Below are positions 1-64,000 of a stretch of DNA of 64,000 nucleotides, piece by piece. The stretch is taken from contig CAVYIB010000017.1 in NCBI GenBank assembly GCA_963768435.1, positions 8,923 through 72,922 of the forward strand. Reading direction: 5' to 3'. Origin of the DNA: an uncultured Actinomycetota bacterium. Lineage in GTDB: Bacteria; Actinomycetota; Thermoleophilia; Gaiellales; Gaiellaceae. A program made the position numbers and the translations under genes. The notes under the pieces were generated by a model. That model made no database searches. It was not told the DNA's origin and saw only the letters and a program-made list of their open reading frames with translations. The first letter of the stretch is position 1. Each line of letters begins with the position of its first letter.

Positions 1-319
1 CGCAGCTATCGCAGACGAGGTGATGGTGATGGCCGCCTCCGGAGTGAACCGGCTCGTAGCGCGAGATACCCGAGCCGAGATCGATCCGCTGCACACATCC
101 CTCGGAAGTGAGGAGGTCCAGCACGCGGTACACGCTCGCGATCCCGACGCGCCGGTCGGACACCCGAAGCCGGTCGAAGATCTCCTGCGCAGTCAAGCAG
201 CAGTCCTGGCCGGCGAGCAGGTCGATCACGGCGCGGCGGGCGCCTCCGTTGCGCAAGCCCTTGCGCTGGAGCACCTCGAGCGTGGTCTCGGACCATTCCG
301 CGTCGGTGGCGCTTCCCAT
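1..319 (-). CDS. Fur-family metal-responsive repressor (Fur/Zur-like), C-terminus runs off the window start
   Basis: Absent from the ORF track because it is open at the window edge. My translation from ATG 319-317 gives MGSATDAEWSETTLEVLQRKGLRNGGARRAVIDLLAGQDCCLTAQEIFDRLRVSDRRVGIASVYRVLDLLTSEGCVQRIDLGSGISRYEPVHSGGGHHHHLVCDSC. This shows a winged helix plus the HHHHxxCxxC metal site typical of the Fur family. Confidence 0.8.
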   Translation of the reverse strand, partial: MGSATDAEWSETTLEVLQRKGLRNGGARRAVIDLLAGQDCCLTAQEIFDRLRVSDRRVGIASVYRVLDLLTSEGCVQRIDLGSGISRYEPVHSGGGHHHHLVCDSC

Positions 320-326
320 CACTCGA

Positions 327-341
327 TGATAGCGATTCTCA
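327..341. promoter_or_regulatory. Candidate Fur/Zur-box-like imperfect inverted repeat TGATAGCGATTCTCA
   Basis: Lies 8 nt upstream of the Fur-family start codon. It has a 7-1-7 layout, but only about 4 of 7 half-site positions are symmetric. Confidence 0.2.
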
Positions 342-589
342 TGAGCCTCGGGCCTTACCACGCTATCCCGCGAACGCTCACAGCTTCGAGCAGATCCAGC
401 ACTTTAGTTATGGTGTGACTACCGATTGTCAGATCAGCGACGCCGGACTCGCCGCGATCCAGACGCTGCCCGCGGCGCCCGACGACGCCTGAGCGACCCG
501 CCGGCCGGTTTGAGATCGGCCACTCCTCCCGCGATGATTCCGGGCAATCGGTCATCGGGGCGCTCGCGCGCCCGCGAAAGGAGACAGTC

Positions 590-1000
590 GTGAAGGACTT
601 CAAGGCATTCCTGCTGCGCGGCAACCTGGTGGACATGGCAGTCGGCATCGTGATCGGCGTCGCGTTCGGGGCGGTGATCGCGGCCTTCGTCGCCGACATC
701 ATCACTCCGCTGATCGCCGCGATCTTCGGCAAGCCGGACTTCTCGCAGCTCTCGTTCACGATCAACGGCAGCCTCTTCTCCTACGGGCTCTTCCTGAACG
801 CCCTGATCGCGTTCGTGCTGGTGGCGATCGTCCTCTTCTTCCTCGTGATCAAGCCCGTGAACGCACTGGTCGCTCGCTCGCGCACCGAGCCGCCCGCCGA
901 CCCGACGACGCGCAACTGCCCCGAGTGCCTGAGCGAGATCCCGATCGCCGCGAGCCGCTGCGCGTTCTGCACGACCGAGGTGGGCGCGCTCGCCGCCTAG
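590..1000 (+). CDS. mscL: Large-conductance mechanosensitive channel MscL with a C-terminal Cys4 tail
   Basis: ORF 590..1000 has a GTG start preceded by AAAGGAG. The N-terminus MKDFKAFLLRGNLVDMAVGIVIGVAFG and two TM helices are classic MscL. The tail carries CPEC-x11-CAFC. Confidence 0.9.
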   Translation: MKDFKAFLLRGNLVDMAVGIVIGVAFGAVIAAFVADIITPLIAAIFGKPDFSQLSFTINGSLFSYGLFLNALIAFVLVAIVLFFLVIKPVNALVARSRTEPPADPTTRNCPECLSEIPIAASRCAFCTTEVGALAA

Positions 1001-1006
1001 GGGCTC

Positions 1007-1720
1007 TTAGTCTCGAGCGGCCCGGTAGGCCGCGGCTTCGGACACGAGCGCCTCGAACAGACGCAGGTCGTCGCCTGCCTCGGGGTGCCAGAGAACGCCG
1101 ACCGCGAACCGGCGCGAGGGATCCTCGAGCGCCTCGATCTGCCCGTCGGCGTCGCGCGCGGATACGCGCAGGCCCGCGCCGAGCCGGGCGTGGCCCTGGT
1201 GGTGGTGCGACTTGACCTCGACCTGGGTGCCGAGAACACCGGCGAGGCGACTTCCGGGCTCGATCTCGACCTCGTGCTCCGAGAACTCGCCGGGCGATTC
1301 CTTGTGCCGCTCGTGCCCGACGAGATCCGGCAGGTGCTGGATCAGGTCGCCGCCGAGAGCGACGTTCAGGACCTGCGAGCCGCGGCAGATCGCCAGCACC
1401 GGCAGGTCGCGCTCGAGCGCAGCGCTCAGCAGCGCCAGCTCGGCCCGGTCGCGCTCGAGAACGATCCCGTTCGTCTCCGCATGGGGCTCCTGCCCGTAGA
1501 GATCGGGATCGAGGTCGGACCCGCCGGAGAAGATCAGCCCGTCGAGCGCATCGAGCGTCTCCTCGATCCCCTCCTCCGACGGCGGCACGAGCAGCGCCCG
1601 GCCCCCCGCCTGCTCGACCCCGAGCACATAGCTCTGCGGGACCAGCACAGCCGTCGTCTCCCACACGCCGAACGACGCGGGCGTCAGGTACGTCGTGATC
1701 CCCACAACGGGCTTCGCCAC
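1007..1720 (-). CDS. Gamma-glutamyl-GABA hydrolase-like class I glutamine amidotransferase (peptidase C26, PuuD family)
   Basis: The C-terminal 238 aa of ORF 1007..1924 carry LAICRGSQVLNVALGG and GVLWHPE motifs. The likely start is GTG at 1720 (VAKPVVGITTYL). The upstream part of the ORF looks non-coding. Confidence 0.8.
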   Translation of the reverse strand: MAKPVVGITTYLTPASFGVWETTAVLVPQSYVLGVEQAGGRALLVPPSEEGIEETLDALDGLIFSGGSDLDPDLYGQEPHAETNGIVLERDRAELALLSAALERDLPVLAICRGSQVLNVALGGDLIQHLPDLVGHERHKESPGEFSEHEVEIEPGSRLAGVLGTQVEVKSHHHQGHARLGAGLRVSARDADGQIEALEDPSRRFAVGVLWHPEAGDDLRLFEALVSEAAAYRAARD

Positions 1721-1955
1721 AGCGCTCCCATTCTTACCGCATGGCCGAAACCTCGCAACAGGGCGGTGAACGACCCTTGCGGCGCGTCCGAGGCGCACGC
1801 ACAGTGGCGGAGCACGCTCGCAGGTTTGGGAAGGCTTGCGGGAGTCGGAGCCGGGCGACAAGGAGTGCGTCCCCCGAGCTTCAACGGGCGGAGGAGAGGT
1901 CTGACTCGTCGGGCCTCTCCTCACACGTCCGGGAGCGGAGCGCTACCTTCGCCGT

Positions 1956-3413
1956 ATGAGGCGGGCCGCAGCCCTCGCAGTCCTCGTAGCGGCGCTCTCG
2001 GCGCCCGGAGGCTCGGCCCCTGCATCGGCCCCGACCTTCGCCGACGCGGGAGGCGCAGCCCTCGCGACGCTGCTCTCCGTCTACTCCGCCGGCGGGGGCC
2101 TCTGGAACGAGTGCGACCTCCCGGTTTGCGCGAAGACCGACAGTGACTGGGGCTCCGACTCGCTCACCTACGCGCTCTGGCTCGGCTGGCAGACCTCGGC
2201 CGACGCGCACATCCCACCGCTGATGGCGGAGCTGGCCGCCGGCTCGCCGTCCTATCCCGGGACGTGCACGCTCCCGTCCTGCCAGTCGTGGAGCGACGTG
2301 CCCGAGTGGGACGCGATCGCCGACGTCCGCGAGTACCAGGTGACGAAGGATCCGGCCGCCCTCGCCAAGGCCCGGGCCGCGTTTCAGTTCGTCGAGGGTG
2401 CCGATGCGTACTCGCTCGGCGCGTGCCCCGAGATCCGCTACCAGCAGCCCTCCGGCCGCGACAACCAGCTGAAGACGCTCGAGACCGACGCCAACGCGGT
2501 CAAGGCCGCGATCCTTCTCTACCAGGCGACCGGCGAGAGCGCCTACCTGCAGTCGGCTACCGACCGGTACGCCGCGATCCGCTCGCGCTTCCTCGACCCG
2601 GCGGTACCGCTCTACACGGTCTATGTCTTCGACGACGGGTCGAGCTGCACGCAGGTCCCACACCGGTTCTTCGCCTCCGTCAACGGCGACATGATCTGGA
2701 ACGGGCTCGAGCTCGGTCGGCTCACGGGCGTCCAGAGCTATCTCGACGACGCGATGTCGAGCGCGAAGGCGGTCGTCTCGGATCTCTCCGACGGCGCCGG
2801 CGTGTTCGCAGACCTCCAGGCCGAGAACGACATCGTCGAGCCGCTGGTGGAGGCGATGTACGCACTCGCCACCGAGGCGCACGCGGCCTTCGCGCGTCAG
2901 TGGCTGCTCACGAACGCCGCCGCGGCGATCTCGGCTCGTGCTTCGGACGGCTCGTTCGGACGCTTCTTCGACGGCCCGCCGCCCGCGACGCTCGTGACCG
3001 CCTGGCAGACGAACGGTGGCCTGGCGCTCGAGATCGCCGCCGCGGCGCTCGATCCCACCGGCGTGACGCCCACGGGTAGCGCCTGGGCCGGAGCCCGACG
3101 AATCTCGCGCTCGCTCGGGCCGACCGGCGTGATCCACTTCCACGGCTCGGCGATCGCACTGCTGGGAACGCTCGGGGAGAGCTGCTGCGAGGCCGGGCAC
3201 GCACGCGTGCTCGTCGACGGGCGCGAGACCTTCGACGGCACCGGGATCTGGCAGGACAAGTCGAGCTCGGGCAAGCGGATCCCCGGCGCGGTGCTGTTTG
3301 CCTGGCGCTGGCGAAAGCCGGGCTTGCACACGATCTCGTTCGCGCCCGGGATCGTCAACGGGAAAGAAGGAGGGCCGTTCCTGCACGTGCGGTCGTATCT
3401 CGTGGCGCCCTGA
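1956..3413 (+). CDS. Secreted (alpha/alpha)6-barrel glycoside-hydrolase-like protein (GH76-like) with a C-terminal beta-rich domain
   Basis: ORF 1956..3413 has a signal peptide (MRRAAALAVLVAALSAPGGSAPASA). The segment TDANAVKAAILLYQATGESAYLQSATDRYAAI resembles GH76-type repeats. The family call is tentative. Confidence 0.55.
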   Translation: MRRAAALAVLVAALSAPGGSAPASAPTFADAGGAALATLLSVYSAGGGLWNECDLPVCAKTDSDWGSDSLTYALWLGWQTSADAHIPPLMAELAAGSPSYPGTCTLPSCQSWSDVPEWDAIADVREYQVTKDPAALAKARAAFQFVEGADAYSLGACPEIRYQQPSGRDNQLKTLETDANAVKAAILLYQATGESAYLQSATDRYAAIRSRFLDPAVPLYTVYVFDDGSSCTQVPHRFFASVNGDMIWNGLELGRLTGVQSYLDDAMSSAKAVVSDLSDGAGVFADLQAENDIVEPLVEAMYALATEAHAAFARQWLLTNAAAAISARASDGSFGRFFDGPPPATLVTAWQTNGGLALEIAAAALDPTGVTPTGSAWAGARRISRSLGPTGVIHFHGSAIALLGTLGESCCEAGHARVLVDGRETFDGTGIWQDKSSSGKRIPGAVLFAWRWRKPGLHTISFAPGIVNGKEGGPFLHVRSYLVAP

Positions 3414-3452
3414 CTGTTGCCATTTGACAGCGACTGTGGCAGAGTCCCCTCA

Positions 3453-4223
3453 ATGGATCGGCTGCTACTCGTCACGAGCCCGCTCCTCACGGGGCCCGAT
3501 GTGCTCGCGGTTCAGAGACGGCTCGCTGCGCTCGGCTTCGACCCCGGACCGCTCGACGGCGTGTACGGCCCGGCGACCGAGCATGCCGTACGAGAGCTCC
3601 AGGAGACAGCCGGGATCGAGGTCGACGGGATCGTCGGGCCGGAGACGCGCGCGAAGCTTGCGAGTGGCGACGACGGCCCCGCCGTGCACGGGGGAAGCGC
3701 GGTCGGCCGGCGCGCGCTCGCCGAAGCAGTGAAATGGCTCGGGACGAAGGAAGAGCCGCCCGGGTCGAACCGCACGCCTTTCGGCGCCTGGTTCGGGCTC
3801 GACGGCGTCCCCTGGTGCAGCATCTTCGTCAGCTACTGCTTCGCGGTCGGCGCCCGCACGATCATCGCCGCCGGGTTCCACGCTGCCGGATGCACGCCCC
3901 GCGGCTGCGCTTACGTTCCGTCCACCGAAGCCTGGCTGCGGTCGACCGGCATGTGGGCCGGTCGCCGACCCCCACAGCCCGGCGACCTCGCGATCTACAA
4001 CTGGGACGGCGGGGCCCCCGATCACATCGGGATCGTCGAGAGCGCCGGCGGCGCCGACTCGTTCACCGCGATCGAGGGGAACACCGCGCCGGGAGCCGAC
4101 GCGAACGGCGGCGCAGTGATGCGTCGCCGGCGCACCCTCGCCGACGTCGACGGCTTCGGGCGGGTCGCTCACACTCTCCGCACGTGGCCCGAACCGGATT
4201 CTCAGGTTTCGCCCGTACCGTGA
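3453..4223 (+). CDS. Peptidoglycan-binding domain plus CHAP-domain peptidoglycan hydrolase
   Basis: ORF 3417..4223, with ATG at 3453. It carries a PG_binding_1-like GPDVLAVQRRLAALGFDPGPLDGVYGPATEHAVRELQ and a CHAP-like WCSIFVSYCF...DHIGIV...GNT. Confidence 0.8.
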   Translation: MDRLLLVTSPLLTGPDVLAVQRRLAALGFDPGPLDGVYGPATEHAVRELQETAGIEVDGIVGPETRAKLASGDDGPAVHGGSAVGRRALAEAVKWLGTKEEPPGSNRTPFGAWFGLDGVPWCSIFVSYCFAVGARTIIAAGFHAAGCTPRGCAYVPSTEAWLRSTGMWAGRRPPQPGDLAIYNWDGGAPDHIGIVESAGGADSFTAIEGNTAPGADANGGAVMRRRRTLADVDGFGRVAHTLRTWPEPDSQVSPVP

Positions 4224-4227
4224 TGCG

Positions 4228-5988
4228 ATGGCAAGGAGCGCTGCAGCCGGCAGCGAAGTACCAGCCATGCGCTGGTTGAGCTCAGCGCGCACCTCAGGGG
4301 TTCGCAGGCACTGGAGACGGTTGGGTGGCGTCGCGCTCGCGGCGGGGCTCAGCTTTGTCCTGGCCGGAGGCGGATCTGCCTCGTCGGGCGCGACCAAGGC
4401 CTCCGCCTTCGAGGGCTACGCATTCGACGCCTGCAACGCGCCCAACCTCGACACGCTGAACTCCTGGCTCGCCTCGCCCTACCGCGCGCTCGGCATCTAC
4501 GTCGGCGGGGCCAATCGCGCGTGCTCGAACGCCCAGCTCTCCCCCACCTGGACGGCGGGCGCGGTCGCGACCGGGTGGAGCCTGATCCCGCTCTACGTCG
4601 GCCTCCAGGCTCCGTGCGTCGGCCGCTCCGATCTCGCGAAGATCTCTCCCGCGCTCGCGGCAAGCCAGGGGACGGCCGCAGCCGACGATGCCGCGAACGA
4701 CTCGTCGGCGCTCGGCCTGCCGCAGGGCAGCCCGATCTACTTCGACATGGAGGGCTACTCGGTCAACAACCCGGCGTGCAGCCAGGCCGTGCAGGCCTTC
4801 GTCTCCGGCTGGGTGAACGAGCTGCACGCGCTCGGCGACCTCGCAGGCGTCTACGGCAGCGCCGGCTCGACCATTCGCGACCTGCAGGCGCTCGCCGCGA
4901 CCGGCTCCTCGCCGGACGACGTCTGGATCGCCGACTGGAACGGCAACGAGAGCGTCTTCGGCAATCCCTATGTCTCGGATGCGATCTGGACGAACCACCA
5001 GCGGATCCACCAGTACCGCGGCGCCCACCACGAGACCTGGAACGGCGAGACGATCGACGTCGACTCGAGCTACGTCGACGCGGCGGTCGTGGGCTCGACC
5101 GGGTCGACGCCGATCCCCGGCCCACCCGCCACGACCCCGCTCCTCGGTGAGTCTGCTGCCGGATCGGTGACCGCGGTCGACGGCCTCTCCTCCGTGAAAT
5201 GGCCTGCCGGCGCATTCCGGCAGTCGGTCGTGGTGACACTCACTCCGGCGCTTCCGACCCAGCCGGTGCCGGGGTTCGGGACAGGCGGCTACGGCGTACA
5301 GCTCCAGGTGCAGCAGACCGCGACCACGCAGCTCCGGAGCGGGTTCGGCGTGCCGCTGACCATCCACATCCCGCCGCGACCCGGCCCGCTCGCGCCGATG
5401 ACCTCGACCGACGGCGTCACCTGGGCTCCGCTCCAGCCGCTGTTCTCGGGGACGCTGCCGAGGGGCGCGCGCGCGGGCTACTCGCGAAACGCCGACGGCT
5501 CACTCGATATCGAGTCGACGAGCAGCGGCTTCTTCGCCGTGCTTCCCGAGCGGTCGCGACCGTCCGCTCCGGCCGAGCTCACCGGTCACTTCTCTCACGG
5601 CCAGCTGGTGCTCTCGTGGGGCAAATCGACCGGGCCGAGCGGCGCCGCCGTCTCCTACCAGGTGACGCTCACGAACCATCCGCTGCTCGCGATCCCGGGC
5701 CAGACGACCGCCGCAGTCGCGCGCATCCACCACAGCGCGCCGAGCGTCTACCGCGTGGTCGCGACCGACGCGGCCGGAAAGGTCAGCGAGCCCTCCAAGC
5801 CGCTCGTGCTCCTGCCCTCGAAGCGGCCGACGAAGCTGCCGAAGGCACTCCCGAGATGGGCGTTCGAGCTGTTCAACTGGCTCCAGAACGGGAAGGCCGG
5901 AGCCCGCCCGACCGCGCCGAAGATCGTTCCGGCGTGGTTCTGGCGCTGGTACGACTGGCGCGCGGCGCCGTTCCACATCCGCCGCTGA
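4228..5988 (+). CDS. Rv2525c-like (DUF1906) glycoside-hydrolase-like domain protein with an Fn3-like region and a C-terminal hydrophobic tail
   Basis: ORF 4228..5988, with an alternative ATG at 4267. It has an RR-containing signal region (VRRHWRRLGGVALAAG) and DUF1906-like segments (GYAFDACNAP...YFDMEGY...IHQY). The segment LTGHFSHGQLVLSWGKSTGPSGAAVSYQVTL looks Fn3-like. Confidence 0.7.
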   Translation: MARSAAAGSEVPAMRWLSSARTSGVRRHWRRLGGVALAAGLSFVLAGGGSASSGATKASAFEGYAFDACNAPNLDTLNSWLASPYRALGIYVGGANRACSNAQLSPTWTAGAVATGWSLIPLYVGLQAPCVGRSDLAKISPALAASQGTAAADDAANDSSALGLPQGSPIYFDMEGYSVNNPACSQAVQAFVSGWVNELHALGDLAGVYGSAGSTIRDLQALAATGSSPDDVWIADWNGNESVFGNPYVSDAIWTNHQRIHQYRGAHHETWNGETIDVDSSYVDAAVVGSTGSTPIPGPPATTPLLGESAAGSVTAVDGLSSVKWPAGAFRQSVVVTLTPALPTQPVPGFGTGGYGVQLQVQQTATTQLRSGFGVPLTIHIPPRPGPLAPMTSTDGVTWAPLQPLFSGTLPRGARAGYSRNADGSLDIESTSSGFFAVLPERSRPSAPAELTGHFSHGQLVLSWGKSTGPSGAAVSYQVTLTNHPLLAIPGQTTAAVARIHHSAPSVYRVVATDAAGKVSEPSKPLVLLPSKRPTKLPKALPRWAFELFNWLQNGKAGARPTAPKIVPAWFWRWYDWRAAPFHIRR

Positions 5989-6103
5989 CGGGCGCTGTTG
6001 CCCGGCCGGCAGACCCCATCCAGCCGATTTTCGGTTTATGCTCGCGAGTACCCGCCAAGAACGCGGGTCATGGCCGGCAACGACACGGAAAGGGCGTTGG
6101 AAC

Positions 6104-6688
6104 ATGGATGGCATCATGAAGTTGCCCCGCGAGGTCCAGGCGACGCTTTCGGGACTGATCCTTTTCGTCATCTTCTCGTTCTTCGATTGGCAACAGGCTT
6201 CGCTCGGCCCGTACACCGTCGGGCGGAATCTCTGGCACGGCATCGGGATCATCACGATTCTGATCGCCCTCGGCTACCTGGCCTGGGAAGTCGTACGAGC
6301 GCTGAACTACGAGGTGAAGGTAGGCGAAGTCACACCCGCTATGAGCTCGGTCGGGCTCTCGATCGCGCTGCTCGTCTTTACCGTCATCACCTTCCTGGAC
6401 TGGAGCGACTACCGGCACTGGCCGCAGTACGTCGGACTGCTCCTTGCGATCTTGCTCACCGTCGTAGCGGTAAAGCGCGGTAGGGACGAGGGCGTGACCA
6501 TGCCGAAAATGCCGCAGAACGTCACCCTCGGCAAGCCGGCCGCTGCCGGCGGAGCCGCCGCAGCCGCTGCTGCTCCGGCTGCCGCTGCCCCCGCAGCGCC
6601 GGCCGAGCCCCCGGCCGCACCCGCCGAACCGGTCGAGCCACCGGCACCTCCGGCCGACGACGCCGGCGCCGCTCCGGAAACGACCTGA
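6104..6688 (+). CDS. Four-TM membrane protein with an Ala/Pro-rich C-terminal tail (hypothetical)
   Basis: ORF 6038..6688, with the likely start at MDGIMKL (6104). It has hydrophobic helices and an AAAPAAAAPAAPAEPPAAPAEP tail. Confidence 0.6.
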   Translation: MDGIMKLPREVQATLSGLILFVIFSFFDWQQASLGPYTVGRNLWHGIGIITILIALGYLAWEVVRALNYEVKVGEVTPAMSSVGLSIALLVFTVITFLDWSDYRHWPQYVGLLLAILLTVVAVKRGRDEGVTMPKMPQNVTLGKPAAAGGAAAAAAAPAAAAPAAPAEPPAAPAEPVEPPAPPADDAGAAPETT

Positions 6689-6768
6689 GCAACTCCCCGT
6701 CGTAACCGGCGAATGTCCGAGGGGCGCCCACCGGGCGCCCCTCGCTGTCTCTGCTCTACCCTCGGTAC

Positions 6769-7174
6769 GTGCTCGTTCGCCTTGCCCCGAGAGTCGCCGC
6801 CATCTCGGACGGCCTGGCGATCCTCGTCTTCGTCACGATCGGCCTCCTCTCGCACGAGCACGGGCTGCACGCCACCGGCTATGCCCGCGATGCTCTCCCG
6901 TTCCTCGGCTGCTGGTTCGCGGCAGCGCTCGGCTTTCACCTCTATGCGCGGCCGAGCTTCGGACGGCTTGCGGCGACGTGGGCCGTCGGAGTGCCGGCTG
7001 CGGTGCTGGTGCGTGCGCTCGTGCTCGGCCGCTCACTGGGCGGGAAGGAGGCCGCGTTCCTCATCGTCTCGCTCGTCACCGTCGGCGTGCTCGTCACCGC
7101 GTTCCGGCTCGTCTCACGCTGCTTTCGTCGCGGGTACGCCCCGCGCGCTCATGATCCCGTCGATCAGCCCGTAG
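6769..7174 (+). CDS. DUF3054-like small membrane protein, 3' end uncertain
   Basis: The first ~130 aa of ORF 6769..7530 are hydrophobic ([20 protein letters not shown]...). The frame then stays open to 7530, antisense to clpP. Stops occur near 7150 and 7174 in the other two frames, so an indel near the 3' end is likely. Confidence 0.45.
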
Positions 7175-7729
7175 TCGACCGCCTCGGCCGGCGTCATGAA
7201 GCGATCGCGATCGATGTCGAGCAGCACCTGCTCCACCGCTCGTCCCGAGTGGCGCGAGATGATCTCCGACATCTGCCGCGTCAACTCGAGGATCTCGCGG
7301 GCAGCGATCTGAATGTCCGCGGGCGTGCCGCGAAACCCACCCGATCCCTGATGGATCATGATCTTGGCGTTCGGGAGCGCGTACCGCTTGCCGGCCGCCC
7401 CGCCGCAGAGGATCATCGCCGCGGCCGACATCCCCATCCCCATGCAGACCGTCGCGATGTCGGGCTTCACGTACTGCATCGCGTCGTAGATCGCCATGTC
7501 CCGCATAGGCGGAGCCGCCGGGCGAGTTGACGTAGAGCCAGATGTCCTTGTCGGGATCCTCCGCCTCGAGCACGAGCAGCTGGGCGGCGACGAGGTTCGC
7601 GACGGAGTCGTCGACCTCCTGGCCGAGGAAGACGATCCGCTCCCGCAGGAGCCGGGAGTAGATGTCGAACGAGCGCTCGCCGCGGCCGTCCGCCTCGAGC
7701 ACCATCGGGATGACCTGACCGACCACCAT
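7114..7729 (-). CDS. clpP: ATP-dependent Clp protease proteolytic subunit, interrupted by a 1-nt frameshift near 7498-7501
   Basis: The N-terminal half lies in the frame of ORF 7094..8152: [73 protein letters not shown]. The C-terminal half lies in the frame of ORF 7114..8061: [30 protein letters not shown]...IMIHQGSGG. The join reads GGSAYAG[+1 nt]MAIYD. Confidence 0.9.
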
Positions 7730-7747
7730 GCGCACCTCCTGTAATGT

Positions 7748-7790
7748 GCAACCGTTAGGTTGCCCACCATACACGCAACCTGGAGGTTGC
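7748..7790. promoter_or_regulatory. Two perfect GCAACC-N4-GGTTGC palindromes (7748-7763 and 7775-7790), candidate operators
   Basis: The sequences are GCAACCgttaGGTTGC and GCAACCtggaGGTTGC. They lie in the 63-nt gap between divergent clpP and the SRPBCC-ArsR genes. The second spacer contains the GGAGG 7 nt before ATG 7793. Confidence 0.5.
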
Positions 7791-7792
7791 CG

Positions 7793-8134
7793 ATGATTCG
7801 CAAGGAGATCGTGCTGGAGGCGACACGCGAGGAGGTCTGGGCCGCCCTGACCGACCCGCTCGAGCTCGAGAGCTGGTTTGCCAACGACGTCGAGCTCGAG
7901 CTCCGGCCGGGCGGCGAGGCGATCTTCCGGTGGTCGAACGGCGAGTCGCGCCAGGCGACCGTGACCGAGGTCGAGCCCGGCGAACGGCTCGCCTTCGAAT
8001 GGGAAGGCGAGGGGGAGGTCGAGTTCACGCTCGACGACGACGCGGACGGCACCCGCCTCACCGTTGTCGAGACCTCTCCCGCCTGGACGACCGCGCTCGA
8101 CCTCCGGGCCTCGGCGGCATGCGCGCTTGCCTGA
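7793..8134 (+). CDS. SRPBCC-superfamily (AHSA1/START-like) protein
   Basis: ORF 7760..8134, with ATG at 7793. The sequence [30 protein letters not shown]...GERLAFEW is typical of this family. An adjacent ArsR regulator is the usual genomic context. Confidence 0.75.
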
Positions 8135-8426
8135 GCCTCTGAGCAGCGACACCCTGAACCACGTCTTCTCGGCCCTGGCCGATCCGAGCCGCAGGCAGAT
8201 GCTCGGCTATCTCGCCGACCATGGAACCGCTACGCCGACGGAGTTGACCGGCGAGCTCCCGATGACCCGGCAGGCGGTCTCGAAGCACCTCGCTGCCCTG
8301 AGCGACGCGGGGCTCGTCGATGCCGAGCGGGCCGGACGCGAGACCCGCTACCGGCTGACCGAAGCCGGCGAGGAGTGGGACGACCGGCTCAACGCGCTTC
8401 GACGCCACCTGGAGCGAGGCAGCTAG
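8064..8426 (+). CDS. ArsR/SmtB-family transcriptional regulator
   Basis: ORF 8064..8426 carries [52 protein letters not shown] (wHTH). The start is uncertain: TTG at 8064 or TTG at 8127. Confidence 0.8.
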
Positions 8427-8436
8427 CGTAGCCGCC

Positions 8437-9469
8437 ATGCCGCTTTACGACCTCGTTCGCAGACCTGCCGCTCGAGATCGACGGCGCAGACTACGAGGTC
8501 ACGGCGATCGAGATCTCACCGGAGTTCACGCGGAAGACAACGACGATCGTGGTGCGCGGCGGCGGCGGAGAAGGCCGCGGCGAGGACGTCACCTACGACC
8601 CGGCCGAGCACGATCCGGGTCGGTTTCCGCACCCGACACTCACCGGCTCGTGGACGTTCGACTCGCTCTCCAAGCACCTCGACGGCCTTGACCTCTTCCC
8701 TGTCGCCGAGCCGGCCCAGACGGCTTACCGCGACTACCGGCGCTGGGCGTTCGAGTCGGCTGCCCTCGACCTCGCCCTCCAGCAGGCCGGCCGCTCGCTC
8801 GGCGACGCCCTCGGACGCGAGGCGAAGCCCCTGAAGTTCGTCTCGTCGACCCGCGCCGGGTCGCTCGACGGCTGGTTGGCGCTCTATCCCGCTCTTCGCT
8901 TCAAGCTCGACCCGACATCGGAGTGGACGGACGAGCTCGTAGCCACGCTGGCTGCGGGCGGGAATGTCGACGTCATCGACCTCAAGGGCCAGTACCACGG
9001 GACGGTCGTGGACAACCCGGCCGACCCCGAGCTGTACCGGAGGGTGATCGACGGCTTCCCGAACGCGCTGATCGAGGATCCCGCCTTCTCCGAGGAGACG
9101 GACGCGATGCTCGAGCCCCAGCGTGCGCGGATCACGTGGGACGCACCGATCCACTCGTGGGCGGATGTCGAGGCCCTGCCGTTCGCACCACGTGTGCTCA
9201 ACAGCAAGCCGTCGCGCTTCGGCCCCGTGTCCCGGCTGTTCGAGTTCTACGATCGCTGCGCCGAGGAGGGGATCTCGCTCTACGGCGGCGGCCAGTTCGA
9301 GCTCGGGGTCGGGCGCGGACAGATCCAGCTGCTCGCCGGCCTGTTCCATCCGGACGGGTCGAACGACGTCGCGCCGGGCGGCTACAACGCCCCGGCCCCA
9401 CTCGCAGGGCTCCCGGTCAGCCCGCTCGACCCGAGCCCTGCAAGCACGGGATTCCGCCGCGCCGAGTAG
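8437..9469 (+). CDS. Enolase-superfamily-like protein (divergent MR/MLE-type barrel), frameshift near 8452-8456
   Basis: ATG 8437 gives MPLYDL, then the frame of ORF 8549..9469 continues upstream as FADLPLEIDGADYEVTAIEISPEFTRKTTTIVVRGGGGEGRGE. Motifs include ESAALDLAL, RFKLD, DLKG and LIEDP. The family call is tentative. Confidence 0.5.
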
Positions 9470-9501
9470 GCAAACGCCTCCAGGAGCTATCCTGAGCCCC
9501 G

Positions 9502-9936
9502 GTGCGCTGGCTGCTCATCACCTCGGTCGTGGCCGTCGCAGGCATCTCGGTGCTCTCGGCCGCAGCCGCCCAGCCGCCGGATCCCTGCGTCCTGATCTCC
9601 ACCACGGACGCCTCGACCGTACTCGGCGCCACGCCGCCCAAGGCGAAGCCGAAGACCGTCGGCGTAACCCGGATCTGCACCTACACGGTCAAGAAGAAGA
9701 CGATGACCGTGCAGACCTCGAAGGTCGCGACACAGACCGCGTTCGACAAGGCCGCGAAGACGATCAAGGGCATCGTCGTCCCGGTTCAGGCCGTCGGCGC
9801 CGACACCTGGTCGGCAAACGGCACGACGCTCCTCGTCTGGAAGAACGGCACGGCGATCACGATCAAGTTCGTCGGCGTCGAGCCGTTCGTCGCGGCCCAG
9901 CAGTCACTCGCCAAGACCGCCTCCGGACGCCTTTAG
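9502..9936 (+). CDS. Secreted hypothetical protein
   Basis: ORF 9502..9936 has a GTG start and a signal peptide (MRWLLITSVVAVAGISVLSAAAAQP). The mature part is beta-rich. Confidence 0.55.
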   Translation: MRWLLITSVVAVAGISVLSAAAAQPPDPCVLISTTDASTVLGATPPKAKPKTVGVTRICTYTVKKKTMTVQTSKVATQTAFDKAAKTIKGIVVPVQAVGADTWSANGTTLLVWKNGTAITIKFVGVEPFVAAQQSLAKTASGRL

Positions 9937-10440
9937 CAACGCGCGCCGAAGGGCGGGCTCGTCGATCCGCTCGAACGCGTCGTGCCAGGTGAGCCACTCG
10001 GCCGCGTGCACCTCGGCGGCGTCGGGCGCGAGCTCGCCGGTCGCGACCAGGTGGAACCGCAGGTCGAGGTGGTAGTGCTCATCCCAGGGCACCCAGTGGA
10101 TATCGACGTCGAGCAGCCCCGGCCGGGCCGGCGCGACGGTGAGCCCGGTCTCCTCACGCGCCTCCCGCTCGGCCGCGGCGACCGCTGTCGCGTCCCCGGG
10201 CTCGAAGTGGCCGCCCGGCTGGAACCACGAGCCGCTCTTGCGGTGATGCACGAGGAGCGTGCGCTCACCGGCCTCGTCGACGACAACCGCGGAAGCCGTG
10301 AAGTGCGCGCGCGGTTGCTCCCGCGAGAACGGATAGTCGAGCGTCTCGGCCCAGTCGCGCATCCGGTCGAGATCGGCTGCCTCCTCGACATCGGCCGGCT
10401 CATGCGCAGCCAGAAGCGCGACCAGCTCTTCCCGGTTCAC
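9904..10440 (-). CDS. NUDIX hydrolase
   Basis: This is the C-terminal part of the composite ORF 9904..13368, with GTG at 10440 (VNREELVALL). The Nudix box is GGHFEPGDATAVAAAEREAREETGL. Confidence 0.8.
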   Translation of the reverse strand: MNREELVALLAAHEPADVEEAADLDRMRDWAETLDYPFSREQPRAHFTASAVVVDEAGERTLLVHHRKSGSWFQPGGHFEPGDATAVAAAEREAREETGLTVAPARPGLLDVDIHWVPWDEHYHLDLRFHLVATGELAPDAAEVHAAEWLTWHDAFERIDEPALRRALLKASGGGLGE

Positions 10441-10442
10441 GG

Positions 10443-12990
10443 CTACTCGTACTGGAGCGCGTTGAGCACGTTCAGCTTCGACGCGCGGCGCGCCGGGAAG
10501 ATCGCCGCGAGGAGACCGACGATGATCGCGGCGATGATGAAGACGATCAGCGTGCCCCACGGAACGACGAACGGCACGTCGGAGAGCGCGCGGTCGAAGA
10601 GGAAGGCGAGCACCAGGCCGACCGGGATCCCGAGCGCCGCGCCGAGCAGTGCAGTGATCACCGCCTCGTGGCGGATCATCCGCCGCGTCTGCCGGCGGGT
10701 CATCCCGACCGCGCGGAGCATCCCGATCTCCCGCGTCCGCTCGAACACGGTCAGGATCAGCGTGTTCACGATCCCGAACAGGCTGACGATGATCGAGAGG
10801 CCGAGCAGGACGTAGAGCAGGATCAGGAACTGGTTGATTCCCTGCTCCTGGGTGTTGATGAACTCGGCCTGGGTCTGGATCTTGGCGTCCGGATAGGCGT
10901 TGAGCACTGCGTTCAGCTTCGCCGTGTTCGCCGGGGTGACGCCGCCGGGCGTGTTGACGAAGGTGAAGACGTTCTGCGGGTTCGGGTAGACGGAGTCGAA
11001 CGCCTGCGACGAGATCGTCACCGTGCCGAGCGGCGAGCCGCCCTGTGGTGGGGCGACGATCGCGTGTACGCGCAGGTTCAGGAACTTGGCGCCGGGTGTC
11101 TCGAGCCGGATCGGCGAGCCGACGCTGAGATCGTGGTTCTTCGCGTAGCCCTTGGTCAGGATCGCACCCGTCATCCCCAGCGTGTCGAGATCGGTGTTCG
11201 TCCCGTCCTGCCAGTTGAGCTTCAGGACCTGCGAGATGCCTGGATCGACCCCGGCCACCGGGAGCGACTTCCCGGCGACCCGGCCGTCGCCCGCGCGAAC
11301 CCCGGCGACGAGAGTCGCGACGCCCGACTGACGGAGGGCCTCGGCCGAGGCCGTCGAGGTAGGCGTGAAGCCGTCCTGCGAAGTGAGGGCGTAATCGGCA
11401 TGGAACTCCGAGGCCACCGCGTCCTCGAACTGCGCCTTGATCCCCTGCGCGAGCACGGCGACGATCGTCACGAGCGCGAGCCCGATCATCAGCGCGGCGG
11501 CGGTCGACGCGGTCCGCGCCGGGTTTCGCATCGAGTTCGAACGGGCGAGGGTGCCGGAGACGCCGCCGATCAACTGGGCGGGACGGCCGAGGACCGAGGC
11601 GAGCGGACGGGCGACGCTCGGCGCCACCATCGCGACACCGATGAAGAAGCCGAGGACGCCGACGCCGAGCAGGATCAAGCGGTTGCCGGTCGTGAGTCCG
11701 CTCCCGAACGAGCTGAAGAGGATCAGCGCGAGCGAGACAGCGCAGACGACAAGTGCGACCACCGGCCCGAAGCGGGCGAACCGCGACGGCGGCAGGATCG
11801 AGCCTTCGCGCACGGCCGCGATCGGCGGCACGCGGGTCGCCCGGACGGCCGGCCGCAGGCTTGCGAGGAGCGTGACGATGATCCCGAGCGCCATCGAGAT
11901 GATCACCGTGCGCCACGCGAACACGAGCCCCCGCTGCGGCAGGTCGGCCCCGAACGCCTTGAAGAGCGCGTCGAGGCCCTTGGCGAGCGCGAGCCCGACG
12001 AACAGGCCGACGAGCGATGCGAACGTCCCGAGCACGAGCCCTTCGATGATCACGACGCGCCGTACCTGTCGACCTGTTGCGCCCACGGCGCGGAGCGTCG
12101 CGAACTCGCGCGTGCGCTGGGCGATCGTGATCGACAGCGTGTTCGCGATCACGAAGGCGCCGACGAAGAGCGCGATGAAGCCGAAGGCGAGCAGGAAGTA
12201 CTGGAGGAACGCGAGCTGGTCGCTCGTCTCCTTCGTCGACGCGCTGGCCTGATCCTGGCCGGTGCGAACCTGGGTGTTCGGCGGGCAGGACCTTCTGGAT
12301 CTGGTCGACGAGGGCCTGTGCGGTCGTGCCGGGCTTCGCCGCCGCGTCGATCTGGTCCAGCTCGCCCACCTTGTGGAACAGCTTCTGAGCTGTCGGCAGA
12401 TCGAAGATCGCGAGGGTCGCGCCGCCGAGAGAGGTTGCGCTCCCGAACTTGATGATCGCGGCGATCTTGAACTCCTGCTCCTTGCCGCCCCGCGGGACGA
12501 CCGGCACGGTCTGCCCGATCTTGAAGCCCTGGCTGGAGGCGGTGTGCTCGTCGACTCCGACCTCGTGGGGCCCGTGGGGCCATGTGCCGGAGACGAGAGT
12601 CAGCGGGTTGAAGCGCGAGGGCCCGTTCGTGCTGAACGCGAGGCCGGGCGCGCCGCCGTGGGTGATCGTCTTGCCGTTCGAGCCGACGAACTGCGCCTGG
12701 TCGCCGATCCCGCCGTCGGCAGCGGCGACATCGGGCAGAGCCTGCACCCGGGCGAGCGTCGAGTCGGGGAACGACGGTGCATTCTGGGAGCCCCCGAAGG
12801 CCTCCTTGCCGGTCACGACCGCATCCGACCCGGAGTACGCGGTCGAGTAGATCGCGCTGAACCCGGCGTTGATCGTGTCGGTGAGGACGAACGTGCCGCT
12901 GACCATCGCGACGCCCATGACGATCGCAAGGGAGGTCAGGATCAGCCGGAGCTTGCGCCCGAGGATGTCCTTGAGCGCGACGCGGATCAC
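10443..12990 (-). CDS. MacB-like ABC transporter permease with two FtsX domains, frameshift near 12279-12285
   Basis: The N-terminal part is in the frame of ORF 9904..13368: [36 protein letters not shown]...IQKVLP. It continues in ORF 10443..12152 and its upstream extension: PNTQVRTGQDQASASTKETSDQLAFLQYFLLAFGFIALFVGAFVIANTLSITIAQRTREFATLRAVGA. The GTG start overlaps the ATPase stop as GTGA. Confidence 0.85.
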
Positions 12991-13739
12991 GACGCGGCGG
13001 CGGGCACGCCTTCGAGCTCGTTCATCGTCTTCAGCACCTCGGCCGCGGTGGCGCCCTTCTGATCGAGGACGATGTCGCCGTCGGCGATGTAGAGGATCCG
13101 ATCGGCGATCGCGGCGGCGCGGGGATCGTGGGTGACCATGACGATCGTCTGCCCGTAGGTGTCGCAGCAATCGCGGAGCAGCGCGAGGATCTCGGTGCTC
13201 GAACGCGAGTCCAGGTTGCCCGTCGGCTCGTCGGCGAAGATCACCGTCGGCCGGGAGACGAGGGACCGCGCGACGGCGACCCGCTGTTGCTGCCCGCCTG
13301 ACAGCTGGGTGGGGCGGTGCTTGAGGCGGTGCGAGAGCCCGACCTTCTCGATCAGCTCGGCGAACCATTTCTCGTCGACGTCCTCGCCGGCGACGGAGAG
13401 CGGGAGCTTCACGTTCTCCTCGGCGTTGAGCATCGGGAGCAGGTTGTAGAACTGGAACACGAAGCCGATGTGGTTGCGCCTCAGGTGCGTGAGCGCGTTG
13501 TCGTTCATGCTCGTGATCTCCTCGCCGGCGACGGTGACCGAGCCGCTCGTCGGCTTGTCGAGTCCGGCGAGGATGTGCATGAGCGTCGACTTGCCCGAGC
13601 CCGACGGGCCCATCACGGCGGTCAGCTTGCCGCGCTCGATCTCGAGCGACACCCCTCGCAATGCGTCGACCGCGGTCTCACCCTCGCCGTACCGGCGCGT
13701 GATGTCCGTTGCGGTGACAACAGCTCCGTCACTGCCCAT
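12987..13739 (-). CDS. ABC transporter ATP-binding protein (MacB/LolD type)
   Basis: ORF 12987..13793, with ATG at 13739. It has Walker A (GPSGSGKST), the signature ([13 protein letters not shown]) and Walker B ([11 protein letters not shown]). Confidence 0.9.
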
Positions 13740-13829
13740 GGCTCCGAGACTACCCGCCCCGACGTGGCCGGGGAGTACGGATAACCGCACCATTTCGGGC
13801 GCGACCGCTTGTTGCCCAGGCGAAGCCGG

Positions 13830-14849
13830 TCAGACCGAGGCTGTGTTCGCGAACTGCGGGATCACGTCGCGGCCGTAGGCCTCGAGCGTCTCTTCCTGGG
13901 CGTTCGTCATCAGGTAGACGTTGAACTGGTCGACGCCCACCGCCTCGAGTCCGCGTAGCTTGGCGGCGCACTGGTCGGCGGAGCCGATGACGGTGAAGCG
14001 ATCGCAGATCTCGTCGGTCACGAACTCGCCGTGGGCAGCCCCGACGCGTGAGTGGTCCTTGTAGTCGTAGAACTTCCGCGCCTTGACGAAGTCCGTCAGC
14101 TCCGACGGGATGTCCGAGTCGTAGCCGTAGCGCTCGACCAGGTCCATCACATGGTTCGAGACCATCGCCGGGAACCAGCGCACCTCCTCGCGGCACTTGT
14201 CCAGATCGGCGTCGACCTTGGAGGGCGCACCGACGATGCATTGGAGCGCGTCCGGGTCGCGGCCCGCCTTCTCGGCGGACGCGCGGGCGGTGGCCATGAT
14301 CCACTCGACGATCACCGGATCGGCGAGCTGGATGATCACGCCGTCGGAGACGCGGCCGGCGACGGCGAGCGCCTTCGGGCCGTAGCCGGCGACGAACATC
14401 GGGATCGGCGGATCGTCGTGCGCCCAGGTGAGCTGCAGGTCCTTGTCGTTCCAGTGCACCTCGCGGCCGTTCATGAAGTCGCGGATCATCTTGCAGGCCG
14501 CCTCGAACTCGGCCATCTTCACCGGCTCCTGGCCGATGAAGCGCCGTGCCGAGTCGCCGCGCCCGATGCCCATCACCATCCGGCCGCCGGAGATGTCATG
14601 GAGCGTCGCGTAGGCACTCGCGAGCACCGTCGGCTCACGCGTTCCCGGGTTCGTGACGAAGTGCCCGAGCTTCATCGTCGAGGTCCGGTCGGCAGCCAGC
14701 GCGAGCAGCGGGATCGACTCCTGCCAGAGCACATGCGAGTCGTACGTCCAGCCGTACTCGAAGCCGTTCTGCTCGGCGAGCTGGAGCAGCTCTAGGAAGC
14801 GGCCGAAGGGCGGGTCGGGCAGGACGGTGACGCCGAAGCTGATCGCCAT
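13830..14849 (-). CDS. LLM-class F420-dependent oxidoreductase
   Basis: ORF 13830..14849 shows the luciferase-like monooxygenase fold pattern: MAISFGVTVLPDPPF...GRMVMGIGRGDSA...FVAGYGPKALAVAGR. Confidence 0.8.
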   Translation of the reverse strand: MAISFGVTVLPDPPFGRFLELLQLAEQNGFEYGWTYDSHVLWQESIPLLALAADRTSTMKLGHFVTNPGTREPTVLASAYATLHDISGGRMVMGIGRGDSARRFIGQEPVKMAEFEAACKMIRDFMNGREVHWNDKDLQLTWAHDDPPIPMFVAGYGPKALAVAGRVSDGVIIQLADPVIVEWIMATARASAEKAGRDPDALQCIVGAPSKVDADLDKCREEVRWFPAMVSNHVMDLVERYGYDSDIPSELTDFVKARKFYDYKDHSRVGAAHGEFVTDEICDRFTVIGSADQCAAKLRGLEAVGVDQFNVYLMTNAQEETLEAYGRDVIPQFANTASV

Positions 14850-14878
14850 GGCGAGCAGACTATCGCTTAGATGCGGCA

Positions 14879-15517
14879 GTGAAAATCATCGGAACCGGGC
14901 TCAACTACCTCTCCCACATCGAGGAGCAGGGGATCAAGCCGCCGGCCGAGCCGTTGCTCTTCGGCAAGTTCCCGACCACGCTGATCGGACCGGGCGAGGC
15001 GATCGTGCTGCCGCCCGAGTCGGCGCACGTCGACTCGGAGGCCGAGCTGGCGGTGGAGATCGGCCGGGTGGGTCGCCGCATCCACGAGGACGACGCGCTC
15101 GACTTCGTCGCCGGCTACCGCTGCGCGAACGACGTCAGCGCGCGCGATCTGCAGCGCACCGACAAGCAGTGGACGCGGGCCAAGGGCTTCGACACGTTCT
15201 GCCCACTCGGCGCGGAGCTCGTACCGGTGTCGGAGCTCGGCGATGCGAGCGGGCTGCGGGTCGTGCAGCGGCTGAACGGCGAGCTGTTCCAGGACGGGAA
15301 CACCGCCGACCTGGTCTTCGGCATCCGCCGGCTCGTGGCGTTCGTCTCGTCCGTCTTCACGCTCGAGCCGGGCGACCTGATCCTGACCGGGACGCCGTCC
15401 GGCGTCGGCATCTTCCGGACGCCGCCGATCGCGATGGCTCCCGGGGATCTCGTCGAGATCGAGATCGACGGGATCGGTGTGCTCCGCAACCCGGTGGTGG
15501 CGGAGCGCGGGCTCTAG
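14879..15517 (+). CDS. Fumarylacetoacetate hydrolase (FAH) family protein
   Basis: ORF 14879..15517 has a GTG start. Motifs are GLNYLSHIEE, EAELAVEIG, GDLILTGTPSGVG. Confidence 0.85.
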   Translation: MKIIGTGLNYLSHIEEQGIKPPAEPLLFGKFPTTLIGPGEAIVLPPESAHVDSEAELAVEIGRVGRRIHEDDALDFVAGYRCANDVSARDLQRTDKQWTRAKGFDTFCPLGAELVPVSELGDASGLRVVQRLNGELFQDGNTADLVFGIRRLVAFVSSVFTLEPGDLILTGTPSGVGIFRTPPIAMAPGDLVEIEIDGIGVLRNPVVAERGL

Positions 15518-15766
15518 GAGGGCTCCGCCGCTTGCTTGCGCGCCTCGGCTCGGCGCGCCTCGTTCTCTTCGACGATGCGACGTAGGTTCTCCGCGTTCCT
15601 CACCATCAGCTCGCGTGCCTCGAGATCAGCCTTGGTCGGCCTCTTCTTCCCCAGTTTCCTCACCTCCCCCGAGGAGTCCTTCGATCCGGCTGAGCGAGCG
15701 GGCGATATCCGAGATCGTGAAGAGCATTCCGACGATCTCGCCCCTCTCGATCAGCTCTTCACCCAC
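15514..15766 (-). CDS. Small hypothetical protein, possibly about 83 aa if a frameshift near 15656 is repaired
   Basis: From GTG 15766 the reading VGEELIERGEIVGMLFTISDIARSLSRIEGLLGGGEE stops at 15626. The next frame continues KLGKKRPTKADLEARELMVRNAENLRRIVEENEARRAEARKQAAEPS to a stop at 15514. There is no family assignment. Confidence 0.3.
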
Positions 15767-15822
15767 TGAGTCAGAGAGTGCCTGCGAGCCAGAAACGGCG
15801 CAAGGTGTCCCCGACGGACAGA

Positions 15823-17058
15823 TCAGCCGGCGAGCCAGGCGAGCGTCTTCGTCGCCAGCACGTCGAGCGCCCGAACCGAAAGCTCGAGATGCTCGGTCTT
15901 CGTGTCCTCGAGCTTCGTGTGCGAAAGGCCGCGCAGGCTCTGAACGAACACCATGACCGTCGGCACTCCCGCGCGTGAGACCTCGGCGGCGTCGTGGAGC
16001 GGGCCCGACGGAAGCCGGTGGGACGTCCCGGAGACCTCGCGGACAGCCTCGTCCGCGAACCCGATCAAGGTGTCGTCGAACAGGATCGGCTGGATCGACC
16101 AGATCCGCTCCCACGAAACCTCGATGTTCTCCTCGGCGGCGAACCGCTCGGATGCCGCCTTCGCCGCCGCGAGCATCCCGGCGAGGGCGTCCGCGTCGAG
16201 GTGGCGCTGGTCGAGGAGCTGCTCGGCGGTCTCGACGACCGAGGTGACGATCCCCGGCTTGCAGACGACGCCGCCGGAGGTACAGACGGCCCCTCCACCG
16301 GTATCCCGGGCGATATCGCGAATCTCGAGCGCCAGCTTCGCGGCCCCCGCAAGCGCGTCGCGCCGCTGATCCATCGGCGTCGAGCCGGAGTGCGCGGCCT
16401 GACCGCGCCAGGTGATCCGCGAGCGCTCCACGCCGAACGTCCCGAGCACGACACCGAGCGGGATGTCCATCGACTCGAGCACGGGCCCCTGCTCGATATG
16501 CAGCTCGAGGTAGGCGCCGGCACCGTCGAGCTGCGCGCGTGCATCGAGCGCGCGGTCGAGATCGACGCCGTGCTCGCGCAGGGCGTCGGGCAGAGCAACG
16601 CCGTCGCGGTCGGTCAGTTTCCGTAGCTCGTCCTGGTCGCGCATCGAGCCCGCGGCCGCCGACGAGCCGAAGAGCGACCGCCCGAAGCGCGCGCCCTCCT
16701 CGTCGGCCCAGTTCACGAGCCGCACCGGGACACTCGGCGGCCCCTCGTCGGCAATCCGCCGGAACACCTCGGCGCCCGCGACGACGTTCAGCGAGCCGTC
16801 GAGCCAGCCGCCGTTCGGGACCGAGTCCAGGTGACCGCCGATCAGTAGCGCCCTGTCGCCTTCACCGATCGTGAACCACTGGTTCCCGGCCTCGTCGATC
16901 TCCTCGCGCGCGCCGGTGCCCGCGAGCTTCCCGCGCAACCACTCGCGCGCACTCTCCCAGGTCTCGGTCCACGCAACCCGCTGCGCGCCGTTCTCGTCCT
17001 CGGTCAGCTCCCGAAGCTCGACGAGCTCGGCGACTGCGCGATCGGGTTCAAGTGGCAC
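15823..17058 (-). CDS. M20-family Zn-dependent amidohydrolase (N-carbamoyl-amino-acid / beta-ureidopropionase / allantoate amidohydrolase type)
   Basis: ORF 15823..17058 carries GGHLDSVPNGGWLDG, ADEEGARFG, LELHIEQGPVLE and GQAAHSGSTPM. Confidence 0.85.
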   Translation of the reverse strand: MPLEPDRAVAELVELRELTEDENGAQRVAWTETWESAREWLRGKLAGTGAREEIDEAGNQWFTIGEGDRALLIGGHLDSVPNGGWLDGSLNVVAGAEVFRRIADEGPPSVPVRLVNWADEEGARFGRSLFGSSAAAGSMRDQDELRKLTDRDGVALPDALREHGVDLDRALDARAQLDGAGAYLELHIEQGPVLESMDIPLGVVLGTFGVERSRITWRGQAAHSGSTPMDQRRDALAGAAKLALEIRDIARDTGGGAVCTSGGVVCKPGIVTSVVETAEQLLDQRHLDADALAGMLAAAKAASERFAAEENIEVSWERIWSIQPILFDDTLIGFADEAVREVSGTSHRLPSGPLHDAAEVSRAGVPTVMVFVQSLRGLSHTKLEDTKTEHLELSVRALDVLATKTLAWLAG

Positions 17059-17091
17059 GGCCTGACTTTACAACTGCGATATTCCAGCGCG

Positions 17092-17925
17092 ATGCGGAAC
17101 GCAGGCAAGCGAGTCGGGGTCTTCCTGTTGGTCCTCGCCGTGATCTGGGGGCTGTGGGAGGGCTGGCACTGGATCGGGACCCGCTACCACCTGACCTGGC
17201 CCTTCGCGGTCAACGACGTGACGATGCCGCACCTGCACAAGATCGTCGAGGCGCTGTTCCAGCCGGCCCAGGTGAACGGGCCGTGGCTGATCCAGATCCT
17301 CTGGCACAACAGCCTCTTCACGGCGAAGGAATGCATCCTCGGGTTCCTGATCGGGGCGATCGTCGGCTTCCTGATCGCGGTCGCGCTCTCGCAGTCGCGC
17401 ATCCTCGCGCTCGGGTTCATCCCCTACGTCGTCGCGTCGCAGACGATCCCGCTCCTCGCGATCGCGCCGATGGTCGTCGTCGGCCTCGGCTCCAAGGGCG
17501 TGAAGGACTGGATCTCGGTCGCCGTGCTCGCGGCGTACCTCACGTTCTTCCCCGTTACGATCAACACCTTGCGGGGACTCGAGTCAGCCGATCCGCGCGC
17601 GGTCGAGCTGATGGAGTCGTATGCGGCCGGACGCTGGCAGATCCTCTGGAAGCTCCAGGTGCCGAACTCGATCCCGTACCTCTTCTCGGCCTTCCGGATC
17701 GCGGCGCCGCTCGCCGTCGTCGGCGCGATCATCTCCGAGCCCGCCGCCTCGATCCAGGGCGGGCTCGGCGGCGCGATCGTCAACTTCAGCCAGTACTACA
17801 CGATCGAGCCGCAGGAGCTCTGGGCGACGAACATCATCACCGCGTTGCTCGGGATCGCGTTCTTCCTGGCGGTCGTGGGCGTCGAGAAGCTGGTCGTGCA
17901 CCGCGCGCCGGAGCACTACGCATGA
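17092..17925 (+). CDS. ABC transporter permease (NitT/TauT family)
   Basis: ORF 17092..17925 is multi-TM with an EAA-like loop (LESADPRAVELMESYAAGRWQILWKLQVP). Confidence 0.85.
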   Translation: MRNAGKRVGVFLLVLAVIWGLWEGWHWIGTRYHLTWPFAVNDVTMPHLHKIVEALFQPAQVNGPWLIQILWHNSLFTAKECILGFLIGAIVGFLIAVALSQSRILALGFIPYVVASQTIPLLAIAPMVVVGLGSKGVKDWISVAVLAAYLTFFPVTINTLRGLESADPRAVELMESYAAGRWQILWKLQVPNSIPYLFSAFRIAAPLAVVGAIISEPAASIQGGLGGAIVNFSQYYTIEPQELWATNIITALLGIAFFLAVVGVEKLVVHRAPEHYA

Positions 17926-18737
17926 CCGATTCGCCCGAGAAGGTCGTCGAGCTCGCGGGCGTCACCAAGGAGTTCGCGCAGGGAAAGACGGTCGCGCTCC
18001 AGGGGATCGACCTGACGATCGACGCCGGCGAGTTCATCTCGCTGATCGGCCCGTCGGGCTGCGGGAAGTCGACGCTCCTTCGCATCATCGGCGACCTCGT
18101 CGAGCCGACGAGCGGCCAGGTGACGGTGAACGGGAAGCCGGCCCGCCAGGCCCGGAACGACCGCGACTACGGGATCGTCTTCCAGCACGCGGTGCTCTAC
18201 GACTGGCGCACCGTGACGAAGAACATCGCGCTGCCACTCGAGATGCTCGGCTGGCCGCGGGCCAAGCGCGCCGACCGGATCAAGGAGATGCTCGAGCTCG
18301 TCGAGCTCACCGGGTTCGAGAGCCACTACCCCTGGCAGCTCTCCGGCGGAATGCAGCAGCGCGTCTCGATCGCCCGAGCCCTGTCATTCTCGCCGGCTCT
18401 GCTGCTGATGGACGAGCCGTTCGGGGCACTCGACGAGATGACCCGCGAGCGACTGAACATGGAGCTCCTCGACATCTGGAAGGACAGCGGATCGACCACG
18501 ATCTTCGTCACGCACTCGATCGCCGAGGCGGTGTTCCTCTCGACGCGCGTCGTCGTGATGTCGCCGCGGCCGGGCCGGATCGCCGAGATCCTCGAGATCG
18601 ACCTGCCGCAGCCGAGGACGGCCGAGACGCGCGAGGACCCGCGTTTCTTCGAGCTCGTGACCAAGCTGCGCGAGTCGCTGCATCGCGGGGGCGCCGACCA
18701 GGTCTTCGAGAAGCTCGCACCGGAAGGTGACGCGTGA
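17922..18737 (+). CDS. ABC transporter ATP-binding protein (NitT/TauT family)
   Basis: This is the tail of ORF 17052..18737, starting at ATG 17922. It carries GPSGCGKSTLL, LSGGMQQRVSIARAL and LLMDEPFGALD. Its start overlaps the upstream permease stop. Confidence 0.9.
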   Translation: MTDSPEKVVELAGVTKEFAQGKTVALQGIDLTIDAGEFISLIGPSGCGKSTLLRIIGDLVEPTSGQVTVNGKPARQARNDRDYGIVFQHAVLYDWRTVTKNIALPLEMLGWPRAKRADRIKEMLELVELTGFESHYPWQLSGGMQQRVSIARALSFSPALLLMDEPFGALDEMTRERLNMELLDIWKDSGSTTIFVTHSIAEAVFLSTRVVVMSPRPGRIAEILEIDLPQPRTAETREDPRFFELVTKLRESLHRGGADQVFEKLAPEGDA

Positions 18738-19492
18738 AGAAGGGGCCGGCGAACTGGGTCCCGGCTCTGATCGTCTTCTTCGTCGGGATCGCCGTCTGGC
18801 AGTGGGTGCTCTCCCCGCTCGCCGGCAAGTTCCTGCTGCCGAGGCCCTCGGCGATCGCGAAGGCGTTCTGGGACAACCGGCACGTTCTCGTCAACGCCGG
18901 CTGGTTCACGTTCAAGGAGGCACTCGGCGGGTTCGTGATCGGCTCCGGGGCCGCGATCATCGTCGCGCTCGTGTTCGCGCGGTTCCAGCGGGTCGGCTCG
19001 GCGCTGATGCCGTACGCGATCGCCGCGAGCGCCGTCCCGATCATCGCGTTCGCCCCGATCACGAACGCCTGGTTCGGCGTGCTCAACCCGCACTCGAAGT
19101 GGGCGATCGCCGGGGTCCTCTGCTTCTTCCCGGTGCTCGTGAACACGCTGCGCGGGCTGCGATCGGTGCGGCCGGAGGCGATCGAGCTGATGCGCTCCTA
19201 CGCGGCGGGGGACATCGACATCTTCCGGCGCGTGCGGATCCCCGCCGCGCTGCCGTTCATCTTCGCCGGGCTCAAGGTCGCGACCGTTCTCGCGATGATC
19301 GGCGCGATCGTCGGCGACTACTTCGGCGGGGCGATCAACGCGCTCGGAGTGCAGATCGAGAACTCGATCTCGCTGTTCGACTTCGCGCTCGGCTGGGCCG
19401 CAATCGTCGTCGCGAGCGCGTTCGGGATCGCCTTCTACGCGGCGGTCTCGGTCGCAGAACGGTACTGCGTTCGCGGGATGACATCGACATGA
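18734..19492 (+). CDS. ABC transporter permease (NitT/TauT family), second subunit
   Basis: ORF 18734..19492 has a GTG start overlapping the ATPase stop. The EAA-like loop is RSVRPEAIELMRSYAAGDIDIFRRVRIP. Confidence 0.85.
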   Translation: MKKGPANWVPALIVFFVGIAVWQWVLSPLAGKFLLPRPSAIAKAFWDNRHVLVNAGWFTFKEALGGFVIGSGAAIIVALVFARFQRVGSALMPYAIAASAVPIIAFAPITNAWFGVLNPHSKWAIAGVLCFFPVLVNTLRGLRSVRPEAIELMRSYAAGDIDIFRRVRIPAALPFIFAGLKVATVLAMIGAIVGDYFGGAINALGVQIENSISLFDFALGWAAIVVASAFGIAFYAAVSVAERYCVRGMTST

Positions 19493-19551
19493 CTCCGGCG
19501 ATACGTCAGAATCGCTGATCGCCCCGGACGGCCCACCACGAAGGAGAGCAA

Positions 19552-20671
19552 ATGAGACGGAAGCACTGGGTGATCTTGAGCCTCGCCGCTGCGGCAATCG
19601 CGGCATCCGCGCTGCTCAGCGCGTCGGCAGGCGCGAGCACCAAGACCACGAAGCTGACCAAGGTCACGCTGCAGCTGAAGTGGGTGACGCAGGCCCAGTT
19701 CGCCGGCTACTACGCAGCCGCAGCGCAGGGCTACTACAAGGATGCGGGCCTCGACGTCAACCTCAAGGTCGGCGGGCCGAGCATCACGCCCGAGACCGTG
19801 GTCGTCGGCGGCGGCGCGGACATCGGCCTCGACTGGCTGCCGAACCTGCTCGCGACCGACGAGAAGGGCGGCGGGCTCGTCTCCGTCGCGCAGGTCTTCC
19901 CCCGCAGCGGCATGACCGAGATCACGTGGAAGTCGAGCGGGATCACCTCGATCAAGAAGATGGCCGGCAAGAAGGTCGGCGTGTGGTGCTGCGGCAACCA
20001 GCCGGAGCTCTATGCGGCCCTGACGAAGAACGGCATCGATCCGACGAACCCGAAGGACGTGACGATCTTCAACCAGCCGTTCGACATGAACGCCTTCCTC
20101 AGCAAGCAGATCGACGCTGCGGCGGCGATGACCTACAACGAGCTCGCGCAGGTGCTGGAGACGAAGAATCCGGCCACCGGCAAGCTCTACACGCTGAACG
20201 ACCTGAACGTCTTCAAGATGGCCGATCAGGGCACCGGGATGCTGGAGGACAACCTCTTCACCACGAGCAAGTGGCTCTCCGACCCGACGCAACCAGGCGA
20301 CTCTGGTCAAGTTCCTGAAGGCGTCCTTCCAGGGCTGGATCTACTGCCGCGACCACGTCGCCGCGTGCGTGAAGATCGTGCTCCAGAACGGGCCGACGCT
20401 CGGTGCCGGGCATCAGCTCTGGCAGATGAACGAGATCAACAAGCTCGCCTGGCCGAGCCCGAGCGGCATCGGCGTCGTGCCGGCCGCCTCCGTGGCTTCC
20501 ACGGTCAAGATCGCGAAGACCTACGGCGTGATCAAGAAGACGCCGGCCGCTTCGACGATCAACTACACGTACGCGAAGAAGGCGCTCGCGCAGCTGAAGG
20601 CCGCCGGTGTGAACGTCACCGGCACGGGCTTCAAGGCGGTCGTCGTCAAGGTGACGGCGGGCGGCAAGTAG
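19552..20671 (+). CDS. ABC substrate-binding protein (NMT1/THI5-like), frameshift near 20290
   Basis: ORF 19552.. has a signal peptide and LQLKWVTQAQFAGYYAAAAQGYYKDAGLDV, running to ...SKWLSDPT. It then continues in the frame of ORF 20369..20671 as NQATLVKFLKASFQGWIYCRDHVAACVKIVLQNGPTLG. The extra base is c at 20290. Confidence 0.8.
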
Positions 20672-20731
20672 GCCTCCTGGTCGCGCCGGCGCGGGCTTTC
20701 GCTCCGCGCCGGCGCGACTAGACTTTTCGCC

Positions 20732-22144
20732 ATGTCGGTTCTGATCAAAGGTGGCCGCGTCATCACCGCGGCGGACGACTACGTCGCCGACGTCTTCGTC
20801 GACGGCGAGCGGATCACGCTGATCGGCGAGTCGCTCGACCTCGAGGCCGACCGGACGATCGACGCGCGCGGGAAGTACGTGCTCCCGGGCTGCGTCGACC
20901 CGCACACGCATCTCGACATGCCCTTCGGCGGGACGGTCACGATCGACGACGTCGAGTCGGGGCAGACCGCCGCGGCGTTCGGCGGCACGACGACCCACGT
21001 CGACTTCTGCATCCAGGCGAAGGGCCAGACCTTCGCGGACGCGCTCTCTGACTGGCACGCCAAGGCGGAGGGAAAGCAGCTGATCGACATGGGCTACCAC
21101 ATCGCGGTCACCGATCTTTCGGCGCCGGGCGCTCTCGACGAGCTCGCCGGGCTGCCCGACCAGGGTGTCACCTCCTACAAGCTCTTCATGGCCTACAAGG
21201 GCGCCCTGCAGGTCGACGACGAGACGCTCTTCCGCACGATGGAGGTGGCGGCGAAGACCGGCGCGCTCGTGATGGTGCACGCCGAGAACGGCGACGCGAT
21301 CGACGTGCTCGTCAAGCAGGCGCTCGCAGCCGGCCACACCGAGCCGGTGTGGCACGCGCGGACGCGCCCGCCGGAGACCGAGGGCGAGGCGACGAACCGC
21401 GCGATCCAGCTGGCGCGGGTTGCGGGCGCCGCGCTGTACGTCGTCCACGTCTCGTGCAAGGAGTCGGTCGAGCCGATCGCGCTCGCGCGGGCGAAGGGCT
21501 GGAACGTCTTCGGCGAGACCTGCACGCAGTACTTCTTCATCGACGAGACGTTCCTCGAGAAGCCCGACTTCGAGGGCGCGAAGTACGTCTACACGCCGCC
21601 GCCGCGCGACAAGGCGAACCAGGAGATCCTCTGGGACGCCGTGCGGACGGACGTGCTCTCGGCGATCTCGACCGACCACTGCGCGTTCAAGTGGGACGGG
21701 CAGAAGACGCTCGGTCGCGACGACTTCTCGAAGATCCCGAACGGCGGCCCCGGGCTCGAGAACCGGCTGCAGATGATCCACGAGTTCGGCGTCCGCGGCG
21801 GCAAGATCACCCTGAACCGGATGGTCGAGCTGCTCGCGACGAACCCGGCGAAGCTCTTCGGCCTCTACCCGCGCAAGGGCACGCTCGCCGTCGGGTCGGA
21901 CGCCGACATCGTGATCTTCGATCCCGAGAAGAAGGTGACGATCTCGGCGAAGGGCCAGCACTCGCGGATCGACTACAACCTGTACGAGGGCACCGAGGTC
22001 ACCGGCTCCCCGGAGACCGTCCTGCTCCGCGGGAACGTCCTCGTCGACGACGGCGAGCTCGTCGCCTCGCCCGGCATCGGCCGCTACGTGGCGCGCGCGA
22101 AGTTCGGCGAGGAGCTCGCCTCCAGCCGCGAGCTCACAGCCTGA
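20732..22144 (+). CDS. Dihydropyrimidinase / D-hydantoinase
   Basis: ORF 20732..22144 is intact at 470 aa. It carries GCVDPHTHLDMPFGG, SYKLFMAYKG, MVHAENGD and STDHCAF. Confidence 0.9.
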   Translation: MSVLIKGGRVITAADDYVADVFVDGERITLIGESLDLEADRTIDARGKYVLPGCVDPHTHLDMPFGGTVTIDDVESGQTAAAFGGTTTHVDFCIQAKGQTFADALSDWHAKAEGKQLIDMGYHIAVTDLSAPGALDELAGLPDQGVTSYKLFMAYKGALQVDDETLFRTMEVAAKTGALVMVHAENGDAIDVLVKQALAAGHTEPVWHARTRPPETEGEATNRAIQLARVAGAALYVVHVSCKESVEPIALARAKGWNVFGETCTQYFFIDETFLEKPDFEGAKYVYTPPPRDKANQEILWDAVRTDVLSAISTDHCAFKWDGQKTLGRDDFSKIPNGGPGLENRLQMIHEFGVRGGKITLNRMVELLATNPAKLFGLYPRKGTLAVGSDADIVIFDPEKKVTISAKGQHSRIDYNLYEGTEVTGSPETVLLRGNVLVDDGELVASPGIGRYVARAKFGEELASSRELTA

Positions 22145-22223
22145 CCCTGCCGCCGCGTCGATCTCCGACTCGCCTCCTGCAGCCCTCTCCGCGAGGGCCG
22201 AGAGCGCACCGCAGCTCGGTTCG

Positions 22224-22327
22224 AACCTGGCACCGGACATGTCCCAACGGCCACGCGGACTTCCAGCGTTTTCTGTGCCCTGTGGACGGTTCGTTGCAGT
22301 TTCGTTTGCATAACCTGGCACCGGACA
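22224..22327 (+). repeat. Two 16-nt direct repeats AACCTGGCACCGGACA (22224-22239 and 22312-22327) in a 406-nt leader
   Basis: Read directly from the sequence. The copies are 88 nt apart, between the dihydropyrimidinase stop and the NCS1 permease start. Confidence 0.5.
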
Positions 22328-22551
22328 CGCCCCGGCGAGGCGAGGCTGAATCGGGGCCTGATCGGCGACTTCTGCTCCGAGCAGACTGCCCGGTGATGGG
22401 CTCCTGGGAGAGTAAGCAGGCGGGCCGCGTCCGGATCGTGGACTCCGCTCGTCGAGCCGCTGCTCGCGTCATTTCGCTGATCTCCGCCCCTGGACTTCCG
22501 TTCGCGAACGCCGTAGATTCGCGCGAACCCCGGACAGGTGAAAGGAGCACG

Positions 22552-24043
22552 ATGAGCGAACGGCCGGAGATCGTTCACGACGTCGCCGATCTGAAGAGCG
22601 ACATCGAGTTCGAGCGCGAGGAGCTCCACGGTTCGATCGAGCACGACTACTCGACGACGATCGTCCCCCTGACCCACCGGAGGCCGATGTGGCACTTCAT
22701 GGGCCTCTGGACGACGTTCGTCGCCGGCTTCTCGTACATGGCCCTCGGCATCGAGATCTACGGCGGCGGGTACAGCCTGCTCAAGACCGCGGTCGTCACG
22801 CGTGCTCGGCTACGCGATCTACACCTGCTACGCCGTCTTCGGCTCGTTCCTCGGCTCGCGCACCGGGCAGACGCACTCGCTGCTGACGCGCTCGATCTTC
22901 GGCTCCTTCGGCTCGGGGATCGTCTCGCTCTTCGTCCTGATCGCCCCGCTCGGCTGGGTCGGCTTCCAGGCCGGCCTGCTCGCTCAGCTCTGGGACAACT
23001 TCGCCGGCTGGGGGAACGTCGAGACGCTGACCATCATCCTCGCCGGCGTGATGATCGTGAACAACCTCTTCGGCTTCACCGGCATCAGCGTCTTCGCGCG
23101 CTACCTCGTCACGCCGATCCTGATCATCTGGGTGATCTACATGGTGGCGAAGGGCTTCATCTCCGACCACGCCGCCCTGCACGGCTCGCCGCCCGGCAGC
23201 CTGCCCTTCTGGGTCGCGGTCGGCGCCGTGATCGGCTTCGCGATGTGGGGCAACGAGCCCGACTTCTGGCGCTACGGCAAGCCCAAGCTCGCCTGGTCGG
23301 TCCCGACCTACCTGTTCGCGATGGTGTTCTTCCTGCTCTTCACGGTCGCCGGCTGGATGATGGCGCGGCTCGCGGGCAGCGGCGACCCCTACAACTTCAG
23401 CGTCCACTACTCGCTCTTCGGCGCGTTCTGGCTCGCCTGGATCATCGCCACGATCTCGCAGTTCGCGGTCAACGACGGCAACTACTACGAGTCGATCAAC
23501 GCCGGCCAGAACCTGATGGCCTGGGCGCCGAAATGGCACCGCATCGCGACCTGCCTGATCGTCGCGGGCGGCGGGATGATCGCCGCCTATCTCGTGAACT
23601 ACAAGTTCGTGAACGGCTGGTTCGACGTCGCGACGTTCCTCGCGATCACCGTCCCGTGCGCGACGACGATCATGGTCGTCGACCACTTCCTGCTCCCGCG
23701 CTGGCTCAAGATCTCCCGGCCGCTGACCGTGGTCCCGCCGTGGGAGAAGACGCGGTTCGCGAACTGGCCGGCGATCGTCTCGCTGCTGGTCGCAGTCGCC
23801 TACGGCGCGATCGCGAGCGCGATCCTGCCGAAGGGCTGGAACGTCTACGACACCGCCCAGAACTGGGGCCCCGTGCCGCTCGAGTGCTGGCTGATCGCCG
23901 GAGGGCTCTACCTGGTGATCGTCACGGCCACGCAGTCGATGACCAACGCCCGCACCTGGCTCGGGTTCCCGCACACCCTCGACGACCAGGACATCGACTC
24001 GGACGCCGTGATCGACGTCGGGGCGCAGCCGGCGCAAGCATAG
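22552..24043 (+). CDS. NCS1-family nucleobase/hydantoin/allantoin:cation symporter, frameshift near 22801
   Basis: From ATG 22552 the reading is MSERPEIVHDVADLKSDIEFEREELHGSIEHDYSTTIVPLTHRRPMWHFMGLWTTFVAGFSYMALGIEIYGGGYSLLKTAVVT. It then continues in ORF 22802..24043 (VLGYAIYTCYAVFGSFLGSRTGQTHSLLTRSIFG...). The protein is multi-TM. Confidence 0.8.
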
Positions 24044-24045
24044 GA

Positions 24046-25306
24046 ATGCCCGAGCTCGTAGTCCGAAACGCCCGCCTGCTCGACGGGCGGCTGGTCGACC
24101 TCGCCGTCGAGGGCGGTCGCTTCACGGCGATCGGGCCTTCGCTCGACCTCGATGCCCCCGAGACGATCGACGCGAGCGGCGCGGCTCGTCACCGCGCCGC
24201 TCGTCGACTGCCACCTCCACCTCGACGCGTCGCTCACCGCCGGCAAGCCGCGCTACAACGAGAGCGGCACGCTGATCGAGGGGATCCACGTCTGGGGCGA
24301 GCTGAAGCCGTCGCTCACCGAGCAGGACGTCTTCGACCGGGCGAGCGAGATCATCCGCTGGTCGGCCGCGCAGGGAACGCTTTTCATCCGGGCGCACGCC
24401 GACGTCTCGGGCGAGAACGAGGCGATGGTGCGCGGCCTGCTCCGCGCCCGCGACGAGCACGCCGACCTCGTCACCGTCCAGGTGACCGCCTTCCCGCAGG
24501 ACGGGATCTTCGCCCACGAGGGCGACGAGGCCCGGCTCGAGCGCGCGATCGAGCTCGGCGTCGACTGCGTCGGCGGCATCCCGCACTACGAGCCGACCGC
24601 GGAGCTCGGCCACCGCGAGGTCGACCGCGTCTTCGAGCTCGCCAAGCGCTACAACCGCCGTATCGACGTGCACTGCGACGAGACCGACGACCCGGGCTCG
24701 CGCTACCTCGAGGTGATGGCCGACCACACGGTGAAGCACGGGCTCGCCGGCCGCGTGACCGCGAGCCACTGCACCGCGATGGGCTCCTACGAGCCGTATT
24801 ACTCCTCGAAGCTGCGCGGCTTCCTGCGCCGAGCCGGGATCAACATCGTCGTGAACCCGTATGCGAACTCGCTGATCCAGGGCCGCCTCGACCCGTACCC
24901 CAAGCGCCGCGGCTTCGCGCAGCTGAAGGAGCTGCTCGCCGAGGGCGTCAACGTGTCGCTCGGGAACGACGTGATCATGGATCCCTGGTACCTGATGGGG
25001 AAGGCCGACATGGTCGACGCCGCCCACCTGGCGCTGCACTTCACCTACATGAGCGGCCGCGAGGAGATCCCCGAGATGCTCCGCTGCGCCACCGAGCGCG
25101 GCGCTCGCACGCTCGGCGTCGAGGACGAGTACGGGATCGAGGAGGGGAAGCCGGCCGACTTCGTGGTGTTCGACGCGCCGGATGCGATCGAGGTGATCCG
25201 GCTTCGCGCGACGAGGCGCTGGGTCGTCCGGCGCGGCCGCGTGATCGCGGAGACGACACCCGCCGAGACCCGGCTGCTCGGCGAGCCGGTGACGTTCGCG
25301 CCCTGA
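24046..25306 (+). CDS. Cytosine-deaminase-like amidohydrolase, frameshift near 24181
   Basis: From ATG 24046 the reading is MPELVVRNARLLDGRLVDLAVEGGRFTAIGPSLDLDAPETIDASG. It then continues in ORF 24152..25306 (RLVTAPLVDCHLHLDA...VHCDETDD...GNDVIMDPW). Confidence 0.75.
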
Positions 25307-25317
25307 ACCTCGCTTGG

Positions 25318-25725
25318 CTACGACTTGTGCGTCGAGACGTAGACGTAAGCCGCGATGTTGTCGATCTGCGCGCCGGTCAGAGCGCCCTTGTAGGGAACCA
25401 TCTGCGTCGCGTACTTGGCGGCCGCGGCCTTCGTCATCACGGTCGCGCCGCCGTTCGTGATCGCCCTGATGATCACCGGCTCGGTCAGCGGCGCCACCTT
25501 GTCGAGGTTCGGCCCCACGCTGCCCACGGTGCCGGCTGCCTTGAGCGTGTGGCAGACGCCGCACGTCGAGACGAAGAGCAGCTTGCCCGCCTTCGGATTG
25601 CCGACGATCTTGGCCGAGTCGTGCGCGAGCGCAAACGTCGGAATAGCGATTGCCAGCATCAGCGCCGCAACCACACCGACCAGCCACCCGCCGCCAAACT
25701 TCGTCGGCGATGCGTCGTTCATCAC
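25318..25725 (-). CDS. Membrane-anchored class I c-type cytochrome
   Basis: ORF 25318..25725 has an N-terminal TM helix, the heme motif CGVCH, and a distal Met region. Confidence 0.8.
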   Translation of the reverse strand: MMNDASPTKFGGGWLVGVVAALMLAIAIPTFALAHDSAKIVGNPKAGKLLFVSTCGVCHTLKAAGTVGSVGPNLDKVAPLTEPVIIRAITNGGATVMTKAAAAKYATQMVPYKGALTGAQIDNIAAYVYVSTHKS

Positions 25726-25807
25726 CTTCAGTATCGCTGCGCGACCTCCGGTCGCTCGTTACTACGGTGTAAGGATTTGCAGCCGAAAACCGCCGGCTCC
25801 GAATGGC

Positions 25808-26663
25808 TCAGTTGAGCGCGTTCTCGAGCGCCGGGCGGAGCCCGCGGTAGCGGAACTCGAAGCCGCCGAGCTTGCCCGAGACGGCACGCTGGCCCTCCAG
25901 GAGCAGGTCGGCCTGCTCGCCGAGCGCCAGCCGGACGGCGGCAGCCGGAACCGGCACCAACGAGGGACGGTGCAGCACCGCTCCGATCGCCTTCGCGGCG
26001 TCCCGCTGCCTGAGCTGCTCGGGCGCGACCGCGTTCACGGGGCCGGTGAGCGCAGCGTCGTCGAGCGCGAGCCGGTAGATGCGAACGAGGTCGTCGAGGG
26101 CGACCCACGGAAACCACTGCTGCCCGCCGGCGATCGGCCCACCCGCGAAGAGGCGAAACGGGAGGGCCATCATCCGGATCGCCTGCGCCCCGGGCCCGAC
26201 GACGAGCGCGGTACGCACGGCGACATGGCGCACCGGCGCCGCGGCCCCTGCGGCCTCCCACGCCACGCACACCCGCGGGAGAAAGGAGTCGCCCGCCGGC
26301 GAGCCCTCGTCGAGCACCGCATCGCCGCCGTCGCCGTAGTAGCCGATCCCCGAAGCGGTGACGAGAACGGCCGGCTTGCGCTCGGCGGCCTCGATCGCGT
26401 CGACGAGCGCCTTCGTCGTCTCGACCCGGCTCGAGAGAATCGACTGCTTCCGCTTGCGCGTCCAGCGGGGGCCGCCGATCGAGGTGCCGGCGAGGTTCAC
26501 GACTGCATCGGCGCCGTCGACGTGCTCGGCGGCCTCGTCCCAGGCTCACGCCCTCGGGCCCCGGCTCGCGCGAGAGGGCGACCACTTCGTGCCCATCGGC
26601 TGTCAGCGAGCGCACGAGCGCCTGCCCGACGTAGCCCGAGCCGCCGCCCACGACGACCTTCAT
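25808..26663 (-). CDS. TIGR01777-type (YfcH-like) NAD-dependent epimerase family protein, frameshift near 26543
   Basis: From ATG 26663 the reading is MKVVVGGGSGYVGQALVRSLTADGHEVVALSREPGPEGVS. It continues in the frame of ORF 25808..26500 as WDEAAEHVDGADAVVNLAGTSIGGPRWT.... Confidence 0.75.
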
Positions 26664-26700
26664 CTTGTTTGAGCGAACGATTTGATCATCACGGCAACGC

Positions 26701-27512
26701 TCAGGCCGAGCGATACCCCCACTTCGCAAGCTCCCGGTGCAGGAAGGCGATGTACTTCGCGTTCTGCGGCCAGATCCCCGGTCCCTTCAGGTACCCCTTC
26801 TTCAGCGCACTCGCAAGCTCGGCGTCGCACGCCGCCTTCTGTCCGAGGCGGTACTCGTCGGCACACCAGGCGCCGAGCACGCCGCGGATGTCGTTCTCGG
26901 CCGACTTCCCGCGCGCGCTCGTGTAGGCGTGCCACCACTGGGCGGCGTCCTTCTTCACGAGCGCCAGCTCGGATTGCGGTCACGTCGTTCAGCACGCCGT
27001 GCGCGCCGATCGCGAACACCTCGACCGGAAGGCCCGACGCCGCGAAAGCGGTGAACGCGTAGGCGAACCGGTCATCGGCGGTCACGAAGGCCGGCCCGCC
27101 GGAGAGCGTCTTCACGCTGTATCCCGGATCGCCCCAGAAGTGCGAGATCGCCCTGCCCCGCATGCCCGCCGCCGGTCAGCACGATGAGGCTCTCGAAGCA
27201 GCAGTGGGCGCCGCCCGTGTAGCTGTCGAGGATCACCTCCGGCGCGGCGTCCCCCCAGACGTTCTTCAGGTCGAGCCAGTGCTGGGAGGCGATCGAGCAG
27301 CGGTCCTCGGAGCAGAGCAGCCGGTCGAACACGGTGTGGCCGCCGTTCCGCACGACGAGCTTCATCTGGCGGAACTCGAACGCCCCGTAGCGCGTCTTCC
27401 GCCGCTGCAGCGTGAGCACGGCCGCCAGCGGGCCGTGGTGCTTCTCGAGCGTGATCGTCTTCCAGGGCCCCGGGGCGGCCGCCGAGGCCGCCGGCACGAG
27501 TGCCGCCGCCAC
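26701..27512 (-). CDS. Hypothetical secreted protein split over three frames (frameshifts near 27160-27170 and 26972)
   Basis: ORFs 27072..27512, 26660..27163 and 26701..26958 join colinearly: ...DSYTGGAHCCFESLIVLTGGG / RAISHFWGDPGYSVKTLSGGPAFVTADDRF...VLNDVTAI / ELALVKKDAAQWWHAYTSARG.... There is no family assignment. Confidence 0.5.
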
Positions 27513-27538
27513 GGCGAGCGCTGCTAGGAGCCCCCGGA

Positions 27539-29056
27539 TCAGCGGGTCTGGGGGAAGCCCAGGTCGACCTTCGAGGTGGCCGGGTCGGGCCAGCGCGACG
27601 TGACGACCTTCGAGCGGGTGTAGAAGTCGATGCCCTCGGGCCCGTAGATGTGGCGATCGCCGAACAGGCTCGCCTTCCAGCCCCCGAAGGAGTAGTAGGC
27701 GACCGGTACCGGGATCGGCACGTTGATGCCGACCATCCCGGCCTGGACGTCGAACTGGAACTGCCGGGCGACTCCACCATCCCGGGTGAAGATGGCAGTG
27801 CCGTTGCCGTACGGGTTGTCGTTGATCAGCTCGAGCGCCTCGTCGTAGGTGTCGACGCGGGTGACGCCGAGCACGGGGCCGAAGATCTCGTCCCGGTAGT
27901 TGTCCATCTCCGGAGTGACGTTGTCGATCAGCGACGGCCCGAGGAAGAAGCCGTCACCGGCCGGCGCGCTGTCGCGGCCGTCGACGACGACCGTGGCGCC
28001 CTCGCCCGGCGCGCGCTCGACGTACGACGCGACGCGGTCGCGATGCTCGCGCGTGACGAGCGGGCCCATCTCCGCGTCGGGCTCGAGACCCGGGGCGACC
28101 TTGACCGCGGGGATGCGCGCCTTGATCGCCGCGACGAGCTCGTCGGCGACGCCGCCGACGGCGACCAGCATCGAGACTGCCATGCAGCGCTCCCCGGCCG
28201 AGCCGTACCCGGCAGAGACGGCTGCGTCGGCCGCCATGTCGATATCGGCGTCCGGCAGCACGATCATGTGGTTCTTCGCCCCGCCGAGCGCCTGGCAGCG
28301 CTTGCCGTTCGCGGTCGCCGTCTCGTAGACGTAGCGCGCGATCGGCGTCGACCCGACGAACGAGATCGCCGAGATGTCGGGGTGGCCGAGCAGCGTGTCG
28401 ACCGCCAGCTTGTCGCCGTTGACGACGTTGAAGACTCCCTCGGGCACGCCCGCCTCGGCGAGAAGCTCGGCGGTGAGCAGCGAGGCCGACGGATCCTTCT
28501 CGGAGGGCTTCAGCACGAAGGTGTTCCCGCAGGCGAGCGCCGGGGCCCACATCCACATCGGGACCATCGCGGGGAAGTTGAACGGCGTGATCCCGGCGAC
28601 GACGCCGAGCGGCTGGCGCAGCTGGTAGACGTCGATCCCGGTCGAGGCCTGCTCGGAGAAGGAGCCCTTGAGCAGGGTCGGGATCCCGCAGCAGAACTCG
28701 ATCACCTCGAGCCCGCGCGTCACCTCGCCCATCGCGTCGGAGAGCACCTTGCCGTGCTCGGCTGTGAGCAGGCGCGCGAGATCCTCCTTGTGGGCCGAGA
28801 AGAGCTCGCGGATCCGGAAGAAGAGCTCTGCGCGGCGAGCGAGCGACACCGCGCGCCAGGCGGGAAACGCGGCCTTGGCTGCCTGGACCGCAGCGTCGAT
28901 CTCCTCGACGGACGCGAAATCGACCGCCCCGGTCTGGGCTCCGGTGGCCGGGTTGTAAACCGGGCCGACCCGGCCCGATCCGCCCTGCCGGCGCTTGCCC
29001 CCGATCCAGTGGTTGATGGCCTTGACGGCCTGCGGCGCGTCGATCAGTTCCGTCAT
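27539..29056 (-). CDS. mmsA: CoA-acylating methylmalonate/malonate-semialdehyde dehydrogenase
   Basis: ORF 27539..29056 is intact at 505 aa. It carries FPAMVPMWMW, VLKPSEKDP, GERCMA, and the C-terminal YYSFGGWKASLFGD typical of MmsA. Confidence 0.9.
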   Translation of the reverse strand: MTELIDAPQAVKAINHWIGGKRRQGGSGRVGPVYNPATGAQTGAVDFASVEEIDAAVQAAKAAFPAWRAVSLARRAELFFRIRELFSAHKEDLARLLTAEHGKVLSDAMGEVTRGLEVIEFCCGIPTLLKGSFSEQASTGIDVYQLRQPLGVVAGITPFNFPAMVPMWMWAPALACGNTFVLKPSEKDPSASLLTAELLAEAGVPEGVFNVVNGDKLAVDTLLGHPDISAISFVGSTPIARYVYETATANGKRCQALGGAKNHMIVLPDADIDMAADAAVSAGYGSAGERCMAVSMLVAVGGVADELVAAIKARIPAVKVAPGLEPDAEMGPLVTREHRDRVASYVERAPGEGATVVVDGRDSAPAGDGFFLGPSLIDNVTPEMDNYRDEIFGPVLGVTRVDTYDEALELINDNPYGNGTAIFTRDGGVARQFQFDVQAGMVGINVPIPVPVAYYSFGGWKASLFGDRHIYGPEGIDFYTRSKVVTSRWPDPATSKVDLGFPQTR

Positions 29057-29109
29057 CGTCTCCTCCTCGAGTCTTCCGGGCAGCGTATCGCGTCGATAAC
29101 TTCCCCGGC

Positions 29110-29967
29110 ATGGACGAAATCGCTCCCGAAGGGGACGTGGTCGAGGTCGAAGAGGAGGGAGCGGAGGGGGCGGAGGTTCAGGGCCCGCCGGCCCCTGACG
29201 AGCAGACGATCGCCGTCGCCGAGCAGCCGGGGCTCTGGATGCCCGATGACCCGACGCGGATGGTGTTCCACGGCGACGGCTTCGTGTTCGTCGCGCAGGG
29301 CCGCTCGGCGTGGGTTCAGCGGCTCCGTCTGCCGAAGGACGACGCCGAGGTGAAGCGGGTCGTGGATCACGTCGACGCGATCCTCTCCTTCCGGAAGATC
29401 GACGAGGCGGTGTGGTGGCTCGGCGAGCTCAATACGCCTCGCAATCTGGGTAAGCGGCTGCTCGCGCTCGGGCTCGAGCGCGACGACCCCGCCAGGCTGA
29501 CCTCGCTGACGATCGCCGAGGCCCCTGCCGGCGAGGCGCCCGTCGAGGTGCGCAAGGCGGAGACCCAGGAGGATTGGCTGCTCGGGCTCGAGATCGACTG
29601 GGAGGCCTTCGGGGTCGACGAGGAAGAGCGGGAGCTCCGCCGGCGCGAGGCCGCCGAGGCGTGGCCGAGGCTCGAGGCCGCCGGCACCTCGACCATCCAC
29701 CTCGCCTACGTCGACGACGAGCCCGTCGGGTTCGGCCGAACGGTGTACACGCCGCACGGCGCGCTGATGCTCGGGGGCGCAACCCTGCCGGCCGCCCGCG
29801 GACAGGGCGTCTACACCTCGATCGTGCACGCGCGCTGGAGGGAGGCGGTCGCCCGCGGCGTGCCGCGGCTCATCGTCGCGGCCGGCTCCGACTCGGCCCC
29901 GATCCTCGAGGGGCTCGGGTTCGAGCCGATGGGCCGGGTTCGCCTGTTCAAGCAGAGGGTCAGTTAA
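29110..29967 (+). CDS. GNAT-family N-acetyltransferase
   Basis: ORF 29110..29967 has a C-terminal GNAT core (LGGATLPAARGQGVYTSIVHARWREAVARG). The acidic N-terminal region leaves the start uncertain. Confidence 0.65.
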   Translation: MDEIAPEGDVVEVEEEGAEGAEVQGPPAPDEQTIAVAEQPGLWMPDDPTRMVFHGDGFVFVAQGRSAWVQRLRLPKDDAEVKRVVDHVDAILSFRKIDEAVWWLGELNTPRNLGKRLLALGLERDDPARLTSLTIAEAPAGEAPVEVRKAETQEDWLLGLEIDWEAFGVDEEERELRRREAAEAWPRLEAAGTSTIHLAYVDDEPVGFGRTVYTPHGALMLGGATLPAARGQGVYTSIVHARWREAVARGVPRLIVAAGSDSAPILEGLGFEPMGRVRLFKQRVS

Positions 29968-29990
29968 ACGGGCCGCTAGGATCAGACGCA

Positions 29991-31346
29991 ATGGCCACCG
30001 TGGAGACCAACCCCGAGCTCGGGCAGCAGATCGTCGAGGACGCGAAGAAGCACGTTCTCTACTCGTGGTCGGTGCAGGATGCGATCTCCCCGATCGCGGT
30101 CGCGGGTGCCGAGGGGCGGTACTTCTGGGACTACGACGGCAAGCGCTACCTCGACTTCGCCTCGCAGCTCGTCAACGTCTCGATCGGCTACGGCCACCCC
30201 AAGATCGTCGCCGCGATCAAGGAGCAGGCCGAGACGCTCGCGACGATCGGGCCGCCGATGGCGACCGCGTCGCGCTCCCGGCTCGGGAAGCTCCTCGCCG
30301 AGGTCACGCCGGGCGACCTGTCGTTCTCGTTCTTCACGAACGGCGGCACCGAGGCGAACGAGAACGCGATCAAGCTTGCCCGCTGGTACACCGGCCGCCA
30401 CAAGATCGTCGCGCGCTACCGCAGCTACCACGGCGCCACCGCCGGGTCGATGACGCTCACCGGCGACCCGCGCCGCTGGCCGGCGGAGCCCGGGCATTCC
30501 GGGCGTCGTGCGGATGTTCGATCCGTACACCTATCGCTGCCCCGCGGGCCATCCCGATCCGTGCCCCGTCTGCACCGGCGCACCGCACCTCGAGGAGATC
30601 CTCATGTACGAGGGCCCCGAGACGGTCGCCGCCGTGATCCTCGAGACCGTCACCGGCACCAACGGGATCATCGTTCCGCCCGACGGCTACCTCCAGTCGA
30701 TCCGCGCAGGTCTGCGACAAGTACGGGATCCTGCTGATCGCCGACGAGGTGATGGCCGGCTTCGGACGCACCGGCAAGTGGTTCGCGGTCGACAACTGGG
30801 ACGTCGTCCCGGACATCATCACCATGGCGAAGGGGATCAACTCGGGCTACGTGCCGCTGGGCGCGATGACCGTCAGCCCGGCGCTCGCCGAGTGGGTCCG
30901 GCCGCGGTTCTTCGCCGGCGGGCTGACCTACTCCGGGCACCCGCTTGCCTGCGCCTCCGCCGTCGCTTCGATCGAGGCCTTCCAGGAGGAGGGCATCGTC
31001 GAGAACTCGGCCGCGATGGGCACCGTGTTCCGGAGTGAGCTCGCCCGGCTCGCCGAGAAGCACCCGTCGATCGGCGAGGTTCGCGGCCTCGGCTGCTTCT
31101 GGGGCCTCGAGCTCGTCAAGAGCCGCGAGACCCGCGAGCCGCTCGTGCCGTTCAACGGCTCGGGCGAGGCGGCGAAGCCCGTGCTGGCGATGTCGAAGCA
31201 CGCGCTCGGGAAGGGCCTCTATCTGATGACGCACTGGAACGTCGTGATGGTCTGCCCGCCGCTGACGATCACGCGGCGAGGAGCTCGACGAGGGGATCGC
31301 GATCCTCGACGAGGCCCTCTCGATCGCCGACGAGTTCGTCGTCTAG
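29991..31346 (+). CDS. Class-III (omega-amino acid / beta-alanine:pyruvate type) aminotransferase with three frameshifts (about 30492-30495, 30709, 31274)
   Basis: From ATG 29991 the reading is MATVETNPELGQQIVEDAKKHVLYSW...TGDPRRWPAEP. It continues through three further frames: IPGVVRMFDPYTYRCPAGHPDPCPVC...LQSIRA, then VCDKYGILLIADEVMAGFGRTGKWFA...PPLTIT, then GEELDEGIAILDEALSIADEFVV. The frames step 0,1,2,0. Confidence 0.8.
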
Positions 31347-31354
31347 GCGGTCTC

Positions 31355-32357
31355 TCAGACGGTCGTGGCGTGCCAGGCGCTGAGGAGCTCTCGCTCGCGC
31401 GCCTGCCCGAGCCCTGCGGGTCGCCGCGGGAGCCCGAACGCCCCGGCTGTACCGGGATCGAAGCCGGGGTCGCCCAGCACCGCGCGAATGGTGTCGACGA
31501 TCGGCCGGAGGGTGAGCCCCGCCGCGGTTGCGCGCCCGATGTCGATCGCGGGATAACCGCCCACCGCATCCGGGAGCCAGAGCGGCAGGTCCGTATAGGG
31601 CGCGACGTCGCGCTCCAGCAGAAAGGCATCGTCGACCCAGGTGAACTGCGCGTCCGAGCCGGTAATCGCGCGGCACTGGTCGAGCAAGGCCCCGAACGAG
31701 AGGGCCTCCGCGGGTCCGGCGACGTTGAAGATGCCCGCGGCCCGGGTCTCCGCCATGCGAACCGCCCACTCGGCGAGGTCGCGCACGTCGATCAGCCAGA
31801 CGCGCTGCTCGGGGCTTCCGGGAGCGAGCACCTCGCCACCCTCCGCCACCCGGCGGGGCCAGTAGCTGAAACGCCCGGTGTAGTCGTGCGGCCCGACGAC
31901 GAGCCCCGGCCGGACGATCAGCGTCCTCCCGGGCAGCGCGGCCTCGGCGGCCTGCTCGCAGAGCGCCTTCAGCGCTCCGTAGTGGGCGCCCACGTCCTCG
32001 CTGCCCGGATCCGCGGCTTGCCGAACCGGCGTGTCCTCGGTCAGCGTTCCGGCATCCTCGTACACCGAGATGCTCGACACGAACACGTAGCTCTCGACCG
32101 ACCTCGGCGAGCAGCTCCGCCGAGGCGCGGACCACGCGTGGGAGATACCCCGACGTGTCGATCGCCACGTCGAACTGCCGGCCGGAAAGCGCCGAGAGAT
32201 CACCCTCGCGGTCGCCCGTGAGGTGCTCCGCTTCCGGGAAGAGACCGGGGTTCGTGCGCCCTCGCGTGAACGTCGTGACCTCGTGTCCCCGGTCGAGCGC
32301 CGCCTGGACGAGGTGGCGGCCGACGAATGCCGTGCCTCCGAGAACGAGCAGCCTCAT
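31355..32357 (-). CDS. NAD-dependent epimerase/dehydratase family protein, frameshift near 32099-32102
   Basis: From ATG 32357 the reading is MRLLVLGGTAFVGRHLVQAALDRGHEVTTFTRG...RASAELLAE. It continues in ORF 31355..32203 (VESYVFVSSISVYED...). Confidence 0.75.
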
Positions 32358-32471
32358 CGCCGAACGATAGAGGCGAACGGTGCTCTGAGAACGATTGCGA
32401 CGCAGCGTGCCGCCGAGACGGGCATCATGAAGAGATGACGATCTCCCCCAAGCGCGTCTGCGAGGCCTGAC

Positions 32472-33248
32472 GTGGCCGCCCCCGCTGAGCGTCAGACGGT
32501 TTCTGGGTTCGGCGGCCGCTTCCTGATCTTCTACGTGCTGCTCGGCGCCGTGCTCGCAGCGGCCGTCACGGGGCTCATCATGGTCGCGCTGCAGCCGGGA
32601 GCGCCGAAGCCGCCGAAGTGGTCGACCTGGCGCCCGCAAAGCGGCAGCTCACAGAAGGTCGCCCAGGAGGTCTCCGACCACATCGCCGGCAACTACAAGC
32701 TCAACGCAGCAGGCGACCAGCTCGTCGCGATCGTCCCGGGCCAGCCCGAGGTGACGAGGAACACGGCGATCACGAGCGTGACGACGATCGGCATCCGCGC
32801 CTCACCGACGGCTCAGGTCCTGAGCCGCGTCGTTCCGACGAAGGGTGCTGTCCAGGTCCAGTTCTGCGGCCTTGGCGCCGCCTGCGCGATCTCGCGCGGC
32901 ACGCCGACGGCGGCGCGCGAGCGGCTCGTCCGGCGCGAGGCTCTCGAGCTCGCCCTCTACACCTTCAAGTACGCGCCGGCCGTGAAGGCCGTGATCGCGT
33001 ACATGCCGCCTCCTCCGGGACAGACGGCGTCCACGCTGCTCTACCTCGAGCGGAGCAACCTGGCCAACGAGCTGAAACAGCCGATCACGCGCACGCTTCC
33101 CCTGGCGAAGCCACCGCTCCCATCGCAGCCCGACCCGAAGGAGGCGTCGATCATCGACCGATTGACATTGCCTGTCGAGTACGGGTTCCAGTACCAGACG
33201 CTCACGAGCAACTCCGTCGGCATGATCCTGACGCCGACCTCCAGCTGA
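32472..33248 (+). CDS. Membrane-anchored hypothetical protein
   Basis: ORF 32472..33248 has a GTG start and a single N-terminal TM helix (FLIFYVLLGAVLAAAVTGLIMVAL). Confidence 0.55.
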   Translation: MAAPAERQTVSGFGGRFLIFYVLLGAVLAAAVTGLIMVALQPGAPKPPKWSTWRPQSGSSQKVAQEVSDHIAGNYKLNAAGDQLVAIVPGQPEVTRNTAITSVTTIGIRASPTAQVLSRVVPTKGAVQVQFCGLGAACAISRGTPTAARERLVRREALELALYTFKYAPAVKAVIAYMPPPPGQTASTLLYLERSNLANELKQPITRTLPLAKPPLPSQPDPKEASIIDRLTLPVEYGFQYQTLTSNSVGMILTPTSS

Positions 33249-33276
33249 GCGGCGCTCCGGTGGTCGCGGCCGTCTC

Positions 33277-34006
33277 CTAGCGAAACAGATCGCGGTCTGC
33301 CGGCATGACGAGATCGGTGGCGAGGCCGTCGCCTTCGAGCGCGTAGCCACGGACGATCACGACCGGGAGGCCGTCTGCCTTGCTCGCACGAACGAGATTC
33401 GCGGCGGCGGCGAGCTCGTCCGCGACGGCGATCTGCGAGGAACGGAGCGGAAAGCCCGCCCGATCGTGGGTTCCGCGGAGGTCACGAAGCGGCGCGAGCC
33501 CGGCGACGCCGATCGCGATGTCGGTCGTGCCCCGGCGGAAGGGGCGGCCGAAGGAGTCCGTGACGATGACGGCGACGTTCACGCCGGTGTGCTCGTGGAG
33601 CGTCGTGCGGATCCTCCGGGCGCTCGCATCCGAGTCAACTGGCAGCAGGATCACCGTGCCGGGCTCGGCCGCGTTCGAATGGTCAACCCCGGCCGAGGCG
33701 CAGACGAACCCCTGGTGGGTCTCGGCGATCACGAGGCCGCCGCGCGATCGCACCACGCGGGCCGTCTCGCGCAGGATGACCTCGAGCTGCGGGAGATTCG
33801 TCTCCGGGCCGGCGAGCTCCCGCGCGAGATCCGACGGCTCGATGCCGGCGAGCGCGACGACCCGACCCTCGGCCTTCGAGACGGCCTTCTGGGCGACCAC
33901 GACGACATCGCCGTCGTGCAGCCGGGCCGCTCCCGCGATCAGGGCACCGAGGTCCGTCACCCTCCGCGATCTCGGGCAGCCCCTCGACCGGGAAGATCTC
34001 GATCAC
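33277..34006 (-). CDS. cofE: Coenzyme F420:L-glutamate ligase, stand-alone CofE type, frameshift near 33955
   Basis: From GTG 34006 the reading is VIEIFPVEGLPEIAEGD. It continues in ORF 33277..33960 (DLGALIAGAARLHDGDVVVVAQKAVSKAEGR...SAGVD...VIVTDSFGRPFR). The start overlaps the npdG stop as GTGA. Confidence 0.85.
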
Positions 34007-34635
34007 TCGCCGGGCATGCCTGTGACGGTGATCCCGGCGTGAGCGCGGTACCGGCGGTTCAGGTTCACGATCACGGCAGTCAGCCCCTCGAGCGTGCGTG
34101 CGCTCGCGAGCGGCCCGACATCGAGCACGCGGCCGGCGACGACCCTCCCGGCCAACGCGAGCGCAAGTTCCTTCGCGGCCGGATCGTCACCGCAGATGAG
34201 CGCGTCCTCCAGAGGAGGGGCGTCGTCGAGGTTCGCCGCCGCGATCGAATGGAGGCCGGCGACGACCGGCCCGGCGACGAGATCCTGGATCCGCTCGGCG
34301 AGCGACCGGGCATCCGGATCCGGGCGCACGCCGTCCTTCGAGAAGGCGAGCACGCTCGCGACCGAGAGAAGCGGCGTCGTCCCGAGCACCTCGGCAACCT
34401 CCGACGCCGTGTCCAGTGCGCCGTCGGACTTCACCGCGAGCACGGCGAGATCGACGTTCCGCACCGCGTTCTGGTTCGTCGCTCCCTCGACGCTCGGGCC
34501 CAGCTCCGCAGCTGCGTCCCTGGCCCGGGATTCGTCCCGCGAGCCGATCACGATCTCGTCCTCGCCTGCGGCGACCAGGCGAGCCGCGAGCGCGCGGCCG
34601 AAGCTGCCGGTGCCGCCCAGAATCGCGATCTTCAT
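34003..34635 (-). CDS. npdG: NADPH-dependent F420 reductase
   Basis: ORF 34003..34635 begins MKIAILGGTGSFGRALAARL and has the family-typical length and C-terminus. Confidence 0.8.
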   Translation of the reverse strand: MKIAILGGTGSFGRALAARLVAAGEDEIVIGSRDESRARDAAAELGPSVEGATNQNAVRNVDLAVLAVKSDGALDTASEVAEVLGTTPLLSVASVLAFSKDGVRPDPDARSLAERIQDLVAGPVVAGLHSIAAANLDDAPPLEDALICGDDPAAKELALALAGRVVAGRVLDVGPLASARTLEGLTAVIVNLNRRYRAHAGITVTGMPGE

Positions 34636-34724
34636 CGGGCCACCTTCAGTCGCCCGAAGAGTCTCTGCTCCAGCACCGGCAAAGCCGGTGCCTCCGCTTC
34701 GAGCTCCGGCGAGCCTACGCTCAT
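34632..34724 (-). CDS. MSVG mini-ORF A (30 codons) / conserved leader cassette between cofD and npdG
   Basis: The peptide is [30 protein letters not shown]. Its ATG overlaps the cofD stop (ATGA) and its TGA overlaps the npdG ATG (ATGA). It is homologous at nucleotide level to 44207..44287 and 57655..57759. It contains the hairpin GCACCGGC-TTT-GCCGGTGC. Confidence 0.4.
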   Translation of the reverse strand: MSVGSPELEAEAPALPVLEQRLFGRLKVAR

Positions 34725-35647
34725 GCGGCCGCAGCGGCAGCGTCGAGCACGGCCTGTGCGAGCCGCCGGCGAGCGTCGTCGTCGACCATCAAGGTCCGGG
34801 CGACGACCGGGCGGATGTCGGCCGGGAGCTCGGCCCCGCTGTCTGCCTCGTCGATCACGAGCGCGTCGATCAGGCCCGGATAGCAGGCGGCCACAGCGGC
34901 CGGCCCCGTGCCGCCTGCGAGCCGCGCGAGCATCCTGTCGGCGGGGCCCTTGACCGCCCGTCCACCGATCAGCGGGCTGACCGCGACGCAGGGGACCGTG
35001 CGCCGCTCGAGCGCGGAGCGAATCTCCGAGACCGCCAGGATCGGCCAGATCGACACGTACGGGTTGCTCGGTGCGATCGCGATCAGGTCGGCAGTCTCGA
35101 TCGCCTCGAGCACTCCCGGAGCGGGTCGAGCCTCCGCCGCTCCCGTGAAGTGCAGGGCGTCGACCTCGTCGCGGTGGCCACGGGCAACGAACCACTCCTG
35201 GAACGAAAACGTCCCTGCAGGTGTCTCCACGAAGGTACGAAGCGGGTCGTCGGTTGCCGGGAGCAGCGTGCTCTCGATCCCGAAACCTGCGGCGAGCCGC
35301 TTCGTGACAGCCGACAGCGCGACCCCTTGATGCATGAGCTCACTCCTGAGCAGGTGCAGGCCGAGATCGCGATCTCCGAGCTGAAACCACGTCTCGCCGC
35401 CGAGCGCGGCGACCGTCGAGAGCGCGTTCCACGACTCCTCCGCGCGCCCCCAGCCGCGCTCCTCGTCGGCCACCCCACCAAGTGCGTACAGCACGCTGTC
35501 GAGGTCCGGCGACACGTGAAGGCCCAGCACCTCGATGTCGTCCCCCACGTTGCCTATGATGGCTACGTTGTCTGATTCGACTACAGCTACGACGCCACGC
35601 AGGAACCGCGCGCCGCCGACGCCGCCCGAGAGCACGGTCACGTTCAC
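34721..35647 (-). CDS. cofD: 2-phospho-L-lactate (or EPPG) transferase CofD/FbiA
   Basis: ORF 34721..35647 is intact. It carries [30 protein letters not shown] and [11 protein letters not shown]. Confidence 0.9.
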
Positions 35648-35675
35648 GGGAGTTTCTGCTCCGGCGAGCCCGGGG

Positions 35676-36272
35676 TCATGCAGCGGCTCCGGCGCGTAGC
35701 GCGGTGAGGACGCTTCGCGTACGGGGGCCGACCCTGTCGGCGAGCCGCTCGAGGTCGGAGATCGTGTCTACGTCATCTACGAGATTCGGGGCCTCCACCC
35801 GCCGGGAAGGCCCGAGCGCGGCAAAGCGCGAGGCGCTGCCGGGGCCGAACACCGGAGCGAACAACACCGTCGAGGCAAGCCCGAGTGCGTTCGTCGTTCC
35901 GTCGGCCGCCGGTGCGAGGGCGAGCCCGTCGTCGGGGACCGCGCCCGCCAGGGCAAGCAGGTCACGGGCCGTGACACACGGGAGGTCGGCGTTGACGACG
36001 AGGAACGGGCCGACGCCACCGGACGCCATCGCTGCGGCCTCGAGCCCTGCGCGCACCGCCGCACCCTGCCCGCCACCGGGATCCGGCACGAACGTCGCGT
36101 CCCCGGCGACGGTCTCGGGCGGACCGACGACGAAGGTCGGACCGACGGTGGTGCAGGCGGCGAGCACGTCGGCGAGCATCGCAGACGTGAGCGCCGTCCG
36201 CGTGTCGCGGGGGAGCAGACCGAGCCGGCTCTTGCCTTTCGCCCCGCGGAAGGGAACGACTAGCGACGGCAT
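35676..36272 (-). CDS. cofC: Guanylyltransferase CofC/FbiD of F420 biosynthesis
   Basis: This is the tail of ORF 35676..36455, starting at ATG 36272. It begins MPSLVVPFRGAKGKSRLG and carries ADLPCVTARDL. Confidence 0.8.
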   Translation of the reverse strand: MPSLVVPFRGAKGKSRLGLLPRDTRTALTSAMLADVLAACTTVGPTFVVGPPETVAGDATFVPDPGGGQGAAVRAGLEAAAMASGGVGPFLVVNADLPCVTARDLLALAGAVPDDGLALAPAADGTTNALGLASTVLFAPVFGPGSASRFAALGPSRRVEAPNLVDDVDTISDLERLADRVGPRTRSVLTALRAGAAA

Positions 36273-36351
36273 TGGGCCGGACACTAGCGCCCGGATGCCG
36301 GGTGGGAGAGCCGCCGAGGGCCGCTCGGAGAGACCTGGGTGACGTGCCGGA

Positions 36352-36630
36352 TCAGGCCGCGTCGGCGCCGGGCGAGCGCTCGATCCACTCGCGCAGGTCG
36401 AACCAGTGTGATGCGCGAAGGGCGGCCGCGACCGCCGGATCGGTGTGCTCGGCATAGAACACGTGCCGGTCGAGGTCGCAGCAGATCGCGACGGAGTCGA
36501 GATCGACGCCCTCGATCGTCACGACGGCATCGCCGGGCAACTGGGCCTCCCGCACGGTGTAGTGCTTGAACTGAAGCTCCGGTGCGAGCTCCATCAGTTG
36601 AGGCCAATCGGGGCAGGTACGCGAGCTCAT
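36352..36630 (-). CDS. Hypothetical 92-aa protein
   Basis: ORF 36352..36630 starts 3 nt after the wzt stop. Its composition is balanced rather than Arg/Pro-rich. There is no family assignment. Confidence 0.45.
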   Translation of the reverse strand: MSSRTCPDWPQLMELAPELQFKHYTVREAQLPGDAVVTIEGVDLDSVAICCDLDRHVFYAEHTDPAVAAALRASHWFDLREWIERSPGADAA

Positions 36631-36633
36631 CGG

Positions 36634-37860
36634 CTATCCGATTGGCGCGGAAGCGGCTGTTTCCTGCACGGTCCAGCGACCTTCGAGCAGCACCGCGCCG
36701 GTCTCGGATCCCGCCGGGAACACGAAGAAGCGGACGGCGTCCTCCAGCGAGTGCAAGAGCCGTCCGCCCTGCGCCTCGATCAGCGCGCACTGCAGGTGGA
36801 AGTGGCCGTCGGCGAGCGGCAGGCGATCCATCTCGAACCTCAGCACGCGCTCACCGGGGCCCGAGCCCCAGCCGAGCGGCTCCGTCGCCTGCGTGACGCC
36901 GCCGAGCACCACGCCTGCCCTGTCGCGAAGCTCGAGCGAGATGGTCGGCGCCGCGATATCGGTGTCGGCCACGGCGACCAACTCGACGACGCACGGCTCT
37001 CCGGAGGCGAACGAGGCCGGCATCCGCTCGTCGCCATCGCCGTCGAGCAGCCGGGCCGAGGCGATCCGGGCTTCCCCGCTGCCCCACTCCCGGAGGCCGG
37101 CCGAGAGCTCGTCCGGACTCCGCTCGTCGGCGAGCAGCCGGCGGTAGGCGCCGATCGCCTCACGGGTCGAGCCCTCGAAGAACATCGAGCCCTGCCGCAG
37201 GAGCACCGCGCGGTCGCAGAGCCGCTCGACCGCCTGGGCGTCGTGGGAGACGAAGACGATCGTCCCGCCGCGGCTCTTGAACTCGTGGATCTTGCCGAAG
37301 CACTTGCGCTGGAATCCCTCGTCCCCGACGGCGAACACCTCGTCGAGCAGCAGCACGTCGGCCTGGATATGCGCGGCGACGGAGAAGCCGAGTCGCATGT
37401 ACATCCCGGACGAGTACGTCCTCACGGGCAGGTCGATGAACGCCTCGAGCTCGGCGAACGAGACGATCTCGTCCATCAGCTCACGGATCCGCGCCCGTGA
37501 GAGCCCGTAGATCGAGCCGTTCAGGAAGATGTTCTCGCGGCCGGTGAAATCGAGATGGAACCCGGCGCCCAACTCGAGCAGCGAAGCCACCCGCCCGGCG
37601 GCGACGATCCGGCCCGACGTCGGCCGGAAGATGCCCGACATCAGCTTGAGCAAGGTCGTCTTCCCGGAGCCGTTGCGGCCGACGAGGCCGAGCGCCTCCC
37701 CGGGCGCGACCTCGAGCGAGACGTCGCGAAGGGCGACGACCTCGCTCGTCGCGGCACGTCCCCGAGCGACGATCGTGTCCTTGAGGGTGCGGTACGGCCG
37801 CTCGGAGACCTTGAAGCGCTGCGTCACCCTGTCGACGACGATGTGGCCGGGGGTACTCAC
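36634..37860 (-). CDS. wzt: Polysaccharide-export ABC ATP-binding protein (Wzt/TagH type) with a C-terminal extra domain
   Basis: ORF 36634..37860 has a GTG start. It carries GRNGSGKTTLLK, YSSGMYMRLGFSVA and LLLDEVFAVGDE. About 160 further residues follow (ARLLDGDGDERMPASFASGEPCVVELV...), resembling Wzt C-terminal glycan-binding domains. Confidence 0.85.
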   Translation of the reverse strand: MSTPGHIVVDRVTQRFKVSERPYRTLKDTIVARGRAATSEVVALRDVSLEVAPGEALGLVGRNGSGKTTLLKLMSGIFRPTSGRIVAAGRVASLLELGAGFHLDFTGRENIFLNGSIYGLSRARIRELMDEIVSFAELEAFIDLPVRTYSSGMYMRLGFSVAAHIQADVLLLDEVFAVGDEGFQRKCFGKIHEFKSRGGTIVFVSHDAQAVERLCDRAVLLRQGSMFFEGSTREAIGAYRRLLADERSPDELSAGLREWGSGEARIASARLLDGDGDERMPASFASGEPCVVELVAVADTDIAAPTISLELRDRAGVVLGGVTQATEPLGWGSGPGERVLRFEMDRLPLADGHFHLQCALIEAQGGRLLHSLEDAVRFFVFPAGSETGAVLLEGRWTVQETAASAPIG

Positions 37861-37876
37861 GATCTCGCCCTCACGG

Positions 37877-38755
37877 TCACGCCGCGTCGCCCGCTAGTCG
37901 CCTGTTGACGATCTCGGCGAGGATGTCGACGAAGTCCGGATCGGCGTTCGGCATCGTGATGCGGCTGACCTCCATGCCGAGCTCGGCCGCCTTCTCCTGC
38001 GCCTCGATGTCGATGTCCCAGCGGATCTCCAGATGATCGGACACGAACCCGACGGGGCACACGAGGACCCGGTCCGTGCCGGCCGCGTGGAGCGCCTCGA
38101 GGTGATCGAGGATGTCCGGCCCGAGCCACGGCTCGCCGGTCGGCGACTCGCTCTGGAACGAGAACGACCAGTCGGTCACGCCCGCCTCCTCGGCGACGAG
38201 CGCCGAGGTCTCGAGGAGCTGGTCGCGGTACGGGTCGCCCAGCTCGAGGATGCGAGCCGGCAGCGAATGGGCGGTGAACACGACGTGCCGGTCGGTGCCG
38301 CGGATCCGGTGGGCGAGGAAGTCGATGAAGCCCGGATCGTCGTGCCAGCTGTCGACGAAGAGCAGCTCCGCGCGGTTGTCGAGCGCCTGCGCGAGCTGGT
38401 CGCGGTAGCCGGCGATCGAGAGCGCCGAGTAGTGCGGCGCGAGCACCAGGCCAACGACGGTGTCGACGCCTGTCCCGACTGCTGCGTCTGCGGCCTCGGC
38501 GATGTGCGGCGCCCAGTGCTTCATGCCGGTGAACACCGCGAGGCCGAGCCTGTCCTGCAGGCCGGCGCGGGTCTCCTCGGTGATCGCGTTCAGCGGGTTC
38601 GACTCCTCGATCCCCAGCCGCCGGTAGCGGCTGACGAGATCCTCGAGGTTCTCCGGCGAGATCGGCCGGCCGCCGCGGATGTCGGCGTAGTACGCCGGAA
38701 CGTCATCCAGACGCTCGGGCGAGCCGTACGCCATCAGAACGACCGCAGCGCTCAT
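37877..38755 (-). CDS. hemH: Ferrochelatase (or coproporphyrin ferrochelatase)
   Basis: ORF 37877..38848, with ATG at 38755. It carries MSAAVVLMAYGSPERLDDVPAYYADIRGGRP, FTAHSLP and CPVGFVSDHLE. Confidence 0.9.
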   Translation of the reverse strand: MSAAVVLMAYGSPERLDDVPAYYADIRGGRPISPENLEDLVSRYRRLGIEESNPLNAITEETRAGLQDRLGLAVFTGMKHWAPHIAEAADAAVGTGVDTVVGLVLAPHYSALSIAGYRDQLAQALDNRAELLFVDSWHDDPGFIDFLAHRIRGTDRHVVFTAHSLPARILELGDPYRDQLLETSALVAEEAGVTDWSFSFQSESPTGEPWLGPDILDHLEALHAAGTDRVLVCPVGFVSDHLEIRWDIDIEAQEKAAELGMEVSRITMPNADPDFVDILAEIVNRRLAGDAA

Positions 38756-38893
38756 ATCGAAAACGCTAGCCGACGACCGAGGGAGCGCGGATCTCGAGGC
38801 CGTGGGGCGAAGCGTCGCCGTAAGGACCCGTCCCGAGCCCCCACCCACCCTGGGGAAGAGAAGAACGGTAGCGCGGGCGCAAGGTGTCCTTCG

Positions 38894-39948
38894 TCACGCC
38901 GGTGTGCCAGAAGTGTCAATTCTTCGTGCCGTCTCCGTGTGGACGAGCTCGCGTAGACGGCCGAGAAGGTCCGGATCGGTGGCCGGGAGGACGCCGTGGC
39001 CGAGATTGAAGATGTGGCCCGGCCGGCCGGCGGCACGTGTCAGAACGTCGCGGGCGCCGGCCTCGATGCGCTCCCAGGGGCCGAGCAGCGCGGCCGGGTC
39101 GAGGTTCCCCTGCACCGCGCGGTCGTGCCCCGCGAGGGCCCAGCCGTCGTCGAGCGGGATCCGCCAGTCGAGCCCGATGACGTCGCCGCCGGCCGCGGCG
39201 ATCGCCGGCAGCAGGGTCGAGGCACCGGTGCCGAAGTGGATCGCGGGACGCCGGCCTCGGCGAGAGCGGTGAGCACACGCGCCGACCAGGGTGCCGCGAA
39301 CTCGGCGTAATCCGCCGGCGAGAGCGCGCCAACCCAGGAGTCGAAGATCTGGACGATGTCGGCGCCGGCCTCGGCCTGCGCGAGCACGTAGGCGGCGAAG
39401 GTCGCGGCCAGCTTGTCGAGGAGCGCGCTCCAGACCGCGGGCTCGCGGTACATCAGCGCCTTGGTGACGGCGAAGTCGCGCGACGGCTTGCCCTCGACCA
39501 GGTAGCCCGCCACGGTGAAGGGCCCGCCGCAGAACCCGACGACCGCCTGGTCGGGGCGAAGCTCGGCCCGCACCGCGCGGATCGCGTCGAGCACTGGCCC
39601 GACCGTCTCCGCCGGGTCGGGGACCCGAAGTCGCTCGACCGCGGCGAGTGTCCGGACCGGCTCGGCCACGACGGGCCCGACGCCTTCGACGAGCTCGACC
39701 CCGGCACCCATCGCGACAACCGGGGTCATGATGTCCGCGAACATCACGGCTGCGTCGACGTCGTGTCTCCGGACGGGTTGCAGCGTCACCTCGGCGGTCA
39801 GCTCGGCCGAGCGGTTGATCTCGAAGAACTCGTGCCGCTCGCGGATCCGCCGGTACTCCGGCAGCGAGCGTCCCGCCTGCCGCATGAACCAGACGGGCGT
39901 CCGCTCGACCGGCTCGCGCCGCGCGGCGCGCACTAGGAGCGGTTCCAC
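38894..39948 (-). CDS. hemE: Uroporphyrinogen decarboxylase, frameshift near 39245-39248
   Basis: From GTG 39948 the reading is MEPLLVRAARREPVERTPVWFMRQAGRSLPEYR...LTALAEAGV. It continues as PAIHFGTGASTLLPAIAAAGGDVIGLDWRIPLDDGWALAGHDRAVQGNLDPAALL... in the frame of ORF 38894..39115. This looks like a 1-nt deletion. Confidence 0.9.
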
Positions 39949-39967
39949 CGCCCTAGACTAGCGGGCC

Positions 39968-40665
39968 ATGAAAGGGCCACTCGCCGTCGCCTGGGGCGAC
40001 TGGACGCTCGCGGAACCGCACGCCGGGGCGGTCACGGTCGCCCGCGTCGAGCTCGAGAACACGGGCAGCGTCGCCTGGCGCGACCCGGTGCTCCTCTCCT
40101 ACCACTGGCTCGACCTACGCCACAACCCGATCGTGTGGGACGGCGAACGGACGAGCCTTCCCCTCGTCGAGCCCGGCGAGCGCCTGACCGTCGAGGCGAA
40201 GGTGCGCGCCCCGATCCCCCCTGGCCGGTACCGCTTCGCCCTCGATCTCGTCGCGGAGTTCCGGGTGTGGTTCTCGGAGCTCGGGAGCGCGCTCGATTCG
40301 CGGGAGATCGACGTGCTGCCTCGCGGCGGCGAGCCACCACGCCGAGCTCCCGGCCTGGGTCGAGCCGGCAACGGACTGGGAGGAGCGGGTCGCGGCCGAC
40401 GCATGCCGAGGGTTACGCGGTCGTCGCGGGATCGATCGAGTGGCAGGGCGGCCTCACCCGGCGCCGGCCGAAGGCGCTCGCTGCCTACGCCCCGGGCGCG
40501 GGCAGGATCCCCGGGTTCACCCACGCGCTCGTCTGCCCGTCGGTGCTCGACGGGCTCGAGCTCGAGCGGCTGCCGGACGTCGCGGGCCTTCCGGCCTTCG
40601 CGGCGCCGGCCGACGAGCCGTGGGTCTACGACGGCCGGGTCGTCCTGCGGGCGCGACCCGCGTAG
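39968..40665 (+). CDS. Hypothetical protein split over three frames (frameshifts near 40334 and 40401)
   Basis: The parts read MKGPLAVAWGDWTLAEPHAGAVTVARVELENTGSVAWRD...DVLPRGGE / HHAELPAWVEPATDWEERVAAD / HAEGYAVVAGSIEWQGGLTRRRPKALAAYAPGAGRIPGF...VVLRARPA. There is no family assignment. Confidence 0.45.
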
Positions 40666-40673
40666 TCGCCAGG

Positions 40674-41514
40674 CTACAGCTCGATCGCGAGCCGGTCGTC
40701 CACCCGGCCGAACACGAACGAGCCGAGGCAGAGCGACACGACGGCCGCGACGGCGAGGTAGACGATGTCCGCCGTCCTCGGGACGTTGCCACTCCAGAGC
40801 GCAGTCCCGCACGGCCGCGATCGGCGGCGCGACGAAGTTCCCCCACTCGAGCACCTTGACCAGCTTCTGATGGCTGGCCGCCGAGGAGGGAAGCGAGGTG
40901 AGGCTCCAGAGGATCGGCGTCAGGAAGAACCACGGGATCAGGGCCGCGGCGAGGATGTGCTCGGTGTCGCGGAGCAGCACGTTCACGCAGGCGGCGATGA
41001 GCGCGACCCCGGCGACGAACCCGGCGAAGAGCAGGGCAAGCGGGATCGCGAGCCACACGGTCGACCGCGCCCCGGGGATGAAGACGAGCGAGAGGACGAT
41101 CAGGATCACGAGCATCACGGCGAACGTGATCGCCTGGGTGGCGACGACCGAGAACGCCACGAGCTGCCGCGGGAACCGCACCTTCTTGATCAGCTCGGCG
41201 CTGTCGACCATCGAGCGCGCGCCCGTCTGGAGCGAGACCGAGAAGAAGATCCAGCACGCGATCCCGGACAGCAGGTAGAGCGGATAGTGCGGGACGCCGG
41301 CGTTGTTGTTGAGGATCACGCCGAACACGAGCAGGTACACGGCCATCAGCGCGAGCGGGTTGACGAGCGACCAGAGGATGCCGAGCGCCGATCCCCGGTA
41401 TTTCGCCTGGAAATCGCGCTTGAACAGGTTCGTGAAGAGCTCGCGGTAGCGAACGAGATCGGTGTATACCGCCACAAGCGCAGTGTAGGGCCGGGGTATC
41501 CGATCCAGGCGCAT
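40674..41514 (-). CDS. wzm: ABC-2 type polysaccharide-export permease (Wzm), frameshift near 40798-40803
   Basis: The frame of ORF 40099..41595, from ATG 41514 (or GTG 41475), reads ...YRELFTNLFKRDFQAKYRGSALGILWSLVNPL...PPIAAVRDC. It continues as LWSGNVPRTADIVYLAVAAVVSLCLGSFVFGRVDDRLAIEL to a stop at 40674. Confidence 0.8.
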
Positions 41515-41693
41515 CACCTGAGGGCGCGCCTCAGTGCGGGTGGAGCCGCCGGGGGTGCTCCGAGCGGACGCGACGGGCGGCGAAACCCCGGGCATGGCCC
41601 TCGCCGGTGCCCTCGAGGACGAGGAGCCTCCACTGTTCGCGAGGGCCTGGCTCGGTCCCCGGCGCCGTCAGCCGACGGTGAACGGCGGGCTCG

Positions 41694-43199
41694 TCAGCGT
41701 CTCTGTCCGGCGGGGCCGGCCGAGGTCAGGACCACCGTCATCCGGTATCGCCCCGCCAGAACCGTGCGAGCCGGAAACGCCAGGGTGACCGGGTTCCCCG
41801 GCGCCAGCGTGCCGGACGTCCTCAGCGTCGAAGCGCCTCCGCCGCGTGGCGGCTTGACCGGCCCCAGCGTCGCCCTGTACGCGGTGCGCCGGCGGGCGTC
41901 GATCCCGACCGTCCAGACCGTGTTGAACGCGCTGTAGGACGTCAGCGCCGGCCATTCCACCCGGTCGACGAGCGCCGAGACCGTCGCGAGCCGGAGCGAG
42001 GTCGAGTGAGCGGCCTGGAGCCTGGCGCAGTCGATCGTTCGTGACCTGGCGTCCGTGACGACCTGCCGCAGCGCCCCGAACGACGCCTTCGGGTCGCCGT
42101 TCGCCCAGAGCACCCCGGATTGCCACCCCTCGAGGTCTGGCTCGTCCTGCAGCAGGAAGTTGAAGAACGCGCCCACGTACGGCTGGCAATAGGCGAGCTC
42201 GACTCCCGAGATCAGCTGGCTCGACTGGGTCGCGGCGGCTGCATCGCCGGCGACGGGCTGGTCCGGCAGAGGATGGTCGTCGTTCTCGTTACCGGTGTAG
42301 CCCTGGACGTGAGAGGAGTCGGGGATCGTCTGCCAGCCGTCTTCGAGGTACCAGACGGTCGGGCACGAGGAGGATGGACCGCACGCGCCGGGCACCGGTT
42401 GGCCGGTCCCGGCGAAGGCCTGGTCGAGGGCCTGGACGAGATGGTCGAGGTCGCCCTCCCCGATGAGGCCCGGCCCCAGGTGCTGTTGCCAGGGCGACTC
42501 CGCCGAGGACGAGCCGTACGCGCTGTGGCCGATCGTGTCGAAGATCGGCCTCGTGCGCCCGCTCCTGCGATACGCGAGGCCCATATCCTCGATGAACGTC
42601 CCGGCCGCGTAGGAGACGTTGCTGACGGCGTGCGGGTTGTCGTTGCCGCCGGGGGAGGTGGACATGATCACGTTCATTCCCGGCCGCACCGCGTGGAGAA
42701 CGTCGTAGCACTGGGCCAGAAGCGCCTCGTACGCATTTGGTGCGGCACTCGAGCCGTCGCCGTTGTACTGCGGCTGCCAGAAGTAGTCGACGTTCGGCTC
42801 GTTCCAGATCACGACGTCGTCGATCGTGGGGTGGCGCGCGACCAGGTCGCCGACGGCGGAGCAGTAGGCGGAGCGCCCGTCGCCCGTTGTCGGTGCGTCG
42901 ACGGCCCGGCCGTAGATCGTGACGACGATCCGCATGCCCGCCGACGCGGCGACCGTCCTGTTGAGCGAGGAGAGCTCCGAGGCGTCCAGCTGGGTCTCGC
43001 CGGGGTGCCAGGCCAGGAACACGTGTACCGCGCCCAGCCCGAGAGCCTGTGCCGCGCCCATCGTCGCCGCAGGCGCGGTCAGGAAGCGGCTGTCGGTGAT
43101 TCCGACGAGCAGCCCCGGCTGCGCGGCCGCCGTCGCCGCCCGCCCGAGGGCAAGCGCGAGCAGCACCGCGAGCGCGACGCGTTCGGCCCAGGTTCGCAC
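41694..43199 (-). CDS. Secreted clan GH-A (TIM-barrel, GH5-like) glycoside hydrolase
   Basis: ORF 41694..43199 has a signal peptide (MRTWAERVALAVLLALALGRAATAAAQ) and the acid/base motif VVIWNEPN. The C-terminal part is beta-rich. A frame switch near 41715 would give an alternative ending ...RPRRTETLTSPPFTVG with a stop at 41668. Confidence 0.6.
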   Translation of the reverse strand: MRTWAERVALAVLLALALGRAATAAAQPGLLVGITDSRFLTAPAATMGAAQALGLGAVHVFLAWHPGETQLDASELSSLNRTVAASAGMRIVVTIYGRAVDAPTTGDGRSAYCSAVGDLVARHPTIDDVVIWNEPNVDYFWQPQYNGDGSSAAPNAYEALLAQCYDVLHAVRPGMNVIMSTSPGGNDNPHAVSNVSYAAGTFIEDMGLAYRRSGRTRPIFDTIGHSAYGSSSAESPWQQHLGPGLIGEGDLDHLVQALDQAFAGTGQPVPGACGPSSSCPTVWYLEDGWQTIPDSSHVQGYTGNENDDHPLPDQPVAGDAAAATQSSQLISGVELAYCQPYVGAFFNFLLQDEPDLEGWQSGVLWANGDPKASFGALRQVVTDARSRTIDCARLQAAHSTSLRLATVSALVDRVEWPALTSYSAFNTVWTVGIDARRRTAYRATLGPVKPPRGGGASTLRTSGTLAPGNPVTLAFPARTVLAGRYRMTVVLTSAGPAGQRR

Positions 43200-43202
43200 G
43201 GC

Positions 43203-43970
43203 TCAGCCGCTTGCGTGTGCCGGCGTGAAGAGCTTGCAGGCACGGAGAGCGGCCGTCGTGGCGTCCTTCGTGCAGATCACGCCCTCGTACTTCGTGCCGA
43301 GCGCCGACGGCGGCTTTCCATTCGACGTGAGGAGCTCGGAGGTCTCGGTGAACAGGTAGAGGTCGCCGATGCTGCCCTGGCAGTCGAAGACCTGCTTGGT
43401 GACCGATACCGTCTCCACGACGCCGCCGCCGAGGGAGACCGTTCCGAGCTCGAGCGGCTCCGAGGGCTGGACGATCGCCGGGAACGGATAGGTGCCGGAG
43501 ACGACGCTGCACCCGGCGAGCGGCGTGGTCGTCGTTCCGAGCGGAACCGTCACGGTCTGGCATGAGACGCCGCCGGTGACGAGGCCGTCGGTGCAGATGT
43601 GCCCCTCGACGCTTCGGGCCACCGCGACCGAGCCTGGAGTATGGCCGCTCTGAGCCGTGTCGACGAGCTCGATAAAGGTCTGCACCTGCTTCAGCTCGGC
43701 GAGCGTCGACTTCGAGTCGTAGCAATTGAAGGTCTCGAGATCGACGACGATCGTCTTGCCCGTCTTCCCAAGCCAGACGGAGTTGAGCCTGGTCGGCGCG
43801 GACGGCTGCGGGGATACCGCCTGGCATCCCTGCGGAATAGGACTCGGGCTCGGACTCGGGCTCGGACTTCCGGCCCCCTCCGCAGCACCGGTCATGAACA
43901 GGAACAGGAGCGCCGCACACGCGAGCATGGGCCACCAAAGGCCACGACTCCCACCATCGCAACGGTTCAT
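43203..43970 (-). CDS. Secreted Cys-rich hypothetical protein with an (SP)n linker
   Basis: ORF 43203..44087, with ATG at 43970. It has a signal/TM region (LWWPMLACAALLFLFMTGAAEG), a GSPSPSPSPSPIP linker and 10 Cys in the mature part. Its stop lies 3 nt upstream of the GH-A start. Confidence 0.55.
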   Translation of the reverse strand: MNRCDGGSRGLWWPMLACAALLFLFMTGAAEGAGSPSPSPSPSPIPQGCQAVSPQPSAPTRLNSVWLGKTGKTIVVDLETFNCYDSKSTLAELKQVQTFIELVDTAQSGHTPGSVAVARSVEGHICTDGLVTGGVSCQTVTVPLGTTTTPLAGCSVVSGTYPFPAIVQPSEPLELGTVSLGGGVVETVSVTKQVFDCQGSIGDLYLFTETSELLTSNGKPPSALGTKYEGVICTKDATTAALRACKLFTPAHASG

Positions 43971-44206
43971 CTCACCCTCCCCCGAACTGAGGTCAACGTT
44001 CCGTGCTGCTTGTTTCGACCCCGCGACTATACAACTCTCGTGGACAAAATCAAGGCCCGAAAGCTCGCGTCTTCGCACCTGGCGCAAGGGCTCCCGTCGA
44101 CCGTTCGACAGAGCCCTGAAAAGGGGCCCGGGGCTGGCGATCCGGCCGCTCCAGCCAGTACCGTCCTCACAACGTGCTAACGGCGTTTGACTACCCTCAG
44201 GGCCCG

Positions 44207-44287
44207 ATGAGCGTAGGCTGGACGGAGGTGTCGGGTTTGCCGGTGCCGGAGCAGAAAATCATAGGGCGACCGAAGGCTGCCCCGTGA
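44207..44287 (+). CDS. MSVG mini-ORF B (26 codons) / conserved leader cassette upstream of the WecA-like gene
   Basis: The peptide is MSVGWTEVSGLPVPEQKIIGRPKAAP. Its TGA overlaps the GTG start of the WecA-like gene (GTGA). It is homologous to 34632..34724. Confidence 0.4.
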   Translation: MSVGWTEVSGLPVPEQKIIGRPKAAP

Positions 44288-46091
44288 GCACTGCCGTCGC
44301 GACCATCGCGCTGCCGGCCTCGGCGGCCGTGATCTGGGCCCTGCTTCGCTCCCCCCTGGCCAGGCGGATCGTCAACGTGCCGACCGGCGACCGCTGGTCT
44401 GCAGCGCCGACGCCGAGCCTCGGCGGGATCGGCATCTTCGCGGGCTTCACGATCGGGCTCTGGGCGGCCGTCGCGGTCGGCGCGTTCCACCCGGCAAGGA
44501 GTTCGTCGGCGTCTTTGCCGCGATCACGCTCGTCTTCGCGGCCGGGCTCGCGGATGACCTCTACGGCATGCCTCCACTCGGGAAGCTCGCCACGCAGCTC
44601 GTCGCCGCGGCGATCGTGATCGCCACCGGAACGCACGTCCAGCTGATCCACAACCAGGTGGTCGGCGATGCGATCGCGGTGATCTGGCTGATCGGGCTGA
44701 CGAACGCCTTCAACCTGCTCGACAACATGGACGGGCTCGCCGCGACGCTCGCCGCGATCGCGTTCGGGTTCTTCGCGATCGACGCTCTGACCATTCATGC
44801 AAGCGACGCGACGCTCGCGTACGCGCTCGCCGGCGGGCTCGCGTGCGTCGGGTTTCTCCCGTTCAACCTCCGGAAGGGGCCCGCGCTCGTCTTCATGGGC
44901 GACTCCGGAAGCCAGATGGTCGGGTTCGCGCTGGCTGCGCTCGGCCTGACCGCGAGCTGGCGCGTCGCCGGAACGACCGTCGCGACGCTCGTGCTGCCGA
45001 TCCTGATCCTCGCCGTGCCGATCCTCGACACCACTCTCGTCACCGTCGCGCGGCTCCTCGACGGGCGGCCGATCCACGAGGGCGGGCGGGACCACACCTC
45101 TCACCGGCTTGTCCGCTACGGCCTCTCCGAGCGGCACGCCGTCGCGCTGCTCGCGCTGATCTCGCTCTGCATCGGCGGCTCGAGCCTCGCCTACACCGTG
45201 CTCGACAACTTCCGGCTGACGGTGATCGGCGTCCTCGCGACCTTCGTCCTGCTCGTCCAGTTCGCGAGCTTCCTGGCCGACGTCGACCGCCGGCCGGCGC
45301 AGCTCGGGGAGCCGCTCGGGCTCGCCCAGGCCTTCGGCGTCCACTGGCGCCGCCTGGTCGAGGTGATCGTCGACTTCTTCGTGATCACCGCCTCGTTCAC
45401 GGCTGCCTACGTGATCGACTTCGGCTGGCCGGGAACCGACAGCCAGCGGTTCATCCGCGACCTCGCGCTGCCGATCGTGCTGACCACCTGCTATCTGACG
45501 TTCATCCCGTTCGGCCTCTACCGGTCGGTGTGGCGCTTCGCCGGGATCCGCGACGCGATCAGCGCCGCCCTGGCCGTCGTCGTCGCCAACGCCGCCGCAC
45601 TCACGTTCATGGTGCTGACCCAGGACATGCGCGACTTCGACGACTCGTTCTTCATCATCAACACCCTGATCTGCATGGTCGCGATCATCGGCTCGCGCTT
45701 CGCCGAGCGGACGCTCCTGATCGGGACGCAGTCGGTGCGCGACCGCACGGCCCGGCGCACGCTGATCGTCGGCGCCGGCCGGACCGGCCGCAGCCTGATG
45801 CGCGAGCTCCGCGAGACGGGCGGCGAGAAGGTCGTCGGCTTCGTCGACGACAACCCGCACCTTCGCCGCCGGAGCCTCCAGGGCGTGAAGATCGTCGGAG
45901 CGACCTCCGAGCTGGCACGCGTGCTCGAGCGCACCGAGCCCGACATCGTGCTGATCACGATCCCCGATGCGCCGCGTGAGGTCCTCGACGCGCTCGTCGA
46001 GACCTGCACCGAGGCCGGCGTCACGTGCCGCTTCGTCCGGCGCGAGATCGACCTCGACCCGCGCGTCGTGTTCGGCGCTGCATCAGAATGA
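44284..46091 (+). CDS. WecA/MraY-family polyprenyl-phosphate N-acetylhexosamine-1-phosphate transferase fused to a C-terminal multi-TM plus Rossmann-like (CapD/WbaP N-terminal-like) module; frameshift near 44491-44494
   Basis: From GTG 44284 the reading is VSTAVATIALPASAAVIWALL...GAFHP. It continues as GKEFVGVFAAITLVFAAGLADDLYGMPPLGKLATQ into ORF 44568..46091 (NAFNLLDNMDGLA, FMGDSGSQ). More TM helices follow, then TLIVGAGRTGRSLMRELRETGGEKVVGFVDDNP. Confidence 0.8.
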
Positions 46092-46098
46092 CCCACCC

Positions 46099-48207
46099 AT
46101 GACCTCGGTCTCCGTCAGCACCACCGGCCGCGAGCGGCAGCGGTCGCTCGTCGACCGCGTGCTCGCCGCCTTCCCGGCGCTCGTCATCGCGCTCGTGATC
46201 TTCGTCTTCTACGCCGTCGAGGCCTGGTCGCGGAAGACACCGTGGATCTTCACCGACGAGCTCGAATGGACGCAGATCTCACGCTCGATCGCCTCGACGG
46301 GGCATGCCGCCCGGCGCGGCGACCCGATCTACTTCAAGTCGCTCTACGCGTACCTGATCGCCCCGGCCTGGTGGATCCACTCGACGAGCGCTGCCTACTC
46401 GGCGATCAAGTACCTGAACGCCTTCGTCATGCCGCTCGCGGCGATCCCCACCTACCTGCTGGCGCGGATGCTCGTGACCAAGCGCGCCGCCGTCGCCGTC
46501 GCGGTCGGCTCGGTCGCGGTGCCGGCAATGGCCTACGTCACCTCGATCGTCACCGACGTCCTCGCCTACCCCTACTTCGCGCTCTGCTCCTGGCTCTCGG
46601 TGCGAGCGCTCAAGGAGGGCCGGCGCCGGGACGTGATCATCGCCGCCGTCTTCCTGCTCGGCGGCTACTTCATCCGGCAGAAGCAGTTCACGACGCTTCC
46701 GTTGGCCTTCGCGTTCGCTGCCACCGGCCTCTGGTTCACCGGGCCGCGCGGCCGCGGCTTGCGCCGCAACTGGTCGAGAGGCGACAAGCTCGGCGCCCTC
46801 GCGCTCGCGATCGGCGTCGCGATGCTGTTCAACCGCTACGCCCTCCAGCACATCCAGGAATGGCAGGTCCCGACGCAGCACTACAAGAACCGCTTGGTCG
46901 ACTACGGGCTCCGCGCCGGACTCTCGCTGACGATCGGACTCGGGGTCCTCCCGGTGATCGGCGGCCTGGTGTCGCTCAGGCTTCCCGAGCGCCGGGGCGA
47001 TCCCACCTACCGCGCCTACGCCGCGTGGACCGCCTCGGCGATCGGCGTCCTCGCGCTCTACACCGCCGACAAGGCGACCTCGCTCTCCCTGGACTTCGCG
47101 ACGCTCTGGGAGGAGCGCGACCTGATCTACCTGTGCCCGCTCCTACTGCTCGGCACCGCGATGGTGTTCCAGGCAAAACGGCTCGACTGGCGGATCGTCG
47201 CCGGAGCCACAGCCTTCGTGCTGGTGATGGTCGGGCTGAAGGCGATCCAGCTCCAGTTCCCGTACTACGAGGCTCCCGGGTCCTCGATCCCGGCGGCCCT
47301 CGCCAACTACCGCCACTGGACGTCGCACTCGGTGCGCGTCGGGCTGTTCGGCCTCCTCGCGCTCTCGCTCGGGCTGATCGCCCTGCGACGCAGACGCTGG
47401 GCGGGGCCGCTGACCGCCGCGCTGCTCCTCTGCTGGATGCTGGCGGGCGAGATCTCGATGACCGTCGGGCTCGACAACGGCGCCAACCAGTACCGCCACA
47501 ACCTTCCTGCTCAGCTGAACTGGGTCGACGCGCAGGTGCGCGGGAAGCCGGTGACCTACGTCGGCCAGGCGATCCTCGACCCGTTCGGCGAGCAGCTGAC
47601 CGAGTTCTGGAATCGCTCGATCAAGAACGTCACGAGTCTCGACGGGACGGCGCCCGGCCCCGGCCCGACCTCCACGCCGAATCTCGTCAACCCCGAGGGC
47701 CTCCTGTCGGACGACTCGGGAGATCCGTACGTCCTCGCCGACACGGGCGTCGTCCTTGCCGCTCCGATCACGAAGCGGCAGGGAGCCATGACCCTCTATT
47801 ACACCGGCGGGAAGCCGTGGCATCTGCTCGACGCCGTCCAGCAGCTGTACTCGGACAGCTGGTGCCCCGACTGGTGCGCCTACACCTACTTCAAGCCGCA
47901 CCAGAAAGGAACGCTTCTGATCTCGATCGGCCGCAAGGGCTACAACGGCAGCTACCCCGCCGGCCAGGCGACGATCGTCGTCGGCACGGTCCGGATCGAC
48001 AAGCACTCCGCTCCCCGGCTCGACCACGTCTACGTCGACATGCACCACGTCGTGAAGAACGGAACCTCGAGCGTGATCGCGATCCCGGTGGCGCATACCC
48101 CGGTTCGCGTCGAGGTCTCGATCCCGAACACGATCCCGCCGGCGGTCTCCGGGGATCCGCGTCACCTCGGCGCTCAGGTCGGCTTCAAGTTCAAGCCGTC
48201 CACGTGA
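46099..48207 (+). CDS. GT-C-like polytopic membrane glycosyltransferase candidate (paralog 1) with a C-terminal beta-rich soluble domain
   Basis: This is the tail of ORF 45967..48207, starting at ATG 46099 (702 aa). It has an Asp-Glu first-loop motif (PWIFTDELEWTQISRS) and more than 10 predicted TM helices. It is a paralog of 55549..57658. Confidence 0.65.
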   Translation: MTSVSVSTTGRERQRSLVDRVLAAFPALVIALVIFVFYAVEAWSRKTPWIFTDELEWTQISRSIASTGHAARRGDPIYFKSLYAYLIAPAWWIHSTSAAYSAIKYLNAFVMPLAAIPTYLLARMLVTKRAAVAVAVGSVAVPAMAYVTSIVTDVLAYPYFALCSWLSVRALKEGRRRDVIIAAVFLLGGYFIRQKQFTTLPLAFAFAATGLWFTGPRGRGLRRNWSRGDKLGALALAIGVAMLFNRYALQHIQEWQVPTQHYKNRLVDYGLRAGLSLTIGLGVLPVIGGLVSLRLPERRGDPTYRAYAAWTASAIGVLALYTADKATSLSLDFATLWEERDLIYLCPLLLLGTAMVFQAKRLDWRIVAGATAFVLVMVGLKAIQLQFPYYEAPGSSIPAALANYRHWTSHSVRVGLFGLLALSLGLIALRRRRWAGPLTAALLLCWMLAGEISMTVGLDNGANQYRHNLPAQLNWVDAQVRGKPVTYVGQAILDPFGEQLTEFWNRSIKNVTSLDGTAPGPGPTSTPNLVNPEGLLSDDSGDPYVLADTGVVLAAPITKRQGAMTLYYTGGKPWHLLDAVQQLYSDSWCPDWCAYTYFKPHQKGTLLISIGRKGYNGSYPAGQATIVVGTVRIDKHSAPRLDHVYVDMHHVVKNGTSSVIAIPVAHTPVRVEVSIPNTIPPAVSGDPRHLGAQVGFKFKPST

Positions 48208-49355
48208 CCCGTCCCGTGCGCGTCGAGATCGCGCGGACCCCAGAGCAGCTCGAGGGGCTTCGGCCGGCCTGGGAGGTGCTGCCCTGGGAGCGGGAGGAAG
48301 CGGCCTACCCTTACTTCACAGCAAGGCTGCGGACACGCGCCGGGGTCGTCGGCCCGTTCGCCGCCGTCGTGTACGAGGGCGACACGCCCACCGGCGGCCT
48401 CGCGGCACGGATCGAGATGCGACGGCTCGCCGCGAGCGTCGGCTACCGCGAGCTCTATGCGCCGACCGTGCGGGCGCTCCAGGTCGTCGACGGCGGGATC
48501 GCGGCCACGAACCGGGAGGCGGCCGCCGCGCTCGCGCAGGCCGTCACGGACGCGCTCGACACCGGCGACGCCGAGGTCGCGATGCTGCCGCCGCTCGAGG
48601 TCGACTCCGAGCTCGCAGCCGCCTTCGCCTCCGTCGGCGGCGCCTTCGCACGGCAGCCGCTGATCGCGCCCTGGACCCGCCGCCTGCTGCGGCTGCCCGG
48701 CAGCTTCGACGAGTTCCTCGCGTCGCGCAGCCACAAGACGCGCAAGGGCATCCGCCGCGACGCGAGACAGCTCGAAGCGGCCTTCGCCGAGACCCTCACC
48801 GTCGAGATCGTCCGCGACCCCGCCGACGCCGACCGGCTCGTGACCGAGGCCGACCGGGTCGCGCAGACGACCTACCAGCGCCGGCTCGGAGCCGGTTTTG
48901 CCGACACCGCCGAGCAGCGGGAGCTCGTACGCGTCGGGCTCGAGCACGGGTGGCTGCGCGGCTACCTCCTCCACCTCGAGGGCAAGGCCGTGGCGTACTG
49001 GCTGTGCTCGCCGTTCGGGCGGACGACCCTGCTTCGCACGGGCGGCTTCGACGGCGCCTACGCGGAGCACCGCGTCGGCATCTACCTCCTGATGCGCGTG
49101 ATCGAGGACGCCTGCGCCGACCCGGCGCTCGACGTCCTCGACTTCGGCCCGGGGGACGCGGCCTACAAGGAGCAGTACGCGAACGAGACGCGCGTCGAGC
49201 GCAACGCGGTCATCTTCGCCCCCACCTTCCGCGCCCGGAGGATCAACGCCACCCGCACCGCGATCCTCGGCCCGGCCAGGCTCGCGAAGGCCGGGCTCGA
49301 CGCAACCCAGCTCACCTCGCGCGTCAAGACCACCTTGCGCAGGCGCGCGACATGA
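48204..49355 (+). CDS. CelD/BcsL-like GNAT (Acetyltransf_6/FemAB-like) acyltransferase
   Basis: This is the tail of ORF 46242..49355, with GTG 48204 overlapping the upstream stop. The C-terminal motif is LDVLDFGPGDAAYKEQYANE. Confidence 0.7.
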   Translation: MTRPVRVEIARTPEQLEGLRPAWEVLPWEREEAAYPYFTARLRTRAGVVGPFAAVVYEGDTPTGGLAARIEMRRLAASVGYRELYAPTVRALQVVDGGIAATNREAAAALAQAVTDALDTGDAEVAMLPPLEVDSELAAAFASVGGAFARQPLIAPWTRRLLRLPGSFDEFLASRSHKTRKGIRRDARQLEAAFAETLTVEIVRDPADADRLVTEADRVAQTTYQRRLGAGFADTAEQRELVRVGLEHGWLRGYLLHLEGKAVAYWLCSPFGRTTLLRTGGFDGAYAEHRVGIYLLMRVIEDACADPALDVLDFGPGDAAYKEQYANETRVERNAVIFAPTFRARRINATRTAILGPARLAKAGLDATQLTSRVKTTLRRRAT

Positions 49356-49936
49356 AGCTCGCCACGGCGATCCAGCGGGCCCCGGTCATGCTCCGAAGCG
49401 CCCTTCGCGACCTGCGGCACGGCCGGCCGCTCGGCGGGACGGTCCGGAGCCGCCACGAGCACCTCGGCGCGTTCCACGCGACGAACTCGCCCTACGAGGA
49501 TCTCGACCGGGTGTTCCGCGACGTTGCGGTCGGCCCGACGGACGTGATCGTCGACGTGGGCTGCGGCAAGGGACGGTCGCTGAACTGGCTGATCGACCGC
49601 TTTCCCGCGAACGCCATCTTCGGCATCGAGCTCGACCCCGAGCTCTGCGGGGCGACAGCCAAACGGCTCCGCCGGCGCTCGAACGTCACCGTCGTCTGCG
49701 GCGACGCGACCGCGCTGATCCCGCCCGAGGGGACGGTCTTCTATCTCTTCAACCCCTTCGACGGCTCGGTGATGAGCCGCTTCGCCTCCGCGCTCCTCGA
49801 GCGCGGCCGGCCCGCCACGATCGTCTACTACAACGCGAAGTTCCTCGAGCCGTTCCGCGCCGACCCAAGGTTCTCGGTCCGCGAGCTCGACGATCCCGCG
49901 CTGGCGCACCGCTCGGCCGTCGTCACGCTCGGGTGA
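49352..49936 (+). CDS. Class I SAM-dependent methyltransferase
   Basis: This is the tail of ORF 48950..49936, with ATG 49352 overlapping the upstream stop (ATGA). Motif I is VIVDVGCGKGRSL. Confidence 0.75.
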   Translation: MKLATAIQRAPVMLRSALRDLRHGRPLGGTVRSRHEHLGAFHATNSPYEDLDRVFRDVAVGPTDVIVDVGCGKGRSLNWLIDRFPANAIFGIELDPELCGATAKRLRRRSNVTVVCGDATALIPPEGTVFYLFNPFDGSVMSRFASALLERGRPATIVYYNAKFLEPFRADPRFSVRELDDPALAHRSAVVTLG

Positions 49937-51208
49937 ATCCTCCCGTCCGGCGGAGGTGCCACACGATCACGCCCCAGGTAAGTGCGAACGCGACGGACGA
50001 GACGAGAACGGCGGCGCCGGCACCGGTGACGCCCCACTCCTTGCCGAACACGATGATCAGCGGGAGCATCACGACGGTCTCGACGCCGTGCGCGATCAGC
50101 CGCAGCCCCGGGCGCCCGATCGTGACCGGGAAGGTCTTCGTCCAGCTGAAGACGAGCTGGATCGCGGCGGCAACCAGGATCAGGCGCGCCGCGGAGTCGG
50201 CGCCGGCGTAGTCGGGGCCGAACAGGATGCGGATCAGCCACGGGATCGTCAGCAGCACCGGCACGAGCGCGAGCGCCGCGATCGCCGCGGAGCCGGCGAC
50301 GTAGCGGCGGATTCCCGCGATCACCACCTCGGGCCGGCCGTGCTCCCAGTCGCGGGTCTGCTCGCTGAGCAGGATCATGCGGAGGGGCGAGGAGACAGCG
50401 GCGAGCCCGTTCTGCGGCATCTGGGCGGCCCGGAAGAGACCGACCTCGCCGGCGCTGCGGACGATGCCGAGCGTGAGCGGGGCAATCCAGGTGCGAACCG
50501 AGATCAAGCCGGTGTACGCGGCGCTCTGGATCACGAACCTGATGATCGGCCCGCGATCGTCTCCGAGCGGGACAGGGGTCTGCGGACGGGAACGTCCGCA
50601 GGCTCCCGACGCCGATGCCGAGGATCGAGATCAGTCGTCAGCACCTGAGCGATCACGACGCCGATCACCGCCTGGGTCACCCCGTACTGCGCCCCGACCG
50701 CGATCCCGGCGAGCCGCAGGCCCATCGAGATCGTCAGCCAGGTCCCGCGCAGGTCGTAGCGGCCGGCGAGGATCAGCGAGGCCGCAGCGATCGACTCGAG
50801 CGCCTGGAGCGGCGGTAGCGTCGCCGCGATCAGGAGCGGCACCTCGAGGCCCGCGCCGCCCTTGAAGATGTCCGACGCGAACGGCGCGATCGCGACGATC
50901 AGCGCCGTCGCGACGAATGCCGCTGCGACCTCGCACGTGAACGCGAGCCGGATGAGCCGGTGGAAGCGGCCCCATTCCTCGTTGGCCGCGTACCGGAACC
51001 CGTACTTGACGAGCGCGTCGTCGCTCGTGAGCCACACGAGGAGAGCGAGGAAGTCGACGGTGCCGACGACGATCGTGAACTTGCCCGCGCCCGTCGGGCC
51101 GAGCACCCGCAGGGCGACGATCGCCGAGGCGAGGCCCAGGCCGACCGAGGCATAGACCCCGGCGAACGCCGCCACCCGCCGCCGCGTCAGGCCGAACGAG
51201 CGGAGCAC
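49923..51208 (-). CDS. wzx: MOP-superfamily polysaccharide flippase (Wzx-like), two frameshifts (about 50630-50635 and 50574-50577)
   Basis: ORF 50531..51208 reads (MLRSFGLTRRRVAAFAGVYASVGLGL...VIAQVLTT). A short middle frame follows (ISILGIGVGSLRTFPSADP). ORF 49923..50534 and its upstream extension complete it (VPLGDDRGPIIRFVIQSAAYTGLISV...). The protein is multi-TM throughout. Confidence 0.7.
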
Positions 51209-51833
51209 TCAGACGCTCGCGCTGCAGAAGACGCGGCCGGTGTACCGCGAGAGGAACATCCCGACCGGCCCGGTCCGCCCGGCTGCCTCGAGCGCGTTCG
51301 CCGCGAGGCCCGGGACGGCGCGGCGCTGCGGCACGAAGTAGGGGCGCATCTCGATCCGCGTGAAGCCCGCCGCACGGAGGTCGCGCTCGACCGTGACCGC
51401 CGGGTGGGCGGGCTGGCGGAAGTCGAAGACGAACTTCCGGGTCACGTACCCGGCGACACCCCGGAAGAAGCCGACCCGGTCTTCCGGCTGGTAGAAGGCC
51501 CGGAGGCAGATCGCCGCCTCGACAGGCGCCGCGGGGCGGTAGTCCTCGAAGCGCGCCTCGACGAACGCGCATTCCGGATGAAGCCGCTGTGCGACCTCGA
51601 TCATCCGGCTGCTCGAGTCGACCCCGATGTAGGTGAGGCCGTGCGCCACGCAGCGGGTCGGCCATGATCGCGTCGCCGCAACCGAGGTCGACCACGGTCG
51701 CGCCCGCCTCGAGCCGCGGCCCGAGCTCGACGATCACCCGGGCCCGGCCCGCCGAGTACCGGACCGGGTCCGCGTACTCACGCTCCGAGAACCCGTCGGC
51801 GAGCGCGTCGTACTTCTCCTCTGATGTGGTCAT
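51209..51833 (-). CDS. Class I SAM-dependent methyltransferase, frameshift near 51650
   Basis: From ATG 51833 the reading is MTTSEEKYDALADGFSEREYADPVRYSAG...VVDLGCGDAIMADPL. It continues in ORF 51209..51649 (VAHGLTYIGVDSSSRMIEVAQ...). Confidence 0.7.
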
Positions 51834-52570
51834 AGAGCCCGGAGCCTCTCGGGATGCTTGCGCACGAAGCGCAGGATTCCACGCCAGTGCCACAGCGTCC
51901 TCCGCGTCAGGAGCCGCCGGTCGGTGACAGCCTTGTGCTCGTGCCGCACGACCGCAGCCGGGATGTACCAGCGCTCCCAGCCGGCCTGCATCGCCCGGTA
52001 CTGCAGGTCGATGTCCTCGCCGTAGAGCCGGAAGCCCGGGTCGAGGCCGCCGAGCTCGTCGAGCATGGCGCGGCGCAGGAGCAGGAAGCCCCCGAGCATC
52101 CAGTCGGTCTCGACGGGCCCGTCCGGGGCGGCCTCGTCCAGATGAAGGTGATGCTCCTGCTTGACGACCCTCCGGAGCGGCGTCCGGCGGACGATCGTCC
52201 CACCGACCGTCGGGAAGCGTCGCCGGGACGGCTGGGGGCTGCCGTCGGGGTAGGTCATCCCCGGGCCCGCGACACCGCAGCGCGGATGCGCCTCCATGAA
52301 GTCGCGCAGCGCGGCCACGGCGCCGGGCGCGGCGACGGCGTCCGGGTTGGAGACGAGGACGGCCTCGCCGCTCGTCCGGGTGAGGCCGAGGTTGATGTTG
52401 GCGGCGTATCCGAGCGGACGGTCGTTGTGGAGGGCCTCGACACCGGGCGGAATGCTCCCCGGCACGTTCGCGATCACGAGCAGCTCGTCGACCTGCGGCT
52501 CGAGCGCCGGGAGCGACTCGGCCAGCTCGGCGGCGCTCCCGTGCGACACGACGATCGCGGAGACCTTCAC
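51830..52570 (-). CDS. Family 2 glycosyltransferase (rhamnosyltransferase-like)
   Basis: This is the last 246 aa of ORF 51830..54643, starting at GTG 52570. It carries VKVSAIVVSHGSAAEL, NDRPLGYAANINLG, SNPD and YGEDIDL. Confidence 0.8.
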   Translation of the reverse strand: MKVSAIVVSHGSAAELAESLPALEPQVDELLVIANVPGSIPPGVEALHNDRPLGYAANINLGLTRTSGEAVLVSNPDAVAAPGAVAALRDFMEAHPRCGVAGPGMTYPDGSPQPSRRRFPTVGGTIVRRTPLRRVVKQEHHLHLDEAAPDGPVETDWMLGGFLLLRRAMLDELGGLDPGFRLYGEDIDLQYRAMQAGWERWYIPAAVVRHEHKAVTDRRLLTRRTLWHWRGILRFVRKHPERLRAL

Positions 52571-53566
52571 GCCAGCACCCGCCGGTAGACCTCGGCGGTG
52601 CGGCGCGCGGTCTCGGTCCACGAGAAGGCCTTCGCGCGCTCGATCCCGGCGGCCGAAAGCCGCTCCCGATCGCCGAGAGCCTCGACGGCGGCCGCGGCGA
52701 AATCGCCTGCCGCCGCGTAGACGGCCGCATCTCCGCCGACCTCGCGGAGCGCGGGCTCGTCGGCCGCGACGACCGGCGTGCCGCAGGCCATCGCCTCGAC
52801 CACGGGCAGCCCGAACCCCTCGAACCGCGAGGGCAGGACGAGCAGCGCGGCGCCCCGGTAGAGGTCGGCCAGGGCCTCCTTGGGCAGATAGCCGCGCAGG
52901 TCGGCCCCGGCCGTGCGGAGCTTCTCGGCGAGCCGCGCGTCCTTCTCGGGGCCGACCACGACGAGCGGCAGGTCGACCGCCTTCGCGGCCGCGAGCGCCG
53001 ACAGCGGATCCTTGCGCTCCTGGATCGCGCCGACGAAGAGGACGTACCCGTCGTGCGCGCCTCCGGGCGTGAACGCGGGGTCGACGCCGTTCGGCGTGAC
53101 GGTCACCTTGCCTTCCGGCGACGCCGTAGCGCGCGAGGATGTCCCGTTTCGTTCGCTCCGACACGGTCAGCACGTGATCGGCCCGCCGAACAGCCCGCGG
53201 GACGAGCGCGCGAAACACGGTCCGGTCGGCGAAGCCCATCGTCGTGTCGGAGCCGTCGAACGAGAGGTCGTGCACGGTGACGACCGAGCGGCCGTGCCAG
53301 CCGAGCGGCAGGAAGTACTGGAGGTGCACGAGCTGCGGCTTCAGCCGGCGGAGGAGCCGCGGTAGCGAGTAGGCCATCCGCGCCTCGGAGAGCCGCGCGG
53401 GCAGCTCGATCGGCTCGATGCCGTCGGGAACCAGCTCGGGATGGCGCGTGACCGCGGCGAGCTCGAGATCGGCTGCGACGCCGGGCAGCTCCCGAAGCAG
53501 GTTCTGGACGTAGGTCTCGTCCCCCGTGCGCTGCCGGCCGAGGACGTCCGCGTCGATCAGGATCAC
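52567..53566 (-). CDS. Family 4 glycosyltransferase (GT4 no. 1), frameshift near 53119
   Basis: From GTG 53566 the reading is VILIDADVLGRQRTGDETYVQNLLREL...ILARYGV. It continues in ORF 52567..53106 and its upstream extension (PEGKVTVTPNGVD...PSRFEGFGLPVVEAMACGTPVV). Confidence 0.8.
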
Positions 53567-54483
53567 GAAACCTCCGCGTAGACCTCGGTGGTCAGGCGGG
53601 CGACCTCGGCCCAGGTGGCGCCCCGCCGCGGCGCGGCGGCAGCGGCGCGCGCGATTCCGTCGCGGATCGAGGCCGTGTCGGTGGGGTCGACGTAGACCGC
53701 GTCGTCGCCCGCCAGCTCGGCCATCGGGCTTCCTTCGGTCGTGACGACGGGGCAGCCGCAGGCGAGCGCCTCGGCAACCGGGATGCCGAAGCCCTCGTAG
53801 AGCGAGGCGTAGACGAGGCACCGGGCCCCGCGGTAGAGCGCCGCCAGCTCGTCGTCGCCGACCTCGCCGAGCCACGTGACGTTCGCCGGCGGCTCGACGT
53901 TCCCCCAGCCGCGGGCGCCGACCACGCGCAGCTCGCCGTCGACCGCGGCGGCGATCCGGGCGAGGTTCTTGCGCGGCTCGAGCGTCCCGACGGCGAGCAC
54001 GTAGTCGCCCTCCGCCCGGGGCCCTTCGGGCGTGAACACGTCCTCGACGGCATTCGGCACGACTCTGATCTTGGCCGCCGGGACGGCGAGCAGGTCGCGT
54101 AGCTCCCCGGCGGTGAACTCCGAGACGGCGATCACCCGCGAGGCGGCGCGCACGACGCGAGGAACGGCGCGGCTCGAGTAGGTCCGCGTCCACCGGTTGA
54201 ACCACTCGGGGTGACGCAGCACGGCGAGGTCGTGCACCGTCACGACGAGCGGGACGCGCGAGGAGAACGGCCCGCGGAAGGTCGGGCAATGCAGGACGTC
54301 GGCGTCGGGGACGCGCAGGCGCGGGTACCAGAGCGCGTCGGCCGCGACGGCCCGCACGCGCGAGGTGGCGGGGAAGGACGTCTGGATCACCGGCACGTCG
54401 AGGTGCTCGAGCAGCCCGCGCAGGTACCGCGCCGTCCCGGCGCGGGTCTGGAGGAGCGGCGTCGTGTCGATGCCTACGAGAAT
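53563..54483 (-). CDS. Family 4 glycosyltransferase (GT4 no. 2), start codon unclear
   Basis: This is the tail of ORF 53563..55194. It reads ILVGIDTTPLLQTRAGTARYL...ASLYEGFGIPVAEALACGCPVV. The homologous N-terminus begins at ATT 54483. The nearest in-frame GTG is at 54525. Confidence 0.75.
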   Translation of the reverse strand: MLVGIDTTPLLQTRAGTARYLRGLLEHLDVPVIQTSFPATSRVRAVAADALWYPRLRVPDADVLHCPTFRGPFSSRVPLVVTVHDLAVLRHPEWFNRWTRTYSSRAVPRVVRAASRVIAVSEFTAGELRDLLAVPAAKIRVVPNAVEDVFTPEGPRAEGDYVLAVGTLEPRKNLARIAAAVDGELRVVGARGWGNVEPPANVTWLGEVGDDELAALYRGARCLVYASLYEGFGIPVAEALACGCPVVTTEGSPMAELAGDDAVYVDPTDTASIRDGIARAAAAAPRRGATWAEVARLTTEVYAEVS

Positions 54484-55552
54484 CGCTTGTACCCCTCGAG
54501 GAAGAGCTCGCCGGTGCGCTGCCACGAGAACTCTGCGGCGTGCGCGAGCCCGAGCACGCGCAGCTCCTCGCGGCGGCCGAGAGCCTCGCGGATCGCGGCG
54601 GCCATCGCTTCCGGGCTCTCGGGGTCGCAGCGGACAGCGGCATCGCCGGAGGCCTCGTTCAGCGACGGGTGCGAGGAGGCGACGACGGGTGCGCCGCACG
54701 CCATCGCCTCGGTGATCGGCATCCCGAAGCCCTCGAACCGCGACGGATAGACGACCGCAGCGGCTCCCCGGTAGAGCGCGGCAAGCTCCTCGTCCGACAC
54801 CCGCCCGAGGCGCACGACTCCCGGCCGGTCGAGCTCGGGCTGCTCGCCCCAGCCCGGCGCCGCCGACGACGGCGAGCTCGAGCCCGGGCTCGGCGAGGGC
54901 CCCGAACGCCTCGACGAGGGTGCCGAGGTTCTTGCGCGGCTCGAGCGTCGCGACGGTGAGCAGGTAGGGAGCCTCGCGCCCAGCCGTGGGCCCGTCTGCG
55001 TGGTACTCGGCGGCGATCCCGGGCTGCGCCACGACGATCCGTTCGCGCGGGAAGCCGAGGGTCGCCGCGACGTCGTCGGCGGTGAACGCCGAGTTGGCGA
55101 AGATGACGTTGCACGTCGCCGCGGTGTGCGCGTACTTGCGCGTGTGCATCGAGTGCGTCCGCCCGGTCACCCACTCCGGATAGTGGAGCGGCACGAGGTC
55201 GTGGATCGTCGTCGCGCGCAGGCCGCGCCTTCTGGGGCGGGTACATCCAGTCGGTGAAGTGGAGCACGTCGAAGTCGCCGAGCCAGCGCTCAGCCGGCGG
55301 CCAGCCCGCCCGCGACCACGCCGTGCGCCAGGCGTGGGCGCCGATGAACGTCTTCAGCCGCAGCTCGAGCGGGATCCCGTCGAGCACCTCGGCGATCGTC
55401 CGGCGCCCGGCAGGCGAGGTCGGGGCGAAGGCCACGATCCGGTCGCCGGCCTTCTCTGCCGCCTCCGCCAGCCCGCGCAGCGAGCCGAGGATGTAGTTGT
55501 TCACGCCCGTCCGCTCGTGCGAGAGCGGCGAGACGTCGAAGGCGATCCTCAC
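54474..55552 (-). CDS. Family 4 glycosyltransferase (GT4 no. 3), two frameshifts (about 55228 and 54852)
   Basis: From GTG 55552 the reading is VRIAFDVSPLSHERTGVNNYILG...HFTDWMYPPQK. It continues as RGLRATTIHDLVPLHYPEW...AVVGGAG, then WGEQPELDRPGVVRLGRVSDEELAALYRG...PSRFEGFGMPITEAMACGAPVV. Confidence 0.75.
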
Positions 55553-57658
55553 GGGTTGTAGGTGAAGTTCAGGAAGTGGGCGCCGAGGGGCCGGGTGTCG
55601 ATCGAGCCGGGCTCGACCTTGGCCGGGATGAGCGTGCGCCCGACGGTGAAGCGAACCAGGCAGCGCCCGTTCGACCCGGGCCGGAGCGGCACCGTCAGCG
55701 TCGTCGGCGTGTTCACGGGAATCGTCTTGCGGCCGACGACGGCGCCGTTCTCGGTCGCGACGACCGTTTGCGGCCGCGTGAAGAGGCGCGAGTCGCCCTG
55801 GAGCTGAACGTCGACCGAGCCGCCCGTGCACTCGACCCGCTGGTAGGTGACGTGCCGGCCCGACCACGTCTCGTTCGGGTAGAGGCCCACCACGCTCGGG
55901 AGGATCACGATCGGCCCGTTCACGCGATAGAGCGCGACGCCGGCCGGATCGGACGCGATCTGCTTGCCGGCCAGCTCGACGTTTCCGGATGCGAGGACGT
56001 ACTGCGCGTGGACCGGCTTGCCGTCCGCCGACGCGAGCTCGCCGTTCGGCTGCCGCGCGACGTCGGTCTCGGGCAGCGGGTCCGGCCGCGCGGCGCCGTC
56101 GACGTCGTAGACCGTGCGGACGCTGCGGTTGAAGAACTCGTTCTCGTAGACCGGGTAGGGCGAGGGCATCGACCCCGTCCAGAGCACCGAGACTGCCGCG
56201 TGCTGCCCGACGAGCCGGTCGATCCAGTCCGGGTGGAGCATGTGCGTGCCCGACCAGAGCGAGTTGACGGTCGTCTTGTGGATCCCATGCCGGCCGTTCT
56301 CGACCACGTAGGCCGTGCCGACGAAGTACAGGGCGACGAGCGCCGGGAGCACGAGCGCATAACGGCGCGGCAGGAAGACGAACAGCGCGCCCGCGGCGAG
56401 GGCGACGGCGAGCGCGGCCCAGCGCACCTGCGGGAGGTGGATCAGGTTGTCCTGCGCCCACCACCACGGCAGGAGCGCGAAGGTGTCGGAGAGGGCGCTC
56501 GCGTTGATGAAGCGCGTGTACGGGATGAAGAACGGCAGGATCCCCGCGACGACGGCAGCCGCGACGAGCACGCGGCGGCGGCGCGTGATCACGCCGTCGA
56601 CGGACAGGCCGACGAGGGCGATCAGGGCGAGAGGGGCGAGGTAGAAGGTGTTCCGCTCCTCGATCCGGTTGACATAGCTCGCCGAGGCGAACGCCGCGAC
56701 CTCGGCGATCAGCCAGACGCTCAGCGCGAGCGAGGCGGCAGCAAACGCTCGAGCGCCCGGCGTCGGCCGGCGCGGCGCAAGCCAGAGCGCGAGGAGCGCG
56801 GCGAACGGGACGATGCCGAGGTACAGGTCGAGATCGGAGACGTGGTAGAGGAAGAAGTGGAGGATCCCGCTCACCGTGTAGGAGCTCGACGTCGCCGCGC
56901 GGTAGGCGCCGAGCAGGCTGAGCGGTGACCGGCCCGCGGCGGTCGTCGCCGCCAGGGCGAGCAGCGCCCCGCCCCCGAGGAGCCCGTACAGCCATCCGTA
57001 CCGCCGCACCGTCGCCCGGGCGCCGCGCCGCTCGATCAGCGCCAGCAGCACCGGCGCCGTCGCGACGGCGGCGAAGAGCGCCACCGCCTGCGCGCGCGTC
57101 TCGAACGCCACGCCGCAGACGACGAGCAGCAGCGATCTGGCGGAATGCCGTCGGCGCCTCCAGCGTCAACACGAGCAGGAACGCGGCGAGGACGAACAGC
57201 GGGTAGAACGCGTTCTCGGTCATCAGCATCCCCGTGTAGAGCATCGAGGGGATGAGCACCGCGAGCCCGGCGCAGATCAGCGAGAGCGTCGCCGGCAGCA
57301 GCCGCCGCGCCAGGAAGTACGCGGGGATCGCGGCGAGCGACATCAGGACGGCGTTGAAGGCCTTCGCGGCCGTATAGGCGTCGGGGACGCCCGAGAAGAG
57401 CCGCCACGCCGGCGAGATCAGGACCGGGTAGACGAACCCGTAGCCGTGCGAGGGAACGCCCCGGACGAGGAACTGACCGTGCGCCGCGACGTTCTTCGCG
57501 AGCTCGGAGTAGACGATCTCGTCGACCATGATCCACGGGGCGACCATCCGGTGGCCGAGCGCCACGCGGACGACGATCGAGCAGACGACGATCCCCGTGA
57601 GCCACAAGCCCGCCGGGATCGCGACGGCCCGCGCACGGGCGCCCGTAATAGCGCTCAT
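55549..57658 (-). CDS. GT-C-like polytopic membrane glycosyltransferase candidate (paralog 2), frameshift near 57130-57134
   Basis: From ATG 57658 the reading is MSAITGARARAVAIPAGLWLTGIVVCSIVVRVALGHRMVAPWIMVDEIVYSELAKN...EAPTAFRQIA. It continues in ORF 55549..57111 and its upstream extension (LLLVVCGVAFETRAQAV...). It has the same architecture as 46099..48207. Confidence 0.65.
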
Positions 57659-57759
57659 TCCCGCTCCCGGCACCGGCGAAGCCGGCACCTCCGCTCAATT
57701 TTGAGCTCCGTCGAGCCTACGCTCCGCCTTTTTATGAGCTCCGTCGAGCCTACGCTCAT
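57655..57759 (-). CDS. MSVG mini-ORF C (34 codons) / duplicated leader cassette upstream of GT-C paralog 2
   Basis: The peptide is MSVGSTELIKRRSVGSTELKIERRCRLRRCRERE. Its ATG overlaps the GT4 no. 4 stop (ATGA) and its TGA overlaps the GT-C ATG (ATGA). It contains a 33-nt in-frame tandem duplication. Confidence 0.35.
   Translation of the reverse strand: MSVGSTELIKRRSVGSTELKIERRCRLRRCRERE
57702..57757. repeat. Perfect 23-nt direct repeat TGAGCTCCGTCGAGCCTACGCTC x2 (57702-57724 and 57735-57757), period 33 nt
   Basis: Read directly from the sequence. A/T-rich spacers flank the copies (AATTT and TTTTTA on the + strand). Confidence 0.9.
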
Positions 57760-58973
57760 ACCAGCCCCGCCTCCCGGGCGATCCGGACGATCTCCTTCGG
57801 ATCGTCGAGCCCGATGTCGGCGGCCGCCTCGGCGATCCGGATCAGGATCGCGTCGGTTGCCGCGTCGCCGCCGGCGGCCTCCTCGAGCGCGGCGACGTAG
57901 GCGTCGGCGACCTGCCCGAGGTCGTGATCGCGGCGGACATACGCGCGCGCTGCCGCGCCCAGCTCGGCGCCGCGGTCGGTAGCGAGCTCGAGCGCAGCGG
58001 CGATGGTGGCCACCTCGTAGTCGTCGACGGGGATGCGCAGAGCGGCGCCGTCGGGGATCTCGGAGAACCAGCCGATGTCGGACACGAGCATCGGCTTGCC
58101 GAGGGAGAGCGCGCGAATCACCGAGCCGGACGTCTCACCCATCGTCGGCGAGCGCAGGTTGACGAGGACGTCGCAGGCCGCCATCAGCGATTCGAACCGC
58201 TCCTCGCTCACGTATCCCTCGCGGATCAGGGAGTCGCCGCCGATCCCGAGCCGTTCGAGCCGGCGGTCGAGGTCGAAGCGCTCGGTCGCCTCGCCGACGA
58301 GCAGCAGCTTTGCTCCGGGCCGCCGCTGGCGCAGCAGCGTGAAGGCCTCGAGCAGCTCCGGGATCCGCTTGTTCATGTTCATGTGGCCGAAGCAGCCGAC
58401 GAGCGGGTCGCCCTGGAGCCCCTCGGCCGGCACGACCGTCTCTCCGCCGGGCCACGCCGCATGCGGGATCCGCCACAACGGGCCGTCGTATCGCGCCTCG
58501 CGGACGCCGCGCTCGACGTAGTGCGAGTGGACGATCAGGCCGCGCGCCAGGTCGAGCACCGTGCCGGTGAGCGGGAAGCGCTCGGGCTGGGTCTCCCAGA
58601 TCAGCGGCAGCAGGTTGTCCAGCACGCCGAGCGCGAGCAGCCGGCCGGCGACGCCGTAGTCGCGCTCCATGGCCTCCATGTAGGCGCGGCCGTTGCCGCG
58701 GCCGATCGTGATTCCCGCGACCAGGTGGTGCAGCACGAGCTCGTGGAGGACGACCACGCCGGGGCGCTCGCGCAGCGCGTCGACGATCCAGCCGTGCGCG
58801 TCGGGGTCGTTCCCGATCTGGTAGAGGCAGACGTCGGCGGACGGGGCGCGCTTCCCGGGCCGGGCGATCACCACCTCGTCGATCCGCTCCTGGAGAGCCG
58901 GCAGGAGCAGCTTCGAGTAGTCCGCGATCCCCGAGCGCGACGGCGGCATCGGCGAGTAGTAGGCGACCTTCAC
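57756..58973 (-). CDS. Family 4 glycosyltransferase (GT4 no. 4)
   Basis: ORF 57756..58973 is intact at 405 aa. It carries MKVAYYSPMPPSRSGIADYS and the C-terminal GT-B half NLRSPTMGETSGSVIRALSLGKPMLV. Confidence 0.8.
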   Translation of the reverse strand: MKVAYYSPMPPSRSGIADYSKLLLPALQERIDEVVIARPGKRAPSADVCLYQIGNDPDAHGWIVDALRERPGVVVLHELVLHHLVAGITIGRGNGRAYMEAMERDYGVAGRLLALGVLDNLLPLIWETQPERFPLTGTVLDLARGLIVHSHYVERGVREARYDGPLWRIPHAAWPGGETVVPAEGLQGDPLVGCFGHMNMNKRIPELLEAFTLLRQRRPGAKLLLVGEATERFDLDRRLERLGIGGDSLIREGYVSEERFESLMAACDVLVNLRSPTMGETSGSVIRALSLGKPMLVSDIGWFSEIPDGAALRIPVDDYEVATIAAALELATDRGAELGAAARAYVRRDHDLGQVADAYVAALEEAAGGDAATDAILIRIAEAAADIGLDDPKEIVRIAREAGLV

Positions 58974-59986
58974 GAGAGCAGGGCGTCGATGCAGGTGTCC
59001 CAGGTGATCCGCTCGGCCAGCGCCTTGCCGGCCTCACCGAGCCGCTTCGCCTCGTCGAGGTGAGCGGCGAGGTGGCTGCAGGCCTTCGCGATCTCGGCGG
59101 GGTCCGCGGCAACGACGACTCCGGTCTCGCCGTCGTGGACGACCTCGAGCGGCCCGCCGGCGTCGACCGTCGTCACGACCGGCTTCGCCGACAGGAACGC
59201 CTCGTAGGGGACCATCCCGTAGTCCTCGTCCACGGGCGCGTAGTAGACCGCCAGGCAGCGGGCGTAAAGGTCTGCGAGCTTCTCGCCGTCGACCCGCCCG
59301 GCGAACTCGACGCGCCCGTTCAGGCCCGAGGCGAGCTTCTCGAGCCGGCCGCGGTCGGGGCCGTCACCCACGATCACGATCTTCATCCCGGGCTCGCTCT
59401 TCGCGGCGTCGATCAGCAGGTCGATCCGCTTGTAGCGGTCGAGCCGGTTGACCGAGAGCACGAAGCCGTCGTACCCGGTCGTCCGGTAGTCGAGCCGCTG
59501 CGGCGGCGGCGGCAGAACGGTCGCGTCGAGGCCCGAGTAGCGCTTGAGCCGGTCGGCGACGTTGCCGGAGATCGTGAAGATCCGCTTCGCCTCGCCGAGC
59601 GCCACCTTGTCGTACCGCTCGACCCCGAGCCGGGTCGCGCGGTCGGGCGGCGACTCGGAGTACTGCCCGAACTCGCCCCGGTCGAAATCGTAGGCCTGCC
59701 GGAACTGGTGGACGAGCCAGACCACCTTGTTCGGATGCCGGATCCCGTAGGACGGGAACTTGGTCGCGATCACGAGGTCGGTCGGCTTCCCCGGCGTCTG
59801 GTTCACCTCGATCATCCGCCAGATCAGCGCCTGGTCGAGCACGCGCGCGCCGATCCAGGCATACGGAACGGCGACCAGATCGACCTCGTGCCCGCGGATC
59901 CGCAGCTCGTCGACGAGCTGGTCCGCGACCACCTCCGCGCCCCCGTAGGTGTACGGCACCTGCGGCCGGCAGACGGCGATTCTCAT
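58970..59986 (-). CDS. Family 4 glycosyltransferase (GT4 no. 5)
   Basis: This is the tail of ORF 58970..60163, starting at ATG 59986. It carries MRIAVCRPQVPYTYGGAEV and YAPVDEDYGMVPYEAFLSAKPVV. Confidence 0.8.
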   Translation of the reverse strand: MRIAVCRPQVPYTYGGAEVVADQLVDELRIRGHEVDLVAVPYAWIGARVLDQALIWRMIEVNQTPGKPTDLVIATKFPSYGIRHPNKVVWLVHQFRQAYDFDRGEFGQYSESPPDRATRLGVERYDKVALGEAKRIFTISGNVADRLKRYSGLDATVLPPPPQRLDYRTTGYDGFVLSVNRLDRYKRIDLLIDAAKSEPGMKIVIVGDGPDRGRLEKLASGLNGRVEFAGRVDGEKLADLYARCLAVYYAPVDEDYGMVPYEAFLSAKPVVTTVDAGGPLEVVHDGETGVVVAADPAEIAKACSHLAAHLDEAKRLGEAGKALAERITWDTCIDALLS

Positions 59987-60297
59987 TTCGTCTCGAGCCG
60001 GGCGATCCGCTCGTCGAGGTCGTCGATCAGCTTGAGGACGGCGTCGTTGAACGCCCTCTGATCGGCGAATGCCGGCTCGACATACCAGCGCATGAGCGGC
60101 CGCAGGAAGCGCTTGATCACGCCTCCCTTGCCGACCACCGGGCGGTCGGCCGAGATGGCCCACATCCGCTCAGCCTGGTCGCGCACCGACAGCCGCACCT
60201 GGGCAGGCGTCACGTCGCCCGTCCGCGGCCCCGCGGCGCGCACCTCTTCCTTCATCTTCTCGAAGATCGCAGCGATATCTGTCCGCTCCTCGGCCAT
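59983..60297 (-). CDS. Hypothetical 104-aa helical protein, first gene of the minus-strand glycan operon
   Basis: This is the tail of ORF 59983..60594, starting at ATG 60297. It reads MAEERTDIAAIFEKMKEEVRAAG...LKLIDDLDERIARLETK. Its stop overlaps the GT4 no. 5 start (ATGA). Confidence 0.5.
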   Translation of the reverse strand: MAEERTDIAAIFEKMKEEVRAAGPRTGDVTPAQVRLSVRDQAERMWAISADRPVVGKGGVIKRFLRPLMRWYVEPAFADQRAFNDAVLKLIDDLDERIARLETK

Positions 60298-60483
60298 GGC
60301 CGAAGTGTAAGCGGGGGTCGTTACGGCGCGGTAATGAGTCGTGCGGGAAAGGAGATAGAGCCCTCCCAAACCGGACGATCCGTGACATCCCACCTCGGGC
60401 GTGAGGACACTTGCCCAGGCTGGCGTTCTCACGCTCGATCGCCCGAACGTCAGCGAGCGCTGCGCGCTTACGATGCTTGAACG

Positions 60484-60744
60484 ATGACACTCGCGGATGC
60501 CCTCGCCGATTGGACCGACCTGGATGGAGCCCTGTTCGAGTTGGGGGTGGTCCTCGGGCTCTTCGCCCCAGGCCACGACGAGTATCTGAAGCACAAGGGC
60601 GTCCTCTGGAGTGAAAACCCAGTCAGGTCAGCGCTCGGGGAGATTCTGAAGAGCCTTGAGCGCGCGGGCATCCTCGAATACCGCGACGATGCCGATTTGA
60701 CGGACTACCAATACCGATGGCTGTCCCAGAGTCAGAGGCCATAG
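60484..60744 (+). CDS. Hypothetical 86-aa acidic protein
   Basis: ORF 60484..60744 has balanced composition and lies in the A/T-richer island. There is no family assignment. Confidence 0.35.
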   Translation: MTLADALADWTDLDGALFELGVVLGLFAPGHDEYLKHKGVLWSENPVRSALGEILKSLERAGILEYRDDADLTDYQYRWLSQSQRP

Positions 60745-60807
60745 CCGCACGCTGGGGCAGCGCAGGGGCCTCTCGCCTGACGCGGACTACCCTCGTCTGA
60801 CCTTGGA

Positions 60808-61149
60808 TCACTCTTGCGCGACCGTGACTGCCAAACCTCGCCACGGCAGGAACATCAGCGTCAGGAATCGCCGAAAGACCGAGTCGCGATGGACGAGGTC
60901 GACGCTCAGCTCGGCCACGTCTCCGCAACCAAGATCCAGCTCGATGCTCGGGCTGCGATACCACCATTGACGCGCGCTAAGGCGGTGCCGGCCAGCGGAG
61001 CAGCGTACGTCGAGCGAACCCTCCGGCATGAGCACGCCGGCCCTCTTTCGATCGACCGAGATCACGAACGCGCCTAGCTGTTGGTTCCCGAACCAAGGGC
61101 GGGGAGTCCGCAGTTTGATGGTCGCGTCTGTAGTCATATCGCGCTTCAT
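60808..61149 (-). CDS. Hypothetical 113-aa protein
   Basis: ORF 60808..61149 reads MKRDMTTDATIKLRTPRPWFGNQQLGAFVISVDRKRAGVLMPEG.... There is no family assignment. Confidence 0.35.
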   Translation of the reverse strand: MKRDMTTDATIKLRTPRPWFGNQQLGAFVISVDRKRAGVLMPEGSLDVRCSAGRHRLSARQWWYRSPSIELDLGCGDVAELSVDLVHRDSVFRRFLTLMFLPWRGLAVTVAQE

Positions 61150-62150
61150 ATCGGCATCCGGTAACGCAGGTTGAAGGGCCTGTGCGCTTCAGGCGTCGTT
61201 CCCGCACGCTGGCGCACTCGGCGGTCATGCCACTTGACGAGCCTGATTGTCCGAGAGTCGCACGATTGGGCGACCCCGCACCGACAGCCGCTTCACTGGC
61301 TTTCGGGGCGTCCACGTTCGACGCTCCAAAGCCTCCAGACTGAGATGGCGCGGTGAGCGTCACGGTGTTGGATGGTTTCGCGCCGTGTCTCAGCGTCAGA
61401 TTGATGTGTTCGGGAGGGCCTGGAAGTAGTTGCTGGGCAGACTTGTTGATGGGGTCGCGGCTGTTCCCGAGAGCTGTGCTCGGTAGGCGAGCGCTTCGGC
61501 GTTCCAGCGTGCGTCGAGCGCGGGGATGGCACGGGCCGTCGCGCGCTGCGCCTGGCCGGATTTAGGCGGATGCTTCAGCGTTTCCAGCGTGCGTTGAGCG
61601 CGGCGAGCGCCTGCGAGTCATGCGTGCTGACTTGGAGAGTGTTTCGAGCGACTTGGAAGTGGTTCGCAGCCTGCGTGGAGGAGACGTTGTTGCGGGTGTT
61701 GGTGGCGGTGATGGCGGCCTGCACGGCGGGGACGATCAGTGCGAGGGTGGTTCCGGTCGTTTGCGGTGGGGAGTACCGGGGGGCGCCATGCTTGGACCGG
61801 TTTCACCGGAGGTCTTCGGGCGGCGCGCAACGCCAACGCCCACTATGCGCCTTGCGGGCATCCAATTCATCTGTCTCCAACAGTAAGACCAGCGTGATCG
61901 CCGCCGAGAGAGGATGACTCAATCGAACGTCCGCGGTTGTTGGAATACAGCCGAATTCCAGCTCCGAACGGCGATTCCTCAAGGACTCGCAATGCGTCTT
62001 CCGGCTGCCCGATCACTATCCTCGAAGCAGCCTCCCTCGGGTGCCCGGCGCCGCACGAGCAACAGCGCGGTGACTGCCACCTCGGTCACGCCCTTGGTGA
62101 TGAGGATCGGCCAGCATCGCCCCGCCCCGGAGCGTACTGCCTCGGTTTGC

Positions 62151-62303
62151 TCACTGTCGGCCGATTGCGACGCGGAGTCGTTCCTCGGGTGTGATGAGGT
62201 GGTCGGCGTCTTCTGCGTCCTCGCCGAGGTCGATCTGCACCCAGTTGACGGTTCCGGTGAAGACGCTGCTGTCACCTGCGTAGTCGTCGCTGACCGGAGG
62301 CGC
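62151..62303 (-). pseudogene. Orphan 3' fragment resembling an arylsulfatase C-terminus
   Basis: This is the tail of ORF 62151..62633: APPVSDDYAGDSSVFTGTVNWVQIDLGEDAEDADHLITPEERLRVAIGRQ. From memory, the pattern VSDDY...FTG.V..V.IDLG...D.....PEE.LRVA..RQ matches the end of actinobacterial sulfatases. It begins directly after the stop of the beta-propeller gene, and no sulfatase core lies upstream. Confidence 0.4.
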
Positions 62304-62308
62304 GCTAG

Positions 62309-63379
62309 TTAGGCGTATTGGGAGCCGCAGCGGTGTCGGAGTGCCTGTCCGACGGCGACCCAGACGGCGGCGGCGCCCGCGATGATCGCGGTCTCGCATA
62401 GACCGCCCGAGCGCGGCGGCTTGGTGACGTGGATCTTCGTGAACCGTTCGTAGTTTCGGCCGTCCGAGCGTACCGTCGTTCCCGTCTGCTGGTCGGTCGT
62501 CCAGGTGGACCCGAAGGCGTCGACCGTGTCGTGCCCGTCCTGCAGCCCGCAACAGCCGAGTATGAGCACGACCTCGAGCGTGCTGCCGTCGAGGAGCAGC
62601 GTCCTGCCGCCCGCGTTCGACACCTCGACCCAAACCATCCCGCCGCTGATCCTCGGCCGGCCGGCCCTTTGGCCGAGGTCGACGTGCGGACCCAGCAGCA
62701 TCGTGCGAGCGTCGATCCGGTACAAGGTCGCCGTCGCCGAAGACATCACCCAGGCGTAGCTGCGGCCGACCGCGACGCTGTCAACGCGGCCGGAGTCGGG
62801 GAGCCAGGTCCGCCCGGTCACCTCGCCGGTTGCCTTGTTCAGTCGGATGAGCTCGTTATCTCCGGGGCGGTGGCCGAGGACCCAGACCGCTCCGGCGCCG
62901 ACGGCGACTGCTCTCGGCTCGACGTTCAGCGCGTAGGTGCGTGTGTCGCCCTTGCCCGTGGGTACTCGAGTGAGCAGGGGCCCTTGCTGCTGGTCGATCC
63001 CCACGAGCCATGCGCCTCCTGCGTCGACGGCCAGCATCGGGCCGGCCAGGTGGCCGAGGTCTACGGGCCGAGGGGCGACGGGTGTCGACCGGCGGACCCT
63101 GTTCGTGGCGGCGTCGATCTCGGTGGCCTTGTGATTCGAGTCGCTGTAGACCCAGATGCTTCGCCGACCGACCGCCACGGCTATCGGCCCGGAGCCGACT
63201 CCGATCCCGCGGCTAATCGCGTTCGTCTCGGGATCGATGCGAACGAGCGCGTTTGCGTTAACGTGCGCGGCTCTGGACGCGACTGAGGCGTCGCGGTGCG
63301 AGGGCATGTTTGCTCGTGCGACCGAAGCGGTGAGGGCGAGTGGCACGAGCGCGGTGAGGATGAGTGTGCGTGCCTTCAT
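62309..63379 (-). CDS. Secreted beta-propeller repeat protein (YVTN/NHL-like)
   Basis: ORF 62309..63379 has a signal peptide (MKARTLILTALVPLALTASVARA). It carries repeated G..P..VAVG...WV units. Confidence 0.65.
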   Translation of the reverse strand: MKARTLILTALVPLALTASVARANMPSHRDASVASRAAHVNANALVRIDPETNAISRGIGVGSGPIAVAVGRRSIWVYSDSNHKATEIDAATNRVRRSTPVAPRPVDLGHLAGPMLAVDAGGAWLVGIDQQQGPLLTRVPTGKGDTRTYALNVEPRAVAVGAGAVWVLGHRPGDNELIRLNKATGEVTGRTWLPDSGRVDSVAVGRSYAWVMSSATATLYRIDARTMLLGPHVDLGQRAGRPRISGGMVWVEVSNAGGRTLLLDGSTLEVVLILGCCGLQDGHDTVDAFGSTWTTDQQTGTTVRSDGRNYERFTKIHVTKPPRSGGLCETAIIAGAAAVWVAVGQALRHRCGSQYA

Positions 63380-63441
63380 GAGAAGCTCCTTCTTCGTTGA
63401 TCGATCGCTGGTGCGATTCGCTGCGGAGAGGAGATGACGGG

Positions 63442-63484
63442 GCGATAAAGCGGCGGGGAGCGCGCGATAAAGCCGCGATAAAGC
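63442..63484 (+). repeat. Three direct repeats GCGATAAAGC at 63442, 63464 and 63475 (spacing 22 and 11 nt), candidate SARP binding sites
   Basis: Read directly from the sequence. They lie in the divergent intergenic region, and the last repeat ends 31 nt before the SARP GTG at 63516. Confidence 0.45.
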
Positions 63485-63515
63485 GGCTCAGTTCCTCGTG
63501 GTGTACGTTCGGCTC

Positions 63516-64000
63516 GTGCAGTTCAGGATTCTGGGCCCTCTCGTGGTCTGGAACGACGGCCGCGAGGTTCCGATCGCTGCGGCGAAGCAGCGGGCTGTGC
63601 TTGCGGTGTTGCTTCTGCGGCGGGGCGGGCTCGTGCCGACCGAGTTGCTCGTAGAGGAGGTGTGGGGTGAGCAGGCGCCTGAGACCGCGGTCAAAGCCGT
63701 GCGGGTGTATGTCTCTCAGCTGCGTAAGACGCTCGGCCAGGAGGTGCTGGAGACGCGGCCGTCCGGGTACGCGCTGCGGCTGGCCCCGGATGAGCTCGAC
63801 GCGGCGCGGTTCGAGGAGCTGATCCGCCGCGCCCGCGAGCTGCTCGGCGCCGCGAAGCCGGTTGAGGCGGCTGCGTTGCTGCGCGAGGCGATTGCGCTCT
63901 GGCGTGGGCCGCCGCTTGCCGAGTTCCGCTACCAGACGTTCGCGCGTGAAGAGATCGGGCGGCTGGAGGAGCTCCACCTAGGCGCGCGGGAGCTGCGCCT
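63516..64000 (+). CDS. SARP-family (AfsR/DnrI/RedD-type) regulator with OmpR-like winged helix plus BTAD domain; 3' end beyond the window
   Basis: Open at the window edge, so absent from the ORF track. My translation from GTG 63516 gives VQFRILGPLVVWNDGREVPIAAAKQRAVLAVLLLRRGGLVPTELLVEEVWGEQAPETAVKAVRVYVSQLRKTLG...DELDAARFEELIRRARELLGAAKPVEAAALLREAIALWRGPPLAEF.... Confidence 0.85.
   Translation, partial: MQFRILGPLVVWNDGREVPIAAAKQRAVLAVLLLRRGGLVPTELLVEEVWGEQAPETAVKAVRVYVSQLRKTLGQEVLETRPSGYALRLAPDELDAARFEELIRRARELLGAAKPVEAAALLREAIALWRGPPLAEFRYQTFAREEIGRLEELHLGARELR

Follow-up and report, generated by a model that had tools for sequence, protein, structure and literature searches.

Three short intergenic segments in the 64,000-nucleotide stretch of DNA analysed here (the window) resemble one another when read in the sense of the gene that follows, and each carries a mini-ORF that runs into the start of a different gene. 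The question is whether they are leader cassettes owned by npdG, a WecA-like gene and a GT-C-like gene, as the initial annotation proposed, or copies of a more widely dispersed element. The segments read back as that annotation had described them, homologous and with mini-ORFs of 30, 26 and 34 codons in copies A, B and C, and the ATGA, GTGA and ATGA start-stop overlaps are all real by the coordinates of the cofD, npdG, WecA-like, GT1 and GT-C-like genes. To these we add a fourth copy, D, and the features are as follows.

34632..34724, minus strand: copy A, long form, between cofD (34721-35647) and npdG (34003-34635)
34699..34724, minus strand: stem-loop S1 of A, ATGAGC / GCTCGA around loop GTAGGCTCGCCGGA (covariance model, S1 covariation)
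34672..34692, minus strand: hairpin H2 of A, GGCACCGGC-TTT-GCCGGTGCT (fold)
34633..34659, minus strand: hairpin H3 of A, CTT-C-GGGCGAC-TGAAG-GTGGCCC-G-ATG; the last codon is the npdG start (34635-34633)
35644..35679, minus strand: copy D, vestigial, ATGACCCCGGGCTCGCCGGAGCAGAAACTCCCGTGA, between cofC and cofD; 11-codon bridge ORF
44207..44287, plus strand: copy B, long form with an internal deletion; 26-codon mini-ORF MSVGWTEV...
44206-44261, plus strand: covariance-model match of copy B (24.7 bits, E=0.0016)
44207..44226, plus strand: S1 5' arm ATGAGC of B and conserved loop GTAGGCTGGACGGA (consensus comparison)
44227..44247, plus strand: hairpin H2 of B, GGTGTCGG / CCGGTGCC, with three G-U wobbles (fold and family covariation)
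44260..44286, plus strand: hairpin H3 (module 2) of B, CAT-A-GGGCGAC-CGAAG-GCTGCCC-C-GTG (fold)
57655..57759, minus strand: copy C, in which a complete short-form unit comes after an S1-only unit; 34-codon mini-ORF
57734..57759, minus strand: first S1 of C, a perfect ATGAGC/GCTCAT stem around GTAGGCTCGACGGA (covariance-model alignment)
57669..57689, minus strand: hairpin H2 of C, GGTGCCGGC-TTC-GCCGGTGCC (fold, covariance model)

The 30-codon mini-ORF of copy A is joined by ATGA at both ends, to the cofD stop and to the npdG start, and its S1 stem takes in the cofD stop together with the mini-ORF start. Copy C lies between the GT1 gene (57756-58973) and a 999-aa GT-C-like gene (54659-57658) and is ATGA-linked to the stop of the former and the start of the latter; 3' of its H2 stand a Shine-Dalgarno-like GGGAGCGGG (57668-57660) and then the ATGA at 57658-57655. 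Copy D overlaps the cofC stop by ATGA and the cofD start by GTGA, and is orthologous to a full long-form copy in another genome (L022:398). Compared with the family consensus, copy B is without the S1 3' arm and the linker, which to judge from its sequence were apparently deleted between two CGGAG repeats; its H3 displays a GAAGG Shine-Dalgarno-like box in the loop and pairs the GTG start of the WecA-like gene (44284-44286) at the stem foot, and the copy ends as the GTGA of that start. Copy B sits in a divergent intergenic region (the GC3 plot shows no coding on the plus strand from 43800 to 44270), so that in this place it serves the WecA-like gene as an upstream ORF.

A covariance model derived from other genomes matched copy A at 63 bits (E=2e-11) and the complete unit of copy C at 57655-57727 (79 bits, E=8e-15), and it scored the S1-only unit at 57734-57759 separately (28.6 bits), which bears out the earlier remark that the first box is doubled in C. 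Copy D is too degraded and fell below detection, and the rest of the 64 kb held no further match under E=0.1. Box 1 (GAGCGTAGGCTSGMCGGAG) alone has four matches in the window against 0.35 expected, a number that none of 100 shuffles reached. Compared with shuffled sequence, A and C fold more stably (z=-3.3 and z=-2.0), while B folds no better than its shuffles (z=+0.1).

Outside the window, a box-1 scan of species-representative genomes gave at least 119 loci, and the matches listed all come from Gaiellaceae, Gaiellales, Thermoleophilia or unclassified Actinomycetota MAGs; a scan with hairpin H2 gave at least 120 soil-metagenome contigs. Since the element precedes more than 100 unrelated genes, is variably present at orthologous junctions and occurs in tandem arrays, it does not consist of gene-specific leaders. 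On its sequence distribution, one dispersed repeat, and not a set of leaders for three genes, accounts for A, B, C and the remnant D. About five matches beyond the seed copies in 715 kb of the loci L001-L100 suggest a copy number of tens per genome.

The repeat unit of about 68 nt runs, in order, through S1 (a freely covarying stem around the invariant 14-nt loop GTAGGCTCGACGGA), the GC-rich hairpin H2, a GGAG Shine-Dalgarno-like box and an optional third hairpin, H3, which pairs with the downstream start codon and among the window copies is present in A and B. Its architecture is modular, comprising S1-only units, a short form, a long form with H3 and composite arrays; H3 as an element of its own was considered and discarded, as every H3 found belonged to a copy that also bears S1. 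Between the ends of the repeat, ATGAGCGTAGG... and ...GGAGCGGGAATGA, there is no inverted repetition. The repeat is previously undescribed. The initial annotation had recognised no known RNA or leader-peptide family, in agreement with the Rfam scans, which returned no match at the gathering score in the window and none at E≤1 in five element-rich loci; the box-1 sequence occurs in no paper that we found, and the literature search returned nothing relevant on Gaiella repeats or on MIRU-like elements in Actinobacteria. Likewise, blastn of the consensus against 72,556 plasmids gave no match, and an exact-protein lookup for npdG returned no record.

We then asked what is conserved in this repeat. 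Across 136 units, 94% of cells are paired and 11 of the 15 pairs show compensatory changes (227 cells), a level of pairing reached by none of 500 shuffles and compared with 27-53% in slid controls. All six S1 pairs covary in a sample not selected on S1. In a sample not selected on H2, that hairpin has 24 G-U against 2 A-C combinations, so that its folding is sense-strand specific; the hairpin with G-U wobbles that had been said to pair only in the sense transcript is real. H3 is an 11-bp stem with CAU paired to the start codon; covariation is seen at its N-N position. The modules are nucleic-acid structures rather than peptide-coding units, and the hairpins probably act in RNA.

Equally regular is the placement of the copies with respect to genes. 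Among the matches listed, the downstream gene lies on the same strand in 103 cases and on the opposite strand in 2, and the upstream gene in 94 and 2, respectively, counts that overstate independent events because the copies are related by descent; window copies A-D were counted as fitting this gene-sense placement between genes. The annotation had named copies scattered in both orientations and inside coding regions, as for a REP/MITE-like element, as an outcome that would speak against it: genome-wide copies do exist, but they are scattered neither over both orientations nor inside genes. Again among the matches listed, 78 of 107 copies are preceded by a long GC3-rich ORF whose stop is precisely the TGA of the element, and in 81 of 103 arrays ATGA/GTGA links lead without a break from the upstream TGA through the mini-ORF or mini-ORFs to the downstream start, counting ATG, GTG or TTG starts only; 80 of these 81 closed chains end in the GC3-predicted coding frame. 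The length differences between window copies had been noted to keep the reading frame, and this extends to the family: all 15 length architectures among the matches listed (29, 65, 68, 71, 74, 89, 92, 95, 101, 134, 137, 152, 161, 68+68 and 68+137) are 2 mod 3 per link, that is, 3n-1, and tail variants compensate to hold the length (CCGGGAGCGGGAATGA vs CCGGAGCGGGAAATGA). In the metagenome replication, 40 of the matches listed were closed, 5 were not closed and 12 were fusions. The roughly 20% of arrays that are not strictly closed comprise 7 that are broken (three or four of them TAGTG or TAAGTG abutments, as read from the sequences), 8 that run into the downstream ORF and 7 that need CTG or ACG starts; some of them may reflect indel errors in long-read MAGs.

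These regularities suggest how the repeat might be accommodated by its hosts. Placed in sense orientation at the 4-nt ATGA/GTGA overlap between two co-transcribed genes, the element would supply the TGA on which the upstream gene ends and with which the element's ATG or GTG overlaps, then a stop-free mini-ORF whose start-to-start distance of 3n-1 makes its TGA overlap the next start, and a GGAG-type Shine-Dalgarno-like box 5 nt 5' of that start. A ribosome finishing the upstream gene would re-initiate on the mini-ORF, melt the hairpins, terminate on the downstream start codon and re-initiate there. With such a termination-reinitiation relay, the insertion would not uncouple the operon, and the frame is apparently kept open so that ribosomes can pass to the next gene; translation of the mini-ORF and re-initiation are, however, predicted from sequence. 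S1 would bury the first stop/start overlap in its stem around the invariant loop, H3 in A and B would bury the downstream start while exposing GAAGG in its loop, and the S1 loop (GUAGGCUCGACGGA) is probably where a mobilising enzyme or a host protein binds.

Comparison of orthologous junctions points to mobility. Junctions that are without the element are single plain ATGA/GTGA overlaps, while filled sites have RTGA at both ends, and one empty site lies within the window.

51830..51833, minus strand: empty site with nothing but an ATGA stop/start overlap; L031 has a 71-nt element at the orthologous junction

Presence and absence are reciprocal between the genomes L018 and L050, and the cofD-npdG junction, which holds one unit in the window, is filled also by one short unit in L016 and by three units in L022. 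Direct tandem arrays range from 1 to 4 units, with 2-4 units in L010, L013, L019, L032 and L126, and copies within a MAG are more alike than copies between MAGs (permutation p=0.003). The copies have probably spread by transposition, as far as their sequences indicate. In a search for a RAYT partner, E. coli RayT served as the tblastn and phmmer query over 239 loci (1.5 Mb) and the window, and the best E was 4.6, with a single distant query and partial genomes; since no transposase was found in the 1.5 Mb of loci, the spread may instead have proceeded by recombination or gene conversion.

The S1 3' arm (GCTCAY) is complementary to the RTGA junction, and the R that flanks the element varies together with the Y inside it (A-T 21, G-C 19, A-C 8, G-T 2; Fisher p=1e-5). 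We also considered a full RTGA target-site duplication and rejected it: the R on the left and the R on the right correlate only weakly (odds ratio 2.9, p=0.08), and RTGAGC is present at the left end even where no gene abuts, so that part of RTGAGC belongs to the element itself. One could imagine that the element homes to junctions by base pairing, the S1 3' arm (GCTCAY, or such sequences as GGCTCA and GCCGCC in other subfamilies) serving as an internal guide to RTGA and the next bases while the loop docks a dedicated enzyme, a proposal that we put forward as speculative and rather improbable. Were it true, the element would be mobile, programmable and junction-seeking and would leave the translation of the operon intact, related in its logic to guide-directed IS200/IS605 integration and distinct from it in mechanism.

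Overall, we consider it probable, if far from certain, that the family is a mobile repeat, specific to the Gaiellales lineage (class Thermoleophilia), that sits between cistrons and works in a MIRU-like manner. An alternative, which we judge unlikely yet worth weighing in full, is REP-like selfish DNA without an RNA-level role: the hairpins would be single-stranded DNA substrates of a Y1 transposase (RAYT or IS200/IS605-type), and the open mini-ORF would mark the survivors after coupling-breaking insertions were purged. In favour are GC-rich hairpins that covary and a GTAG motif, here inside a loop, like that of REPs, and both the complementarity of GCTCAY to RTGA and the R-Y covariation would suit such an element, the pairing of S1 arm and junction recalling the guide-target pairing of IS200/IS605. 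In a co-oriented gene, moreover, the lagging strand is templated by the sense strand. However, the share of copies oriented with their genes, about 98%, is higher than one would expect from replication-strand bias alone, the matches listed include no inverted pairs, unlike REPINs and BIMEs, and a Shine-Dalgarno-like box and an H3 that pairs with the start belong to translation and not to transposition; the 1.5 Mb of element-rich loci also held no RAYT-like ORF, at the low sensitivity of that search.

The repeat could also have been domesticated, mobility having only seeded the sites, so that the S1 loop is now the recognition site of a host factor acting in trans, be it an RNA-binding protein, an RNase or a small RNA, which controls coupling, processing or stability of dozens of operons as a single regulon. 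We find this doubtful. It would account for a loop, GTAGGCTCGACGGA, that is nearly invariant amid a varying stem, linker and H2 (an invariance that could stem in part from recent spread rather than constraint, although the flanking stems have freely diverged), for the burial of start codons by S1 and H3, the layout expected of a switch, and for the persistence of the element at orthologous junctions of diverged genomes (gcvH-gcvP in five MAGs, cofD-npdG in three). Yet the flanking genes among the matches listed share no functional theme, vestigial or internally deleted copies such as B and D are tolerated, and close relatives have a plain ATGA at the same sites, so that the element is dispensable there; nor has a candidate factor been identified.

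Far less plausible are the gene-specific leader peptides or structured 5' leaders of the initial annotation, that is, attenuators or riboregulators of F420 and cell-envelope glycosylation genes. Every window copy does stand directly upstream of a gene, B is truly in a 5' leader and H3 occludes a start codon, but the distribution over unrelated downstream genes and the variable occupancy of orthologous sites contradict this reading, the peptide is not conserved, and a terminator-like site was looked for near B and none was found.

As to the peptide-level evidence that had been read from the window copies, selection falls on frame closure. Variability is flat across codon positions (0.68, 0.64 and 0.68 bits), with neither 3-periodicity nor a third-position excess; the C-terminal tails switch between ...RERE and ...RSGK via compensating indels; and in the ATGAGCC subfamily the loop is read in a different frame, as MSRRLDGG... 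in place of MSVGSTEL..., with the 68-nt period kept. We therefore rejected peptide-level selection, and a functional micropeptide family (MSVGSTEL...) encoded between genes is barely credible: its ORFs stay open and the N-terminus is recurrent, but the recurrence follows from the invariance of the loop nucleotides, and some copies are internally frameshifted and still closed.

If the MIRU-like reading is correct, the strategy of hiding mobile DNA in operon junctions by keeping translational coupling would not be a mycobacterial oddity, having arisen in Gaiellales or having persisted there; these bacteria are known almost entirely through metagenomes, in this analysis mainly those of soil. Beyond what MIRUs offer, there are hundreds of diverged copies, clear covariation, an invariant loop that points to a binding partner and hairpins in which both start codons are buried, and together these lead to testable predictions on termination-reinitiation. 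The repeat would further explain odd mini-ORFs and uncertain gene starts in these MAGs, and its tandem arrays could serve as strain markers.

The closest known systems are the mycobacterial MIRUs, given in the summaries of Supply et al. 1997 in PMC12548453 and PMC3184786 as 40-100 bp dispersed repeats within operons. They are inserted at start codons with a -4 coupled ORF and show tetranucleotide direct repeats at filled sites (PMC12548453, PMC3184786), have units of 77 and 53 bp and have the M. tuberculosis complex and M. leprae as their only reported hosts (PMC4213456). Both families consist of short repeats between operon genes with a sense ORF that overlaps the neighbours' stop and start (-4 spacing), both form direct tandem arrays of variable unit number and filled or empty sites with a repeated tetranucleotide, and by our arithmetic 77 and 53 are both 3n-1, as is the 68-bp unit of the Gaiellales repeat. 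The comparison covers published descriptions of MIRUs. The host belongs to a different class of Actinomycetota, however, and the Gaiellales repeat has two or three well-defined, strongly covarying stem-loops, an invariant 14-nt loop, stems that bury start codons and a modular architecture. We do not class it as a member of the mycobacterial MIRU family.

With REPs and BIMEs, whose hosts with RAYT transposases are Enterobacteria and Pseudomonas, the repeat shares high-copy GC-rich hairpins in transcribed intergenic or intercistronic regions, the GTAG motif and possible mRNA-stabilising or processing roles. In contrast, REPs lie outside genes in either orientation, many of them in inverted pairs, and have neither an ORF nor stop/start overlaps, whereas the Gaiellales matches listed are only direct, gene-sense copies with GTAG in a loop and not at the 5' foot of a hairpin. 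Like MITEs (Correia/NEMIS, for instance) and ERIC/IRU elements, it is small, non-autonomous, co-transcribed and variably present at orthologous sites; unlike them, it has no terminal inverted repeats, keeps a strict orientation, targets stop/start overlaps rather than TA and is under selection for frame closure. Finally, engineered bicistronic-design couplers, as cited in PMC12548453 (its ref. 78), use a short leader ORF that ends on the start of the target gene. They resemble the repeat in the overlap of a short ORF's stop with the downstream start, in a Shine-Dalgarno box inside coding sequence, and in delivering ribosomes and melting secondary structure, a role that the repeat would fill as a natural translational coupler for high-GC hosts; it differs from them in being natural, repeated, mobile and also coupled upstream.

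The element is a structured, sense-oriented repeat of about 68 nt at stop/start junctions, where closure of the reading frame is enforced, and it is gained and lost between relatives. The window holds three copies and a remnant, listed below with one empty site; S1, H2 and H3 are the stem-loop modules of the element, box 1 is its first conserved box, and codons refer to the short frame (mini-ORF) within it.

34724..34632, minus strand: copy A, long form with short linker, 30 codons
44207..44287, plus strand: copy B, long form minus the S1 3' arm and linker, 26 codons
57759..57655, minus strand: copy C, S1-only unit plus short form, box 1 twice, 34 codons
35679..35644, minus strand: copy D, remnant between cofC and cofD, an 11-codon bridge ORF with one ATGA and one GTGA overlap
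51833-51830: empty site, plain stop/start overlap

The sequences of A, B and C were each found where the initial annotation had placed them, and the start-stop overlaps claimed for them are as it described. According to Pfam, A lies between CofD upstream and an F420-dependent NADP oxidoreductase (npdG-like) downstream, B precedes a WecA-like family-4 glycosyltransferase, and C lies between an upstream GT1 and a downstream 999-aa protein that matches PMT_2 (GT-C) weakly. Since box 1 has four matches in the window against 0.35 expected, and a covariance model for which other genomes alone were used picks up C, A, C's extra S1 unit and B, the similarity of the copies is not due to chance; the same scan of the window returned nothing beyond the A, B and C units below E=0.1. 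D resembles a copy of A that has undergone a deletion between two GGAGC repeats.

Further features of the window were observed. The WecA-like gene (44284-46091, plus strand) switches reading frame near 44450-44480: the GC3 signal and open frame follow frame 1 between the GTG at 44284 and ~44450, and frame 3 thereafter (ORF 44568-46091, with a Pfam Glycos_transf_4 match from profile position 25 and C-terminal CoA_binding_3 and NAD-binding domains), which points to a 1-nt indel, from assembly error or in a pseudogene. Long minus-strand ORFs at 52720-54791 contain three copies of a 159-nt segment (spacing ~940-975 nt, 66-73% identity), suggesting three tandem paralogous genes or domains beside the GT-C-like genes, and a 111-nt inverted repeat (13531-13641/18017-18127, 76% complementarity, arms 4.4 kb apart) is probably due to paralogous genes in opposite orientation.

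Scanning one genome per species with box 1 yielded at least 119 loci, and among the matches listed every metagenome-assembled genome (MAG) was labelled Gaiellaceae, Gaiellales, Thermoleophilia or unclassified Actinomycetota. A second scan, with H2 alone as query and hence blind to box 1, yielded at least 120 soil-metagenome contigs. The window's flanking proteins share 83-87% identity with their counterparts at one collected locus, L022, so the window comes from a Gaiellaceae-like genome. The genes downstream of the element are, among the matches listed, of all kinds. Rfam gave no match for the window at gathering score or for five element-rich loci even at E<=1, nor was the sequence found in the literature searched; the element is real and, as far as these searches go, undescribed.

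The short form has the consensus (A/G)TGAGC-GTAGGCTCGACGGA-GCTCA(T/C)-CAAGGAGCGG-AGG(C/T)GCCGGC-TTT-GCCGGCGCC-GGGAGCGGGA-ATGA. S1 is a stem around an invariant 14-nt loop, GTAGGCTCGACGGA. In a sample not selected on S1, the stem takes the forms GAGC/GCTC, GAGCC/GGCTC, GCGGC/GCCGC, CCGGC/GCCGG, GAGGC/GCCTC, GAGTC/GACTC, GTGT/ACAC, CCGAC/GTCGG and GTGATC/GATCAC, with the loop unchanged across all of them, and compensatory changes are found at 6/6 S1 pairs. H2 is a 9-bp GC hairpin, five pairs of which covary. Over 136 units, pairing is present in 94% of cells and double changes occur in 11 of 15 pairs (227 cells); none of 500 shuffles equalled this support, and slid controls gave 27-53%. In H2, in a sample not selected on it, 24 G-U pairs stand against 2 A-C, so the fold belongs to the sense strand, which upholds the sense-strand hairpin with G-U wobbles proposed initially. 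H3, an extra 3' module carried by A and B and seen solely attached to S1-bearing elements, has the form CAT-N-GGGCAAC-CGAAG-GTTGCCC-N-ATG-A, an 11-bp stem in which CAU pairs with the downstream start codon and GAAGG is left in the loop. There are 15 true copies of H3, with covariation at the N-N position; in one of them the stem is wholly different (CGGCCGTC/GACGGCCG).

Within the S1 loop, for instance at 57720-57707 (minus strand), GCUC-GACG-GAGC, with GUAG just 5', could form a 4-bp mini-hairpin competing with the two innermost S1 pairs, a possible alternative conformation whose pairing the common C-to-T loop variant GTAGGCTTGACGGA would retain as U-G. S1-only mini-units with a 29-nt period and 10-codon mini-ORFs (3n-1) occur at L098:3396-3480 and in L118 and L061; H2 is therefore not needed for S1 to exist or to multiply. 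Composite arrays with the order S1-S1-H2-H2 (L017, L099, L104, L124, L147, L154, L196, L223), whose second S1 usually has the CCGGC/GCCGG stem, look as though one element sat inside the linker of a second, a layout that may be informative on target choice.

In 127 arrays among the matches listed, the downstream gene is on the same strand as the element in 103 cases and on the opposite strand in two (upstream gene: 94 and two), and a long ORF stopping exactly at the element's TGA precedes 78 of 107 copies. A strictly closed chain, in which the upstream TGA is overlapped by ATG or GTG, followed by one or more stop-free mini-ORFs and a TGA overlapping the downstream start, was found in 81/103 arrays among the matches listed, 80 of the 81 ending in the GC3-predicted coding frame. 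In all 15 length architectures each link is 3n-1: tandem arrays of period 68 are ATGA-linked mini-ORF chains, those of period 66, 69 or 72 have fused ORFs and are still closed, and compensating indels occur (CCGGGAGCGGGAATGA versus CCGGAGCGGGAAATGA). Of the seven "broken" arrays, three or four are abutments of the TAGTG or TAAGTG type and likewise competent for coupling, and the metagenome loci replicate closure (40 closed versus 5 not). In the GCGGC/GCCGC-stem subfamily (L130, L152, L190, L209 and other metagenome loci), S1 begins just past the TGA, which is excluded, and several copies have no obvious downstream start codon; not every subfamily may be a junction coupler. Two further tiny bridge ORFs, each joined through overlaps to the long ORFs on either side (ATGACCCACCCATGA, 4 codons, 46088-46102, plus strand; GTGACCGTGAGGGCGAGATCGTGA, 7 codons, 37880-37857, minus strand), have no similarity to the element and could be chance occurrences, a matter of alternative start choice, or remnants that have decayed fully.

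Variability per codon position is flat (0.68, 0.64 and 0.68 bits in columns outside those selected on), peptide tails end in either ...RRRERE or ...RRRSGK, some copies have internal frameshifts with 23 codons retained, and in the ATGAGCC subfamily the reading of the invariant loop is shifted by one base (MSRRLDGGDQ... versus MSVGSTEL...) with the 68-nt period retained. By these data it is not the peptide that is conserved: the loop is under constraint as nucleic acid, and the ORF need only remain open and in register. The peptide- and RNA-level evidence that had seemed to conflict is thereby reconciled: RNA constraint and frame-keeping lengths stand, and the conserved peptide falls.

Element-free orthologous junctions are plain ATGA or GTGA overlaps (for example in L018, L041, L081, L050 and, at 51833-51830, the window), and L018 and L050 are reciprocal, each having a copy where the other is empty. 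At cofD-npdG, the window has one long unit, L016 one short unit and L022 three; at cofC-cofD, L022 has the full long form and the window remnant D alone. Copies are more alike within than between MAGs (p=0.003), and a CCCCGG hairpin variant is private to one MAG, at three loci. Covariation links the R of the flanking RTGA to the Y of the internal GCTCAY (Fisher p=1e-5), reflecting either selection that acts on the outermost S1 pair or a target chosen through pairing; RTGAGC occurs even where no gene abuts the element. No RAYT-like (REP-associated transposase) gene was found in 1.5 Mb of collected loci, a weak test with one distant query (E. coli RayT).

From the sequence, we infer a relay in which ribosomes finishing the upstream gene would open S1, re-initiate at the overlapped ATG, read through H2 (and H3 where present), end on the start codon of the next gene and initiate anew at that point, aided by GGAG five nucleotides upstream in the short form or, in the long form, by the GAAGG of the H3 loop. 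As S1 and H3 hide the start codons, translation of the downstream gene should hinge on this relay. Insertion would thereby be nearly neutral for the operon, so that the element could accumulate in core operons. B sits between divergent genes, so translation of its mini-ORF must begin de novo; B has lost the S1 3' arm, which would otherwise bury its ATG.

Among known systems, the element lacks the terminal inverted repeats that define MITEs, and the occurrence in both orientations and in inverted pairs that defines REP/BIME elements was not seen among the copies collected. The initial reading of the copies as leader cassettes holds for homology, overlaps and sense hairpin and not for a leader-peptide attenuator, whose defining features the element lacks. 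The closest system, compared by published description and unit length, is the mycobacterial interspersed repetitive unit (MIRU). MIRUs insert at start codons with their own ORF coupled at -4 spacing (PMC12548453), have filled and empty sites with tetranucleotide direct repeats (PMC3184786), and have unit lengths of 77 and 53 bp (PMC4213456), both 3n-1 like the 68 nt of the element, which shares every functional feature of the MIRU kind. However, its host belongs to a different class, and its stem-loops with their invariant loop go beyond MIRU descriptions; on these grounds, and as MIRUs were compared by description, we do not place it in the MIRU family. The element is ordinary in kind yet unusually informative.
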